Shown in pieces: positions 1 through 64,000 of a DNA stretch of 64,000 nt. Numbering within the stretch: position 1 is the first letter of the stretch; each line of letters begins with the position of its first letter. A program made the position numbers and the translations under genes. The notes under the pieces were generated by a model that searched no databases, was not told where the DNA came from, and saw only the letters and a list, made by a program, of their open reading frames with translations. The stretch comes from Betaproteobacteria bacterium (GTDB lineage Bacteria; Pseudomonadota; Gammaproteobacteria; Burkholderiales; SG8-39), in NCBI GenBank assembly GCA_022340705.1, contig JAJDNJ010000143.1, forward strand, positions 17,095 through 81,094. Reading direction: 5' to 3'.

Positions 1-270
1 GCGTGGCGTCTGGAAGGTGCGTGCCACGCCATGCGCCGCGTAGACATGCGGCGCGCGTCCGGTGAGATCGTCGCCCGCCACGATTAACCGCCCCTCGGTC
101 GGCCGCAGCACACCCGAAAGGGTGTGAAAAAAGGTGGTCTTGCCCGCGCCGTTCGGGCCGATGATGCCGACCAGCTCGCCCGTGTGCACGTCAAGATTGA
201 CGCCGTTCACCGCGGTCAGGCCGCCGAACCGTACGCTCACGCCGCGCGCGGAGAGCAGCGCCTCAGGCAT
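1..270 (-). CDS. ABC transporter ATP-binding protein, LivG-like; only the 5' part is present, the gene runs off the left edge
   Basis: Reverse translation from ATG 270-268 reads MPEALLSARGVSVRFGGLTAVNGVNLDVHTGELVGIIGPNGAGKTTFFH (Walker A GPNGAGKT). The start overlaps the stop of the upstream permease. It is absent from the ORF track because the window edge truncates it. Confidence 0.85.
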   Translation of the reverse strand, partial: MPEALLSARGVSVRFGGLTAVNGVNLDVHTGELVGIIGPNGAGKTTFFHTLSGVLRPTEGRLIVAGDDLTGRAPHVYAAHGVARTFQTPR

Positions 271-1201
271 GCGGCCTCGCTCGGCGCACGAACAACGATG
301 CCAGCCCCCCCGGCAGGTAGAGCACCAGCACCACCAGCAGGATCCCGAGCACGAGGAGAAAGGCGTAGGGGAAGCGCAGGCGCAGGAATTCGGTCAGCAG
401 GCTGAAGAACACCGACGATACGATCGGGCCAAGCAGGGTCTGCGCACCGCCCACCATGGCGATCAGCACGGTCTGAAAGCCGATGAAAGGATTGAACACC
501 GACATTGGCTCGATGTAGGTCCAGCGCACCGCCATCGCCGCGCCGAGCGCGCCCGGGAAGAACGCGGAAAGCGAGAACGCCAACACCTTGGCCCGCCGGG
601 CGTTCACGCCGAGCGTCTGTGCGCGCTCCTCGTCGCCGCCGATCCCGGCAAGCGCGAAGCCAAGGCGGCTCGCACGCACCAGGATCGCCGTCGCGACGGC
701 GAGCACCGTGATGCCGAGCACGGTCCAGTAGATCACCGCGTTCTCGGGCGCGTCGCTGATGATCCGCCCTGCCGTCTCGAACATGGTCTTCTCGACGTAG
801 GTGATCGAATGCAGCACGAGCTCGGTCAGGCCGAAGGTGATCACGGCGAAGTAGGCGCCGCGCAGATGCAGCACCGCAACGCCGATGAGCGCGGCGAACG
901 CCGCGCCGACCAGCCCGCCGGCGAGCACGGTCAGGCCGTAGGGCATCGACTCGAGCCCCCAGGCGGTGACGTAGGCGCCAAGGCCGAAGAACGCCGAGGT
1001 CGCGAGCGAAAGGTAGTGCGTGGGTCCGCAGAACATCGACCAGCTCACCGCGAGCGCCGCGAACATCAGGCAGCTGAGCGCGAGAGAGAGCATGAAATCC
1101 GACAACAGCCAGGGCAGCACCGCAAGCAACGCGCCGGCCACCACGGTCAGGGTGAGGGCGCGCGGAACGCCGCGCATCCGCGTCAGGGTCGACCGGCTCA
1201 T
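263..1201 (-). CDS. branched-chain amino acid type ABC transporter permease (LivM-like)
   Basis: 312-aa strongly hydrophobic multi-helix ORF in permease-permease-ATPase order. ATGA overlap with the upstream permease at 1198-1201. Confidence 0.85.
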   Translation of the reverse strand: MSRSTLTRMRGVPRALTLTVVAGALLAVLPWLLSDFMLSLALSCLMFAALAVSWSMFCGPTHYLSLATSAFFGLGAYVTAWGLESMPYGLTVLAGGLVGAAFAALIGVAVLHLRGAYFAVITFGLTELVLHSITYVEKTMFETAGRIISDAPENAVIYWTVLGITVLAVATAILVRASRLGFALAGIGGDEERAQTLGVNARRAKVLAFSLSAFFPGALGAAMAVRWTYIEPMSVFNPFIGFQTVLIAMVGGAQTLLGPIVSSVFFSLLTEFLRLRFPYAFLLVLGILLVVLVLYLPGGLASLFVRRARPHA

Positions 1202-2067
1202 CGCGCAAACAACCCTTTCGGCCGTGCGATCAGGACGGCGACCAGCACCCCGTAGGACAGCACCATCTTGAGTGAGGGATTGGTGAAGTGCATGCCGAAG
1301 GCCTCGACCAGCCCGAGCAGGAAGCCGCCGAGCAGGCTGCCGATTGCGCTGCCCAGCCCGCCGAGCGTGATCACGATCAGCGCGGTAACCGTGTAAGGCT
1401 CTCCCATCGAGGGCGAGATTTCGTAAACCATTGACAGCAGACCCCCCGCGACGCCGGCAAGCGCGAGGCCGGCACCAAACACCACCGGGTGCAGCGTCGA
1501 GGTGTCGATGCCGACCAGCTGCGCACCGGTCGGCGACTGCATCATTGCGCGCACCGCCTTGCCGATCATCGTCCAGCGCAGCACGGCGAGCAGGCCGAGG
1601 CTCGCCGCGACAGCGACGCCGAACACAAGCAGCCGGTTGGCCATGAACCGCGCGCCGGCGATGTCGACCGGCTCGGCCATGAAGGAGTAGCCGCGCAGGT
1701 CTGCGCCCCAGGCGAGGTACACGGCGTTCTGCACGAAGAACATCAGACCGAAACCGACGAGGAGGCTCCTTGCCTCGATCACTTCAACCGTCGGCGCTGA
1801 ACGCGAGATACGCCGGAAGCAGAGGCGGTAGACCACCATGCCGACCAGGAACAGCGTAACGGCGACGCCCGGCAGTAGCACGATCGGGTTGATCTTGAGC
1901 GTGGTATGCGCGAGCCAGGTGAGATAGGCACCGAGCATCAGGAACTCGCCGTGCGAGATGTTCATGATGCGCATCAGCCCGTACTGCAGGTTGAGGCCGA
2001 TCGCGACCACGGCGTAGATCCCGCCGGTGATCAAACCGGATGCGGCGAGCTCAAGCCAGAATCCCAT
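1198..2067 (-). CDS. branched-chain amino acid type ABC transporter permease (LivH-like)
   Basis: 289-aa hydrophobic ORF (MGFWLELAASGLITGGIYAVVAIGLNLQYG...), a typical LivH N-terminus, coupled to the downstream permease. Confidence 0.85.
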   Translation of the reverse strand: MGFWLELAASGLITGGIYAVVAIGLNLQYGLMRIMNISHGEFLMLGAYLTWLAHTTLKINPIVLLPGVAVTLFLVGMVVYRLCFRRISRSAPTVEVIEARSLLVGFGLMFFVQNAVYLAWGADLRGYSFMAEPVDIAGARFMANRLLVFGVAVAASLGLLAVLRWTMIGKAVRAMMQSPTGAQLVGIDTSTLHPVVFGAGLALAGVAGGLLSMVYEISPSMGEPYTVTALIVITLGGLGSAIGSLLGGFLLGLVEAFGMHFTNPSLKMVLSYGVLVAVLIARPKGLFAR

Positions 2068-2073
2068 GGGACG

Positions 2074-2123
2074 AAAAAAACCCCGCGAAGGCCACGACGC
2101 GCTTTACGTCGAGGCCCGCGGGG
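2074..2123 (-). terminator. intrinsic terminator between the binding-protein gene and the permease genes
   Basis: On the minus strand: CCCCGCGGGCCTCGACG-taaagcg-CGTCGTGGCCttCGCGGGG followed by TTTTTTT. A long GC stem plus a U7 tract, 20 nt after the SBP stop and 7 nt before the livH-like ATG. Confidence 0.7.
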
Positions 2124-2142
2124 CTCGGCCTGCGTCGAGACG

Positions 2143-3333
2143 CTATTTCCAATCGGGCTTGGGGAAGAGCGCCGCCGAGGTTGCACGCTGCGGCGGCCAG
2201 ACCACTTCGAATTCCCCGCTCTGCCACTGGCTCACCACGCCCGGCGTCGATACGTTCTCGCTGCCCTTGAAGCGCATCGGACCGATGATCGTCTGGTGCG
2301 TCGTGTTGGCGATGTAGTCGCGGATTTTCTTGCGGTCCAGGCCGACCTTCTCGACCGCGTCCTGCAGGATCTCGAGGCCCGCATAGCAGAAAGCACTCGC
2401 CCAGCGGTCGGGTTCCTTCTTCCAGCGCTTCACGTGCGCATCGAAATAGGCCTTCGCCGCGGCACCGGTCTTCGGGTTCCACGTACCCAAGCCCATGACG
2501 CCTTCGACCGTCGCCGCGCCCATCTTGTCGCGGTAGATCGGGAACGCAGTACCAACGGCAAGGTAGAAGATCTTCGCGTTGAAGCCGATCGCCTTCGCCT
2601 GGCCGGTCGATAGGAAGGTACCCGGCGGATAGGTCAGCCCGATGAACGCATCCGGCTTCTTCGCCTGCATGTCTTTCAGCACGGGCGAAAGGTCCTTGAT
2701 GCCCAGCGGATAGCTTTTCGCCTCGAGAATCTTGATGCCCTTCTTGGCCATCGACGACTTGAGCGAAGTGAACTGCTCGAGCCCGAACAGCTCATCGACG
2801 TGGATCACGGCCGCGGTCTTCACCTTGCGCGCCACCATGTACTCGGCGAGCGCATCCATCATCACGTCCGGCTGCTGCAGCAATGCGAAGAAGTACGGAT
2901 TCTTCGCGTCGACCAGCTTGCGGCCCGTCGCGGTGCAGGACAGCATCGGATAGTGGTACTTCTTGGCGAGCGACATGATCGCGAAGTTCGCGCCCGTGCC
3001 CCAGGGCGGCAGGATCAGATCCACCTTGTCGCTCGACATCAGCTTCTCGTAGCTGCGCACGACCGTCTCCATGTTGCTGCGGTCGTCGTAGCCGATGAGC
3101 TCGATCTTGCGTTTCTTGCCGCCGACGTTGAGGCCGCCTGCGGCGTTCACCTGCTCGGCCCACATGATGTAGTTCGGCTCCTGGGTGACCTGCGCACCCG
3201 GGGCCCAGGGCCCGGTGCGCGCGATCGCGTAGCCGATGCGTACGTTTTGCGCGGCGGCGGGCGCCACCGGTGCCAGCAGGGCGGCCGCGGTCAGTGCGAC
3301 CGCAATCCCCATGAACGATTTGCTGCGTTTCAT
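2143..3333 (-). CDS. ABC transporter periplasmic substrate-binding protein (Leu/Ile/Val-binding type I PBP family)
   Basis: The ORF track gives 2143..3429. I prefer ATG 3333 (MKRSKSFMGIAVALTAAALLAPVAPAAAQ, a signal peptide) preceded by a GAGAGGAGA Shine-Dalgarno. It is adjacent to the Liv-type permeases. Confidence 0.85.
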   Translation of the reverse strand: MKRSKSFMGIAVALTAAALLAPVAPAAAQNVRIGYAIARTGPWAPGAQVTQEPNYIMWAEQVNAAGGLNVGGKKRKIELIGYDDRSNMETVVRSYEKLMSSDKVDLILPPWGTGANFAIMSLAKKYHYPMLSCTATGRKLVDAKNPYFFALLQQPDVMMDALAEYMVARKVKTAAVIHVDELFGLEQFTSLKSSMAKKGIKILEAKSYPLGIKDLSPVLKDMQAKKPDAFIGLTYPPGTFLSTGQAKAIGFNAKIFYLAVGTAFPIYRDKMGAATVEGVMGLGTWNPKTGAAAKAYFDAHVKRWKKEPDRWASAFCYAGLEILQDAVEKVGLDRKKIRDYIANTTHQTIIGPMRFKGSENVSTPGVVSQWQSGEFEVVWPPQRATSAALFPKPDWK

Positions 3334-3514
3334 CGCTCTCTCCTCTCGTTCGATGCGCGAATCGGTCTCCGCCAGCGCCTTCACCGACCGCGCCGGAGGT
3401 CCTTGTTTATTCTGATTTTTCCGAATCACTGTACGCAGCCGTGCGGCACGCTGTCAATCATAAGGTTTGGCGCCCAAACGATCGCAAAATGCGACATTCG
3501 GCGACTGAACGCAC

Positions 3515-3520
3515 TAGAAT
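3515..3520 (+). promoter_or_regulatory. candidate -10 hexamer TAGAAT upstream of gabD
   Basis: TAGAAT lies 34 nt before ATG 3554, with GCGACA 18 nt upstream as a weak -35. The same hexamer recurs before typA, ftsY and gpmA. Confidence 0.3.
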
Positions 3521-3553
3521 TTCCTCATTGCGGCGCAACACGAGGAGACAGCC

Positions 3554-5053
3554 ATGAACGCACCGGGAAAATCAGGGCTTCCACCGATTTCGCTCAAGGA
3601 TCCGCAGCTGTTCCGCACCCAGGCTTACGTCGATGGCGCCTGGGCCGATGCCGAAGGTGGCAAGACCTTTCCCGTCACCAATCCGGCCAGCGGTGAGACG
3701 CTTGCCGTCGTACCGGACATGGGGGCAAGCGAGACACGGCGCGCGATCGAGGCGGCCGATCGGGCCTGGCCGGCATGGCGCGCGAAGACCGCGAAGGAAC
3801 GCCACGCCGTTCTGCTCAAGTGGTTCAACCTGATGATGCAGAACCAGGAGGACCTGGCGCAGATCCTCACCGCCGAGCAGGGCAAGCCGCTGACCGAGGC
3901 ACGTGGCGAGATCGCCTACGGCGCATCGTTCATCGAGTGGTTCGCCGAGGAAGGCAAGCGTGCCTACGGCGATGTGATTCCCTCGCACATGGCCGATCGA
4001 CGCGTGCTCGTGCTGAAGCAGCCGATCGGCGTGTCGGCCATGATCACGCCGTGGAACTTCCCCAACGCGATGATCACGCGCAAGGCAGGGCCCGCGCTCG
4101 CCGCGGGCTGCACCGTGGTCCTCAAGCCTGCCGAACAGACGCCGCTTTCCGCGCTCGCGATGGCCGAGCTCGCCGAGCGCGCGGGCATCCCGAAGGGTGT
4201 GCTCAACATCGTGACCGGCAGCGGCGAGTCCGCGCCGGCAATCGGCCAGGAGCTGTGCGCCAATCCGACGGTGCGCAAGCTCTCGTTTACCGGCTCGACC
4301 GAGGTCGGCCGCATCCTGATGCGCCAGTCGGCCGACACCATCAAGAAGCTTTCCCTCGAGCTCGGCGGCAACGCACCGTTCATCGTATTCGACGACGCCG
4401 ATCTCGACGCGGCCGTCGAGGGCGCAATCGCGAGCAAGTACCGCAACGCGGGCCAGACCTGCGTCTGCGCGAACCGGATCTACGTGCAGGAGGCGGTGTA
4501 CGATGCATTCGCCGCGAAGCTCGCCGAAAAGGTGAAGAGCTTCAAGGTCGGCGCCGGCACCGAGAGTGGCGTGGTGATCGGCCCGCTGATCGACGAGCAG
4601 GGCATGAAGAAGGTCGAGCAGCACGTGTCCGACGCGCTCGGCAAGGGCGCCAAGGTGATGCTGGGCGGCAAGCGCCACGCCAAGGGCGGGTTGTTCTTCG
4701 AGCCGACAGTGATCACCGGCGTGACCCCGGAGATGATCGTCTCCTACGAGGAAACCTTCGGCCCTGTGGCGCCGCTGATTCGCTTCAAGACGGAAGAGGA
4801 CGCGGTGCGCCTTGCCAACAACACCGAGTTCGGCCTCGCCGGCTACTTCTACAGCCGTGACGTGGGCCGCATCTTCCGCGTCGCGGAGAATATGGAAACC
4901 GGCATGGTCTGCGCCAACTCCGGAATCCTGTCGACCGAGATCGCGCCCTTCGGCGGCGTGAAGCAATCCGGCCTCGGACGCGAAGGCTCGAAGTACGGCA
5001 TCGACGAGTACCTTGAGATCAAGTATCTGATGATCGCCGGCCTCGACAAGTAG
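3554..5053 (+). CDS. gabD: NADP-dependent succinate-semialdehyde dehydrogenase
   Basis: 499 aa, collinear with E. coli GabD from memory (ITPWNFP, LELGGNAPFIVFDDADLD, FRNAGQTCVCANR, EETFGP). Confidence 0.93.
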   Translation: MNAPGKSGLPPISLKDPQLFRTQAYVDGAWADAEGGKTFPVTNPASGETLAVVPDMGASETRRAIEAADRAWPAWRAKTAKERHAVLLKWFNLMMQNQEDLAQILTAEQGKPLTEARGEIAYGASFIEWFAEEGKRAYGDVIPSHMADRRVLVLKQPIGVSAMITPWNFPNAMITRKAGPALAAGCTVVLKPAEQTPLSALAMAELAERAGIPKGVLNIVTGSGESAPAIGQELCANPTVRKLSFTGSTEVGRILMRQSADTIKKLSLELGGNAPFIVFDDADLDAAVEGAIASKYRNAGQTCVCANRIYVQEAVYDAFAAKLAEKVKSFKVGAGTESGVVIGPLIDEQGMKKVEQHVSDALGKGAKVMLGGKRHAKGGLFFEPTVITGVTPEMIVSYEETFGPVAPLIRFKTEEDAVRLANNTEFGLAGYFYSRDVGRIFRVAENMETGMVCANSGILSTEIAPFGGVKQSGLGREGSKYGIDEYLEIKYLMIAGLDK

Positions 5054-5117
5054 GCCGACAGCGGGACGATTAACGGGCCGGAGCGCGCGGCGCGGCGCGC
5101 CTTCCGGCCTGCGCCGC

Positions 5118-5126
5118 TGATAGAAT
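5118..5126 (+). promoter_or_regulatory. candidate extended -10 promoter (TGaTAGAAT) for typA
   Basis: TGATAGAAT lies 23 nt upstream of ATG 5149. An identical 10-mer GATAGAATC occurs before ftsY. Confidence 0.4.
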
Positions 5127-5148
5127 CTCGTCCTTTTGCCCCGCCCTT

Positions 5149-6996
<1,848 letters not shown>

Positions 6997-7009
6997 GCGC
7001 GGAGTTCGG

Positions 7010-8221
7010 ATGCTCGCCCGCATCCTCGCGGCGATCGGATTGGCGATCGTGCTCGGTGCCTGCGCCGCCGAGAGCACGACGCAAGCACAGTCGTCGACCG
7101 ACTGCCCGAAACCGGGCGCCTGGTACGCGCTCGACGGCACGATCCCGCGCCCGGAGCCGGCCGCCGAGATTCTCGAACACGCGGCGCAAGGCGAAGTCGT
7201 TCTGCTTGGCGAGCAACACGACGCGCCGGACCATCACCGCTGGCAGCTGTACACGCTCGCGGCGCTGTACGCGCAGCGACCGGACATGGCCATCGGCTTC
7301 GAGAGCTTTCCGCGTCGCGTACAGCCGGTGCTCGATCGCTGGGTGGCGGGAGAACTCGACGCGACGCAGCTTTTTGCGCAGACCGACTGGCAGAAGGTCT
7401 GGAACTATCCGCCGCAGCTTTATCTTCCGCTGTTCGAGTTCGCCCGCATCCACCGCATCCCGATGTTCGCGATGAACGTCGAACGCGAGCTCACCCGCGA
7501 CATCGGCGCGCGCGGCTGGGACGCGATCCCCGAAGCGCGCCGCGAAGGCCTGTCGCGCCCCGCGCCTGCAAGCCCCGCCTACCGCGCGGCGCTGTTCGAG
7601 ATCTACCGTCACCATCCAGGGCGGACGACCTCGGCCCCCCAGGCGCCATCGCTGGACGATCCCGAGTTCCAGCGTTTCGTCGAGTCGCAGACCACCTGGG
7701 ACCGCGCGATGGCTCAGGCGATTGCCGCGCGGCTCGACAAGGCGGCGGCCGGGCGGCGGCCGCTGGTCGTGGGAATCGCGGGCAGCGGTCACCTGCGCAA
7801 CGGCTTCGGCATCGCGCATCAGCTACGCGACCTCGGCGTCGATGACGTCACGACGCTGCTGCCGGTCGATGTACCGGAGGACTGCAAGTTTCTCGTCGCC
7901 GGGTTCGCCGACGCGGTGTTCGCCCTGCCCCCGGGGCGTGCGGCGCCGCGCCCGCGTCCGCGGCTCGGCGTGCAGTTGACGCAGAAGGGAGACCGGGTCG
8001 AGATCGTCGACGTCCTGAAGGACAGCCTCGCCGCCTCGATGGACCTGCGCGCAGGCGACGTGATCGTGTCCATGGCCGGGGTCGCGGTCACGCGCCTCGA
8101 TGCGGTCATCGCCGCGGTCCGCGGACAACCGCCGGGCACCTGGCTGCCGATCGAGATTCGGCGCGGCGATTCGACGTTCGAGCGCGTCATCAAGTTCCCG
8201 TCGGCGAAGCCGAAAGAATGA
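7010..8221 (+). CDS. lipoprotein with an N-terminal ChaN/TIKI-superfamily domain and a C-terminal PDZ domain
   Basis: I prefer ATG 7010 (MLARILAAIGLAIVLGAC, lipobox LGAC). Two GxxH motifs are present (LLGEQHD, AGSGHL). The C-terminal ~85 aa look PDZ-like (GVQLTQKGDRVEIVDVLKDSLAASMDLRAGDVIVSMAG). Confidence 0.65.
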   Translation: MLARILAAIGLAIVLGACAAESTTQAQSSTDCPKPGAWYALDGTIPRPEPAAEILEHAAQGEVVLLGEQHDAPDHHRWQLYTLAALYAQRPDMAIGFESFPRRVQPVLDRWVAGELDATQLFAQTDWQKVWNYPPQLYLPLFEFARIHRIPMFAMNVERELTRDIGARGWDAIPEARREGLSRPAPASPAYRAALFEIYRHHPGRTTSAPQAPSLDDPEFQRFVESQTTWDRAMAQAIAARLDKAAAGRRPLVVGIAGSGHLRNGFGIAHQLRDLGVDDVTTLLPVDVPEDCKFLVAGFADAVFALPPGRAAPRPRPRLGVQLTQKGDRVEIVDVLKDSLAASMDLRAGDVIVSMAGVAVTRLDAVIAAVRGQPPGTWLPIEIRRGDSTFERVIKFPSAKPKE

Positions 8222-10209
8222 CGCTGCGCAGGCCTGCGGGCTTTGCCGCGGCGCTGTTTGCAGCCTGCTGCGCACATGCCGCGGCGCCGCGCCTCGAGCT
8301 CGACGTCAGGCTCGATCCGCAAACACGTGCGCTGCACGTCGAAGCGACGCTGCGCGCTGATCGTCTGACCGGGTTTGCCCTGCGCGACGGCCTCAACATC
8401 AGCCAGGCGGTTGCGGACGGCAAGCCAGTCGAGTTGCATGCCGGCCCGGTCGCGCATGGCGTGCGCGAGTGGCGCCTCGCGCGCAGTGCGCAGGCGCTGC
8501 GCATCGCCTACCAGGGAACCCTGGCGCCGCTCGAACGGGGCGCCGACCACCGCCGCGTGCTGCGCGCGCTTCCGCCGATGGCCTCGCCCGAGGGCAGCTT
8601 TCTCCCGGCGGGCAGCCTCTGGGTTCCCTGGCCGGGGGCGATGTTCACCTACCGCCTGCACCTTTCGCTTCCCGCCGGCCAGCGCGGATTGGTGCCCGGC
8701 GACCTGCGCGAGGAGACGATCGCGACCAGCCCCGCCGCGCGTACGGTCGCGACGTTCGAGATGCGCATGCCGAGCGACGGGATCGATCTGATGGCCGGGC
8801 CGTACGTGGTGGACGAACGCATCGTCGAGCGCCCGTCCGGCGGCCCCTTGCGTCTGCGCACCTACTTCACCGAAGCGATTCAAACCCTCGCCAAGGATTA
8901 TCTCGACGACAGCCAGCGCTACCTGGAGCGCTATTCGAAGGAGATCGGCGCGTATCCCTTCGCATCGTTCTCCGTGGTTGCGAGCCCGCTGCCGACCGGA
9001 TTCGGCATGCCGACGCTCACCTATATCGGCGAGGCGGTCCTGCGCCTGCCGTTCATCCGTGCGAGCTCGCTCGGCCACGAAGTGCTGCACAACTGGTGGG
9101 GCAACGGCGTGCTCGTCGATTACGCTGCCGGCAACTGGTCGGAAGGTTTGACCACCTTCATGGCGGACTACGCCTACAAAGAAGAGGTCTCTGCGGACGC
9201 GGCGCGCGAGATGCGCCTCGGCTGGCTGCGCGATTTCGCCGCGCTGCCGCAAGGCGCCGCCAAGCCGCTGACGGAGTTCCGCTCGCGCGCGCACGGCGCC
9301 GATGCGGCGACCGGTTATGGTAAGGCGGCGATGCTGTTTGTCATGCTGCGCGACCTGATCGGCCGCGCCGCGTTCGAGCAGGGCGTGCGCGGCCTCTGGT
9401 CGCATTACCGGTTTCGCGAAGCCTCGTGGAACGATCTGCGCAAGGCCTTCGAGGCTGCGTCGGGGCGCGACCTGTCGGTGTTCTTCAAGCAGTGGCTCGA
9501 GCGCGCGGGCGCACCCGTCCTGCGGGTCGCTTCCGCCCGCGCGCGAGGTTCGGATGTCGAAGTGACGCTCGAGCAGAGCGCACCGCCCTACCTGCTGCAC
9601 GTTCCGCTCGAGCTCGTCGGCGGTGCGCAAACGCTCACGCGCGATGTCGCGTTCTCGCGCGCGCGGGAAACGCTGCGCATCGAAGGCGCTGCGTCGGCGA
9701 GCGCGGTGCGTCTCGATCCGGATCTGCGCCTGTGGCGCCGGCTCGATCCGCAAGCGCTGCCGCCGATCCTGCGCGAGTGGATTCTCGCGCGCGCGCCGCA
9801 GTACGCCGTGGTCACGCCATCGGACGATGTACGCGCGGCGGCCGAGCGGCTTGCGCAACGCTTGTTCGAGTCGCCCGCGCGCCCGGCCGAGCCCGCCGAC
9901 GGCGACAAAGCCCCGCTATTGATTGTTGGACTTTACGCCGATGTCGACACCGCGCTCGCGCGGCTCGGCCTGCCGCCGCGCCCTGCCCAGGTCGCGCGCA
10001 GCGGCTCGGCCCGGGTCTGGACTATTCCGCGCGCGCCGTATAACACGCCGATTGCCGTCGTTTCCGCGCGCGACGCGGAGGCGCTGGCAGCGCTCGAACG
10101 GCCGCTGCCACACTATGGCGCGCAGAGCTGGCTCGTGTTCGACGGGCGCCGTGCACTCGCGCGCGGCGTCTGGCCGCTGCAAGAGAAACCGACGCCGATC
10201 GCGCGCTAG
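8218..10209 (+). CDS. secreted M1-family zinc metallopeptidase (aminopeptidase N-like)
   Basis: 663 aa. Signal-like N-terminus MTLRRPAGFAAALFAACCAHAAA. HEVLHNWWGN...WSEGLTTF (HExxH plus distal E). ATGA overlap with the upstream gene. Confidence 0.8.
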   Translation: MTLRRPAGFAAALFAACCAHAAAPRLELDVRLDPQTRALHVEATLRADRLTGFALRDGLNISQAVADGKPVELHAGPVAHGVREWRLARSAQALRIAYQGTLAPLERGADHRRVLRALPPMASPEGSFLPAGSLWVPWPGAMFTYRLHLSLPAGQRGLVPGDLREETIATSPAARTVATFEMRMPSDGIDLMAGPYVVDERIVERPSGGPLRLRTYFTEAIQTLAKDYLDDSQRYLERYSKEIGAYPFASFSVVASPLPTGFGMPTLTYIGEAVLRLPFIRASSLGHEVLHNWWGNGVLVDYAAGNWSEGLTTFMADYAYKEEVSADAAREMRLGWLRDFAALPQGAAKPLTEFRSRAHGADAATGYGKAAMLFVMLRDLIGRAAFEQGVRGLWSHYRFREASWNDLRKAFEAASGRDLSVFFKQWLERAGAPVLRVASARARGSDVEVTLEQSAPPYLLHVPLELVGGAQTLTRDVAFSRARETLRIEGAASASAVRLDPDLRLWRRLDPQALPPILREWILARAPQYAVVTPSDDVRAAAERLAQRLFESPARPAEPADGDKAPLLIVGLYADVDTALARLGLPPRPAQVARSGSARVWTIPRAPYNTPIAVVSARDAEALAALERPLPHYGAQSWLVFDGRRALARGVWPLQEKPTPIAR

Positions 10210-10214
10210 CGCGC

Positions 10215-11309
10215 TCAGACGTTGAAGCGGAAGTGCATCACGTCGCCATCGCGGACGACGTATTCCTTGCCTTCGACGCGCATCTTGCCGGCCTCCTTCG
10301 CCTTCTGCTCGCCCTCGAGGCGCAGGTAGTCGTCGATCGCGATCACTTCGGCACGGATGAAGCCGTGCTGGAAATCGGTGTGGATCACGCCGGCCGCCTC
10401 CGGCGCGGTCGCGCCGACGCGCACGGTCCAGGCACGCACTTCCTTCGGACCGGCGGTGAAATAGGTCTGCAGGCCGAGCAGCATGTAGCCCGCGCGGATC
10501 ACGCGGTTCAGGCCCGGCTCGTCCATGTTCATGTCGCCGAGAAACACCTTCTTGTCTTCTTCGCTCAGGTCGGCGATCTGCGCCTCGATCGCCGCACAGA
10601 TCGCCACGACCGGCGCACCCTCCTTGGCGGCGTGCGCCTCGACCGCGGCGAGCAACGGATTGTCGCGAAATCCGTTCTCGGCCACGTTGGCGACGTACAT
10701 CGTCGGCTTCATGGTGAGGAGAAATAACGGCTTGAGCACCGCCAGCTCCTCGCGCGAGAGCTCGACCGAGCGCGCCGGGCGCCCCTGATCGAGCGCCACC
10801 TGCACCTTGGCGAGCACCGCGACCAAGCGCTGCGCGTCCTTGTCGCCGCCGGCCCTGGCGACCTTCTCGTTCTTGGCGAGCTGTTTTTCGACCGCCGCCA
10901 GGTCGGCGAGCGCGAGCTCGGTGTTGATCGTCTCGATGTCCGACACCGGATCGACCCGCCCCGCGACGTGCACCACGTTCGGGTCCTCGAAGCAGCGCAC
11001 GACATGGGCGATCGCGTCGGTCTCGCGGATGTTCGCCAGGAACTGGTTGCCGAGTCCCTCGCCCTTGGACGCGCCGGCGACGAGCCCGGCGATGTCGACA
11101 AATTCGACCACCGCGGGAATCACCTTCTGCGGCTTGGCGATGCGCGCGAGCTCCGCGAGCCTCGCATCGGGCACTTCGACGATGCCGACGTTCGGCTCGA
11201 TCGTGCAGAACGGATAGTTTTCCGCCGAGATCGAAGCCTTGGTCAGCGCATTGAACAGCGTCGACTTGCCGACGTTCGGCAAGCCCACGATACCGCACTT
11301 CAGGCTCAT
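10215..11309 (-). CDS. ychF: redox-regulated ATPase YchF
   Basis: 364 aa, [23 protein letters not shown]. Conserved pth-ychF synteny. Confidence 0.96.
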
Positions 11310-12070
11310 TTCTTCTTGCCGGTGAGGCCCTTGAGCAGGCCCTTGAGCAGGCCGGTGTCCTCTTCCTTCGCTGCAGGGGGCGGCGTCGGGGGCTTCTGCG
11401 CCTTCTTCGCTTCCGGCGCCTTCGGCTCCGGCTTTTTCTCCTCGGCCTTCTTCACCTCGGGTTTCTTCTCCTCGGGCTTCTTGTCGACGGGCTTATCCTG
11501 CGTGTGCAGCTTCTGCATCGCGCCCTGCAGGTCGCCCTCGAGCATCTGCGGCACGAGCTCGAGCGCGCGCGCGATCGCGCCCTCGATCGCCTCGCGCTCC
11601 TCGGCTGGGGGTTTCTCGAGCACGTAGTCTGCGCCGTCGCGCCCGGCGGGCGGCCGCCCCACGCCGATGCGCAGGCGCCAGTAGTCATGCGAGCCCAGAC
11701 GCTGCGAGATGTCGCGCAACCCGTTGTGCCCGGCAATGCCCCCGCCCTGCTTGAGGCGTGCAGTGCCCGGCGCGAAGTCGAGCTCGTCGTGCACCACGAG
11801 GATCTCCTCGGCCGGGATTTTGAAGAAGCCGGTGAGCATCTGCACCGCGCGGCCCGAAGCGTTCATGAAGGTCTGCGGCATCACCAGCCACAGCGGCCCG
11901 TCCTTGCCCACCAGCGCCTGATAGTGATTGTCCTTCTTAAACGCGACGCCACGCGCAAGGCCGAGGCGCTCCACGAACCAGAATCCGGCGTTGTGCCGGG
12001 TGCGCTCGTATTCTTTGCCCGGATTGCCCAGGCCGACGATGATGCGGATGCTCGACATACGCTGCCTCAC
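11306..12070 (-). CDS. pth: peptidyl-tRNA hydrolase with an unusual ~64-aa Lys/Glu/Pro-rich C-terminal extension
   Basis: The N-terminal ~190 aa are canonical Pth ([21 protein letters not shown]...). They are followed by [40 protein letters not shown]...[15 protein letters not shown]. The stop overlaps the ychF ATG (ATGA). Confidence 0.9.
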
Positions 12071-12145
12071 GCGATCGGCGCGCGCCCAACAAGAAGCGGA
12101 GCAAGGCGGAAGCCCCTCCGCTGCTGTCGGCGCGCGCGAAGCGCG

Positions 12146-12832
12146 TTACTTGGCCTTTTCCTCTCCGCCCTCGCCTTCCTCGGGCTTCGCCCCCTGCTCG
12201 GTCGTCGGCACCTCGCCGGCCGCCGGCGCGCCCTCGATCGCCGCTGTTTCCTCCTCCTCGGTCACCAGCGCCGGGAGAATCACCGTGGCCACCACCGGAT
12301 TCTCGTTCCGGTGCAACACCGGCTCGACACCCTTGGGCAGCGCGAGATCGCGCACATGGATCGAATGACCGACCGTGAGGTTGCCGAGATCCACCTCGAC
12401 AAATTCGGGCAGGTCGTCCGGCAGACAGCTAATGTCGAGGTCGTTCATGACGTGATTCGCCACGCCCCCCTGCTCCTTCACACCAGGCGAAATTTCCGCG
12501 TTGACGAAGTGCAGAGGCACTTTCATGTGGATCTTCTTGTCTTTCGACACCCGCTGGAAATCCACGTGCTGCACGCGCGCCTTGAACGGGTGCATGTTGA
12601 CCGCGCGCAGCAGCACCTGCTCGGCGCTGCCGTCGAGCTTGAGCGTCAGAATCGACGCGTGAAAGGCCTCGCGCGTCAGGTTTTGGTAGAGCTCCTTGTG
12701 GTCGAGCTCGATATTGACCGGCGCCTGATCTCCGCCGTAGACGATGCCGGGTACCTTGTCCACGCGACGCAGGCGGCGGCTCGCACCCGTTCCCTGCAGC
12801 TCGCGCTTTTGCGCAGTGACTTCGATTTTCAT
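12146..12832 (-). CDS. rplY: 50S ribosomal protein L25 / general stress protein Ctc form
   Basis: 228 aa, [23 protein letters not shown], with an acidic C-terminal tail. prs-rplY-pth synteny. Confidence 0.92.
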
Positions 12833-12896
12833 CGCTTGCTCCTATCAAATTCCGCCAGGCCCGCGACCAGGCACAGGCGGGGTTGGAAAACCTTCG

Positions 12897-13856
12897 TTAT
12901 TCGGTAAACAGCGAGCTCACCGACTCCTCGGTGAAAATCCGCAGGATCGTTTCCGCAAGCAGGCCGGCGACCGACAGCTGACGGATCTTGCCGCAGGACT
13001 GACCGTCCTCGCTGAGTGGAATCGTATCGGTGACCACCAGCTCGTCCAAGTCGCTCGCCGAAATGCGCTCGACCGCACCGCCCGACAGCACCGGATGCGT
13101 ACAGTAGGCGACCACCCGCGTGGCCCCCTCTTCCTTGAGCACCTGGGCCGCCTTGCACAGCGTGCCCGCGGTATCGACCATGTCGTCCATAATCACGCAG
13201 GTGCGCCCCTCGACGTCGCCGATGACGTTCATCACCTCGGCGACGTTCGCCTTGGGGCGGCGTTTGTCGATGATCGCGAGATCCGATTCCAGACGCTTGG
13301 CCAGCGCTCGCGCACGCACCACACCGCCCACGTCGGGCGACACGACAATCAGGTCGTCGTAGCCCTGTTTCCACACGTCGCCGAGCAGCACTGGCGCGGC
13401 ATAGATGTTGTCGACCGGAATGTCGAAAAACCCCTGGATCTGGTCGGCGTGCAGGTCCATTGTCAGCACGCGCGCGATGCCGACCGAGGTCAGCATGTTG
13501 GCCACGACCTTGGCGCTGATCGCGACGCGTGCCGAACGCGGCCGCCGATCCTGGCGCGCGTAGCCGAAGTACGGAATCGCCGCGGTCACGCGTGCCGCCG
13601 ACGAGCGCTTGAGCGCGTCGACCATGACCAGCAGCTCCATCAGGTTGTCGTTGGTCGGCGCACAGGTCGACTGCAGGATGAACACGTCCTTGCCGCGCAC
13701 GTTCTCGAGCAGTTCGATCAGCACCTCGCCGTCCGAGAAGCGGCCGACGATCGCACGGCCCAGCCCGATGTTGAGGTGCTTGACGACGTCCTGCGCGAGA
13801 CGCGCATTCGCGTTCCCGGTGAACACCATCAAGCGCTCGAGCGGCAAATTGGTCAT
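12897..13856 (-). CDS. prs: ribose-phosphate pyrophosphokinase
   Basis: 319 aa, with [17 protein letters not shown] and the PRPP-binding loop [13 protein letters not shown]. Confidence 0.96.
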
Positions 13857-13917
13857 CGAACTTCCCGTGCCGGCGATACCGCGGCAACCGGCCGAACCGG
13901 AAACCGCGTGGTTTGAT

Positions 13918-13994
13918 TGGCTGGGGCGCTAGGATTCGAACCTAGGTATGCCGGAATCAAAATCCGGTGCCTTAACCAGCTTGGCTACGCCCCA
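13918..13994 (-). tRNA. tRNA-Gln (anticodon UUG), encoded CCA end
   Basis: Minus-strand sequence TGGGGCGTAGCCAAGCTGGTtAAGGCACCGGATTTTGATTCCGGCATACCTAGGTTCGAATCCTAGCGCCCCAGCCA. 7-bp acceptor stem, anticodon loop TT-TTG-AT, GTTCGAATC T-loop. Confidence 0.93.
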
Positions 13995-14028
13995 GTCGTG
14001 CTGTGTGCTGTGTGCTGCGTCCTGAACC

Positions 14029-14886
14029 TCAACCCTCCGCCCAGTCGTGCAGCGGGTGCTGCGCGAGCCCCTCGGCGAGAAACCCGTGCATCGACGCCGG
14101 CAACATCGACTGGATGGCTTGCGCCTGCGCGGCCGACTCGAACGCCGCAAAGACACATGCCCCGCTACCTGTCATGCGTGCCCCCGGCCGGTGCTGCCTG
14201 AGCCAGTCCAGATGCGCACCGACTTCGGGGTATCGGGCGACCACGACGGCCTCGAGGTCGTTTTTCCCAAGCCCCTGAAAAAAGGGCGTTATTCTGAGAG
14301 GTTTCGTGTCCCGTGTCAACGCGCGGTCGGCGAAAATCTCGCGTGTCGACACCGTCACCGGCGGCACCAGAACCAGGTACCAGGCAGGGGGAAGCGCGAG
14401 GGCGCGGAGCCGCTCGCCGATCCCCTCACCGAGCGCGTTGCGGCCGAAGACGAAGAACGGCACGTCCGCGCCAACCGTCGCGGCCTGCGCGATCAGCTCG
14501 GCGCGTCCCAGGTCAAGCCCCCAGAGCCGATTGAGCACGAGCAGCACCGTCGCCGCGTCCGACGACCCGCCGCCCAAGCCGGCGCCTACGGGCAGGCGCT
14601 TGTCGAGCGCGATCTCGGCGCCCAGCCGCCGAGCCGCAGCACCCTGGCGTTCCACGGCGAGCGCCTTCAGGCGCTCTGCGGCGCGCAGGCAAAGATCGTC
14701 CTGCGGGGCCACGCCCGGCAGCGCGTCGAGCCGCGCCAGGCGCCCGTCCTCGCGCGGCGCAATGCCGATGCGATCGCTGCGGTCAATCAGGCGGAACACG
14801 GTTTGCAGCTCGTGGTAGCCGTCCGCGCGGCGACCGAGAACATGTAAAAACAGGTTCAGCTTGCCCGGCGCGGGATACCACTGCAT
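14029..14886 (-). CDS. ispE: 4-diphosphocytidyl-2-C-methyl-D-erythritol kinase
   Basis: I prefer ATG 14886 (MQWYPAPGKLNLFLHV). GHMP kinase motif PVGAGLGGGSSDAATVL. Confidence 0.9.
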   Translation of the reverse strand: MQWYPAPGKLNLFLHVLGRRADGYHELQTVFRLIDRSDRIGIAPREDGRLARLDALPGVAPQDDLCLRAAERLKALAVERQGAAARRLGAEIALDKRLPVGAGLGGGSSDAATVLLVLNRLWGLDLGRAELIAQAATVGADVPFFVFGRNALGEGIGERLRALALPPAWYLVLVPPVTVSTREIFADRALTRDTKPLRITPFFQGLGKNDLEAVVVARYPEVGAHLDWLRQHRPGARMTGSGACVFAAFESAAQAQAIQSMLPASMHGFLAEGLAQHPLHDWAEG

Positions 14887-14891
14887 GGCAT

Positions 14892-15461
14892 TCAGTTCGC
14901 GCCGGGCGCCGCGTTCCATTCGGTGATCGCGAGGCGCAATTCGAGCGCCGGGTAGTGCAGGCGCAGCCGTGTTGGCAGGCCACTGTCCGGCGCATAAGCG
15001 AGATATTCAATGCGCCAGCCGGCCTGCTCGAGCACCTCGAGGCGGCCCCGCGCATCGCGCTGCTCGCGCGGCGCGCCCCGCGCGCGCGCCGAGGGCCGGC
15101 CGCGCACCCAGTCAGCGAGGCCGTCGAGCGGTACCCGATAGCCAAGCACGCGCTGGGTGAGCGATTCGGCGTCGTCCGCGCGGTATTCGCCACCATCGGC
15201 GGTGCTGAGCGTCACCGTATCGCCATCGCGTCGAATGCGCGCAATCCCCTGCCCGAGCGGCGAGCTGATGAGCATCTCGTCGCCATCGCGATCGTGTCGC
15301 CAGCGCAACTGCCCGCTCGCTGCCTCGTCCCCGTAGCGCACCGCGATTCGGCCGGAGAGTTCAAAGCCGCTGGCGTCGATGCTGCGCTCGAGCTCGACGC
15401 CGACACAGCCACCCAGCAAGATAAGCCACGCGAGCGCGAGCGCGCGTGCCTGCGACCTCAC
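14892..15461 (-). CDS. lolB: outer-membrane lipoprotein LolB
   Basis: A GTG start at 15461 forms a GTGA overlap with the upstream TPR gene stop. Lipobox ...LAWLILLGGC. Conserved position upstream of ispE. Confidence 0.72.
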   Translation of the reverse strand: MRSQARALALAWLILLGGCVGVELERSIDASGFELSGRIAVRYGDEAASGQLRWRHDRDGDEMLISSPLGQGIARIRRDGDTVTLSTADGGEYRADDAESLTQRVLGYRVPLDGLADWVRGRPSARARGAPREQRDARGRLEVLEQAGWRIEYLAYAPDSGLPTRLRLHYPALELRLAITEWNAAPGAN

Positions 15462-17254
15462 GGTCGAAAGCGCCGCAGCGTCTTCTGCAAAGTCTCGTTG
15501 TCCGGGTGCTCGCGCAGCGCCTCGTCCCATATGCGGTTCGCTTCGGCGTGATCACCCGCGACCCACAGCACTTCGCCCAGGTGAGCACCGATTTCCGCAT
15601 CCGGACGCAGCGACCAGGCCCGCCGCAGCTGGACCACCGCGCCCTGGGTATCGCCTTGGCGGTAGAGCACCCATCCCATCGAATCGACGATGAAGGCGTC
15701 GTTCGGTGCGAGCTGGAGCGCGCGCTCGATGAGCGTGCGGGCCTCGTCGAGCCGCATGTTGCGGTCGGCGAAGGAGTAGCCCAGCGCGTTGTAGGCGTGG
15801 GCGTGATTCGGACGCTCCTTGATCAGCGTACGCAGATTGGTTTCGAGCACGTCGAAACGCTCGAGCTTCTCGGCGGTCAGCGCCTGGTCGTAGAGCAGGT
15901 CGGGCTCGCCGGGGTTGTCTTTGAGCGCTTTCGTGAGAAGGTTGAACGCTTCGTCGTCGCGCTTGGCCTCGCGCAGGATCTGCGCTTCGGCCATCAGAAT
16001 CTGCACCTTCTGCTGCTCTTCCTTCACGACGATTCCGCGCAGATAGGCGCGCGCATCGTCCAGGCGGCCCTGCTTGGCCATGACGCTGGCCACGCGCAGC
16101 TGGGCAGGGAGCGCCTGTTCCCCGGCGCCCACCGATTCGTACCAGCGAATCGCCTTCGCCCAGTCCTTCTGCTCTTCGGCGATCTGGCCCAGCGTGTAGC
16201 GCACCGCATTGACGTCGCGATAGTTGAGCTCGATCAGACGCTCCATGTTGCGCTCGGCGACCTCGTAATCCTTGAGCTGGAAGGCGAGCAGACCGACGGC
16301 GTAGATGACATCCGCATTTCCCGGATTGTCGGCAAGCAGCCGCTCGAACTGCTTGCGCGCTTCCGGGTAGCGCTTGTCGAGCACCAGCAATCGCGCATAG
16401 TTCATGCGCACATCGCGCTTGTCGGGAAATTGCTCGAGATAGCGTTCCAGGCCCGCGGCCGCCTCAGCCGGCGCGCGCGTCTGCAGGATCTGCGCTTCGT
16501 ACAGCGCGGCCACGTCCCAGTCCGGACGCAAGGCCGAAGCGCGTCGGATCGCTTCGAGCGCGGCCTTTTCGTCGCCCGCCGCGAACGCCGCCTGCGCGAC
16601 CGCAAAATGCGCTTCCGGCAGCTTCGGATAGGGTTCCGCGAGCCGGCGCACCACGCGCAGAGATGCGGCCTTGTCCGGATTGCGGCCCAGCAGCCGGTTG
16701 AGCTGCATGAATCCGGCAGCGGTGTTCGTACCTTTCGCCGCGAGCAGTTTCGCGATGTACTGCTCGGCTTCATCGACGCGCTTTGACGCGACCATCAGCG
16801 CCGTCACGGCATGCAGCGCGCGTATCGAATCCGGTTCGGTCTGATACCAGAGCTGCGCCGCCTCGAGTGCGAGCGCCTGATCGTGCGCCTCGCTCGCAAG
16901 TTCGAAGGCACGCTCTGCAACGCGCGGATCGCGCGTGCTCTTCGCAAGCTCGACATATGTCCGCGCCGCCAGCTCGGGCTTTCCTCGCTGGGCCGCAATT
17001 TCTCCGAGCAGGAACTCGTACAGCATGCCCTCGGACAGCGACTCCGCGGGCTGCGTGCTCGTTGGCGACACCACCGCAGCCGCGGTCTTGCCATGCGCGG
17101 CCGGTGCCTGCGGCGCCGCGGCCTGGGCCGGCGCCGCGGGCGATGCGCCTTGGGGCTTCGGCGCCTCTCCGATCGCCTCTATTTGCGTACAGGCGCCCGC
17201 GGCTGCGAGCACGGGAACGAGCGCAAACGGCAGGAAAAATCGCCGAAAAAACAT
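15458..17254 (-). CDS. tetratricopeptide-repeat lipoprotein
   Basis: I prefer ATG 17254 (MFFRRFFLPFALVPVLAAAGAC, lipobox). Repeated A-x-x-Y/F-x-x-A-L TPR-like helices run throughout. Confidence 0.75.
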   Translation of the reverse strand: MFFRRFFLPFALVPVLAAAGACTQIEAIGEAPKPQGASPAAPAQAAAPQAPAAHGKTAAAVVSPTSTQPAESLSEGMLYEFLLGEIAAQRGKPELAARTYVELAKSTRDPRVAERAFELASEAHDQALALEAAQLWYQTEPDSIRALHAVTALMVASKRVDEAEQYIAKLLAAKGTNTAAGFMQLNRLLGRNPDKAASLRVVRRLAEPYPKLPEAHFAVAQAAFAAGDEKAALEAIRRASALRPDWDVAALYEAQILQTRAPAEAAAGLERYLEQFPDKRDVRMNYARLLVLDKRYPEARKQFERLLADNPGNADVIYAVGLLAFQLKDYEVAERNMERLIELNYRDVNAVRYTLGQIAEEQKDWAKAIRWYESVGAGEQALPAQLRVASVMAKQGRLDDARAYLRGIVVKEEQQKVQILMAEAQILREAKRDDEAFNLLTKALKDNPGEPDLLYDQALTAEKLERFDVLETNLRTLIKERPNHAHAYNALGYSFADRNMRLDEARTLIERALQLAPNDAFIVDSMGWVLYRQGDTQGAVVQLRRAWSLRPDAEIGAHLGEVLWVAGDHAEANRIWDEALREHPDNETLQKTLRRFRP

Positions 17255-17349
17255 GGGGGGCCCAGTGTAGGTATATTCGATGCGCCGCACAAGCCGCGTC
17301 CCTTTGCGACGACCACCGTTCGACTTCCCGACACGCGCCGAGGTTCAAA

Positions 17350-18159
17350 ATGCCTGAACTGCCCGAGGTCGAAGTCACGCGCCGCGGCGTCGCGCCGTTC
17401 GTCACCGGGCGCGTCATTCGAGCCGCGATCGCGCGCAACCGTCGCCTGCGCTGGCCTGTGCCGGCTAGCCTGGAAACGCTTGCCGGGCGGACCGTACGCG
17501 CCGTGGAACGCCGCGGCAAGTATCTGCTGTTCGCTTGCGACGGCGGGCATCTGATCGTGCACCTTGGGATGTCCGGCAGTCTGCGTCTCCTGCCGGCAGG
17601 CACGCCGCCGGGCAAGCACGATCACGTTGACCTGGTCTTCGGCGCGCGCGTGCTGCGCCTGCGCGACCCGCGCCGCTTTGGCGCAGTGCTGTGGACCGAG
17701 GCAGCGCCCGAAACGCACCCGCTGCTCGCGCATCTCGGCGTTGAGCCTCTGTCGCGTGCGCTCACCGCCAAGCGTCTGTACGAGTTGACGCGCGGACACC
17801 GTACCGCGATCAAGCATCTGCTCATGGATGCGCGTCGCATCGTCGGCATCGGCAACATCTATGCCTGCGAGAGCCTGTTCCTCGCGGGCATAGATCCGCG
17901 CGCCCCGGCCGGGCGCCTGTCGCGCGCGCGCTGCGCGCGCTTGGTTGTCTCAATCAAGCAGATCCTGCGCAAGGCAATTCGCGCGGGCGGCGCTTCGTTG
18001 CGCGATTTCGTGCGCAGCGACGGCGAGCCCGGGCATTTTCAGCTGCGCAGCTGGGTCTATGGGCGCCCCGGGCTGCCCTGCCGGCGCTGCGGCGCCGCCC
18101 TGCGCCGGATCGTGCAGGGCCAGCGCGCAACCTTCTATTGCCCGCGCTGCCAGCGCTAG
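17350..18159 (+). CDS. mutM: formamidopyrimidine-DNA glycosylase
   Basis: Start MPELPEVEVTRRG at ATG 17350. C-terminal zinc finger CRRCG...YCPRCQ. The ORF-track N-terminal extension (from 16783) is antisense read-through. Confidence 0.94.
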   Translation: MPELPEVEVTRRGVAPFVTGRVIRAAIARNRRLRWPVPASLETLAGRTVRAVERRGKYLLFACDGGHLIVHLGMSGSLRLLPAGTPPGKHDHVDLVFGARVLRLRDPRRFGAVLWTEAAPETHPLLAHLGVEPLSRALTAKRLYELTRGHRTAIKHLLMDARRIVGIGNIYACESLFLAGIDPRAPAGRLSRARCARLVVSIKQILRKAIRAGGASLRDFVRSDGEPGHFQLRSWVYGRPGLPCRRCGAALRRIVQGQRATFYCPRCQR

Positions 18160-18185
18160 GGAAGGACTGAACAAGGGGGCTCCGC

Positions 18186-19246
<1,061 letters not shown>

Positions 19247-19258
19247 CTCGGTCGCGTT

Positions 19259-19267
19259 TGATAGAAT
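19259..19267 (+). promoter_or_regulatory. candidate extended -10 promoter (TGaTAGAAT) for ftsYEX
   Basis: TGATAGAAT lies 23 nt before ATG 19290, the same sequence and spacing as the typA site. Confidence 0.4.
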
Positions 19268-19289
19268 CGGTCGCATCTTAGCGGCACGG

Positions 19290-20258
19290 ATGGCGCCCGC
19301 CGTGCTCGGCCTCGCAGACAAACCCTTGAACGAAAAATCGTCTTGGACTGCCCGCCTCAAGGCGGGGCTTGCGCGCACGCGCGGCGCCCTCGGCGGCGGG
19401 CTCGGCTCACTGCTCGGGCGTCGCAAGGTCGACGAGACCTTGTTCGAAGATCTCGAAACGGCGCTGCTGACCGCCGACTGCGGGGTCGAAGCGACCGAGG
19501 CGCTTCTTGCGACGCTGCGCGCGCGGGCGCGCAAGGAGCACATCGAGGACGGCGCGGCACTGAAGGCGGCACTGCGCGAGACGCTGCTCGAGACGCTGGC
19601 CCCGCTCGAGCGACGGCTCGAGGTTCTTGCCGCGCGCCCTTTCGTGATCATGGTGGCGGGGGTGAACGGCTCGGGCAAGACCACGTCGATCGGCAAGCTG
19701 ACCAAGTGGCTCCAGGCGCAGGGCTGCAGCGTTCTCCTGGCCGCCGGTGACACGTTTCGTGCGGCGGCACGCGAGCAGCTCGTGGCCTGGGGCGAGCGCA
19801 ACGGCGTGCCCGTCGTCGGTCAGGCGGGCGGCGACCCGGGCGCCGTGGTGTTCGACGCGATTCAGGCCGCACGGGCGCGCGGCATCGACGTCGTCGTCGC
19901 GGATACGGCCGGACGCTTGCCGACGCAGCTGCACCTGATGGAGGAAATCAAGAAGGTGAAGCGTGTCGCGGCAAAGGCGCTTCCTGACGCACCGCACGAG
20001 GTCGTGCTCGTGCTCGACGCCAATACCGGTCAGAACGCGCTCGCCCAGGTCAAGGCGTTTGACGAGGCGATCGGGCTGACGGGGCTCATGCTGACCAAGC
20101 TCGACGGCACCGCGAAAGGCGGGGTCGTGGCAGCGATCGCGCGCGCGCGCGCCGCCTCGGGCGCAGTCCTCCCGCTGCTGTTCGTCGGGGTTGGCGAAGG
20201 CGTCGACGACCTGCGGCCGTTCTCGGCACGCGAATTCGTCGAGGGGCTGGTTGATTAG
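19290..20258 (+). CDS. ftsY: signal recognition particle receptor FtsY (short form, no long acidic A domain)
   Basis: NG domain present: VIMVAGVNGSGKTTSIGKL, DTAGRL, TKLDGTAKGG. The start at ATG 19290 is the first one beyond the divergent rsmD. Confidence 0.88.
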   Translation: MAPAVLGLADKPLNEKSSWTARLKAGLARTRGALGGGLGSLLGRRKVDETLFEDLETALLTADCGVEATEALLATLRARARKEHIEDGAALKAALRETLLETLAPLERRLEVLAARPFVIMVAGVNGSGKTTSIGKLTKWLQAQGCSVLLAAGDTFRAAAREQLVAWGERNGVPVVGQAGGDPGAVVFDAIQAARARGIDVVVADTAGRLPTQLHLMEEIKKVKRVAAKALPDAPHEVVLVLDANTGQNALAQVKAFDEAIGLTGLMLTKLDGTAKGGVVAAIARARAASGAVLPLLFVGVGEGVDDLRPFSAREFVEGLVD

Positions 20259-20919
20259 CTTCTCCGCAGTCTCGAAGCGCTTTCCGGGAGGCAAGGAAGC
20301 GCTGCGCGGTCTGTCGTTCACGGTCGAAGACGGCGAGCTGCTGTTCATCACGGGCCATTCGGGAGCAGGCAAGTCGACGCTGCTCAAGCTGATTCCCGCG
20401 ATTGAGCGGCCGAGCAGCGGCACGGTGCTGGTGAACGGGCAGAACGTCGGCGCGCTGAAGCCTGCGGCGATCCCCTATCTGCGGCGCAACCTCGGTCTCG
20501 TCTTTCAGGATCAGAAGCTGCTCTACGATCGCAGCGTCTACGACAACGTGATGCTCCCGCTCGTGTTTTCGGACCACTCGCCGCGCGAGGCCGCGCGCCG
20601 CGTACGCGCCGCGCTCGACAAGGTCGGCCTGCTCGGCCGCGAGCGCGCCAACCCGATCCAGCTCTCGGGCGGCGAGCAGCAGCGCCTCGCCATCGCGCGC
20701 GCCGTCGTCAATCGCCCTTCGATTCTGATCGCCGACGAGCCGACGGCCAATCTCGACATCGATTCGGCCGGCGATATCCTGGACATTTTCGTCGAGTTCA
20801 ACCGGGTCGGCGTCAATGTGCTGCTCGCGACGCACGACCTTGGCCTCGTCGAGCGTTTCGCCACGCGCGTGCTGCGCCTGAGCGAAGGACGCCTGCTCGG
20901 CGAAAGCGGGGCCGGATGA
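20251..20919 (+). CDS. ftsE: cell division ATP-binding protein FtsE
   Basis: A TTG start at 20251 (LISFSAVSKRF...) overlaps the ftsY stop. Walker A GHSGAGKST, signature LSGGEQQR. Confidence 0.88.
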   Translation: MISFSAVSKRFPGGKEALRGLSFTVEDGELLFITGHSGAGKSTLLKLIPAIERPSSGTVLVNGQNVGALKPAAIPYLRRNLGLVFQDQKLLYDRSVYDNVMLPLVFSDHSPREAARRVRAALDKVGLLGRERANPIQLSGGEQQRLAIARAVVNRPSILIADEPTANLDIDSAGDILDIFVEFNRVGVNVLLATHDLGLVERFATRVLRLSEGRLLGESGAG

Positions 20920-21824
20920 GATCCTGGCTGCGTCAGCATCGCCTGGCCCTCGCGGCCGCAGCGCGCAAGTGGCTCGCCCAGCGTGCCGCCGCGCTGCTCA
21001 ATGCGCTCGCATTGGGCGTTGCACTGGCGCTGCCGGCCGGTGGATTCGCGCTACTCGAAGGCCTGCAGGCGCTGTCCACGCGCAGCGCGATCGATCCGCA
21101 GGTCTCCGTGTTCATGCGTACCGACGTCGCCCCGCAAGCGACCCAGCAGCTCGCGGCGCGGCTGCGTCGCGACCCGCGGGTCCACCGCGTGCGGCTGATC
21201 ACACGCGAGGACGCGCTCCAATCCCTGCGCGACACGAGCGGGCTTGCGGACGTCGTCTCCGCGCTGGGCTCCAACCCGTTGCCGGATACCCTCGTCGTCA
21301 CGGTCGCTGCGAGCGGCGAAAAAACGCTCGATCAGCTGGCCGAAGAGCTCGGCCGCGCACCGGGGGTTGCCCAGGCACAGGTCGACGCTCTCTGGGCGCG
21401 CCGACTGGCCGCGCTCGAGCGGGTCGGGCGCCTCGCGCTTGTGCTGGTCGCCGGAATTCTCGCCGTCGGACTGGTGGCCATCGCGTTCAACACGATCCGG
21501 CTCCAGATCCTGACGCTGCGCGACGAGATCGAGGTCTCCAAGCTGATCGGCGCGACCGATGCGTTCATCCAGCGCCCCTTTCTTTATCTCGGTCTGCTTC
21601 AGGGACTGGCGGGCGCCCTGGTGGCCCTGGGGCTGGTCTGGGGCGCGCTTGCACTGCTCAACACGGAGGTCGCCGGCCTGGCGCGAACCTACGGCAGCGA
21701 CTTTCGCCTGCCCTTTCTCAGCCTCGGCGAGGTGGTCGGGCTGGCGCTGATCGCGGGGGGCTTGGGATGGCTCGGCGCGTATATGTCAGTAAGTAAATAC
21801 TTACGGGAAATTGAGCCTGCATAA
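20916..21824 (+). CDS. ftsX: cell division permease-like protein FtsX
   Basis: 302 aa. ATGA overlap with ftsE. Periplasmic loop followed by three C-terminal TM helices. Confidence 0.85.
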   Translation: MRSWLRQHRLALAAAARKWLAQRAAALLNALALGVALALPAGGFALLEGLQALSTRSAIDPQVSVFMRTDVAPQATQQLAARLRRDPRVHRVRLITREDALQSLRDTSGLADVVSALGSNPLPDTLVVTVAASGEKTLDQLAEELGRAPGVAQAQVDALWARRLAALERVGRLALVLVAGILAVGLVAIAFNTIRLQILTLRDEIEVSKLIGATDAFIQRPFLYLGLLQGLAGALVALGLVWGALALLNTEVAGLARTYGSDFRLPFLSLGEVVGLALIAGGLGWLGAYMSVSKYLREIEPA

Positions 21825-21847
21825 ATGACCATTTGGTGGACTCCGAG

Positions 21848-21875
21848 GGAACTCAGGAGGCCTTTAGCACTCTAA
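21848..21875 (+). promoter_or_regulatory. candidate sigma-E (RpoE)-type promoter for rpoH
   Basis: GGAACTC-N16-TCTAA matches the GGAACTT-N16-TCnaA consensus remembered from E. coli sigma-E promoters, including rpoH P3. It lies ~42 nt upstream of the rpoH ATG. Confidence 0.45.
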
Positions 21876-21916
21876 TTGCTTGAGTGCTAGACTTCGGCAA
21901 AAGGGGGCTTTTGGCA

Positions 21917-22804
21917 ATGCAAGGACATTCCTACGCAATGGCGCTTCCGGTCCCGACGGCAAGCGGGAGCATCGAGGCCTATATCCAGGCCGCGAACCGT
22001 TTTCCGATGCTGAGCGCGGAAGAAGAGGTGGGCTTCGCACGCCGCTACCGCGAGGAAAACGATCTGGAGGCGGCGCGTGCGCTGGTCCTATCGCATCTGC
22101 GGCTGGTCGTCGCCATCGCGCGCGGCTACCTGGGCTATGGGCTGCCGCACGCCGACCTGATCCAGGAAGGCAACGTCGGGCTCATGAAGGCGGTCAAGCG
22201 CTTCGATCCCGAGCGCGGCGTGCGCCTGGTGTCTTTTGCGATCCACTGGATCAAAGCGGAGATTCACGAATACATCCTGCGCAACTGGCGCCTGGTCAAA
22301 GTCGCGACGACCAAGGCTCAGCGCAAGCTGTTTTTCAACCTGCGCTCGATGAAGAGCGCGCTCGCGCCGCTTTCTGCCGACGAGGTCGACCGCGTGGCGA
22401 GCGCCCTCAAGGTCAAGCCGGAGGAAGTCACCGAAATGGAGACCCGGCTCTCGGGTCGTGACCTGGCCTTCGAGCCCGAGGACGACGACGAGTCCTACGC
22501 GCCTGCGCAGTATCTCGCCGACCACGAATCCGAACCCTCCAAGCTGCTGGAGGCCGCGCAAGCCGAGCAATTGCGCTCGGCCGGCCTTGCGACCGCGCTC
22601 GACGGATTAGATGCACGCAGCCGTCGGATCATCGAGGCGCGATGGCTGCGCGAAAATGACGCAGCCACGCTGCACGAACTCGCTGCCGAGTTTGGCGTCT
22701 CGGCCGAGCGCATTCGCCAGATCGAGGCAAAGGCGCTCGAAAAGATGCGCAAGGCGATCTCCGTCGCACAGTCGCCGCACGCGTTGCCGGCCCCCGTGGC
22801 CTAA
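21917..22804 (+). CDS. rpoH: RNA polymerase heat-shock sigma factor RpoH (sigma-32)
   Basis: ATG 21917 follows AAGGGGG. The RpoB-contact/RpoH-box region is present (QRKLFFNLRSMK). ftsYEX-rpoH synteny. Confidence 0.93.
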   Translation: MQGHSYAMALPVPTASGSIEAYIQAANRFPMLSAEEEVGFARRYREENDLEAARALVLSHLRLVVAIARGYLGYGLPHADLIQEGNVGLMKAVKRFDPERGVRLVSFAIHWIKAEIHEYILRNWRLVKVATTKAQRKLFFNLRSMKSALAPLSADEVDRVASALKVKPEEVTEMETRLSGRDLAFEPEDDDESYAPAQYLADHESEPSKLLEAAQAEQLRSAGLATALDGLDARSRRIIEARWLRENDAATLHELAAEFGVSAERIRQIEAKALEKMRKAISVAQSPHALPAPVA

Positions 22805-22856
22805 GCACGAGCGCATCGCACGCGGCAGCGGCAAAGCGTCAGCGCGTACTCCGTCC

Positions 22857-22880
22857 TTGCGGCCGCCTCGGCGGCCGCAA
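22857..22880. terminator. perfect GC hairpin between convergent rpoH and the SCO1 gene (candidate bidirectional terminator)
   Basis: TTGCGGCCGCC-tc-GGCGGCCGCAA, 11-bp perfect arms. There is no U-tract on either side. Confidence 0.5.
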
Positions 22881-22885
22881 TCGCA

Positions 22886-23491
22886 TCAGCCCGCCTCCTC
22901 CAGGAGGATACGCAGGTCGTGCGCCAGGTCCGTCGCGATCCGCTCGTGGCGCACGAACAAGCGCAACTGCCCCTTCTTGTCGAGCACGTAGACCTGCGCG
23001 CTGTGGTCGATCGAATAGCTCCCCGGCGTGCTTCCCGGACGCTTTTCGAAGAACACCTTGAAGTCCTTGGCGACGGCACGCGTCGCCTCGAGGTCGCCGT
23101 ATAACCCAATAAAGCGCGGATCGAACGCGGGCACGTACTGCGCCAGGATCTGCGGCGTATCACGCTCCGGGTCGAGCGTCACGAACAGAACCTGGACCCG
23201 GTCGGCGTCCGCTCCGAGCGTCTTGATCGCGCGCGCCACTTCGGCAAGCGTCGTCGGGCAGACATCCGGGCACTGGGTATAGCCGAAGAACAGCACCACC
23301 ACCTTGCCGCGAAAGTCGGCGAGCGTGCGCGGCCGGCCGTCATAACCCGTCAGCGCGAGCGACTTCCCGTACGGGGCACCCGTGATATCGGTGCTCTTGA
23401 ACTGAGGCTTGCCGCCTTCGCAGGCACCGAGCACCAGCACGGCGATGCACGCCGCGACCCAGACGGGGACGGCCGATCGCAGGAATCTCAC
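22886..23491 (-). CDS. SCO1/SenC copper chaperone (thioredoxin fold)
   Basis: A GTG start at 23491 gives a GTGA overlap with cyoE. TM anchor, then CPDVCP (CxxxC) and a downstream [11 protein letters not shown] histidine. Confidence 0.85.
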
Positions 23492-24402
23492 GCCAGCAAA
23501 ATCAAGAGATAGTGATCGAGCAGCAGCGCAGCGAACAGCGCCGCGAGATAGAAGATCGAAAATCGGAACGCGCGCTGCGCGACATGATCGCTGTAGGCAA
23601 AGCGGATGCGCAGCGCATGGACGACATACCACCCGCCCAACACACAGGCCGCGACCAGATAGCTCACGCCCGCCATGCGGACCGCGAAGGGCAGCAAGCT
23701 GACGCCGAACAGGATCAGCGTGTAGAGCAGGACCTGCTGACGCGTGTACGACTTGCCATGCGTCACCGGGAGCATCGGCAGCCCGGCGCGGGCGTAGTCC
23801 GCCGTGCGGTACAGGGCAAGCGACCAGAAATGCGGCGGCGTCCACGCGAAGATGATCAGAAACAGCAGCATCGGCTCGATCGTGACTTGGCCGGTTGCTG
23901 CAGCCCATCCCAATACCGGCGGCATGGCGCCCGAGGCGCCGCCGATCACGATGTTCTGCGGCGTCGCCGGCTTGAGCACGATCGTGTAGATGACCGCGTA
24001 GCCGACGAAGGTTCCGAGGGTCAGCCACATTGTCAGCGGATTGACGAAGCGCAGCAGCAGCCAAAGCCCCAGCGCACCAACCGCGGCGGCAAACACCAGC
24101 GTCTGCGCGGTCGTCAGCTCGCCGCGCGGCAAGGGCCGGACGCGCGTGCGCTGCATGAGCGCATCGATGCGCTGTTCGACCAGACAATTGATCGCGGCGG
24201 CGGCACCGGCGACCAGCGCGATACCCACGGTTCCCGCGAGGAGTATGCGCAGGGGTACCATGCCCGGAACCGCGAGGAACATCCCGATCATCGCGGTGAA
24301 CACGATCAGCGACACCACACGCGGTTTGGTCAACGCGTAGAACGCACGGATGCGGCGCGTCAGCACGCGCGTCAGGCTGGGAGAGAGTACCTGGGTGTTC
24401 AC
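23488..24402 (-). CDS. cyoE: protoheme IX farnesyltransferase (heme O synthase)
   Basis: 304 aa, [23 protein letters not shown], polytopic UbiA-family protein. GTG start. Confidence 0.9.
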
Positions 24403-24504
24403 AACGTCACGACGAAATGAGGGGCATTCGGCGCCCCAAAACCGCGCGCGCAGTCTATCACGTCGCCCCCCTCTGTCGGCGCATCACGGGCAGCGTCTGG
24501 GCGC

Positions 24505-25092
24505 TCAACCGATCGAAGAATAGGCGAGCAGCCGCCGCAGGTCCTTGATCACCCGCGCGGGGTCGGCATCGTGAGGAAAGCGCAGCATCAGGTTACCGCG
24601 TGGGTCGATCACATAGATGTGATCCCGGACCGTGCCAGGCGCGGGAAATGCGGCCGCGAATCTCGCGTCCGCCGGACGCAGCACCCGGGTGCCCTCGATC
24701 GCCTGCAGCAGGCGCGGCTTCGGCCGGCCGTCGGCACTCAGGATCCAGACCCTCTCGACGCGCGATTCATCGCGTCCGAGCGCCTTGCGCACCTGGCGCA
24801 TCGTATACAGCTTGCGCTCGCAGCCCGACTCGCAGGCCGGCGCATCGAACTGCAAAAGGATCCACTTTCCGTGCAACGCATCCAGCCGCTCGGAGCGACC
24901 GTCAAGCCCGACGAGCGGGGTCTTGGGAACCGGATGGGGCTCGATCAGCGTGCCGTAGTTGCTCCTGTGCCCGGTCGACCAGTGGAACAAGTACGCCACG
25001 CCACTTCCCGCGAGCGGCAAGACGAACACGCCGATCAGCAACAGGAGCTGCAACCGCCCCCGCTTGACCGGATCCTCAGGCAGTAGGCGCAT
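24505..25092 (-). CDS. membrane-anchored SCO-like thioredoxin-fold protein (second Sco paralogue)
   Basis: I prefer ATG 25092. One TM (LQLLLLIGVFVLPLAG), a CESGC (CxxxC) motif and RDHIYVIDPRGNL, parallel to the SCO1 motifs. Confidence 0.6.
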   Translation of the reverse strand: MRLLPEDPVKRGRLQLLLLIGVFVLPLAGSGVAYLFHWSTGHRSNYGTLIEPHPVPKTPLVGLDGRSERLDALHGKWILLQFDAPACESGCERKLYTMRQVRKALGRDESRVERVWILSADGRPKPRLLQAIEGTRVLRPADARFAAAFPAPGTVRDHIYVIDPRGNLMLRFPHDADPARVIKDLRRLLAYSSIG

Positions 25093-25801
25093 CGCGGCGG
25101 AAGGACAGCACGATCCAGAGAACAATGCTCAGCGCAGCAAGCGAGTACCACTGCAGCGCGTAGTTCTCGTTCTTTTCGGCGCCGGCGCCGTGCGCTGGCC
25201 AGTCGCGCGCGAGTCCGTCGCCGTTGTCCGAGCGCTGCTCGAGGATCAACGGCTGCAGCGCAAGGCCGGTCGACGCGCGATAGCGCGGTACGGTGAAGTT
25301 CTGCCAGACGCGCCCTTCCGGCACCGCGCCGCTCGGCTCGAAGCGCTGGGGAATATCCGAGAGGGCGAGGCCATCGATCACTTGCGGGCCCGACGGGGTG
25401 CGCACGCCTGGCAACTCTGCGCGATTCCCCGTGCCCGCCACCCAGCCCCGCAGAACGGCAACGTGCAGCGTACTGCCCGCAAGGCGCAGCGGTGTGACGA
25501 TCTCGTAGCCCACGCGCCCGTCCCGGATGCGGTTGTCGAGGTAGATCGTGTACTTGGGCAGGAAGGTTCCGCGTAGCTGGATCCGGCGCATGGCGTATGC
25601 CGAAGCCCCGACCGGCGCTCCGGGGAGCGGCGTCGCCGGCGCGGCAAGTGCCGCGCGTTGCGCAGCGGCGAGCGCATGACGCTCGTCCGCGCGCCGCAGC
25701 TGCCAGTTGCCGAGCGCGACGAACACGATCATCCCGCCGAGCGCGACCGCGAGCCATCGCCAGCGCGGCGCGAAGCGCCGCCCACGCACGATCAACGCCA
25801 T
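25076..25801 (-). CDS. SURF1 family cytochrome oxidase biogenesis protein
   Basis: I prefer ATG 25801 (MALIVRGRRFAPRWRWLAVALGGMIVFVALGNWQLRR). A C-terminal second TM follows NYALQWYSLA. Confidence 0.82.
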   Translation of the reverse strand: MALIVRGRRFAPRWRWLAVALGGMIVFVALGNWQLRRADERHALAAAQRAALAAPATPLPGAPVGASAYAMRRIQLRGTFLPKYTIYLDNRIRDGRVGYEIVTPLRLAGSTLHVAVLRGWVAGTGNRAELPGVRTPSGPQVIDGLALSDIPQRFEPSGAVPEGRVWQNFTVPRYRASTGLALQPLILEQRSDNGDGLARDWPAHGAGAEKNENYALQWYSLAALSIVLWIVLSFRRDAPTA

Positions 25802-25923
25802 TGCCCGATTGCCCCGACTCGGAGCGCGCGCGGCGCGGTACACTCGAGGCTCCGCAGCAGCGCGCGGTATTGCCTCATCGTTCCCACCGTGCATGGTCCC
25901 GCCGGCGGTTGGACCCGAATCTC

Positions 25924-26124
25924 ATGCGATACATCGTCATTGGAATGCTCATCCTCATCGTCGCGAGCCTCGCGTCGGCGCTCGTATTCATCTACCGCGA
26001 CGAGAGCGGCTCGAAGCGTGCGGTCAAGGCGCTCGCGATCCGGGTGGGGCTGTCGATCGCGCTGTTCCTGTTCCTCATGGCGGGGTTCTATTTCGGATTC
26101 ATCCCAGGCCGGCTCAGCGGCTGA
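25924..26124 (+). CDS. twin transmembrane helix small protein (DUF2909-like)
   Basis: 66 aa, MRYIVIGMLILIVASLASALVFIY...ALFLFLMAGFYFGF. Hidden inside a longer spurious ORF-track frame. Confidence 0.7.
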   Translation: MRYIVIGMLILIVASLASALVFIYRDESGSKRAVKALAIRVGLSIALFLFLMAGFYFGFIPGRLSG

Positions 26125-26149
26125 TCGGAGAGGCGCACCCGGTCGCGGC

Positions 26150-26177
26150 AAAAAAAATGCCGCATGTCCTGCGGCAT
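26150..26177 (-). terminator. intrinsic terminator after the subunit III gene
   Basis: Minus strand: ATGCCGCA-ggaca-TGCGGCAT followed by T8. It lies ~110 nt downstream of the ctaE stop. Confidence 0.75.
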
Positions 26178-26286
26178 CCAAGTTCCTCCTGCGCGGCACC
26201 TGTGCCGCCGGCTGCTCGCGCTTGCGCGCTGCGCCGGTCTTTCGTGCCTCCTCCTCGTTATCCCGCCGCTCTGCGAAAGACCAAGC

Positions 26287-27153
26287 TCAGAGCCAGTATA
26301 CAAAAATGAACAGACCCAGCCAGACGACGTCGACGAAGTGCCAGTACCACGCGACGCCCTCGAAGGCGAAATGATGATCCGGTTTGAAGTGACCCGCGAG
26401 GCAGCGCCCAAGGATCACGCTCAGCATGATCGCGCCCACGGTGACGTGAAAGCCGTGGAATCCGGTCAGCATGAAGAATGTTGACCCGTAGACGCCGGTG
26501 GTCAACTTCAGGTTGAGCTCGCTGTAGGCATGGCCGTATTCATAGGCCTGAACGAACAGAAAGGTCACACCGAGCGCGACCGTGAAGAACAGGAACAGGT
26601 TGAGCATCGCCCGTTTGTTCTCCTTGAGCGCCCAGTGCGCGATGGTGACCGTCACGCCCGAAGACAGCAGCAGCAGGGTGTTGATCGCGGGCAGTCCCCA
26701 GGCCGCCATGGGCGAGAACTTCTGCTCGAACGTCGGTCCGGCCGACGGCCACAGCGCGGCAAATCCGGGCCAGAGATACTCGTTGTTCTGCAGGCTCGCG
26801 AGGTCCGGCACCGAAAGGACCCGGACGTAGAACAGCGCGCCGAAGAACGCCGCAAAGAACATCACCTCCGAAAAGATGAAGAAGCTCATCCCCCAGCGGA
26901 ACGACACGTCTTCCCAGCGCCCGTATTTCATGCCCTCGGACTCGCGGATCACGTCCCCGAACCAGCGGAACATCATGTACAGCAACACCATGAACCCCGC
27001 GGCGATCGAGATCCAGCCGCCCGACATGCCGTTGAAGACAAAGACCGCGCCGAGCATCATCAGCCAAAGCGCGATCGAACCCATGATGGGCCACGGCATC
27101 GGCTGCGGAACGTAGTAGTGCTGGTGTGGAGCGGCAGTCGCTTCGTGTGCCAT
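26287..27153 (-). CDS. ctaE: cytochrome c oxidase subunit III
   Basis: 288 aa, HYYVPQPMPWPI..., FYWHFVDVVWLGLF C-terminal signature. Confidence 0.94.
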   Translation of the reverse strand: MAHEATAAPHQHYYVPQPMPWPIMGSIALWLMMLGAVFVFNGMSGGWISIAAGFMVLLYMMFRWFGDVIRESEGMKYGRWEDVSFRWGMSFFIFSEVMFFAAFFGALFYVRVLSVPDLASLQNNEYLWPGFAALWPSAGPTFEQKFSPMAAWGLPAINTLLLLSSGVTVTIAHWALKENKRAMLNLFLFFTVALGVTFLFVQAYEYGHAYSELNLKLTTGVYGSTFFMLTGFHGFHVTVGAIMLSVILGRCLAGHFKPDHHFAFEGVAWYWHFVDVVWLGLFIFVYWL

Positions 27154-27185
27154 CTTTTCTTCTCCCTGGATTCCTGCTTCCTGCC

Positions 27186-27389
27186 CTAGCTTCCGACCAC
27201 CATCCGCACGATGGTGATCAGGGTCAAAATGAACAGTGCCGCGGCAACGATGCCGGCGACAATGATGTGCAACGGCTTGATCCGGGTGGTCTCCCGCTCG
27301 TGGTCCGCGCGCCGCCGCACCCCCAGCGCACCGAAAGCGATCGTCTTGACCACATCGAGAAAGGACGCGGGCTTCATCACACGATCCAT
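27186..27389 (-). CDS. small membrane protein, DUF2970-like
   Basis: 67 aa, MDRVMKPASFLDVVKTIAFGALGVRRR...HIIVAGIVAAALFILTLITIV. The ATG lies 2 nt after the ctaG stop. Confidence 0.6.
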   Translation of the reverse strand: MDRVMKPASFLDVVKTIAFGALGVRRRADHERETTRIKPLHIIVAGIVAAALFILTLITIVRMVVGS

Positions 27390-27391
27390 GC

Positions 27392-27958
27392 TCAGCTCCG
27401 GCCTCCGCGGCCGGCGACCTCGAAGAAGGTGTACGACAGCGTGACCGTGTGGATGTCCTTCGGCAACGACGGGTCGACCACGAAGACGACCGGCATGCGA
27501 CGGACTTCCCCGCCGGCCAGCGTCTGCTGCTCGAAGCAGAAGCACTCGACCTTCTTGAAATACTCGGCCGCGCGTGCCGGGCCGTAGCTCGGGACTGCCT
27601 GCCCCGTCACGGCATGCGATCGCGCGTTCACCACCTCGTACTCTATGACCGCAAGCTCGCCCGGATGCACATTGAGGTGCCTGACCAGCGGTCGGAAGCG
27701 CCACGGCAGGTCGTGCGAATTCGCGTCGAATTCCACGGAGACGGTCCGCGCGCGATTGATCTGCGTGTTCTTCGCCGCGGCGCGCTCAATCGGCACCAGC
27801 GAATTGACCCCGAGCGCGGCGCAGATCTGGTCGTAAAACGGCACCATTGCGAAACCGAACCCGAACATCAGGACGGCGACGGTCGAAAGGCGCAGCAGCA
27901 TGCGCCGATTCTCACGGCGTCGCGCGTTGGACCTGGCAGCTGAATCGAGCGCGTGCAT
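27392..27958 (-). CDS. ctaG: cytochrome c oxidase assembly protein CtaG/Cox11
   Basis: 188 aa, a TM anchor then VHPGELAVIEYEVVN...KVECFCFEQQ (CFCF copper motif). Confidence 0.9.
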   Translation of the reverse strand: MHALDSAARSNARRRENRRMLLRLSTVAVLMFGFGFAMVPFYDQICAALGVNSLVPIERAAAKNTQINRARTVSVEFDANSHDLPWRFRPLVRHLNVHPGELAVIEYEVVNARSHAVTGQAVPSYGPARAAEYFKKVECFCFEQQTLAGGEVRRMPVVFVVDPSLPKDIHTVTLSYTFFEVAGRGGRS

Positions 27959-27971
27959 GACCCGCGTCCGA

Positions 27972-28070
27972 TCAACCGCCGCTCAGGATCCAGAACTTCA
28001 CGATGATCCCGATAAACGAGGCCAGCGCAATCGACACGAGGGCCAGTGCCGTTTTCAGATTGCGGCTCAC
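27972..28070 (-). CDS. cytochrome oxidase small assembly protein (32 aa)
   Basis: GTG start after a GAGGG Shine-Dalgarno. VSRNLKTALALVSIALASFIGIIVKFWILSGG, a single TM. It is too short for the ORF track and fills the ctaD-ctaG gap exactly. Confidence 0.6.
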   Translation of the reverse strand: MSRNLKTALALVSIALASFIGIIVKFWILSGG

Positions 28071-28080
28071 GCGCCCTCGG

Positions 28081-29679
28081 CTACTTGATCACCGGCTGTG
28101 TTTCGAACGAGTGGTAAGGCGCAGGCGACGGCAGGTGTGTCCACTCGAGCGAATCGGCACCTTCCCACTGCTTGTCCTTCGCCTTCTCCCCGCTGCGAAT
28201 CGCTTTCAGGACAATGTACAGGAACAAGAACTGCGACAGACCGAAGCCGAAGGCCCCGATCGAGCTGATTTTGTTCCAGGTCTCGAACATCAGCGGATAG
28301 TCGGGAACGCGGCGCGGCATCCCGGCGAGGCCCGAGAAATGCTGCACGAAGAAGGTCATGTTGATGAAGATGGTCGACAGCCAGAAATGCCACTTGCCGA
28401 GCTTCTCGTCATACATCCGGCCGGTCCATTTCGGCAGCCAGAAATAGATGCCGGCAAAGCCGGCAAACACTGCGCCGATCGCCATCACGTAGTGGAAGTG
28501 CGCCACGACGTAGTAGGTGTCGTGCAGCTGGATGTCGACCGCGGCAAGCGACAGCACCAGGCCGGTGAATCCACCGAGAGTGAACAGGAACAGGAAACCA
28601 ATCGCGAACAGCATTGGCGTCTCGAACGACAGCGCCCCTTTCCACATCGTGGCCACCCAGTTGAACACCTTGACGCCGGTCGGCACCGCGATCAGCGTGG
28701 TGGCGTACATGAAAAACAGCTGCCCGGTCACCGGCATGCCGACCGTGTACATGTGGTGTGCCCAGACGATGAAAGACAGAATTGCGATCGCCGATGTCGC
28801 GTACACCATCGAGGCATAGCCAAACAGCGGCTTCCTCGAGAACGCCGGGATCACCTGCGAGATCACGCCGAAGGCCGGCAACGCGATGATGTAGACCTCG
28901 GGGTGGCCGAAGAACCAGAAGATGTGCTGGTAGAGCACCGGGTCGCCGCCCCCGGCGGCATTGAAGAACGACGTGCCGAAATGACGGTCGGTCAGCGTCA
29001 TCGTCACCGCGCCCGCGAGCACCGGCATCGCGGCGACCAGCAGGTAGGCGGTGATCAGCCAGGTCCAGCAGAACAGCGGCATGCGCATCAGCGTCATGCC
29101 CGGCGCGCGCAGGTTGAGGATTGTGGTGATGATGTTGATCGAGCCCATGATCGAGCTCATGCCGAGCAGGTGGACGGCGAAGATCGTGAAATCCATGCCG
29201 ATACCCATTTGCACGGTGAGCGGCGCGTACATCGTCCAGCCCACGCCCGGCGCCCCACCCGGCATGAAGAACGAGATCACCAGCAGCGAGGCCGCGAACG
29301 GCAGGATCCAGAACGACCAGTTGTTCATTCGCGCGAACGCCATGTCAGGCGCGCCGATCTGCATCGGGATCAGCCAGTTTGCGAAGCCCACGAACGCCGG
29401 CATGATCGCGCCGAACACCATGATGAGACCGTGCATGGTCGTCATCTGGTTGAAGAAGTCCGGGTTGACCCATTGCAGCCCCGGCGAGAACAGCTCGAGA
29501 CGAATGACCATTGCCATTGCGCCGCCGACCAAGAACATGATGAAGCTGAACCACAGGTACAGCGTCCCGATGTCCTTGTGGTTCGTGGTCGTGATCCAGC
29601 GCATGATGCCGCTGTATCCACCGTGATGGTCGTGGTGGTGCTCGTGCCCGTGTCCGTGGCTATCCACAACTGCGCTCAT
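28081..29679 (-). CDS. ctaD: cytochrome c oxidase subunit I
   Basis: 532 aa, with [14 protein letters not shown] and VAHFHYV heme/CuB ligand motifs. Confidence 0.97.
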
Positions 29680-29709
29680 TCTCGTTCTCCCGATCGCTGA
29701 ATTCGGTGC

Positions 29710-30564
29710 CTACTGGCGCGCGGTTTTGGCCGCCACCGCAATCTTTTTCGGCTCGCCGGCCGCCGCTGCGGCCTTGGACTTTTGCTCGCCCACCCATTTC
29801 GTGTACTCGTCTGCGCTCACCACGCGCACGACGATCGGCATGTAGCCGTGATCCTTGCCGCAGAGCTCGGTGCACTGACCGCGAAACACGCCGGTCCTCT
29901 CTGCCCTGAAATGAATATCGCGGATGAAGCCGGGAATCGCGTCCTGCTTGGCCCCGAAAGCAGGCACCCACCATGCGTGAATGACATCGCCGCCAGTCGC
30001 GAGGATGCGCACCTTCTTGTTTACCGGCACCACGAGCTCGTTGTCCACCTCGAGCAGGTAATGCTCACCCTTGGGCTTGCGGCCCTCGATTTGATCGCGC
30101 GGGGTGGCCAACTGGGAGAGGAAATGAATGCCCTCGCCCTCGCCTTTCACGTAGTCGTAGCCCCATTTCCACTGATAGCCGGTCACCTTGATCGTGAGGT
30201 CGGCCTGCGACGTGTCCTTCTGCGCGATGACCACCTTGGTCGCGGGCCAGGCGATGATGACGAGAATCACCAGCGGGATCACGGTCCAAAGCACTTCGAC
30301 CGTCGTGCTTTCGTGAAACTGCGCAGCCTTGTGGCCCTTGTCCTTGCGGTGCGCGTAGACCGAGTAGAACATCGCGCCGAAAACACCGCAGAAGATGATC
30401 GTCACGAGGATCATGACGTACTCGTGCAGGCTGTGGATGTCCGCTGCGATCTTGGTCACCGCCGGCTGCAGGTTCCAAGGGGCGGCGAGGGCAAGTCCTG
30501 CCGCCGCGAGCCCTGCCACTCCCGCCACGGATACCGCGAGGTAACGCACCCAGTTGCTTGCCAT
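29710..30564 (-). CDS. ctaC: cytochrome c oxidase subunit II (no fused cytochrome c domain)
   Basis: I prefer ATG 30564 (MASNWVRYLAVSVAG...). CuA site HAWWVP...CTELCGKDHGYM. Confidence 0.9.
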   Translation of the reverse strand: MASNWVRYLAVSVAGVAGLAAAGLALAAPWNLQPAVTKIAADIHSLHEYVMILVTIIFCGVFGAMFYSVYAHRKDKGHKAAQFHESTTVEVLWTVIPLVILVIIAWPATKVVIAQKDTSQADLTIKVTGYQWKWGYDYVKGEGEGIHFLSQLATPRDQIEGRKPKGEHYLLEVDNELVVPVNKKVRILATGGDVIHAWWVPAFGAKQDAIPGFIRDIHFRAERTGVFRGQCTELCGKDHGYMPIVVRVVSADEYTKWVGEQKSKAAAAAGEPKKIAVAAKTARQ

Positions 30565-30581
30565 CGTTCCAGTCTCCCGAT

Positions 30582-31061
30582 TCAGAGGCGCAATGTTCTG
30601 TTCAACGCGTCCGCCAGCCCGCTGCGCGCCTCGGCGTGCAGGTGCCGTCCGAGCTCGATTTCGTCTTCCGCACCCGCAACGCCCAGCACCACGCATCCGC
30701 GCTCGGGTGCATGGCGCGCGCGCAGCGCTCCGCGATCCAGCTCATGCCGGCGCAGGCGGCGACCTTCCGCCACCTCCACGCACAGCCGACCCGGCGCAAA
30801 CTCGATACGCTCGTAATCTGCCGCGTGCCGCGCGGTCCACAAAAACGCGAGCACCAACGCAACCACCTCGAGCCCGGCGAACGGCAGCACCAGCCACGCG
30901 CCCGCCAGGGCAAATCCGAGCGCGATACTCAGCGTCACGGCCGCGAGCATCGCGAACACACAAATCATGCCTTTCGGCGAAATCGAACAATTGCGCTTGA
31001 GGAGCACACTGAATCCGTGCGACGAACCCAGAAACGCCCATTCGCGCTGCGGACTGTCCAT
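30582..31061 (-). CDS. DUF2244-like integral membrane protein associated with cox clusters
   Basis: ATG 31061 (MDSPQREW...). NCSISPKG, then two adjacent TM helices and a soluble C-terminal part. Confidence 0.6.
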   Translation of the reverse strand: MDSPQREWAFLGSSHGFSVLLKRNCSISPKGMICVFAMLAAVTLSIALGFALAGAWLVLPFAGLEVVALVLAFLWTARHAADYERIEFAPGRLCVEVAEGRRLRRHELDRGALRARHAPERGCVVLGVAGAEDEIELGRHLHAEARSGLADALNRTLRL

Positions 31062-31201
31062 CTGATTTCCGGCCCCACAGCGAGCGGCCGCGGGCCGCGC
31101 CAATAAGAGGCGCGAAGGTACCACAGTCAACCCCTCTGCCTCAAGAAACCGGGCTCCAATCGAGCGCGCGCGAAACGCTTCTCGCCCTTTCGATCGGGGC
31201 C

Positions 31202-32074
31202 TCAGCGGATTCTATGGCGCAGCGTGTCGGTCCGGATGATTGCACGCCCATCGTCACGTGCCACGCGTGGTGCGCGCCAAGCGTGACCGTAGACCACTTC
31301 GAATGTCGCCGAGATTCTGCCGCCCTCGGCCTGCTCGACGAGCCGCGCGCGCAAACGCTCCAGAAAGCCCCGTCCGCGCAGACCGCGTGCACGATCCGCC
31401 CGTGCCGATGTCTGTCCGCTGCGCCGCAGGTCGGCGAAGAGGCCCTCGGGATCGGCGTAGGTAAGCGTGATGGTCTCCGCGTCCATCACCGGCGCCGTGA
31501 AGCCCGCGCCGACCAGGGCATCGCCGATGTCGTGCATGTCGGTGAAGCCGTGCACCTGCGACGGGCCCGCCGCCAGGCGCAACTCCTTCAGCGTGTCCGG
31601 GCCCAGGGTGCTGAACATGAGCAATCCATCGGGTGCGAGAACGCGCGCAAACTCGCGCAGCGCCGCGCCCGGCACCGGCGCCCAGTGCAGCGCCATGTTC
31701 GACCACAGGAGGTCGACGCTCCCGGCGGGCAGCGGCATGTGCGCGAAATCGGCGACAACGGGCAGCGGGCGTGCTCTGCGCCGCAGCCACTCGCGCACGC
31801 CCTGCGACCGTCTCGCGGTCCGCAGCATGGCGCGCGAGAAATCGAGGGTCACGAGCACAGCCTGCGGATAACGCGCGAGCAATGCCGTCGCCTCGCGCGC
31901 CGGCCCTGCGCCCGCGTCGAGAATGCGGCGCGGCGTCGCGCGGATGTAATCGAGCCGCGCGAGCATGCGCTGGCCGATCTCCGCTTCCAATGGGGAAGCG
32001 GCGACATAGGTCTGCGCCGCGCGCTCGAAGCCTCGGCGCACGCGCGCGGTGTCGACGACCGGCGGCTCAGCCAC
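31202..32074 (-). CDS. bioC: malonyl-[acyl-carrier protein] O-methyltransferase BioC-like SAM methyltransferase
   Basis: The GTG start at 32074 overlaps the amidase stop by 8 nt. ILDAGAGPA (compare E. coli BioC LDAGCGPG), DLLWSNMALHW and VLAPDGLLMFSTLGPDTLKEL resemble E. coli BioC from memory. Confidence 0.65.
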   Translation of the reverse strand: MAEPPVVDTARVRRGFERAAQTYVAASPLEAEIGQRMLARLDYIRATPRRILDAGAGPAREATALLARYPQAVLVTLDFSRAMLRTARRSQGVREWLRRRARPLPVVADFAHMPLPAGSVDLLWSNMALHWAPVPGAALREFARVLAPDGLLMFSTLGPDTLKELRLAAGPSQVHGFTDMHDIGDALVGAGFTAPVMDAETITLTYADPEGLFADLRRSGQTSARADRARGLRGRGFLERLRARLVEQAEGGRISATFEVVYGHAWRAPRVARDDGRAIIRTDTLRHRIR

Positions 32075-33413
32075 CCCGGTCGAGTACGCGCTCGATCGTC
32101 GCCGCCACGGCAAGCACCTGCCGGTCGGCGAGCGCACTGCCCGCGACCATGAGTCCGACCGGTGCAGTGCCCGGCGCATGGCAGGGCAGCGTCGCCGCAC
32201 AGCCGTCGAGGAAGTTGATCAGCCCCACATTGCGCATCACGCGCAGGATCCAGCGGAAGTAGTCTTCGTCCCGCGCGCCCGCCTCTGCCAGGGTCGGCGG
32301 CACGCTCGGGACCGTCGGCATGAGCATGGCGTCGTACGGCGCCGCGATCGCTCCCACCTCGCGCATGAACGCCTGGCGCAGCATGCCGAGCTCGACATAG
32401 TCCCCGGCCGAATAGTCCTTGAACATGAGTATCCGCTTGCCGACGCGCGGGTCGAACTCGTCGATCCGTGCAAGGCGCTCGCGGTGAATGGCATACGATT
32501 CCGCGCCGGCGAATCCCCCGCCCTTGAAGTACTGGTCCTGCCGGTCGAACGCCGGCACCGGCACCTCGCTGAGCACCGCTCCCGCCGCCGACAGCTGCTT
32601 CAGCGCGCCCTCGAAGTCTGCGCCCACTTTCGCGTCCAGATCCTCGAGTGCGCTCGATCGAGGCAGAAGCAGCCGAAGTCCCTTGACGGGCAGATCCGCC
32701 AGAGGCTCCGGCGGCTCGCCCGCGAGGACCGCGTCGTAAGCCGCGCAGCAGGCGATGCTGTTTGCCAGCGGACCGACGGAATCGAGCGTAAACGACAGCG
32801 GGAAAACGCCATCGCGCGGGATGCGCCGCGCGGTGGGCTTGAATCCAGCAACGCCGCACAATGCCGCCGGGACGCGCACCGAACCGCGCGTGTCACTGCC
32901 GAGCGCCATCACACACATGCCGTCGGCCTGGGCGACCGCGGCACCGCAGGAGGAACCGCCGGGCACGCGCCCGGTGGCGCGGTCCCAGGGGTTGCGCGGC
33001 GTGCCGTAGTGCGGATTGAACCCGAGCGGCCCGAACGCGAATTCCACCATGTTGGTGCGGCCGACGATCACCGCGCCCGCCGCACGCAGGCGCGCGACGA
33101 CGGGAGCATCCACCTGCGCCGCGGGCGCATCGGCGAGAATTTTCGATCCCGCGCGCGTCACGTCGCCGCCCACGTCGAACAGATCCTTGATCGAAACCGG
33201 CAGTCCGTCGACCGGCGAACGGCGCAATCCTGCCGCGCGCAGGCGGTCGGAAAATTCGGCCTCGGCACGCGCGGTATCGCCATAGATCTTGAGAAATGCA
33301 CGCGCGCCTTCTCCGGCCGGATCGGCGATACGCTCGAGCGCTTCCTCGAGCAACTTGCAGCTCGACGTCCTACCGGACGCCAGATCTGCGCCAAGCTTGG
33401 CAACGGTCCACAT
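32067..33413 (-). CDS. amidase-signature (AS) family hydrolase
   Basis: 448 aa. The Ser-cisSer-Lys triad context is present: PVSIKDLFDV, GGSSCGAAVA, GSDTRGSVRVPAALCG. Confidence 0.85.
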   Translation of the reverse strand: MWTVAKLGADLASGRTSSCKLLEEALERIADPAGEGARAFLKIYGDTARAEAEFSDRLRAAGLRRSPVDGLPVSIKDLFDVGGDVTRAGSKILADAPAAQVDAPVVARLRAAGAVIVGRTNMVEFAFGPLGFNPHYGTPRNPWDRATGRVPGGSSCGAAVAQADGMCVMALGSDTRGSVRVPAALCGVAGFKPTARRIPRDGVFPLSFTLDSVGPLANSIACCAAYDAVLAGEPPEPLADLPVKGLRLLLPRSSALEDLDAKVGADFEGALKQLSAAGAVLSEVPVPAFDRQDQYFKGGGFAGAESYAIHRERLARIDEFDPRVGKRILMFKDYSAGDYVELGMLRQAFMREVGAIAAPYDAMLMPTVPSVPPTLAEAGARDEDYFRWILRVMRNVGLINFLDGCAATLPCHAPGTAPVGLMVAGSALADRQVLAVAATIERVLDRGG

Positions 33414-33564
33414 CGGCGGAGTCCTTTGGCGCGGTCGCGCGGAATGTCGCGACGATTGTCACGGCGGCCTCGCGGGAACGTCAAGGCGCGTCGCTTACGC
33501 TGTATGGTCGGCCGCGCCGCTGCCGCATAATCCGTCCCGTCCGCAGGCCACGCAGAGATTTCCG

Positions 33565-34266
33565 ATGCGGCTCGACACCGTCCGCCAGCTGGCTTCCGCG
33601 CTGTTCGGCGGTCGCTGCTATCTCTGCCGCGGCGCGGCCGACGCAGGGCAGCCGCTATGCGCCCCGTGTCTGGCCGATCTGCCGCGTCTTGGAGGGCCGC
33701 GATGCCCGCGCTGTGCCCTGCCGAGTCCGGCCGCTGCGCTTTGCGGCAGCTGCCTGGCGCGGCCACCCCATTACGACGCGAGCTTCGCAGCGCTCGACTA
33801 CCGGTTTCCGGCCGACGTCCTCATCCAGGGGCTGAAATACCGTGCCGAGCTCGCTCTCGCACCGGTCCTCGCGGATTTGCTCGGCAAGGCGCTGCCCGCC
33901 GACGAATGGATCGACATCGCCCTTCCGGTACCGCTCTCGAGCGCGCGTCTGCGCGAGCGCGGCTACAACCAGGCGATGGAAATCGCGCGCACGCTGCCCG
34001 GGCGCCATCGTCTGGAGCCCGCGCTCTGCGAGCGCGTGCGCGATACGCGTGCGCAGAGCGAGCTGCCCTGGTCCGAGCGCGTTCGCAACCTGCGCGGCGC
34101 ATTCCGCTGCGAACGTGCGCTCGACGGGCTGACGCTCGCCGTCGTCGATGACGTGATGACCACCGGCGCGACGCTTGACGCGGTTGCGGCCGCGTTGAAG
34201 CGCGCCGGCGCCGCGCGTGTGGTCAACTGGGTCGTGGCGCGAACCCTGCCGCCACGGGAGGCCTAG
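33565..34266 (+). CDS. comF: ComF family protein (phosphoribosyltransferase-like)
   Basis: ATG 33565. N-terminal Cys pairs (CYLC...CAPC...CPRC...CGSC) and a C-terminal PRTase loop LAVVDDVMTTGATL. Confidence 0.82.
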   Translation: MRLDTVRQLASALFGGRCYLCRGAADAGQPLCAPCLADLPRLGGPRCPRCALPSPAAALCGSCLARPPHYDASFAALDYRFPADVLIQGLKYRAELALAPVLADLLGKALPADEWIDIALPVPLSSARLRERGYNQAMEIARTLPGRHRLEPALCERVRDTRAQSELPWSERVRNLRGAFRCERALDGLTLAVVDDVMTTGATLDAVAAALKRAGAARVVNWVVARTLPPREA

Positions 34267-34268
34267 GG

Positions 34269-34763
34269 ATGTTCGACGTCGTCCTGCTCGCACCCGAGAT
34301 TCCCCCGAATACGGGCAACGTTATTCGTCTTGCGGCGAATACCGGCGTGCGGCTGCACCTTGTCGAGCCGCTTGGCTTCTCGCTCGACGACCGACAGCTC
34401 AGGCGCGCCGGTCTCGACTACCATGACCTCGCTCAGACACGCGTCCATGCGTCTTGGGCCGCCTGTCGCGCGGCACTCGAGGGCCGCCGGCTGTTCGCGC
34501 TCACGACGCGCGGCACGCGTCGTTACACCGATGTCGCCTACGCAGCCGACGACGTACTTTTGTTCGGCACGGAGACGCGCGGGCTGCCCGAGGACGTTCT
34601 GGGCTCGATCGAGACGGCGCGGCGCCTGCGGCTGCCGATGCGCGCCGCGAATCGCAGCCTGAACCTGTCGAACGCGGTCGCAGTGGTGGTCTACGAAGCC
34701 TGGCGCCAGCTTGGCTTTGCGGGCGCCGCGAACTGCGGGGCGCCGCTTCGCTCGTCAGACTAG
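34269..34763 (+). CDS. trmL: tRNA (cytidine/uridine34-2'-O)-methyltransferase, SpoU/TrmL family
   Basis: 164 aa, IPPNTGNVIRLAANTG...LLFGTETRGLP...SLNLSNAVAVVVYEA. Confidence 0.88.
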   Translation: MFDVVLLAPEIPPNTGNVIRLAANTGVRLHLVEPLGFSLDDRQLRRAGLDYHDLAQTRVHASWAACRAALEGRRLFALTTRGTRRYTDVAYAADDVLLFGTETRGLPEDVLGSIETARRLRLPMRAANRSLNLSNAVAVVVYEAWRQLGFAGAANCGAPLRSSD

Positions 34764-35776
34764 CCCTCCAGCCGCTCGCTGCGCGCGTCGCGCGCCAGCA
34801 GGCGCTCCGCGGCAGCCGCAGGATCGAGCCCGCCCTCGAGCACGTCGCACACCGCGGCGGCAATCGGCATGTCGATTTGCCGGGCACTGGCCAGACGCAG
34901 GGCCTCGCGCGCGCTGCGCACGCCTTCGGCGACATGACCAAGCTCCTCCAGCGCTGCATCGAGGGACTTCCCACGGGCCAGCTCGAGCCCGACGCGCCGG
35001 TTGCGCGAAAGGTCTCCGGTTGCCGTCAGAAACAGGTCGCCCACGCCCGCAAGGCCGTGAAAGGTCTCGGCCCGCCCGCCGAGCGCGACGCCGAGCCGCG
35101 TGATCTCGGCCAAGCCGCGCGTCACCAGGGCGGCACGCGCGTTCTGCCCCAGCGCAAGACCATCGCACAGCCCAACGGCGATTGCGATCACGTTCTTGAG
35201 CGCTCCGCCGAGCTCGACACCGATCAGGTCATCGCTGTAGTACACGCGGATGCGGCCGCCGTGCACCTGGGCGGCCGCGGCGCGCGCGAACGCGGCGTCA
35301 CGCGCCGCCAGGGTCAGCGCGCAGGGCAGGCCGCGCGCGACCTCAAGCGCGAACGACGGCCCCGAGAGCGCACCGCAGCGCGCGTGCGCACCGAACGCTT
35401 CCTCCACGATCTCGTGCGGCAAGCGGCCGCTGCCCTGCTCAAACCCTTTGCATAGCCACACGAGACCAGGCGCCGGATCGAGCCCGAGCGCGGCGAGCCG
35501 TGAGACCAGATCGCGCAATCCCGCCACCGGCGTGGCGAGAAGCAGCAGCGCGGCGCCTTCGACCGCCTGGGCCAGATCCGCAGACACCGCCAGCTCTTCG
35601 GGAATCGCCACCTCCGGCAAATAGCGCGCGTTGCGCCGCTCGCGCGCGATCGCCACCGCCTGATCCGAATCGCGCGCCCAGAGCACGGCAGCGGCACGTG
35701 TGGCTAGCGAACTGGCGAGCGCCGTTCCCCAGGCGCCGGCGCCGAGGACCGCAACCCGCTTGCCCGCCTCAAGCAT
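34760..35776 (-). CDS. gpsA: NAD(P)H-dependent glycerol-3-phosphate dehydrogenase
   Basis: 338 aa, VAVLGAGAWGTALA Rossmann motif. secB-gpsA synteny. Confidence 0.94.
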   Translation of the reverse strand: MLEAGKRVAVLGAGAWGTALASSLATRAAAVLWARDSDQAVAIARERRNARYLPEVAIPEELAVSADLAQAVEGAALLLLATPVAGLRDLVSRLAALGLDPAPGLVWLCKGFEQGSGRLPHEIVEEAFGAHARCGALSGPSFALEVARGLPCALTLAARDAAFARAAAAQVHGGRIRVYYSDDLIGVELGGALKNVIAIAVGLCDGLALGQNARAALVTRGLAEITRLGVALGGRAETFHGLAGVGDLFLTATGDLSRNRRVGLELARGKSLDAALEELGHVAEGVRSAREALRLASARQIDMPIAAAVCDVLEGGLDPAAAAERLLARDARSERLEG

Positions 35777-35788
35777 GACGCCGGCGGA

Positions 35789-36223
35789 TCAGGCTCCCCA
35801 GACCTGGATTGCGCGCAGGTAGCCCGTGGTGCCGTCCGCATGACGCACCTGGAGCCAGCCGCCGGGCGCCGTGCCGATCAGATCGAGAACGACGTTCTGG
35901 GCGACGACAAAGGCGATCGGCGCCAGATCCGCCGGCTTGCGGCGGACCTCGGCGGTCGCCGTGACGACGAGCACTGTGCGCTTGTCCGAGAGCTGGCGTT
36001 TCTCGATCCAGCTCAGCGTTCCCGTCTGGTCACGCACCTTCACCCAGGCTTCGAGATTGACGATGACCTCGAGCGGATAGTCGTGCGAGACGACCCACAG
36101 CGGCGTCGCGGCACGTGACGGCGCGTCGTACAGCACGGCAGTCTCATCGGCCACGCTGCGGAAATCCGCGCCGGACGCGGCTTGCGCGACGACGAGGCCG
36201 AGCACGGCAAGCAGCGCGCGCAT
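35789..36223 (-). CDS. secreted bacterial SH3-domain protein
   Basis: I prefer ATG 36223 (MRALLAVLGLVVAQAASGADF). Two SH3b-like halves (...LEAWVKVRDQTGTLSWI, ...GGWLQVRHADGTTGYL). Confidence 0.6.
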   Translation of the reverse strand: MRALLAVLGLVVAQAASGADFRSVADETAVLYDAPSRAATPLWVVSHDYPLEVIVNLEAWVKVRDQTGTLSWIEKRQLSDKRTVLVVTATAEVRRKPADLAPIAFVVAQNVVLDLIGTAPGGWLQVRHADGTTGYLRAIQVWGA

Positions 36224-36227
36224 CGCG

Positions 36228-36683
36228 CTAGCTCGCAATCTCGATGCGCGCATCGTCCCCGCTCTGCTGCATGCGCTGCGCGTAAATCGCCTCGAACGAC
36301 ACCGGTGCGAGTACGACCGGCGGAAACCCGGCGCGCGTCACCATGTCCGATACCGTTTCGCGCGCGTAGGGGTAGAGAATGGTCGGGCAACCGATGCCGA
36401 GCAGCGGCCCCATTTCCGTCTCTGGCACATTGGCGATCTGGAAGAGCCCGGCCTGAACCGCCTCGACCAGGAACAGGGTGCGCTCGCCCACCCTCGCGGT
36501 CACCGTCACCCCGACCGTGACCTCGAAGATGCTGTCCGCGACCTTCGTCGCGTCGTTCGCGATCTGCACCTCGAGCTGGGGCTGATCGGGCTGCAGGAAG
36601 GCCTGCGGCGCATTCGGCAGCTCGAGAGAAAGATCCTTGACGTAGATCTTCTCGATCTGAAATGTCGGTTCGCTCTCGCTCAT
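36228..36683 (-). CDS. secB: protein-export chaperone SecB
   Basis: 151 aa, FQIEKIYVKDLSLELPNAPQAF. Confidence 0.95.
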   Translation of the reverse strand: MSESEPTFQIEKIYVKDLSLELPNAPQAFLQPDQPQLEVQIANDATKVADSIFEVTVGVTVTARVGERTLFLVEAVQAGLFQIANVPETEMGPLLGIGCPTILYPYARETVSDMVTRAGFPPVVLAPVSFEAIYAQRMQQSGDDARIEIAS

Positions 36684-36743
36684 CTTGAAGCTCCTTACCG
36701 GGAATGTGGCGCCTCGACGCGTGCCGTCGCGACCGCGTCCCGT

Positions 36744-37001
36744 TTACGCCGCCAGCAACTCGTCGAGCGCGCCGTCGGACTCGAGTTCGTACAGCTCGTC
36801 GCAGCCGCCGACGTGGCGCGCGCCGATCCAGATCTGCGGAACGGTGCGTCGCCCCGAACGCTGCAACATCTCCGTGCGGCGTGCCGGCTCGAGATCGACG
36901 CGAATTTTTTCGATTTCGCGCACACCCTTCTTCTCAAGCAGACGCTCGGCCGCGTGGCAGTACGGGCAGCTGCCCGTACAGTACATCAGGACGTGCGCCA
37001 T
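36744..37001 (-). CDS. grxC: glutaredoxin 3
   Basis: 85 aa from ATG 37001. MAHVLMYCTGSCPYCHAAERLL (CPYC) and TVPQIWIG...GGCDEL. Confidence 0.9.
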   Translation of the reverse strand: MAHVLMYCTGSCPYCHAAERLLEKKGVREIEKIRVDLEPARRTEMLQRSGRRTVPQIWIGARHVGGCDELYELESDGALDELLAA

Positions 37002-37002
37002 C

Positions 37003-37419
37003 CTACTTTTCGATCGGCAAGCCCGCCTGCAGCCAAGCGGCAAATCCACCCGACAGGTTGAAGACGTTGGCGTAGCCCTGCTTGCGCAGGATCGCCGCCG
37101 CCTGCTGCGACTGGTTTCCGCGACCGCAGTACACGATGATCGGCTTTTCCTTGTTCTTGCGCAGCTCCGGGCCCCGTTCGCCGAGCTGGGCGAGCGGCAC
37201 CGCGCGCGCGCCGAGAATCTTGCCCTGTGCAACTTCGGCCGCGTCGCGCACGTCGACCACCAACGCGTCCTCACGATTGATGCACTGGGTCGCCCGCAAG
37301 GTGTCGACCGAATGCCCGCCGCCGCCGCCGCCGCGCCGCAACAAGGGCAGGATGAGCATCACGCCCGAAACAACCGCGACGGCGATCAGCAGGATGTTGT
37401 CACGCGCAAATTCGAGCAT
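37003..37419 (-). CDS. membrane-anchored rhodanese-domain sulfurtransferase
   Basis: 138 aa. N-terminal TM (ILLIAVAVVSGVMLILPLL). Active-site loop IIVYCGRGNQS. Confidence 0.85.
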   Translation of the reverse strand: MLEFARDNILLIAVAVVSGVMLILPLLRRGGGGGGHSVDTLRATQCINREDALVVDVRDAAEVAQGKILGARAVPLAQLGERGPELRKNKEKPIIVYCGRGNQSQQAAAILRKQGYANVFNLSGGFAAWLQAGLPIEK

Positions 37420-37447
37420 TCGGACGGTCCCGGCGTAGGCCGGGCGT

Positions 37448-37768
37448 TCAGGGCAGCGGTTCGCTGCAGTACACCTCGCGCATCATGCCGAGCAGCTGCA
37501 GAGTGCGCTCGTCGCCGACCCGGTAGTACACCCGGTTCGCGTCCTTGCGCGCGCGCAGCACCCCCTTGTCGCGCAAGATCGCAAGATGCTGGGAAATGTT
37601 TGACTGCGAGGTGCCCACGGCATCCACGATGTCCTGGACACTCACCTCGCTCCCGCCCAGCACGCACAAAATCTTGAGCCGCAGCGGATGCGCCATCGCC
37701 TTCATGGCCCGGGCAGCGAGCTCGATGTGCTCGGCTTTCTCGATCAGGTCGAATGTCTCGCGCTTCAT
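37448..37768 (-). CDS. ArsR/SmtB-family regulator of the two-cysteine YgaV/BigR/SqrR type
   Basis: 106 aa. wHTH ...[16 protein letters not shown]. Cys in LKILCVL and a C-terminal EVYCS, matching E. coli YgaV LLILCML/NVYCP from memory. Confidence 0.8.
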
Positions 37769-37792
37769 GGGGCCATCGTGGTCAAAGGACGC

Positions 37793-37802
37793 ATTATAGA
37801 AT
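37793..37802. promoter_or_regulatory. overlapping back-to-back candidate -10 hexamers in the ArsR/gpmA divergent region
   Basis: The plus strand reads ATTATAGAAT: TAGAAT (37797-37802) faces gpmA, and the minus strand reads TATAAT (37798-37793) facing the ArsR gene. Confidence 0.3.
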
Positions 37803-37827
37803 AGGGTTCCGTTTGCAAGCTTCGATC

Positions 37828-38589
37828 ATGCCTGCACCCACCTACACTCTCGTGCTGCTGCGCCACGGCGAGTCCGAGTGGAACCGCGAGAATCGATTTA
37901 CCGGCTGGACCGATGTCGACCTCTCGCCGGCTGGTGTCGCCGAGGCGCGCAGGGCGGGCGAGCTGTTGAACGCCGAAGGATTCCGCTTCGACCTCGCCTA
38001 CACCTCGGTTCTCAAGCGTGCCATCCGTACCCTGTGGCTCACGCTCGACGTCATGGATCTCATGTGGATTCCGGTCGAAAAGAGCTGGCGCCTGAACGAG
38101 CGCCACTACGGAGCGCTTCAGGGGCTCAACAAGGCGGAGACCGCCGCCAAGTTCGGCGATGCGCAGGTGCTCAGCTGGCGGCGCAGCTACGACACGCCGC
38201 CGCCGGCGCTCGAGCCAGGCGATCCGCGCCATGCGGGCTCCGATCCGCGCTACGCGTCGCTCCCACCGGCCGAGGTGCCGCTCACCGAATGTCTCAAGGA
38301 CACCGTTGCGCGCGTTCTGCCCTACTGGGAGTCGGCCCTTGCGCCCTCGATCCGGGCGGGACGCCGGGTGCTGATCGCCGCGCACGGCAACTCGATGCGC
38401 GCCCTGGTCAAGTACCTGGACGCAATGGGCGACGCGGAGATCGTCGGCCTGAACATTCCAACCGGCGTGCCCCTGGTCTACGAACTCGACGCGTCGCTGA
38501 AACCGCTTGGCCACCGTTATCTGGGGGATGCCGCGGAGGTTGCGCAGCGCATCGCCGCGGTTTCCGCACAGGGCAAGGCGAAAGCCTGA
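37828..38589 (+). CDS. gpmA: 2,3-bisphosphoglycerate-dependent phosphoglycerate mutase
   Basis: ATG 37828. [25 protein letters not shown]. Confidence 0.95.
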
Positions 38590-39791
38590 GGCTCGCGCAC
38601 CTCGCGGTATTCCTGCTCGCCGTGCTCGCTCTCGCAGCGGGGCGCGAGGTCCGCGCGGACGCGCCGCGCACGAAAGCCGAGGCCGACGCCCGCGCGCGCG
38701 ATCTGGCCGAACTCCGCGCGCGGATCGCCAAGATGAAGTCCGCACTGGACAAGAAGGAAGCCTCGCAGCGCGAGGCGCGCGACTTGCTACGCGATTCCGA
38801 GCACGCGATCTCCGAGGTCAATCGGACGCTGGCGACGCTCGAGACCGAGGCCAGAGCACTGCGCAAGTCTGCGTCCACGATCGATGCCCGGCGCCGTGCG
38901 CTGGCGGCGGAAATCGGCCAGCAGCAGGCCGCCATCGCGCGCTTGCTCGCGGCACGGCACGCGGCGGGCGCACCGGATGCACTGCGTCTGGCGCTGTCCG
39001 GCACCGATCCCGGAGAGGTGGCGCGCAAACTCTACTACCTCGCTCAGCTCTCACGCGCCCGCGCCGAGGTCATCGCGTCCTATCGCGCGGACGTCGCCGA
39101 GCTCGAGGCGCTGCGACGCGAGGCCGAAGCGAAAGCCGAGCGCCTGGGACAGGTCCGGCACCAGGAGCGCGACGAGCGCGAGCGACTGCTGGCCGAGCAG
39201 CGCGCCCGGCGCAAGGTGCTCGACCAGGTTGCGGACGAAATCCGTCGCAACCGCCGTCAGATGCGGGTGTTGCGCGCGGACGAGGCGCGCCTCGCCAAGC
39301 TGGTCGAGGAAATCGGCCGCCTGCTCGCCGCGCGCCCTGGTGCCAGTGTGGTCACCATTCAGAAAAGTCCCGGAGCGGGAACCGGGGGCGGCAGCCTGGC
39401 GGCGCAGCGTGGACAGCTGCGGCTCCCGGTGCGTGGGGAACTCGTAGGCCGCTACGGCGCTCCAAGGGAAGCGTCGGGCGCGGCGGCAAAAGGGTTGTTT
39501 ATCCGGGCAAAAGAGGGCACGCCGGTCACCGCCATCGCCCACGGGCAAGTGGTGTTCGCCGATTGGATGCGGGGTTTTGGCAATCTTTTAATCATTGACC
39601 ACGGCGACGACTATCTCTCGATTTACGCTTACAACGAAGCGCTGCTGAAGCAGGTGGGCGACCCGGTCGCAATGGGTGAGAGGATTGCCATCGTTGGCTC
39701 GAGCGGGGGCCGCGAGCAATCGGGTTTATACTTTGAAATGCGGCACTTGGGTAAGACCTTTGACCCGATGGCTTGGGTTCAGAGGAACTGA
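38586..39791 (+). CDS. EnvC-like murein hydrolase activator (coiled coil plus M23/LytM domain); start codon uncertain
   Basis: C-terminal LytM domain ([17 protein letters not shown]...[14 protein letters not shown]) after a long coiled coil. The only start that yields a signal peptide ([23 protein letters not shown]) is CTG 38586, which overlaps the gpmA TGA. Confidence 0.7.
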
Positions 39792-39824
39792 CCGCGGCGC
39801 GGATCGCCGCCGAGGAAACGCACG

Positions 39825-41237
39825 ATGCGCATCAAACTACGCAACATCGGACTGGTTCTGGTCGGCGCCCTTGCGGGCGTGCTGGTCAGCCTCAACTTCC
39901 AGGCGATCGCCGACCGCGCCGAGCGCGAGCCGCTACCGGTCGAAGAGCTGCGCGCCTTCACCGAGGTTTTCGGCGCGATCAAACAGAACTATGTCGAGGA
40001 CGTCGGTGACAAGAGGCTGATCACCGAGGCGATCAACGGCATGCTGACCGGGCTGGATCCGCACTCGGCCTACCTGGACGCCGATGCGTTCAAGGAACTG
40101 CAGGTCGGCACCCAAGGACAGTTCGGCGGCCTGGGAATCGAGGTTGGCATGGAAGACGGCTTCGTGAAGGTCGTCTCTCCGATCGAAGACACGCCGGCGT
40201 TCCGCGCGGGAATCAAGCCGGGCGACCTGATCGTCAAGATCGATGAAACACCGGTCAAGGGCATGACGCTGTCCGACGCGGTCAAGCGGATGCGCGGCAA
40301 GCCGGGCACGCAGATCAAGCTGACGATCTCGCGCCGCGGGCAAACGCGGCCCGTCCTGGTCACTCTGACGCGCGCGATCATCCGCGTGCGCAGCGTCAAG
40401 TCGAAGGTTATCGAACCCGGCTACGGGTGGATTCGCGTCTCTCAATTCCAGGAGTCGACCCCGGAATACCTCGTGCGTCACCTATCCGCGCTGTACAAGC
40501 AAGGCAAGCTGAAAGGCCTCGTGCTCGATCTGCGCAACGATCCGGGCGGGTTGCTGCACGGCGCCGTCGCGATCTCGGCCGCATTCCTGCCTGCCGATGC
40601 GCTCGTCGTGTCGACCGACGGCCGCGCAAGTGACTCGAAGCGCAAGTATTTCGCGAGCGCAGACGACTACCTGCGCGGCGGGCGTGATGACGTGCTCAAG
40701 AATTTGCCGCCCGAGATCAAGTCCGTCCCGATGGTGGTTCTGGTCAACGGCGGTTCGGCGTCGGCCTCCGAGATCGTCGCGGGCGCGCTGCAGGATCACA
40801 AGCGCGCCACGGTCATGGGTACCCAGACCTTCGGCAAAGGTTCGGTACAGACGATCATGCCGCTGGGCAACAACACGGCGATCAAGCTGACCACGGCGCG
40901 CTACTTCACTCCGAGCGGACGCTCGATTCAGGCGAAGGGCATCACCCCGGACGTGATCGTGAAGGAACCGGGCGAGCCGACCGACCGCATTCGCGAAGCC
41001 GACCTCGAGCGTCACCTCGAGGGCGCAGACGAGCGAAAGGCGCAGGACAGTGGCGCCAAGGCGCCGGCGCCAGCCGAAAACGGAGCTGCGAACGAGGCCG
41101 CGCCGCCGCCGAAGCCGATCGAGCTCGGGTCGAAGGATGACTTTCAGCTGCAGCAGGCGCTCTCCTACCTGAAGGGTCTGCCGGTGCTCGCCGCGCCGAA
41201 GCCGAAGACGGTCGCGCAGAACAAGTCGGCGCACTAG
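39825..41237 (+). CDS. carboxy-terminal processing peptidase, S41 family
   Basis: 470 aa. N-terminal TM, a PDZ region (GIEVGMEDGFVKVVSPIEDTPAFRAGIKPGDLI) and the catalytic segment VLVNGGSASASEIVAGAL. Confidence 0.9.
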   Translation: MRIKLRNIGLVLVGALAGVLVSLNFQAIADRAEREPLPVEELRAFTEVFGAIKQNYVEDVGDKRLITEAINGMLTGLDPHSAYLDADAFKELQVGTQGQFGGLGIEVGMEDGFVKVVSPIEDTPAFRAGIKPGDLIVKIDETPVKGMTLSDAVKRMRGKPGTQIKLTISRRGQTRPVLVTLTRAIIRVRSVKSKVIEPGYGWIRVSQFQESTPEYLVRHLSALYKQGKLKGLVLDLRNDPGGLLHGAVAISAAFLPADALVVSTDGRASDSKRKYFASADDYLRGGRDDVLKNLPPEIKSVPMVVLVNGGSASASEIVAGALQDHKRATVMGTQTFGKGSVQTIMPLGNNTAIKLTTARYFTPSGRSIQAKGITPDVIVKEPGEPTDRIREADLERHLEGADERKAQDSGAKAPAPAENGAANEAAPPPKPIELGSKDDFQLQQALSYLKGLPVLAAPKPKTVAQNKSAH

Positions 41238-41271
41238 TCACGCGCAGCGCGCGGCGACCGGCCCCGGTGCC

Positions 41272-42045
41272 GTGACCGACGAGCAGCTTCTCCGCTACAG
41301 CCGCCATCTGCTGCTGCCGGAACTCGGCGTCGACGGGCAAACGCGCCTGCGTGCGGCCCATGTCTTGCTGGTCGGCGCGGGCGGCCTCGGCTGCCCGGCC
41401 GCGCTCTATCTCGCCTCCGGCGGGGTTGGGCGCCTGACAATCGCGGACCCCGACGTCGTCGACCTCACCAATCTCCAGCGCCAGATCCTGTATCGCGCCG
41501 ATTCGATCGGCGCTCTCAAATCCGAGTCGGCGCGCGCTGCGCTGCTGGCGGTCAATCCTGAAGTCGAGGTCCTGCCTGTTGCCCTGCGCCTGGCGGACGA
41601 AGCGCTCGAGCGCGCGGTCGGCGCGGCCGATGTGGTGCTCGACTGCTCGGACAATTTCGAGACGCGTCACGCGGTCAACCGTGCCTGCGTGCGCCACGCC
41701 CGCCCGCTCGTATCGGGCGCCGCGATCCGCTTCGACGGCCAGCTTGCGGTATTCGATCCTCGTCGCCCCGGCGCGCCCTGCTATGCCTGCCTCTTTCCGG
41801 AGGATGCGCAGGCCGAAGAGTTGCGCTGTGCGGTAATGGGGGTTCTGGCGCCGCTGACTGGCGCGATTGGCGCGCTCCAGGCCATCGAAGCCATCAAGCT
41901 GATCGCGGGCATCGGCGAGTCGCTCGCGGGGCGGCTGCTCCTGTTCGACGCGCTGCATGGCGAGTCGCGCATCGTGCGAATCGCGCGCGATCCACGCTGC
42001 CCGGTATGCGGCCACGGCACCGTGGCGCGCGCCGGCGCGGCCTAA
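41272..42045 (+). CDS. moeB: molybdopterin-synthase adenylyltransferase MoeB (ThiF/HesA family)
   Basis: 257 aa, GTG start. RYSRHLLLPELG, GAGGLGCP, and CxxC pairs CYAC and CPVC. Confidence 0.8.
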   Translation: MTDEQLLRYSRHLLLPELGVDGQTRLRAAHVLLVGAGGLGCPAALYLASGGVGRLTIADPDVVDLTNLQRQILYRADSIGALKSESARAALLAVNPEVEVLPVALRLADEALERAVGAADVVLDCSDNFETRHAVNRACVRHARPLVSGAAIRFDGQLAVFDPRRPGAPCYACLFPEDAQAEELRCAVMGVLAPLTGAIGALQAIEAIKLIAGIGESLAGRLLLFDALHGESRIVRIARDPRCPVCGHGTVARAGAA

Positions 42046-42605
42046 CCGGCACCCGGAATCAGCTGGCTGCGCTGGGCGCCGAACGCCTCGGTGGGCGAGT
42101 TCGCGAAACCACTCTTTGCATAGAGCTGCAGGCTGCCGATCGCGTAGCGCAGCACGACGCTTGCGCGGGCCGCCGCATCGGCGTCGGAGGCGATGCGCAG
42201 CGACTGTTTGAGCGTCGCCTCGAAACGGTCGAAGAACCGGTTGACGCGCACCTGCAACCGCTCGTGCTCACCGACTAGCGCCTCGCCGGTCAACACGCGC
42301 ACGAGCCCCGGATTCTTCTCGGCGAAGGCGAGCAACATCTGCAGCAGCGCGACCGCCTGTCCCGGTCCCTCGGGCTCCTCGGCCGTGATCCGGTTCGCCA
42401 ACCCGAACACGCTCTGCTCGATGAACTCGATCAGGCCTTCGTACATCTGCGCCTTGGAGGCAAAGTGCCGGTAGAGCGCGGCCTCGGATACGTCGAGACG
42501 CTCGGCCAGCGCGGCGGTCGTGATCCGCGCCCAGCGCGGCTCGCCCAGCATCTGCGCGAGCACTTTCAGGATTTCGAGGCGGCGTTCGCCTTTTGCGCGA
42601 GGCAT
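42042..42605 (-). CDS. slmA: nucleoid occlusion factor SlmA (TetR family)
   Basis: I prefer ATG 42605. RRLEILKVLAQML...ITTAALAERLDVSEAALYRHFASKAQMYEGLIEFIE and NPGLVRVLTGEAL align with E. coli SlmA from memory. Confidence 0.8.
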   Translation of the reverse strand: MPRAKGERRLEILKVLAQMLGEPRWARITTAALAERLDVSEAALYRHFASKAQMYEGLIEFIEQSVFGLANRITAEEPEGPGQAVALLQMLLAFAEKNPGLVRVLTGEALVGEHERLQVRVNRFFDRFEATLKQSLRIASDADAAARASVVLRYAIGSLQLYAKSGFANSPTEAFGAQRSQLIPGAG

Positions 42606-42683
42606 GTCGGGAAGGAAAGGATGCGCTGGCGATTCTAGCCGATCGGCCGTGCGGGGCATCCGCCGTGCCGCCGCAGGGCAGAC

Positions 42684-43346
42684 TCAGGCGCGACGGAACA
42701 CACGGCGCGGCAGCTCGATCACCGAGGACACGCGGAGATCGACGAAGGGCACGCGCCGAGCGCTGCGACTCACCCAGACCGTCGACATGCCGAGGCGCTT
42801 CGCGGTGCGCAGATTCTCGAGAGCGTCGTCGATGAATGCGCAGCGGTGGGGGTCGAGGTCGTGCGCGCGCATGAGCACGTGAAACCCCTGCTGCGCCGGC
42901 TTCGGACGGAAGCGGGTACTTTCGATCGTGTAAACGCGGTCGAACCAGCGTGCGACGCCGATTACGCGCAGCACCGCTTCGACATAGTGGCGCGGTGCGT
43001 TCGAGAACACGAGCTTCTTTCCGCCAAGCTGCGCCAACGCATGGCGCAGCGCATTCTCGTGATCGACCATGCCTTCCAGCTCGGGAAACTGATGGGTCTC
43101 GCGCAGAAAGTGGTGTGGGTCCGTGCCATAGTGGCGCATGAGCCCCTTCAGCGTCGTTCCGTAGCGACTCCAGAAAAGCTGGCGCATCCGGTTCGCGCCG
43201 GCGTCGTCGACGCCGAGGTGGCGCCTCAGGTAGGCGTTGATCTGGTCGTGCATCGAAGGAAAGATCTTCGCGCTCGCATCGTGCAGCGTGTTGTCGAGAT
43301 CGAAGATCCACACGCGGCGATGCGCAGGCAGTTTGGCGATGCGCAC
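42684..43346 (-). CDS. HAD-superfamily pyrimidine 5'-nucleotidase
   Basis: 220 aa. HAD motif I WIFDLDNTLHDA. C-terminal FIDDALENL. Confidence 0.75.
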   Translation of the reverse strand: MRIAKLPAHRRVWIFDLDNTLHDASAKIFPSMHDQINAYLRRHLGVDDAGANRMRQLFWSRYGTTLKGLMRHYGTDPHHFLRETHQFPELEGMVDHENALRHALAQLGGKKLVFSNAPRHYVEAVLRVIGVARWFDRVYTIESTRFRPKPAQQGFHVLMRAHDLDPHRCAFIDDALENLRTAKRLGMSTVWVSRSARRVPFVDLRVSSVIELPRRVFRRA

Positions 43347-43396
43347 GCGCTAGCCCTCGCTCCTGCCGCTCGCGCGCGGCCGCCGGCGCACTCTGT

Positions 43397-44314
<918 letters not shown>

Positions 44315-44330
44315 CTAAAGTGCCCGCAGG

Positions 44331-44939
44331 GTGAAGGATTCCAGGCACCAGAACAGCGACTTTAGGGCGCAGCTTGAGCAGCAACGCCCTTACCTGCTGC
44401 GCTTTGCCGCGCTTCAGCTGCGTGATGCCAACGCCGCGGAGGACGCGGTACAGGAAACCCTGCTCGCGGCGCTCGCGGGAGAGGCGAAGTTTGCCGGCCG
44501 CTCCAACCTGCGCACCTGGCTGACGGGGATCCTGAAACATAAGATCATCGACAGCATCCGGCGATCGGCCCGCGAGCCGACTGTCGACGCCGATCTCGAC
44601 AACACTTCCGAGTTCGACTCGCTGTTTGTCCCAGACGGACATTGGAAGAGCGCGCCCAGGACCTGGGAAGAGCCGCACGGCGCTCTCGAGCAGAAGCAGT
44701 TTCTCGGCGTGCTCGAGGAGTGCCTCGCTCGCTTGCCGCAGAAGACCGCGCGCGTGTTCATGATGCGCGAGCATATGGGCCTGGAGACCCAAGAGATCTG
44801 TAAGGAACTCGGCATCACGCCGACCCATTGCTGGGTACTGCTCTACCGGGCTCGCATGGCTCTGCGGCTCTGTCTGGACGAACGCTGGTTCGAGAGCGTC
44901 AACTCAGGGAGCGCCGGAACGGCGCAGAATAAAAGATGA
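44331..44939 (+). CDS. ECF-type RNA polymerase sigma-70 family factor
   Basis: 202 aa, GTG start. Region 2 (AEDAVQETLLAAL...WLTGILKHKIID) and region 4 (LPQKTARVFMMREHMGLETQEICKELGIT). Confidence 0.85.
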   Translation: MKDSRHQNSDFRAQLEQQRPYLLRFAALQLRDANAAEDAVQETLLAALAGEAKFAGRSNLRTWLTGILKHKIIDSIRRSAREPTVDADLDNTSEFDSLFVPDGHWKSAPRTWEEPHGALEQKQFLGVLEECLARLPQKTARVFMMREHMGLETQEICKELGITPTHCWVLLYRARMALRLCLDERWFESVNSGSAGTAQNKR

Positions 44940-45130
44940 TGCGCTCATGCAAGGAAGTTTCGCGCCTCGTGTCCGAGGGGCTCGACCGCGACCTCGGTTT
45001 CGGCGAACGGGTCGCGCTGCGCGTGCACTTCCTGATGTGCAAAGGCTGCCGTAACTTTGAAGGACAGATGACGATGCTGCGCAAGGTACTGCGCGATCTG
45101 TCGCGATCCGAAGATGAGCGCCCCGTCTGA
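44936..45130 (+). CDS. small soluble zinc-binding anti-sigma factor (zf-HC2 / ZAS type)
   Basis: 64 aa. ATGA overlap with the sigma gene. No TM segment. C5-x25-H31-x3-C35-x2-C38 (HFLMCKGC), the same spacing as RsrA-type ZAS proteins. Confidence 0.75.
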   Translation: MMRSCKEVSRLVSEGLDRDLGFGERVALRVHFLMCKGCRNFEGQMTMLRKVLRDLSRSEDERPV

Positions 45131-45308
45131 ATCGCCACCGCGCTGCGCGCGCTGCGGCCAGAATTTCGAATGCGGCATGCTGGCCGGCGCAGAGCGGTGC
45201 TGGTGCGCCGAGTTGCCGCCGCTCGACCCGGTTCCGGGAGAGACCTGCCTGTGCCCGGCCTGCCTGCGTGCGGCGCTCGCCGCAGCGCCAGGTGCGCGGC
45301 ACCCCTAA
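45114..45308 (+). CDS. cysteine-rich CWC family protein
   Basis: 64 aa with 8 Cys: [10 protein letters not shown]...RCWC...CLCPAC. ATG 45114 overlaps the anti-sigma gene by 17 nt. Confidence 0.7.
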
Positions 45309-46639
45309 AGAACGTAGCGCGCCAGATCCTCGTTCTTCGCGAGCTCGGCGAGACGCGCGTCGACGTACGCCGCGTCGATGACGATGCGGCCCGTGCTGCG
45401 CGTCCCGGCATCGAACGAGATCGATTCGAGCAGCTTTTCGAGCACCGTGTAGAGCCGGCGCGCGCCGATGTTTTCCGTGCCCTCGTTCACCTGAAACGAA
45501 ATCTCGGCGAGCCGCCGGATTGCCGCTGGCTCGAAATCGAGTGTCACGCTCTCGGTCTCGAGTAGCGCACGGTACTGCTTGACGAGGCTCGCGTCGGTCG
45601 AAGTCAGGATGCGCTCGAAATCGTCCACCGACAGCGAATCGAGCTCGACGCGAATCGGAAAACGGCCCTGCAGCTCGGGAATCAGGTCGGAAGGCTTGGA
45701 CAGGTGGAATGCGCCCGAGGCGATGAACAGGATGTGATCGGTCTTGACCATGCCGTATTTGGTGGACACGGTCGTTCCTTCGACCAGCGGCAGGAGGTCG
45801 CGCTGTACGCCCTGGCGCGAGACGTCGGCGCCCGAAAGCTCGCTGCGCGAAGCGATCTTGTCGATTTCGTCGAGGAACACGATGCCGTTCTGCTCCACGT
45901 TCGCGAGCGCACGCGTCTTCAGATCCTCGTCGTTCACCAGCTTGGCGGCTTCCTCGTCGGTCAGCAGCTGCATCGCCTCACGGATGCGCAGCTTGCGCAG
46001 CCTCCGGCGGCCGCCGGCGACGTTCTGGAACATGCCCTGGATCTGCGCGGTGAGCTCCTCCATGCCGGGCGGTGCGAGGATCTCCATTTGGGAGGGCGCC
46101 GCGGAAACCTCGATCTCGATTTCCTTGTCGTCGAGCTCGCCCTGGCGCAGCCGCTTGCGGAACGTCTGCCGGGTCCCGCCCTCGGCGGCGGTGGGCTCGG
46201 CCGCGCCAAATCCTGCGCTGCGCGCCGGCGGCAGCAGCGCGTCCAGGATGCGCTCCTCTGCCGCGTCCTGGGCCCGATCGCGCACGCCACGCATCGCCTG
46301 CTCGCGCGTTTGCTTGACGCTGGTCTCGACGAGGTCGCGCACGATGGTGTCCACGTCGCGGCCAACGTAGCCGACCTCGGTGAACTTGGTCGCTTCGATC
46401 TTCACGAACGGCGCATCGGCGAGCCGGGCCAGCCGGCGCGCGATCTCGGTCTTGCCGACGCCGGTCGGCCCGATCATGAGAATGTTCTTGGGCGTGATTT
46501 CCTGGCGCAGCGGCTCGGCGACCTGCTGGCGGCGCCAGCGGTTGCGCAGCGCGATTGCGACCGCGCGCTTGGCGCGATCCTGGCCGACGATGTGCTTATC
46601 GAGCTCGTGGACGATTTCCTGCGGGGTCATCGACGACAT
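45305..46639 (-). CDS. hslU: ATP-dependent protease ATPase subunit HslU
   Basis: Start [20 protein letters not shown] at ATG 46639. [15 protein letters not shown]. Confidence 0.96.
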
Positions 46640-46643
46640 TGCC

Positions 46644-47180
46644 CTACTCCAGGACCTCGATCGAGCGCTGATGATTGGTGTAAATGCACAGGTCCGCGGC
46701 GATCGCGAGCGAGCGCTCGACGATCTCGCGCGGCTCGAGGGCCGTATTCTCGAGGAGCGCGCGTGCCGCGCTCTGCGCGTACGGCCCGCCCGAACCGATG
46801 GCCACGATTCCGTACTCGGGCTCGAGCACGTCACCGGAGCCGGTGATGACCAGCGAATGCTCGCGATCGGCGACCGCGAGCATCGCCTCCAGGCGCCTGA
46901 GGACCCGATCGGTGCGCCAGTCCTTGGCGAGTTCGACCGCCGAGCGCATCAGGTTGCCCTGGTGCTTGTCGAGCTTGCCTTCGAAGCGCTCGAAGAGCGT
47001 GAACGCGTCGGCCGTGCCCCCGGCAAAGCCGGCAAGGATTCGATCCTGGTAGAGCCGGCGGATCTTGCGCGCGCCGCCCTTGAGCACGATCTGTCCAAGC
47101 GTCACCTGTCCGTCGCCGCCGAGCGCGACCTTCGCGCCGCGGCGCACCGACAGGATCGTGGTTCCGTGTAGTTGCTCCAT
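46644..47180 (-). CDS. hslV: ATP-dependent protease subunit HslV
   Basis: 178 aa, [15 protein letters not shown] (N-terminal Thr nucleophile). Confidence 0.96.
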
Positions 47181-47193
47181 TGAATGAATCCCG

Positions 47194-48174
47194 TCAGCCC
47201 GCCAAGCATTCCTCTAGGCCGGCGACGAACAGGTCCCTGGGCAGCTTTTTGCCGATGAACACCAAGGTCGAGGCCTTTTTCTCGCCCTTGGCCCAGGGCT
47301 TGCCGAGGTCTCCGCCCATCATCATGTGCACGCCCTGGAACACGACGCGCCGCGCGTTGCCCTTCATCCACAGTACCCCTTTGTAGCGCAGCAGGTCGGG
47401 GCCGTAGACCTGGATCATGCCCGACAGGAACTGCTCAAGCTTGTCGCCGTCGAACGGTTTCTCGCTCCGGTAGACGAAGGACTCGACCTCGTCGTGATGT
47501 TCGTGCGCGATGCTGGTGAGGAACTCGGGATCGATCTCGAGAATCGCATTCAGGTTGAAGCCGCGCAGATCGAGCACTTCGTCGAGCGGCGCGTTACCGA
47601 AATGCACCGGCTTGATCGGAGCGCGCGGATTCATGCGCTTGATGCGCTCGACCAGCCGCCCAACGTCCGCCTCGCTGACCAGGTCGGTCTTCGACATCAG
47701 CACCTTGTCGGCGAATCCCACCTGCTCCTGCGCCTCGTGGAATTCATCGAGTTGCTTTTCCGCGTGCTTCGCGTCGACCAGCGTGAGGATCGAGTCGAGC
47801 AGGTAGTAGCCGCCGATTTCCTCGTCGGTGAAGAATGTCTGCGCAACCGGGCCCGGATCGGCCATCCCGGTGGTTTCGATGACCACACGATCGAAACTGA
47901 GTGCGCCCTTGTCGCGCTTTTCTTTGAGGTCGCCGAGAATCCGGATGAGATCGCCGCGCACCGTGCAGCAGATGCAGCCGTTGTTCATCTCCACGATCTG
48001 CTCGTCGGATTTCTCGATGATGTCGTTGTCGACGCCGATCTCTCCGAACTCGTTCTCGATCACCGCGATGCGATGACCGTGATCTTCCTGAAGGATGCGG
48101 TTCAGCAGCGTCGTCTTTCCGCTGCCGAGAAAACCGGTCAGGATCGTGACCGGAACCATGTCCTGCTGATTCAT
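47194..48174 (-). CDS. COG0523-family GTPase metallochaperone (CobW/YjiA/ZigA-like)
   Basis: 326 aa. [12 protein letters not shown]-loop and the NGCICCTV (CxCC) metal motif. Confidence 0.88.
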
Positions 48175-48205
48175 CTCGAAGCTCCCAATGCCGAATTACT
48201 TGCCG

Positions 48206-48973
48206 CTAGTGTCCCTGTCCCGCGAGCGCGACGATCGCGACGCCGATTGCGATGAGCGCGACCTGCGACAGCGCATCCTTGATTGCGAACCGGCGGTGCA
48301 GATTGGGAATCAGATCCGCGACCGCAATGTACAGAAAGCCGGCAGCGGCGAACGCCAGGACATAGGGTAGCGCAGGCAGCGCCGCCTTCAGCGCGAAATA
48401 GCCGAGGAGCCCGCCCAGGACCGACGCGAGACTCGAAAGCGCGTTCAGCCAGAGCGCCCGCCTGCGCGTATATCCAGCGTGCAGCAGCACCATGAAGTCC
48501 CCCACTTCCTGCGGCACCTCGTGCGCGATCACCGCCACCGCGGTCGCCCAGCCGAGCGTCGGATCGGTGAGGAACGCCGCCGCAATCAGCACACCGTCGA
48601 CGAAATTGTGCAGCGAATCGCCGAATACGATGAGCAAACCGGCCGGGCTCGTTGCGCCGGCATGCGCTTGGATGTCGTGGCCATGGGCGTTGTCGCCCGG
48701 CCCATGCGCATGGCGCCAAAGAGCGAGCTTTTCGAGCATGAAGAAGACGAGCAATCCGACGAGCAGGGTTGCGAAGACGGCGCGCGGACCCACGGACGAT
48801 TCGAGCGCCTCGGGCAGCAGGTTGAGCAGCGCCGCGCCGAGCAGTGCGCCAACCGCGAAGCTCACCAGGCGCGGAACCCAGCGCTCGAGCACGGCGAACG
48901 CGACCAGCGCCGCGGCTAGCACCGAGAGCAGGCCGCCGGCCAGATTCGCCGCGATGATGGAAGTGAGGAGCAT
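48206..48973 (-). CDS. ZIP-family divalent metal (zinc) transporter
   Basis: 255 aa, polytopic. His-rich loop HAHGPGDNAHGHDIQAH, plus HNFVDG and HEVPQEVGD motifs. Confidence 0.85.
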   Translation of the reverse strand: MLLTSIIAANLAGGLLSVLAAALVAFAVLERWVPRLVSFAVGALLGAALLNLLPEALESSVGPRAVFATLLVGLLVFFMLEKLALWRHAHGPGDNAHGHDIQAHAGATSPAGLLIVFGDSLHNFVDGVLIAAAFLTDPTLGWATAVAVIAHEVPQEVGDFMVLLHAGYTRRRALWLNALSSLASVLGGLLGYFALKAALPALPYVLAFAAAGFLYIAVADLIPNLHRRFAIKDALSQVALIAIGVAIVALAGQGH

Positions 48974-49098
48974 CTGGGTCTAACGCGCGGAGACGGAGAC
49001 CGGGCCCGCGCCTGAGCTCCGCGCGCCCGAGCCGCTCCAAGGGGGTCGCCAGGCGCGCATTCTACTTGCTGGCGTGGGGGCTAAGCGCCTCGATCGCG

Positions 49099-50019
49099 CT
49101 ACTTCTTCCTGGCGCGTGGGTGCGCGGCATCGTAGACCTTGGCCAGCGCCTGATAGTCCAGGTGCGTATAAACCTGTGTCGTCGCGATGCTCGCGTGGCC
49201 GAGCATCTCCTGCACCGCGCGCAGGTCGTGCGACGACTCCAGCACGTGGCTCGCGAACGAGTGACGCAGCATGTGCGGATGCACCGCGGCGATCCCCCTG
49301 CGCAACGCCCAGGCTTTCAGACGCCTGCGCACCGTGCCCGGGGCGATGCGTGCGCCTCGCGCGCCGACGAACAGCGCCGTTTCATTCGTTCGCGCAAGCT
49401 GCGCGCGCAGCCCCAGCCAGCGCGCGAGCGCCTTACGCGCGCGCGCGCCGACCGGAACGGTACGCGTTTTGGCGCCCTTTCCCGTCACCGTCACCTCGCC
49501 CGCGGCGAGGTCGAGGCGGCCATCGCCGCTCTCGAGGGAGACGAGCTCGCCCAGGCGCAGTCCGGAGGAGTAGAGCAGCTCGAACATCGCGGCGTCGCGC
49601 GCGGTCTCCGGCGCATCCGCCGCCTCGCCTTCGTCCGCGAACAGGCGCTGCGCCTGCTCGACAGAGAGCGCCTTCGGCAGTCCACGAGGTGCTCTCGGCG
49701 GTCGCACCCCCTGCACGGGATTGGTCCGAAATCCGCGCTGGCGCACGAGCCAGCGGTAGAGGCTGCGCCATGCCGACAGCGTGAGCGCGAGCGAGCGGCC
49801 GGAAAGCCCTTGCGCGTGCAGCACGGCGACGTAGCGGCGCAACTGTGCCGGGTCGAGCGCTTCGAGCCGCGCCTCGCGCGCGAGGACGAGCAGCGCGCTC
49901 ACCGCGTGCCGATAGTTGCGCAGCGTGGTCGCCGAGAGACGGCGCTGAATGCTCAGGAACTCGAGCCAGTCCGTGACCAGCGCCTGGTCAGGGTGTGTGC
50001 CGGCCGACTGTGCCGCCAC
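49099..50019 (-). CDS. xerC: tyrosine recombinase XerC
   Basis: GTG start at 50019. C-terminal catalytic HMLRHSFASHVL...LGHASIATTQVYTH. dapF-DUF484-xerC synteny as in E. coli. Confidence 0.85.
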   Translation of the reverse strand: MAAQSAGTHPDQALVTDWLEFLSIQRRLSATTLRNYRHAVSALLVLAREARLEALDPAQLRRYVAVLHAQGLSGRSLALTLSAWRSLYRWLVRQRGFRTNPVQGVRPPRAPRGLPKALSVEQAQRLFADEGEAADAPETARDAAMFELLYSSGLRLGELVSLESGDGRLDLAAGEVTVTGKGAKTRTVPVGARARKALARWLGLRAQLARTNETALFVGARGARIAPGTVRRRLKAWALRRGIAAVHPHMLRHSFASHVLESSHDLRAVQEMLGHASIATTQVYTHLDYQALAKVYDAAHPRARKK

Positions 50020-50032
50020 GCGGGGGGTCGTG

Positions 50033-50677
50033 CTAGCTGCGGGCGCTGACGCCCACGGCGCAGAGCTCGCCGATACGCCGCAGGTACAGAGTGCCCATTT
50101 CCGGATAGAAGCGCTCGGCGTCCTCGCTGCCGAGCGCGAGCAGGCCGAACAGGGTCGTGCCGCCGACCGGAACGAGCGCGAGCGAGCGCAGATGCGGCGC
50201 GGTTTCTCCGAACCAGTCGAGGAACGGACTGCCGGCCGCGGGGCCGCATTGCGGGCCACCCATCGTCTCCGCCGCCTGGCGTTGGACGTCCGTGACTGCG
50301 TCCGCCTCGATCGAATCGCCCGGCAGCGTCCGGCCCCAGATGCGCAGCACCACGTGCGGCACCGCGAAATCCTCGCGCAGATGAAAGTACAGTGCCTGCG
50401 CGAGCGTGTGAAAGTCGCGCGCCGCGAGCAGCGCGACCGTCAGCCGGTGCACGCGCTCGCTGATCGCATCGTTGTCCTCTCCGATCTGAATCAGCTCGGC
50501 CAGCTTCGCTTCGAGTGCCCGCACTCTCTCGCGCAGAGAGACCATCTGGCGTTCGGCGAGCGGAATCGCGCGGCCGCCGTAGGGGTGCGCAACGCGTATG
50601 GTTTCCAGCAGTTCGGGGTAGTGATCGAAAAACTGCGGATGGCTGCGCAGAAATCCAGCGATATCTTCTTCTTTCAT
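50033..50677 (-). CDS. DUF484 family protein (YigA-like)
   Basis: ATG 50677 ([24 protein letters not shown]). ATGA overlap with dapF. Confidence 0.8.
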
Positions 50678-51516
50678 CGTTCCGCCAGCTCCATCGTGCC
50701 TTCGAAAACCGTCGTCGCCGGCCCCTTCATCCAGACCGGATTGTCGCCGCCCGCCCAAGACACGGTCAACGCACCGCCGCGCGCCTCGACGCGCACAGGC
50801 GAATCCAGCAGACCCTGCGCCACACCTGCAACCACCGCGGCGCAGGCGCCGGTGCCGCAGGCCAGCGTCTCTCCCGCACCGCGCTCCCAGACCCGCAGAC
50901 GAATTCGCCGACGGTCGACGATCTGCATATAGCCGGCATTCACCCGATTCGGAAAGCGCGGGTGACGCTCGATGCGCGGTCCCTCGGTCTGCACCGGCGC
51001 AGCCTCGACGTCCGCAGCGACCTGCACGGCATGCGGGTTGCCCATCGACAGGACGGCCATCTCGAGCCGCCTGCCCTCGAGGTCGAGTGTTTGCACCAGA
51101 CCCGGGCGGTCAGTCACGAAAGGCACCCGCGCCGGATCGAGAATCGGCGCGCCCATGTCGACCGAGACCTCGCCATCGTCCTCGAGCCGCGGGACGATGA
51201 TTCCCGTCAGGATTTCGACGCGAAGCTCGCGCTTCGTGGTCAGGCCTCGCTCGCGCACGAAGCGAACGAAGCAGCGCGCCCCGTTGCCGCAGTGCTCCAC
51301 TTCCGCGCCGTCGGCGTTGAAGATCCGATAGCGAAAGTCGACATCCGGCCGTGCGCTGCGCTCGACGACGAGAATCTGGTCGCAACCCACGCCGAAATGG
51401 CGATCCGCGATCCTGCGCAGCTGGTCTGCAGTCAGGGCGAACGACTCCTGTGTCGCGTCGAGCACAACGAAATCGTTGCCCGCGCCTTGCATCTTGGTGA
51501 ACGCAAGGCGCGTCAT
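50674..51516 (-). CDS. dapF: diaminopimelate epimerase
   Basis: 280 aa, [15 protein letters not shown]. Catalytic Cys contexts HCGNGARC and ACGTGACA. Confidence 0.95.
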
Positions 51517-51947
51517 TGGCTCTGTGCGTCACGCGCGACCATCAGCCTGCGGTGCTCCACCGAAATGCAGCGGTCCATGACAACAAACATTCCGGCCGCG
51601 CGCGCGCGCTCGGCCGCGGCGAGATTGATGATGCCTTCCTGGATCCAGATCGCCGGGATCTGCAAGGCGATGCATTGCTCGACGATCGGACCGATGGCCG
51701 GCGCGGCCCGAAACACGTCGACCAGATCGATCCGCTCAGGCACATCCTCGAGCCGCGCATAGGCCCTCTCGCCGAGCACCTCGGAGATCGCCGGTCGCAC
51801 CGGGATCACGCGATATCCCCAGGCTTGCAGACGCCGCGCGATCTGATGGCTCGGCCGCTCCGGCCGCGGCGACAGGCCGACAACGGCGATCGTGCGCGCG
51901 CGCTCGAGGCAGGCGCGCAGGTATTCATCGGGCGGGTTGGCGAACAC
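51513..51947 (-). CDS. CoA-binding domain protein (YccU/YneT-like)
   Basis: 144 aa, GTG start. [33 protein letters not shown]. Confidence 0.72.
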
Positions 51948-51956
51948 CGCGCGATT

Positions 51957-53057
51957 CTAAGTCTTCGCGTCGCGCAGCACTGCGCACACGCGTTCGATAT
52001 CCGCCTCGCGCAGATAGGGATGAATCGGCAGCGAAAGCACGCTCGCCGCCGCCGCGTCGGAAGCCGGCAGCACGCAGGCGCCGTGCTCGTCAGCATAGGC
52101 GGGCTGACGATGGACGGGGATCGGGTAGTACACCCCGCTCGCGATTTCGGCCGAACCGAGCGCCGCACGCAACGCGTCGCGCTGCGCACTGCGCACGGTG
52201 AACTGATGGTAGACATGCTTGCCCCGCCCGTGCTCGGTCGGCAGAAGGACGTCGCAACCCGCGAGCCCCTTGCGATAGCGCGCGGCCACCCGACGACGCG
52301 CTTCGTTAAAGCGTGCGAGATGCGGCAACTTCGCGCGCAGGATCGCCGCCTGCAGCTCGTCGAGCCGGCTGTTGTAACCGACAAATTCGTGCTCGTAGGT
52401 CCGTCCACTGCCGTGATGGCGCAGCATGCGCAAGCGCGCCGCGTCGTCGGCGCTGCGCACCGTCACGAGCCCCGCATCGCCGTAGGCGCCGAGGTTCTTG
52501 GTCGGATAGAAGGAAAAGCAGCCGTACGCGCCCCAGGCGCCCGCGGCGCGTCCGTCGTAGTCGGCGCCGATCGCCTGCGCACAATCCTCGATCAGCGTGA
52601 GACCGCGCGCCTCGCACAGCCGCGCGATCTCCGGCATCTCGGCGCACTGGCCGTAGAGATGAACGACGATCGCCGCACGCGTGGCCGGCGTCAGCGCCGA
52701 TTCGAGCGTCGCCGCCGTCGCGTTGAATGTCGCCGGATCGATGTCCGCGAACACGGGCCGCGCGCCGGTGTAGGAGACCGCTTCCGCGGTCGCGATGAAG
52801 GTGAACGCCGGCAGCACGACCTCGTCGCCGGGTCCGATGCCGGCCGCGCGCAAGGCGAGATGCAGGGCGTCCGTGCCCGAGGCGACCGCGACTGCCTGCG
52901 CCGCGCCGGTCAGTGCGGCGATCTCCGCCTCGAGCGCCGCGCCTTCGGGACCCAGAATGAACTGCCCCGATGCGAGCACGCGCTGCACCGCCTGATCGAT
53001 CGCGGGGCGCAGCTCGGCGTACTCCGCGCGCAGGTCGAGCATCCCGATCGCGCTCAT
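51957..53057 (-). CDS. DegT/DnrJ/EryC1/StrS-family PLP aminotransferase (GnnB-like candidate)
   Basis: 366 aa. ILGPEGAALEAEIAALTG, FYPTKNLGAYGDAG (Lys context). ATGA overlap with the upstream oxidoreductase. Confidence 0.8.
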   Translation of the reverse strand: MSAIGMLDLRAEYAELRPAIDQAVQRVLASGQFILGPEGAALEAEIAALTGAAQAVAVASGTDALHLALRAAGIGPGDEVVLPAFTFIATAEAVSYTGARPVFADIDPATFNATAATLESALTPATRAAIVVHLYGQCAEMPEIARLCEARGLTLIEDCAQAIGADYDGRAAGAWGAYGCFSFYPTKNLGAYGDAGLVTVRSADDAARLRMLRHHGSGRTYEHEFVGYNSRLDELQAAILRAKLPHLARFNEARRRVAARYRKGLAGCDVLLPTEHGRGKHVYHQFTVRSAQRDALRAALGSAEIASGVYYPIPVHRQPAYADEHGACVLPASDAAAASVLSLPIHPYLREADIERVCAVLRDAKT

Positions 53058-54013
53058 CGCCCGCCTTCCTGGCCCGCCGCGAAGCGCGCGGCGCGCTCGC
53101 GCACCAGGCGCCCGATCTCGAGCGCCAGGGCAAGTGCCCTGCGTCCCTCGTCACCGCTTACCAGCGCCGGTCCGCGCCCGCCGATCGCCGCCACGAACGC
53201 CTCGATCTCGGCACGCAGCTCGTCGCGCTCGTCGAAGCTGAACTCCTCCTGCTCCATCGCGCCCGGTGCGGCGCCACGCTTCACCAGGCGCAGGCGCCCC
53301 TCCTGCAGATCGGCCGAAAGGTACCCACCGGCGTGAAACGCGCGCAGCTTGCGAACCGCGCTCTGGCTCGCGCGGCTCGCGGAGAGGTTGGCGACACAGC
53401 CGTCGGCGAATTCCAGGCGCGCGTTGGCGAGATCGATCGAGTCGGTCATGACGCTCGCGCCGCAGGCGCTGACCGAGACCGGCTCGCTTTTGGTCATCGC
53501 CAGAACCAGATCGAGATCGTGGATCATCAGATCGAGCACCACATCGACATCCACGCCGCGCTGCTTGAAGGCCGCGAGGCGTTCGGTCTCGATGAAAATC
53601 GGCCGGCCGATTGAACGCTCGAGTGCGCGAAACGCCGGATTGAAACGTTGCAGGTGCCCCACCTGCAGCACCCGCCGATGCGCTGCCGCGAGCGCAATCA
53701 GATCGTCCGCTTCCGCGAGCGTGCGCGCGATCGGCTTTTCGACCAGCACATGGGCACCTGCGCGCAAAAAATCCGCCGTGATCGCATGATGCAGCTCGGT
53801 GGGCACGACGACGCAGACCGCATCGACCGCGCCCAGCAGCGCGCGATGGTCGGTGTGCACCTCGCAGCCGTGCGCCGCGCCGACCGCCTGCGCGCGCTCG
53901 AGGTTCGCATCCGCAACCGCGACCAGCTGCACTCCCGGCATCGAGGCGAGCTTTTCGGCGTGAAAGCGCCCGAGATAGCCCACCCCGATCACCGCCGATC
54001 GCAATGTCGTCAT
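53054..54013 (-). CDS. Gfo/Idh/MocA-family NAD-dependent oxidoreductase (GnnA-like candidate)
   Basis: I prefer ATG 54013 (MTTLRSAVIGVGYLGRFHAEKL, Rossmann). The ORF-track GTG at 54037 would overlap the lpxL-like gene. Confidence 0.78.
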   Translation of the reverse strand: MTTLRSAVIGVGYLGRFHAEKLASMPGVQLVAVADANLERAQAVGAAHGCEVHTDHRALLGAVDAVCVVVPTELHHAITADFLRAGAHVLVEKPIARTLAEADDLIALAAAHRRVLQVGHLQRFNPAFRALERSIGRPIFIETERLAAFKQRGVDVDVVLDLMIHDLDLVLAMTKSEPVSVSACGASVMTDSIDLANARLEFADGCVANLSASRASQSAVRKLRAFHAGGYLSADLQEGRLRLVKRGAAPGAMEQEEFSFDERDELRAEIEAFVAAIGGRGPALVSGDEGRRALALALEIGRLVRERAARFAAGQEGGR

Positions 54014-54023
54014 GGTCCGAATC

Positions 54024-54884
54024 TCATGCTTGCTCACGCGCCGCCTGCGGCGCAGGCGGCGCGCCCGGCGGCGTCTTGTAACGGTTGTAGCCCCATAGAT
54101 ACTGCGCCGGATTCTCGCGAATCATGCCTTCGAGCGCACGGTTGAGCCAGCGCGCCGGCGCTTCGCCCACCTCGGCCTCGGGGAACGGCGTCACGTGCAC
54201 GACATAGCCCGCGCCGCGCGGCAAGCGCTCGCCGTAGGCAAGCAGCGTCACCGAATCCGGGCGGGCGGAAAAGCGCATCGCGAGCATCATCGTATACGCG
54301 GGCCTGCCGAAAAAATCGGCCCACTCGCCTTCGCCCCGGCGCGGCACTTGGTCGGGGAGGATGCCAATTGCTTCGCGACGCTTGAGCGCGGCCCCCAGTT
54401 CGCGCACGCCGCGCACCGTGGCGGGCGCCAGCCGCACGTTCTCCGTGGAGCGCCCCGCCTCGATGATCGGCAGCAGAAATCCCTTGCGCGGAATCCGATA
54501 CAGCACCGTGATCGGAAAGAACTCTGCGGCGACCCGCGCGGTAATCTCGAAGCAGCCGAGATGGGCAGTCAAAAACACGATGCCCTTGCCTTGCGCAACC
54601 GCGTCCTCGACCAGCGGCCGCCCCTCAATCCGCCGAACTAGGCGCATGACCTTCGCTTGCGGCCGGAACCAGATCGCGGGCATCTCGACGGCTTGCTTGC
54701 CGGCCTCGGCGATTGCGCGCCGGCGAGTCGCGGCGTCGGTGTAGCCCGCGCCTTCCAAATTCTCGCGCAGCTGACGCCGGTAGGTCGGCGATGCAAGGTA
54801 GACGATCCAACCCAACGTCGCCCCGAACCCGTGCAACACGGGCAGCGGCAGCATCGCAACCGCCCGCACCAAACCAGTCAGCAT
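54024..54884 (-). CDS. lipid A biosynthesis late (lauroyl/myristoyl) acyltransferase, LpxL/HtrB family
   Basis: I prefer ATG 54884 ([21 protein letters not shown]). HX4E acyltransferase motif in [10 protein letters not shown]. Confidence 0.75.
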
Positions 54885-54991
54885 GCGGGCCGCGCCTGGG
54901 AGCCGATCAGCGATCTTTGGTATCCTTGCGCCCTTCTCGCAACTGCGCCGCGCATTCTGCGCGGCCCTTCTTCGGACGAGGCGCACACGCA

Positions 54992-56149
54992 ATGAGCGAT
55001 TTCCTGTTCACGTCGGAATCGGTGTCGGAAGGGCACCCTGACAAGGTGTCCGACCAGATTTCGGACGCGGTACTCGACGCTATTTTAGCCAAAGACCCCC
55101 GCGCCCGCGTTGCGGCGGAAACCTTGGTCAAGGACAACTTGGTGGTGCTCGCCGGCGAGATCACCACGATCGCGGATGTGAAGTACCAGGACGTCGTGCG
55201 CCAGACCATCCGCCGTATCGGCTATACCGATCCGTCGGTCGGATTTGACGCCGATACCTGCACCATCCTCAACGTATACGGTCAGCAGTCGCCGGACATT
55301 GCGCAGGGCGTCGATGAGGGCAAGGGCATCGATCTCGATCAGGGCGCCGGCGACCAGGGCCTCATGTTCGGCTACGCCTGCGACGAGACCCCGGCGCTCA
55401 TGCCGCTGCCGATCTACATCGCGCACCGCCTCGTCGAGCGCCAGTCCGAAGTGCGGCGCGACGGCCGCCTCGCATGGCTGCGTCCGGACGCCAAGTCTCA
55501 GGTCACGGTGCGCTATCTGAACGGCAAGCCGGATGCGATCGAAACGGTGCTGATCTCGACCCAGCATGCGCCGGGCGTCACGCACGAGCAGCTCTCGGAA
55601 GGCGTGATCGAGGAGATCATCAAGCCCGTTCTGCCGAAGAATCTCGTGAAGGGCGACGTGCGCTACCTGGTCAACCCGACCGGCGCGTTCGAGATCGGCG
55701 GGCCCAAGGGCGATTGCGGCCTCACTGGACGCAAGATCATCGTCGACACCTACGGCGGCTCGGCGCCGCACGGCGGCGGCGCGTTCTCGGGCAAGGATCC
55801 CTCCAAGGTGGACCGCTCGGCGGCCTACGCGGGGCGCTATGTTGCCAAGAACATCGTCGCGGCAGGCCTGGCGCGGAAATGTCTCGTGCAGGTGTCCTAC
55901 GCGATCGGCGTGGCCAAGCCGACGTCGGTCATGGTGACCACGGAGGGAACCGGCAAGCTGTCGGACGAAAAGTTGGCGGCATTGGTGCTCGAGCACTTCG
56001 ATCTGCGTCCCAAGGGCATCGTGCAGATGCTCGATCTGCTGCGTCCGATCTACGAAAAAACAGCGGCCTACGGGCATTTTGGGCGCGAAGAGCCGGAGTT
56101 CACCTGGGAGGCCACCGACCGTGCGCTGGCCCTCAAGCAAGCCGCCTAG
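54992..56149 (+). CDS. metK: S-adenosylmethionine synthetase
   Basis: ATG 54992. [37 protein letters not shown]. Confidence 0.97.
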
Positions 56150-56167
56150 CCGGGGTATAATCGCGCC

Positions 56168-56233
56168 CTGCTGAGGAGCGCTGCATCCCCTGGTCAGCGG
56201 GGGTCAGGCTCAGCAAAATCAACGGCGCTCGCA
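56168..56233 (+). promoter_or_regulatory. SAH (S-adenosylhomocysteine) riboswitch aptamer
   Basis: CUGAGGAGCGCUGC-[AUCCCC...GGGGGU hairpin]-CAGGCUCAG-CAAAAUC-AACGGCGCUC matches the conserved blocks of the SAH riboswitch as I remember them. P1 is CUGAG/CUCAG and the pseudoknot is GAGCGCU/GGCGCUC. It sits directly upstream of ahcY. Confidence 0.8.
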
Positions 56234-56261
56234 TCGAATCCGGTGCGGGCGCTTTGTTTTT
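56225..56261 (+). terminator. intrinsic terminator acting as the SAH riboswitch expression platform
   Basis: GCGCUCGCAUCG-AAUC-CGGUGCGGGCGC (12 bp, two G-U pairs) followed by UUUGUUUUU. Its 5' arm overlaps the 3' strand of the aptamer pseudoknot. Confidence 0.75.
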
Positions 56262-56305
56262 GGGGCTCCCCCCGGACCGTCATATTTCGATAGGAGCTTC
56301 TCGCC

Positions 56306-57718
56306 ATGAACGCACCCAACCCGAAGTTCACCGACTACAAGGTCGCCGACCTCGCGCTCGCCGATTGGGGCCGCAAGGAGATGACCATCGCCGAGCACGA
56401 AATGCCGGCGCTGATGGCGATTCGCGACGAATACGCCAAGTCCAAGCCGCTCAAAGGCGCGCGCATCGCCGGATCGCTGCATATGACGATCCAGACCGCG
56501 GTGCTCATCGAAACCCTGACTGCGCTCGGCGCCGAGGTGCGCTGGGCGTCGTGCAACATCTTTTCGACCCAGGACCATGCCGCGGCGGCGATCGCGGCCG
56601 GTGGCACGCCGGTATACGCCTATAAGGGCGAGTCGCTCGAGGAATACTGGGATTTCACCCACCGTATCTTCGAGTTCGGCGGCGGCAAGGGGCCGAACAT
56701 GATCCTCGATGATGGCGGCGACGCGACGCTGCTCATGCACTTGGGCGTGCGCGCGGAAAAGAACGTCTCGGTGCTCGACAAGCCGACGAGCGAGGAAGAA
56801 ACTGCCCTTTTCGCTGCGATCAAGAAGCGTCTCGCCGCGCAGCCAGGCTGGTATTCGAAGAAGTCGAAGGAAATCCGGGGCGTCACCGAGGAAACGACGA
56901 CTGGCGTGCACCGCCTGTACCAGATGGCGAAGGACGGTCGTCTGATGTTCCCCGCGATCAACGTCAACGACTCGGTGACCAAATCCAAATTCGACAACAT
57001 CTATGGCTGCCGCGAGTCGCTGGTCGACGGCATCAAGCGTGCGACCGACGTGATGATCGCAGGCAAGATCGCCGTAGTCTGCGGCTACGGCGAGGTGGGC
57101 AAGGGCTCGGCGCAGGCGCTCCGCGGCCTGCAGGCGCAGGTCTGGGTGACGGAGATCGACCCGATCTGCGCCTTGCAGGCGGCGATGGAAGGCTATCGGG
57201 TCGTGACGATGGAGGAGGCGGCGCCGCTCGCCGACATCTTCGTCACCGCAACGGGCAATTTGGACGTCATTAAACACGCGCACATGAAGGCGATGAAGAA
57301 CAATGCGATCGTGTGCAACATCGGCCATTTCGACAACGAGATCGACGTCGCCAGCCTGAATGATTGCAACTGGGAGGAGATCAAGCCGCAGGTCGATCAC
57401 GTGATCTTCCCGGACGGCAAGCGCATCATCATGCTGGCCAAGGGGCGCCTCGTGAACCTGGGCTGCGCGACCGGTCACCCTTCCTACGTGATGAGCTCCT
57501 CGTTCGCCAACCAGGTGCTTGCGCAGATCGAACTGTTCAACAACACGTCGAAGTACCCGGTGGGGGTGTACATCCTGCCCAAGGAACTCGACGAGAAAGT
57601 TGCGCGCCTGCAGTTGTCCAAGCTTGGCGCGTCGCTCACCGTGCTGACCGAGGCGCAGGCCGCGTACATCGGCGTGCCGAAGGAAGGTCCCTACAAGGCG
57701 GAGCACTACCGGTATTAA
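56306..57718 (+). CDS. ahcY: adenosylhomocysteinase
   Basis: 470 aa, [34 protein letters not shown] site. Confidence 0.97.
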
Positions 57719-57728
57719 GAGCAACGAT

Positions 57729-57764
57729 GCGTTGCGAGGCAGCGTAAACGCTGCGTCGCAACGC
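57729..57764 (+). terminator. long hairpin after ahcY (terminator-like, no U-tract)
   Basis: GCGTTGCGAGGCAGCG-taaa-CGCTGCGTCGCAACGC, 16-bp arms with one mismatch, starting 11 nt after the ahcY stop. Confidence 0.45.
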
Positions 57765-57784
57765 CAACCGTCAGAAAGGGCGCC

Positions 57785-58702
57785 ATGCGGATTGCCGTAA
57801 TGGGTGCGGGAGGCGTCGGCGGCTATTTCGGCGGCCGGCTCGCGCAGGCGGGGAACGACGTCGTATTCATCGCGCGCGGGAGGCATCTCGACGCCCTGCG
57901 CAGCAAGGGTCTCGCGCTGAAAAGTCCCACGGGCGACGCGACGCTCAAGGTCACGGCGGTGGACGATCCGGCCGCTGCCGGACCTGTCGAAGTCGTGCTG
58001 TTCGCGGTGAAGCTGTGGGACACCGAAGCCGCCGCCGAGCGTTTGCAGCCGCTGCTCGCCAAAGGCGGCGTGGTGATCCCGTTCCAGAATGGCGTCGAGT
58101 CGGTCGCGCGCATCAGCGCCGTGCTCGGAGCCGAGCGCGTGCTGGGCGGCGCAGCGTACATCGCCGCGCGCATCGGCGAGCCGGGCCAGATTGTGCAGAC
58201 CGGCAGCATGGCGCGTCTGCGCTTCGGCGCGATCCAGCCGTCGCAGCACACGGCGGCGCAGGCGTTCCACGCGGCCTGCGTCGGCGCGGGGATCGACGCC
58301 GAGCGGGTCGACGATATCGTGCGCGTTCTATGGGAAAAGTTCGTGCTGCTCGTGGCGGTCAGTGGCACGACGACGGTTGCCCGCTCGCGCATCGGCGTGG
58401 TGCGCGCGGACCCGGATCTGCGTTGGTTGCTCGAGGCCGCGATGCGCGAGACCTGGCAGGTCGGGCGCAAGCTCGGCGTGACCCTCGCCGACGATTTGGT
58501 CGCCGCCACCCTGAAGATGGTCGACGGGCTGCCTGCCGAGATGACTTCGTCGATGCACGGCGACCTGGACGCCGGGGGGCGGCTCGAGGCACCCTGGCTG
58601 GCGGGGGCGGTCGCGCGCATGGCGCTGGCACAGGGACTGCAGACACCGGCCAATCGCGCGATCTACGCCGCGCTGAAACCCTTCATCGACGGTCGCCGAT
58701 GA
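57785..58702 (+). CDS. ketopantoate reductase (PanE/ApbA) family oxidoreductase
   Basis: 305 aa. MRIAVMGAGGVGGYFGGRLA Rossmann motif, and a WEKF...S..M..D C-terminal domain pattern. Confidence 0.75.
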   Translation: MRIAVMGAGGVGGYFGGRLAQAGNDVVFIARGRHLDALRSKGLALKSPTGDATLKVTAVDDPAAAGPVEVVLFAVKLWDTEAAAERLQPLLAKGGVVIPFQNGVESVARISAVLGAERVLGGAAYIAARIGEPGQIVQTGSMARLRFGAIQPSQHTAAQAFHAACVGAGIDAERVDDIVRVLWEKFVLLVAVSGTTTVARSRIGVVRADPDLRWLLEAAMRETWQVGRKLGVTLADDLVAATLKMVDGLPAEMTSSMHGDLDAGGRLEAPWLAGAVARMALAQGLQTPANRAIYAALKPFIDGRR

Positions 58703-59538
58703 GCGCGACGCGACGCCGTAACTTCAGTTTCGAGTTCTTTCCGCCCAAGACGCCGCAAGGCCGCGAAAAGCTGCGCGCGACCTGGCACGAACTCGCGAAG
58801 ATTAAGCCACAATTCTTTTCGGTCACTTTCGGCGCCGGCGGATCGACCCGCGAGGGCACGCTGGAGACGGTGCTCGAGATCCGCGCCGCGGGGCACGAAG
58901 CCGCGCCGCATATCTCCTGCGTAGCATCGACGCGCGCCGATGTCGCGGCGCAGCTCGAGCAGTACCGCAGCCACGGGATCCGCCACATCGTCGCCCTGCG
59001 CGGAGACCTGCCCTCGGGGCTCGCCGCGGCGGGCGAGTTTCGGTATGCAAGCGAACTGGTTGCGTTCATTCGCGAGTCCACCGGGGACTGGTTCACGATC
59101 GACGTGGCCTGCTACCCCGAGTACCACCCGCAGACGCGCAGTGCCGCGGACGAAATCCGCAATTTCAAGAAGAAGATCGACGCGGGCGCGAACACCGCGA
59201 TTACGCAGTACTTCTATAGCGCCGATGCTTACTTCCGCTTCGTCGACGACTGCCGCGCGGCCGGTATCAGCGTCCCGATCGTCGCGGGCATCATGCCGAT
59301 CGCGAATTTTTCGCAGCTCGCACGCTTTTCCGACGTCTGCGGCGCCGAGATTCCGCGCTGGATCCGCTTCAAGCTCGAGTCCTTCCGCGACGACAGCGCG
59401 TCGATCCGGGCTTTCGGCCTCGACGTCGTCACGCGTCTATGCGAGCAGCTGCTCGCCGGCGGCGCGCCAGGGCTGCACTTCTACACCCTCAATCAGGCGC
59501 CCCTGCCGGCCGAGATCTGCAGGCGGCTCGGCGCATAA
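58699..59538 (+). CDS. metF: methylenetetrahydrofolate reductase
   Basis: ATG 58699 (ATGA overlap). FSFEFFPPKTPQG, FSVTFGAGGSTR, CYPEYHPQ. Confidence 0.92.
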   Translation: MSATRRRNFSFEFFPPKTPQGREKLRATWHELAKIKPQFFSVTFGAGGSTREGTLETVLEIRAAGHEAAPHISCVASTRADVAAQLEQYRSHGIRHIVALRGDLPSGLAAAGEFRYASELVAFIRESTGDWFTIDVACYPEYHPQTRSAADEIRNFKKKIDAGANTAITQYFYSADAYFRFVDDCRAAGISVPIVAGIMPIANFSQLARFSDVCGAEIPRWIRFKLESFRDDSASIRAFGLDVVTRLCEQLLAGGAPGLHFYTLNQAPLPAEICRRLGA

Positions 59539-59565
59539 CCATCGGTTTTCTGAGGCGATGAAGCC

Positions 59566-61401
59566 ATGAGCCGCGCGCGGCACGGCACGCTCGGCTGGCT
59601 GTTCGCTGCCGTGTTGTTGGTCGCCGCGCTGGAGCTTTTCTCGTTGAGGCTGTTCGGTCCGCTCGAGAACCGCCTGCTCGATGTCTTCGTGCGCAGCCAG
59701 GCCGCGCGCCTGGAACCCGACCCCGACGTCGTGCTCGTCGACATCGACGAGAGGAGTCTGGTGAACATGCAGGAAGTCGCGGGCCGCTGGCCATGGCCGC
59801 GCGCGGTTCACGCCGAGCTGATCGAAGGGCTCGAGGCGCAAAAGCCGCGCGCCATCGTTTTCGACATCACGTTCTCGGAGCCCGACAAGTTTCGGCCGGA
59901 AAGCGATCAGCAGTTCATCGAGGCCGTGGCGAAGTACACGAACATCTACTTTCCGCTCGTGCGCCTGGACCCGAGCGACGACCCGCGCGGCGTGCCCGCA
60001 CGCGACCTGGCTGGGCTGATCGGGCTGATTCCAGGGCCGGATGCAGATCCGAATGCGCGCATCGCGCTGATCCCGCCGCTGGTACTCCGCACCGAGCAGT
60101 GGCGTGCAGGCACGATCAATTTCGTCGAGGATTCCGACGGCGTCGGGCGACGCTACCGGCTGCGTACGCCGCTCTACGGTTGGACGATGCTCTCGCTGCC
60201 CGCGCGCGTCGCGCAGGATCTCGGTTGGACGATTCCCGCCGGGCAAGACATGGTGCTCGCCTGGCGCGGCGCGGCGGGCCAGTTCCCGCACGTGTCGTAC
60301 AGCGATCTGTACGAGGACTTCGACCGCTCCAATCGCCAGCGGCCGCCGAACGAGTTCAGCGGAAAGGTCGTGGTCATCGGAACCGCCGCCCCGGCTCTCC
60401 AGGACCTGCGCGTGACGCCGCTCGCGAGCCTGCATGCGGGTGGCGAGATACTCGGTACCGCGCTCGAGAATCTGAAGAACGGCAGGCATATGCATCCGGC
60501 GAATCGGGCCTGGGCGGGGACCGCGGGGTTCCTGCTTCTCGTCCTGCTCTACGCCGCGTTTCGCCGCAACGTGGATGCGCGCCTGACCGGCGCCGCCCTG
60601 CTCGCCGCGAGCCTCGTGCTGCTTGCAGTTTCGTACTTCGCCGTCGGTCGGCTGGTTCTGCTGCCGATGCTGACGCCGCTGGTCGCCGGCTGGGCGTTCT
60701 ATTTTGCGGCCGCGCTCGCGGCCTATCTGCGCGAACGGCGCAGCCGCGAAGAGGCGATCGCGCAATTCTCGCGCTTCGTCAATCCGACCGTCGTCCGCCA
60801 ACTCCTCGAGCGCGGCGGGCTCGAGGGTACGGGTCAGACGCGCGAGGTGACCCTGCTGTTCTCCGACATCCGCGGATTCACCACGCTTTCCGAGAACCAT
60901 GCGCCGCAGGAAGTCGTCGAGCTACTCAATCGCTACTTCACACTGCAGGTTGCGGTGGTGTTCCGCCACGGCGGCACGCTCGACAAGTTCATCGGCGACG
61001 CGATCATGGCGGTCTGGGGCGCTCCGCTCGAGGATCCGGATCACGCCGAGCATGCGGTGCGCTGCGCGCTCGAGATGGCCGAGACGCTGGAGACCTTCAA
61101 GTCCGGGCTGGGATCGCTCGGTGCCGACTTCGACGTCGGGATCGGAATCCATTCGGGGCCCGCGGTGGTCGGTCTGATCGGCTCGGACCAGCGGCGCGAA
61201 TACACCTCGATCGGCGATACGGTCAATCTCGCGAGCCGTATCGAAGGCCTTACCAAGGACGCGAAGCGCCGGATTCTGGTATCGCGCGAGACAATGGAAC
61301 GCTGCGGAAAGGGCTTTGACTTCGTGTCCTGCGGTTCGTATAAAGTGAAGGGCCGCGCACAGGAGGTGGAGCTGTTCGAGCCGAGGCGAAAACCGTCATG
61401 A
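59566..61401 (+). CDS. CHASE2 sensor-domain class III adenylate cyclase
   Basis: 611 aa. N-terminal TM, a ~300-aa periplasmic CHASE2-like region (VLVDIDERSL...WPWPRAVHAELI), three TM helices, then a cyclase domain (LLFSDIRGFT, DKFIGDAIMAVWG, GDTVNLASRIE). Confidence 0.85.
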   Translation: MSRARHGTLGWLFAAVLLVAALELFSLRLFGPLENRLLDVFVRSQAARLEPDPDVVLVDIDERSLVNMQEVAGRWPWPRAVHAELIEGLEAQKPRAIVFDITFSEPDKFRPESDQQFIEAVAKYTNIYFPLVRLDPSDDPRGVPARDLAGLIGLIPGPDADPNARIALIPPLVLRTEQWRAGTINFVEDSDGVGRRYRLRTPLYGWTMLSLPARVAQDLGWTIPAGQDMVLAWRGAAGQFPHVSYSDLYEDFDRSNRQRPPNEFSGKVVVIGTAAPALQDLRVTPLASLHAGGEILGTALENLKNGRHMHPANRAWAGTAGFLLLVLLYAAFRRNVDARLTGAALLAASLVLLAVSYFAVGRLVLLPMLTPLVAGWAFYFAAALAAYLRERRSREEAIAQFSRFVNPTVVRQLLERGGLEGTGQTREVTLLFSDIRGFTTLSENHAPQEVVELLNRYFTLQVAVVFRHGGTLDKFIGDAIMAVWGAPLEDPDHAEHAVRCALEMAETLETFKSGLGSLGADFDVGIGIHSGPAVVGLIGSDQRREYTSIGDTVNLASRIEGLTKDAKRRILVSRETMERCGKGFDFVSCGSYKVKGRAQEVELFEPRRKPS

Positions 61402-61901
61402 AGCCGTTCCGCGGACTTGGGTGCACTGTCGCGCTTGCGACCCTCTGGGTGCTGACGGCGCATGCCGATCCGGCCACCGTCATCCGGGCGGTCGATCTGA
61501 AGACGGCGCCCGCGAGTGATGCTGAGACGGTCGCCTCGCTCGAGGAGAATGCGACCGTTCAGACCGGCGAACGGCGCGGCGGCTGGGTTCAGGTCCGGAC
61601 CGACGCCGGTGCGAGCGGCTGGCTCAAATTTCTGGCCTTGCGTTTCAGCGGATCGAGCGCGCCAGAGTCGGGCGACAGCGGCATTGCCCAGCTGTTCAAC
61701 GCGGCGCGTAGCGGCAGCTCGGGATCTCAGGCGACAACCGGCGTTCGCGGCCTGGACGCGGAAGATATTTCCTCGGCGCAGCCCAATCCGGCGGCGTTGC
61801 GCAAGATGGACGCTTACGCGGTGAGCGCCGACGAGGCCGATCGCTTTGCCGCCGCCGGACCGTTGCAGGCGCAGAGCGTCGATTACCCGCCGGAGGAATG
61901 A
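61398..61901 (+). CDS. secreted SH3b-domain protein with a Ser/Gly/Ala-rich tail
   Basis: 167 aa. Signal peptide ...LWVLTAHA. SH3-like core RGGWVQVRTDAGASGWL. ATGA overlap with the cyclase. Confidence 0.6.
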   Translation: MKPFRGLGCTVALATLWVLTAHADPATVIRAVDLKTAPASDAETVASLEENATVQTGERRGGWVQVRTDAGASGWLKFLALRFSGSSAPESGDSGIAQLFNAARSGSSGSQATTGVRGLDAEDISSAQPNPAALRKMDAYAVSADEADRFAAAGPLQAQSVDYPPEE

Positions 61902-61902
61902 G

Positions 61903-62754
61903 ATGATGCGCGCGCTCCTGGTGCTCTCCTGCCTGCTGTGCCTCGCGGCCGGTCGCGCGCATGCGCAGTTCAACCTCGACATCAACCGGCTGATCGACAC
62001 GGCGAAGAGCCTCAGCCAGGCGAGCACTGAAATCGACGAGCAGGGCGAAATCGAGATCGGCCGGGACGTGGCGTCGCGCCTGCTCGGCGCGGCGCCGCTG
62101 CATCCAAACACGTCCCTGCAGCGCTACGTCAATGACGTTGGGCGCTGGCTGGCGTCGCGCACCGAGCGCGCCGGACTGCCCTGGCGCTTTGCCGTGCTCG
62201 ATGCGCCGCAAGTGAACGCATTCGCGACCCCCGGGGGATATATCTTCGTGACCGGCGGTCTGGTCGCACGGATGCATTCGGAAGCCGAGCTCGCCGGGGT
62301 GCTCGCGCACGAGATCGTGCACGTGCTGCGCAAGCACCATCTCAAGGCGATTCAGAAAGGTGCCCTCGCGAACGTCGCAAGCAATGTCGTCGCGCTTGCG
62401 CTCCAGGACCGCAACTCGGAGCTGCGCAACCGGCTCGTGTCCTTCGGTACCGAACTCTATGTGCGCGGTCTCGACAAGTCCGACGAGCTCGAAGCCGACC
62501 GCCTTGGCGTGGTGATCGCCGCACGCGGCGGCTACGACCCCTGGGGCCTGCCGGTCGTGCTGCAGACCCTGCAGGCGATGAACCCGGAGGACTCCGCGGT
62601 CGCGCTGATGTTCAAGACCCACCCGGCGCCGACCGAACGACTCGACGCGCTCGAGCAGCGCATGCTGCCGACGCTCGACGCCTATGCCGCGCAGCCGCAG
62701 CTGGCGGATCGCTTTCTCGCGAGCGTCGGCGGCACGAGCGCCAAGCGTCGTTAG
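61903..62754 (+). CDS. secreted M48-family zinc metalloprotease
   Basis: ATG 61903, 1 nt after the SH3 gene stop, with a GGAGGA Shine-Dalgarno. Signal peptide MMRALLVLSCLLCLAAGRAHA. HEIVHVLRKHH plus ELEADRLG. Confidence 0.8.
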   Translation: MMRALLVLSCLLCLAAGRAHAQFNLDINRLIDTAKSLSQASTEIDEQGEIEIGRDVASRLLGAAPLHPNTSLQRYVNDVGRWLASRTERAGLPWRFAVLDAPQVNAFATPGGYIFVTGGLVARMHSEAELAGVLAHEIVHVLRKHHLKAIQKGALANVASNVVALALQDRNSELRNRLVSFGTELYVRGLDKSDELEADRLGVVIAARGGYDPWGLPVVLQTLQAMNPEDSAVALMFKTHPAPTERLDALEQRMLPTLDAYAAQPQLADRFLASVGGTSAKRR

Positions 62755-63809
62755 TCGAGCCGTTCGACTTGCGTACGGCCCGTTGGGCCCGCGCGCTGGT
62801 ACGCCCGCCAGGGCGCCTGGTCGACATCGCGGCACACCCCGTAGCGAAACGGTACGTTGCCACGACCCGGAGTCAGAAAGCGCAGGTCTTCGAACCACAC
62901 GCAGGTCGAGCCATGCGTGATTCCGTCGAAGGCTGGCTTGTCCGCGAACCAGCGAAAGAACGCGAGCGAGGGCGCGTTCCAGGCGTCGCGCGCAAGCTTC
63001 TCGGTCTGCGCCGCGTCGCCATAGCGTGAACGCGTCTCCCAGTGCGCCTGCGCAACGGGGAGGTAGGCGGCATCCAGCCGGGCGAGCAGGCCGGCGTCGG
63101 GCGCAAGCATGAGTGGTTGCTCGCGCACGAGGTTCACGTGCGCAAAATGGTGCGCCCTGTCGTCGCTGACGAAAACCGTCCAGTTGAACGGCGAAAGCGG
63201 CCGGGGCAGCGCGGTCACGCTCGCATCGGCCAGCCCGTGCGTGACGGCATAGCGTGCGCCGATCTCTTCGGCGCGCTGCTTCTGCACCCACTGAAAGCCG
63301 ACATAACCGACGAGCACGATGCTCGCGATGACCGCCGGCAGGCGCGTGCGCCGGAAAAGCGCAGCCGCGACCAGCCCGACGACGATGATTCCGGTAAACC
63401 AGAGATCGATGATGAACGTCGTCCCGAGCGCGGCGCGCCAATCCGATAGCGGCGCGAACACCATGGTGCCGAAACTGGTGATCACGTCGCCGACGATGTG
63501 CGCAGCGAGTGCCAGCGCGCAGACACCGTACAGGGCGCGCCAGCCGCCGGGCTCGCGCAGCAGCTTTGCGAGCACCCAGGACAGGACGAGCGCCCAAAGC
63601 GGCAGCATGAGCAGCGAATGCGTGACGCCGCGGTGAAACTGGAGGTACTTGACCGGACCGAAGAAGCCGATGACGAAATCGAGATCCGGCGCCGCACAGG
63701 CGAAGAACCCGGCCGCAACGCGCCGTGCGATGGCGCCGCGCTGAGCGGCGCTCTGCGACGTCGCGCGCGCGAAGAGCGCACCAGACAGCGCGTGGGTCAG
63801 CGTATCCAT
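62751..63809 (-). CDS. membrane-bound metal-dependent hydrolase, YdjM/YbcI (DUF457)-like, with a C-terminal extension
   Basis: 352 aa. MDTLTHALSGALFARA N-terminus, several TM helices with HxxxD/H contexts, then a ~170-aa soluble C-terminal domain. Confidence 0.68.
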   Translation of the reverse strand: MDTLTHALSGALFARATSQSAAQRGAIARRVAAGFFACAAPDLDFVIGFFGPVKYLQFHRGVTHSLLMLPLWALVLSWVLAKLLREPGGWRALYGVCALALAAHIVGDVITSFGTMVFAPLSDWRAALGTTFIIDLWFTGIIVVGLVAAALFRRTRLPAVIASIVLVGYVGFQWVQKQRAEEIGARYAVTHGLADASVTALPRPLSPFNWTVFVSDDRAHHFAHVNLVREQPLMLAPDAGLLARLDAAYLPVAQAHWETRSRYGDAAQTEKLARDAWNAPSLAFFRWFADKPAFDGITHGSTCVWFEDLRFLTPGRGNVPFRYGVCRDVDQAPWRAYQRAGPTGRTQVERLD

Positions 63810-63833
63810 CGAAGGCGCATGCTACCGCCCGGA

Positions 63834-63933
63834 GGGGGGATCTGAAGGGGGGCGGAGGCGTTTTGCTGCAACCCCCTTTCAACTCGGGGGATCCGAAGGG
63901 GGACGGAGGCGTTTTGCCGCAGCCCTCCTTCAA
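63834..63933. repeat. two tandem copies of a ~50-bp internally palindromic (REP-like) element
   Basis: Copy 1 is GGGGGATCTGAAGGGGGGCGGAGGCGTTTTGCTGCAACCCCCTTTCAA. Copy 2 is GGGGGATCCGAAGGGGGACGGAGGCGTTTTGCCGCAGCCCTCCTTCAA. Each has GAAGGGGG...CCCCCTTC-type inverted arms. The region is intergenic. Confidence 0.7.
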
Positions 63934-63935
63934 GC

Positions 63936-64000
63936 CTACGCGGCGCGCTTCTTACGCTGCGCGTCCCTCGCGTGCATTTGCGCGTAGGCGGCATGCGCCG
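63936..64000 (-). CDS. possible 3' end of an unidentified gene entering from the right edge
   Basis: The minus-strand frame is open to the window edge and ends in TAG (63938-63936). It translates ...AHAAYAQMHARDAQRKKRAA. Only 21 codons are visible and no family assignment is possible. Confidence 0.3.
   Translation of the reverse strand, partial: AHAAYAQMHARDAQRKKRAA

Follow-up and report, generated by a model that had tools for sequence, protein, structure and literature searches.

A CHASE2 class III cyclase gene joined to genes for a secreted SH3-tail protein and a secreted M48 protease: a possible envelope-sensing module

The extracytoplasmic sensor domain CHASE2 is widespread, and in the literature found no directly bound CHASE2 ligand has been defined. 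The S. meliloti proteins CyaD1, CyaD2 and CyaK combine CHASE2 with a class III cyclase domain and need a protein signal and the accessory protein NsrA (PMC7529298, PMC13001267). In the Burkholderia 'BiofilmReg' operon, the gene for a secreted LysM and FecR protein adjoins the gene for a CHASE2 histidine kinase (PMC5192318), and the full-length Synechocystis protein Cya2, which is mentioned in PMC5995499, also carries CHASE2. Two other systems pair an inner-membrane protein with small periplasmic partners. YfiBNR (TpbB) of Pseudomonas aeruginosa consists of an inner-membrane cyclase, a small periplasmic regulator and an envelope protein that relieves the regulation (PMC2837407, PMC3375315, PMC4887326). 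In the CpxA/CpxP/DegP system of E. coli, a small periplasmic protein holds an inner-membrane sensor and is removed by a periplasmic protease under stress (PMC4160245).

The locus described here lies on a 64,000-nucleotide stretch of contig JAJDNJ010000143.1 (the window, i.e., the whole of the DNA analysed), and all its features are on the + strand. It comprises the genes of a CHASE2 and class III cyclase protein (59566..61401, an open reading frame of 611 amino acids), of a protein predicted to be secreted, with an SH3b domain and a conserved tail (61398..61901, 167 amino acids), and of an M48 zinc metalloprotease, also predicted to be secreted and lacking a TPR domain (61903..62754, 283 amino acids). 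The cyclase and SH3 genes share an ATGA start/stop overlap, read in the sequence (61398..61401). The TGA stop codon of the SH3 gene (61899-61901) is followed by one base and then by the ATG of the M48 gene at 61903, for which a GGAGGA Shine-Dalgarno sequence (61892..61897) is present within the end of the SH3 gene, 5 nt before the ATG. The preliminary description had proposed three coupled same-strand genes, and each of these elements was recovered where it had placed them; its domain calls were borne out by a Pfam profile search, which returned CHASE2, Guanylate_cyc, SH3_3 and Peptidase_M48. As regards independent promoters, weak consensus scans gave no promoter-like or terminator-like site at either junction, and the junctions are of the overlapping start/stop codon type. 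In Burkholderiales loci a 4-nt start/stop overlap is the commonest arrangement between the cyclase and SH3 genes, and as a rule both junctions have overlaps of this length. In gamma lineages the cyclase and SH3 genes are separated by a gap of about 110 nt, and at one locus an opposite-strand gene is inserted between them, so that not all loci can have strict translational coupling.

The cyclase contains a first transmembrane helix at residues 9-27 (59590..59646; Kyte-Doolittle window score 2.22), followed by the periplasmic CHASE2 domain, placed at residues 30-315 by Pfam and an AlphaFold2 model (59653..60510). Three hydrophobic helices at about residues 316-392 (60511..60741) lead the chain back to the cytoplasm; hydropathy peaks at 342-360 and 363-386, while the shorter AGFLLLVLLYAAF segment was read straight from the sequence. 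Hydropathy thus places CHASE2 between the N-terminal helix and a cluster of helices, which supports the topology first proposed, of one N-terminal helix, CHASE2 and three further helices. The CHASE2 profile (PF05226) matches residues 17-328 with an E-value of 6.6e-50 (170.5 bits against a cut-off of 26.3). The domain was modelled with a pLDDT of 91.7 and a pTM of 0.91, has no relative in the PDB detectable by sequence search or by Foldseek, and presents acidic positions that are invariant across lineages. Orthologues of the cyclase are 594-613 amino acids long and have the same architecture as the window protein.

The class III catalytic domain spans residues 424-600 (60835..61365), as judged from Pfam, PDB relatives and orthologue conservation. 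It matches Guanylate_cyc (PF00211) with an E-value of 2e-32 (112.7 bits against a cut-off of 21.9), and its PDB relatives reach 8.5e-37. Asp434 and Asp478 for metal binding, Lys474 and Thr547 for substrate recognition, and Asn554 and Arg558 for transition-state stabilisation are all found in the window protein and are kept in 105-106 of the 106 orthologues, making the domain catalytically complete, as had been claimed. The two aspartates are conserved in all 106, and the single departure at Thr547, Asn554 and Arg558 is an alignment gap. The closest solved catalytic domain is that of Synechocystis Cya2 (2w01, E-value 1.4e-34), in which a Glu aligns with Lys474; in the engineered E-to-K form (6fht), a Lys takes this place. 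Thr547 occupies the second substrate position, which we take to be as in the class IIIb group. Since Lys474 and Thr547 are present in 105-106 of the 106 members, ATP is the predicted substrate, and from these residues we infer cAMP as the product.

Of the inner-membrane cyclase, the CHASE2 domain would be the sole part exposed to the periplasm, the compartment to which the SH3-tail protein and the M48 protease would be exported. This compartment logic, in which CHASE2 alone shares the periplasm with both partners, suggests that the two secreted proteins feed the CHASE2 sensor. A different view of the locus is that the SH3-tail protein and the protease form an envelope maintenance or cell-wall pair, co-transcribed by chance or serving as an output of use each time the cyclase is produced, and that they do not act on CHASE2. 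SH3b domains are common cell-wall-binding modules, which fits such a pair, as does the kinship of the M48 protein with general quality-control proteases. The genomic neighbourhood also speaks for it in part: Burkholderiales loci have metK-ahcY-panE-metF upstream and the region is wholly syntenic, so that adjacency there could be inherited, not selected.

The survey of genomes and metagenomes, in which the SH3 protein was the sole query and partners were counted only where the contig permits, bears on this point. It returned 147 loci in beta- and gammaproteobacteria, although most come from one syntenic Burkholderiales radiation and the independent observations are much fewer than 147. A cyclase domain was present upstream of the SH3 gene in 128/128 testable loci, CHASE2 upstream in 84/84 and M48 downstream in 139/139, confirming the conservation on which the proposed module depends; among the testable loci, no SH3-tail gene was found without either partner. 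The trio extends to Vibrio, Psychromonas and Oceanococcus, where the flanks are unrelated, and includes the cultured strains Vibrio profundi, Psychromonas aquimarina ATCC BAA-1526 and P. ossibalaenae. The Vibrio, Psychromonas and L075 loci have a gene for a GAF and HD-GYP protein upstream, and further loci have topA or rapA nearby. That the trio stays intact amid unrelated flanks at 32-42% SH3 identity, that the SH3-tail protein is never without its partners at testable loci, and that the tail family adjoins a CHASE2 cyclase gene in every locus examined all weigh against mere co-expression, which we regard as unlikely. The cyclase, SH3 and M48 proteins co-diverge, with distance-matrix correlations of 0.85-0.93, which fits inheritance as a unit; a covariation analysis gave no signal above its negative control.

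The SH3-tail protein starts with a predicted signal peptide (residues 1-23, 61398..61466), read from the sequence as ending in LTAHA before DPATV. In aligned orthologues the N-termini are variable and hydrophobic, ahead of an invariant A-x-P-A-T, and the SH3 and M48 proteins both begin with a hydrophobic leader that ends in AHA. The SH3b domain that follows (residues 27-83, 61476..61646) is defined by the Pfam matches and by beta strands at 27-83 in the AlphaFold2 model. The matches are marginal for the window protein, with 27.6 bits against a cut-off of 27 for SH3_3 and 24.1 against 24.1 for SH3_4 (PF08239 and PF06347); orthologues score higher, e.g., 34.3 bits. The top Foldseek matches of the domain are SH3 domains, including the bacterial structures 2krs, 2kt8 and 3npf.

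The remaining 84 residues (84-167, 61647..61898) had been described as a low-complexity Ser/Gly/Ala tail. This description does not hold: the tail has a Shannon entropy of 3.65 bits and the SH3 domain one of 3.74, and the tail is strongly conserved, bears a motif and is the best-conserved part of the protein family, with no Pfam model and no relative in the PDB. Modelled alone, the protein is disordered at residues 84-119 (pLDDT below 50) and then forms helices at 121-153. Within Burkholderiales, invariant positions of the tail include Asp93, Gly95, Asn101, Ala103, Arg104, Ser108, Gln111 and Thr113 to Asp120. The latter contain the TG(V/I)RGL motif (Thr114 to Leu119, 61737..61754), which is conserved across the beta and gamma lineages: Thr114, Gly115, Arg117, Gly118 and Leu119 are invariant in a 17-sequence alignment (A2), all 25 trio rows of a further comparison agree on the motif except for a near-invariant Leu119 (Ile in L076), and over 154 sequences most positions are at least 98% conserved. 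When the tail alone was used as the query, 419 clusters at 50% identity matched among 1.84 billion representatives. Among the 150 matches listed, most proteins are 155-200 amino acids long and have their tail near residues 85-165, a smaller share being shorter or longer, and the tail is mostly preceded by an N-terminal region of SH3 size.

A conserved motif in a stretch that is predicted to be disordered is what a docking or cleavage site typically looks like. Its position in an unstructured segment flanked on both sides by folded parts, with a dedicated protease of intact active site encoded alongside, would also suit a precursor: by analogy with processed pheromones, the M48 protease might free a peptide from the tail that serves as the CHASE2 ligand, as an autocrine or cell-density signal. 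As a rule, however, such pheromones differ from one species to the next, while the motif stays unchanged from Burkholderiales to Vibrio; the module encodes no exporter, and a peptide released in the periplasm would have no obvious route out and back. We consider such a signal highly improbable.

The M48 protein matches Peptidase_M48 (PF01435) with an E-value of 6.3e-30 (104.8 bits against a cut-off of 20.3). Sequence and conservation identify the zinc-binding and catalytic motif HEIVH (62308..62322), and the zinc site is complete, with HExxH, the downstream Glu ligand (ExxAD) and the histidine of THP. His136, Glu137, His140, Glu195 and Asp199 are kept in 123/123 orthologues and His240 in 122/123. 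As both the cyclase and the protease keep all their catalytic residues, neither is a decayed passenger. The closest solved structures are 3c37 and the protease domain of BepA. When the protein was scored against NCBIfam models, identity with BepA, the beta-barrel assembly-enhancing protease (NF052400), was rejected, as the score is 101.2 bits against a cut-off of 570, only positions 39-252 of the 483 in the profile are covered, and the protein has 283 residues and lacks TPR repeats; identity with the M48 lipoprotein LoiP (NF052399) was rejected at 57.5 bits against a cut-off of 365, the window protein lacking the conserved lipobox Cys. This Cys is absent from the Burkholderiales orthologues and present in several gamma-type ones. 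The solved and curated relatives, BepA and LoiP, are general envelope quality-control proteases, which makes a dedicated single substrate an assumption.

The protease may have another relationship with its neighbour. Protease adaptors have precedents in NlpI for Prc and LbcA for CtpA, and instead of being a substrate the SH3-tail protein could target or activate the M48 protease, the pair then cleaving CHASE2 itself or another envelope protein, fragments of which CHASE2 would sense. The SH3 and M48 genes are more closely linked to each other than to the cyclase gene, being 13-41 nt apart even where the cyclase gene is separated by the long gap or by the inserted gene, and coupled 1:1 expression suits a stable complex better than an enzyme and its substrate. 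The protease would be a lipoprotein in several gamma-type lineages and soluble in Burkholderiales, a flexible localisation, as for adaptor-dependent proteases. The invariant motif in its disordered stretch, on the other hand, resembles a cleavage or docking site more than an adaptor surface, and an adaptor role overlaps with the explanation we prefer, given that there, too, the pair would act ahead of CHASE2 in the signalling path. We judge it improbable that the SH3-tail protein is an adaptor of this kind.

The explanation we prefer, with confidence just short of even, is that the three genes form one envelope-sensing module, with the SH3-tail protein as a periplasmic regulator of CHASE2 and the M48 protease setting its level or form. 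The SH3-tail protein would be dedicated to CHASE2, binding it via the TG(V/I)RGL segment, via the C-terminal helices or via both, and peptidoglycan or another envelope component may serve as an anchor for its SH3b domain. An envelope cue would alter its accessibility, so that the M48 protease cleaves or removes it, and this cleavage would act as the switch for cAMP production in the Lys/Thr-type class III domain. In the Vibrio- and Psychromonas-like lineages, the neighbouring GAF and HD-GYP protein is a plausible receiver, by which cAMP could act on c-di-GMP breakdown. In this scheme we infer all contacts between the proteins, the proteolysis of the SH3-tail protein, the direction of the regulation and the cue. 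A more specific version, which we find rather doubtful, takes the SH3-tail protein as the direct ligand of CHASE2, with the TG(V/I)RGL segment folding onto the domain and Arg117 perhaps entering the invariant acidic cluster; a cue from the cell wall or the envelope would lead the protease to cut the ligand. The switch would then, in some lineages, feed the GAF/HD-GYP c-di-GMP phosphodiesterase.

The trio represents a CHASE2 subfamily locked genetically to two small periplasmic proteins, one with an invariant short motif and the other a protease with an intact active site. It offers a concrete and cheap experimental handle on CHASE2 recognition and switching, and it should be possible to rebuild the module in an E. 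coli cya mutant. If the preferred scheme is right, the design of an accessory protein removed by a protease, known for two-component kinases, extends to cAMP signalling; if the SH3-tail protein is the direct ligand, it would be the first one defined for any CHASE2 sensor, together with its mechanism, and the trio would be a protease-gated bacterial cAMP switch. No description of the cyclase-SH3-M48 trio was found in the literature, nor any report linking CHASE2 with SH3 or M48 proteins.

Of the known CHASE2 systems, the S. meliloti cyclases differ in their accessory protein, NsrA being an outer-membrane beta-barrel, and in their signal, which is a ribosomal protein of the host, and they have no reported SH3 or M48 partner. 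Cya2 has Glu and Gly at the substrate-specifying positions and makes cGMP, whereas the trio family has Lys474 and Thr547. The BiofilmReg operon shares with the trio a CHASE2 sensor, a secreted partner with a domain of the cell-wall-binding type and overlapping or nearly overlapping genes, but its partner is a LysM and FecR protein instead of SH3 plus tail, a protease gene is lacking and the output is a kinase. The trio partner was rejected as a member of that LysM and FecR type: at E≤0.01 in Pfam, the window protein has no LysM or FecR match and carries SH3_3/SH3_4 only. BepA, LoiP and 3c37-type M48 proteins have the protease domain and the zinc site (HExxH, ExxAD and THP) in common with the trio protease, but the gene of the latter is locked to those of a cyclase and an SH3 protein. 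YfiBNR is, like the trio, a three-gene operon with a nucleotide cyclase, and part of it touches the cell wall; its relief is by sequestration, not proteolysis, and its output is a GGDEF diguanylate cyclase. Membership of the YfiBNR family was rejected, as no Pfam families are shared and the periplasmic repressor YfiR, the GGDEF domain of YfiN and the OmpA/Pal-like lipoprotein YfiB are unmatched in the trio, leaving a likeness in logic only. The preliminary description had put forward a protease-controlled switch as possibly new; the logic of an accessory protein removed by a protease or a sequestering protein is known from CpxP/DegP/CpxA and YfiBNR. The mechanism proposed for the trio has the same logic as CpxA/CpxP/DegP, with different parts: a cyclase as output in place of a histidine kinase, CHASE2 as sensor in place of a PAS-like domain, an SH3 protein unrelated to the helical CpxP and, in place of the general serine protease DegP encoded elsewhere, an M48 protease encoded in the same operon.

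The cyclase, SH3-tail and M48 genes lie on the plus strand at 59566-61401 (611 amino acids), 61398-61901 (167 amino acids) and 61903-62754 (283 amino acids), respectively. The SH3-tail protein consists of an SH3b domain followed by a conserved C-terminal region, the tail. Its reading frame overlaps that of the cyclase in an ATGA sequence (61398-61401), its stop codon (TGA, 61899-61901) is followed one base further by the M48 start, and it contains, 5 nt before that start, a GGAGGA sequence (61892-61897); the arrangement is thus as first described from the sequence. A TTG at 61846 was rejected as the M48 start, as orthologues begin at the equivalent of 61903. No promoter-like or terminator-like site was found at either junction in a consensus scan, which is weak evidence against the independent promoters that had been named as an objection to a joint module. 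The methyl-cycle genes metK, ahcY, a panE-like reductase gene and metF (54994-59565, plus strand) are located directly upstream, with 27 nt between the end of metF and the start of the cyclase gene. The same scan revealed no terminator-like site in this interval, and the trio may be transcribed by read-through from metF. On the other side, the M48 gene is convergent with ydjM (62751-63809, minus strand, Pfam YdjM). The two stops overlap by 4 nt (62751-62754; the M48 stop is TAG, 62752-62754), leaving no space for a terminator between them. In a subset of Burkholderiales loci, ydjM is likewise convergent and immediately 3' of the M48 gene, while in others it is a few kb away. Just upstream of the ydjM start, the intergenic region contains two tandem copies of a G-rich 48-nt element (63835-63933; 88% identical, 51 nt apart), which may be a REP-like or regulatory repeat.

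Conservation of the trio in other genomes, which the preliminary description had set as a test of its own proposal, was assessed by scanning GTDB, one genome per species, with the SH3 family alignment (67 loci) and metagenome contigs with gamma-type SH3 proteins (80 more loci). Cyclase and protease sequences were absent from both queries. The partners were scored by tblastn with the window domains, only where the contig leaves room for them. A cyclase domain was present upstream of the SH3-tail gene in 128/128 testable loci, CHASE2 in 84/84, and M48 downstream in 139/139, with identical gene order and strand in all trio loci. About 45 Burkholderiales loci also have the metK-ahcY-panE-metF block upstream; they occupy orthologous positions within a single radiation and are not independent observations. 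The lineages with different surroundings are stronger evidence of conservation: Vibrio profundi, Vibrio sp. Of7-15, Psychromonas aquimarina, P. ossibalaenae, Oceanococcus, and several metagenomic lineages in which topA, rapA or other unrelated genes border the trio.

The product of the first gene matches the Pfam profiles CHASE2 (E = 6.6e-50, residues 17-328) and Guanylate_cyc (E = 2e-32, residues 424-600), bearing out both domain assignments. Its hydropathy profile contains one N-terminal transmembrane helix, an external domain of about 290 residues, a hydrophobic helix block and then the catalytic domain. The closest solved catalytic domain is that of Synechocystis Cya2 (2w01). At the substrate-specifying position Cya2 has a glutamate, whereas the window cyclase has Lys474, as does 6fht, an engineered chimera with the Cya2 catalytic domain; the second specificity position is Thr547. 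D434, K474 and D478 are invariant in 106/106 cyclase orthologues, and T547, N554 and R558 are kept in 105/106, the sole departure being an alignment gap. The class III catalytic site is therefore complete, as had been claimed, with D434, D478, K474, N554 and R558 all retained. Together, Lys474, Thr547 and the conserved catalytic residues predict, on sequence grounds, that the enzyme is an adenylate cyclase.

For the periplasmic CHASE2 domain (59653-60510), AlphaFold2 gave a confident model (pLDDT 91.7, pTM 0.91). A sequence search found no relative of the domain in the PDB, and a Foldseek search with the model found no match there either (best E 0.49, TM about 0.2); by these searches, CHASE2 is still without a solved structure. 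In a paired alignment of 25 trios, the CHASE2 residues invariant across all trio lineages form an acidic and aromatic set, comprising the aspartate of DIDE, WPWPR, FD, several further aspartates and D.DG..R.Y.

Beginning with a hydrophobic leader that ends with AHA, the SH3-tail protein matches Pfam SH3_3 and SH3_4 barely at their cut-offs. Its tail had been described as low-complexity, which is incorrect: the entropy of the C-terminal 84 residues is 3.65 bits, compared to 3.74 for the SH3 domain. Within Burkholderiales the tail carries most of the invariant positions, including those of ...GDSG...N.AR..SG.Q.TTGVRGLD..A.P..., and T114, G115, R117, G118 and L119 of the TG(V/I)RGL motif, like the SH3 core, stay invariant in an alignment that also includes orthologues from Vibrio, Psychromonas and Oceanococcus (32-37% identity). 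AlphaFold2, run on the family alignment, modelled residues 27-83 as an SH3 barrel and residues 121-153 as three short helices. Between them, the segment with pLDDT values below 50 (residues 84-119) coincides exactly with the part of the protein that is most conserved. Foldseek matches are restricted to the SH3 part, and the tail has neither a Pfam model by profile search nor a PDB relative by sequence search. With only the tail as query, a search of 1.84 billion cluster representatives retrieved 419 clusters. Most of the 150 matches listed are 155-200 amino acids long with the tail at about 85-165, and the others, a minority, consist of shorter proteins that are probably fragments and longer ones of up to 274 amino acids; SH3 plus tail as one fixed architecture is the predominant pattern among them. 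The matches listed for a profile of beta and gamma SH3 sequences are close Burkholderiales relatives only and do not delimit the family. The GDSG of the tail was considered as a serine-protease motif and rejected, being absent from gamma-type orthologues. A lipoprotein form of the window protein was also rejected, as the cysteine is not conserved in Burkholderiales.

The third gene product also has a hydrophobic leader ending in AHA and matches Peptidase_M48 (E = 6.3e-30). All 123 orthologues have H136, E137, H140, E195 (the glutamate of ExxAD) and D199, and 122 of them have H240, in agreement with the proposed M48 assignment and with an intact active site. Among solved structures, the protein is closest to 3c37, a Geobacter M48 peptidase, and to the protease domain of BepA. 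BepA and LoiP are also its nearest NCBIfam families, yet it falls far under both cut-offs, and its 283 residues contain no TPR domain. A lipobox (for instance LLSC or LSAC) is present in the M48 proteins of gamma-type loci L066, L068, L071, L075, L076, L107 and L133, making these predicted lipoproteins, whereas the Burkholderiales proteins have a plain predicted signal peptide ending in AQA|QF; localisation of the protease thus differs by lineage. For the window M48, a lipoprotein form was rejected, the cysteine not being conserved in Burkholderiales.

With the cyclase domain cytoplasmic and both partners exported, any direct functional link must pass via CHASE2. A conserved motif in a segment that is disordered alone, next to a dedicated and intact protease, suggests a tentative reading to which we give slightly less than an even chance: the SH3-tail protein would act on CHASE2 as a periplasmic regulator, M48 would cleave the SH3-tail protein as its substrate, and this proteolysis would set the cAMP output of the cyclase. 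It is doubtful that the SH3-tail protein is a direct CHASE2 ligand gated by M48. The conserved tail might instead be processed to a peptide that itself serves as the signal; pheromone peptides normally diversify, while the tail motif is invariant across classes, which makes this very unlikely.

Spacing within the trio bears on which partners belong together. Overlaps of 4 nt are the usual form of both junctions in Burkholderiales, and the Vibrio and Psychromonas loci have about 110 nt between the cyclase and SH3-tail genes and 13-41 nt between the SH3-tail and M48 genes. In Vibrio sp. Of7-15 a gene for a 301-aa outer-membrane barrel (PF13557; L068:5550-6455, minus strand) is inserted between the cyclase and SH3-tail genes, with the SH3-tail and M48 genes still together. 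The SH3-tail and M48 genes are thus the tighter pair. Their products might instead act as an adaptor and its protease, with CHASE2 or a different envelope protein being cut, which we consider unlikely. The distance matrices of the three proteins correlate at 0.85-0.93 for all pairs in a mirror-tree analysis, which fits inheritance as a unit, and the partial correlations (0.3-0.5) single out no partner. In a covariation analysis of 90 trios (Neff 51; mutual information with APC), the tail and the SH3 domain were each compared to CHASE2 and to M48. Scores against the cytoplasmic domain of the cyclase, taken as negative control since it is unable to touch periplasmic proteins, were as high or higher. 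That the three genes are merely co-expressed is as improbable, in our estimation, as the adaptor-protease pair.

In the regulator and substrate reading, the output would be cAMP, and a candidate receiver is encoded nearby in 13 gamma-type loci. A protein of about 670 residues with GAF and HD-GYP (HD_5) domains adjoins the trio there in two arrangements: in the Vibrio/Psychromonas type (L066-L070, L072, L075) its gene precedes the trio on the same strand, and in a second lineage (L076-L078, L080, L089, L090) it follows the trio on the opposite strand. Clustering of flanking genes by longest ORF, noisy because of antisense ORFs in high-GC DNA, served only as a lead to these neighbours, which were then checked. 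Their retention through rearrangement suggests a functional link with the trio. In the simplest reading, the GAF domain would bind a cyclic nucleotide and thereby control c-di-GMP hydrolysis, the protein linking cAMP to c-di-GMP turnover. The window trio has no such neighbour. Two other signalling genes were observed next to the module, encoding dCache_3-HAMP-cyclase (L075:107-1999) and dCache_3-PAS-GGDEF-EAL (L128:1262-4063) proteins.

The trio is of practical value as a compact, conserved module that is genetically tractable; cultured strains carry it, it lends itself to reconstitution in an E. coli cya mutant, and it could reveal what CHASE2 binds and how it is switched. The preliminary description knew of no earlier account of a protease-controlled switch of this kind. 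Full-text literature searches indeed found no paper tying CHASE2 to an SH3 or M48 partner, but the logic has precedents, the parts belong to ordinary families and the trio is not a new category. A secreted LysM+FecR protein is encoded beside a CHASE2 kinase (PMC5192318), a precedent for a CHASE2 accessory protein. The S. meliloti CHASE2 cyclases depend on the outer-membrane protein NsrA, which the inserted barrel gene of Vibrio sp. Of7-15, a single case, recalls. The tripartite YfiBNR module (PMC2837407, PMC4887326) resembles the trio in its logic, although it uses sequestration where proteolysis is proposed here, and CpxP/DegP/CpxA (PMC4160245) follows the same logic as the mechanism proposed for the trio.
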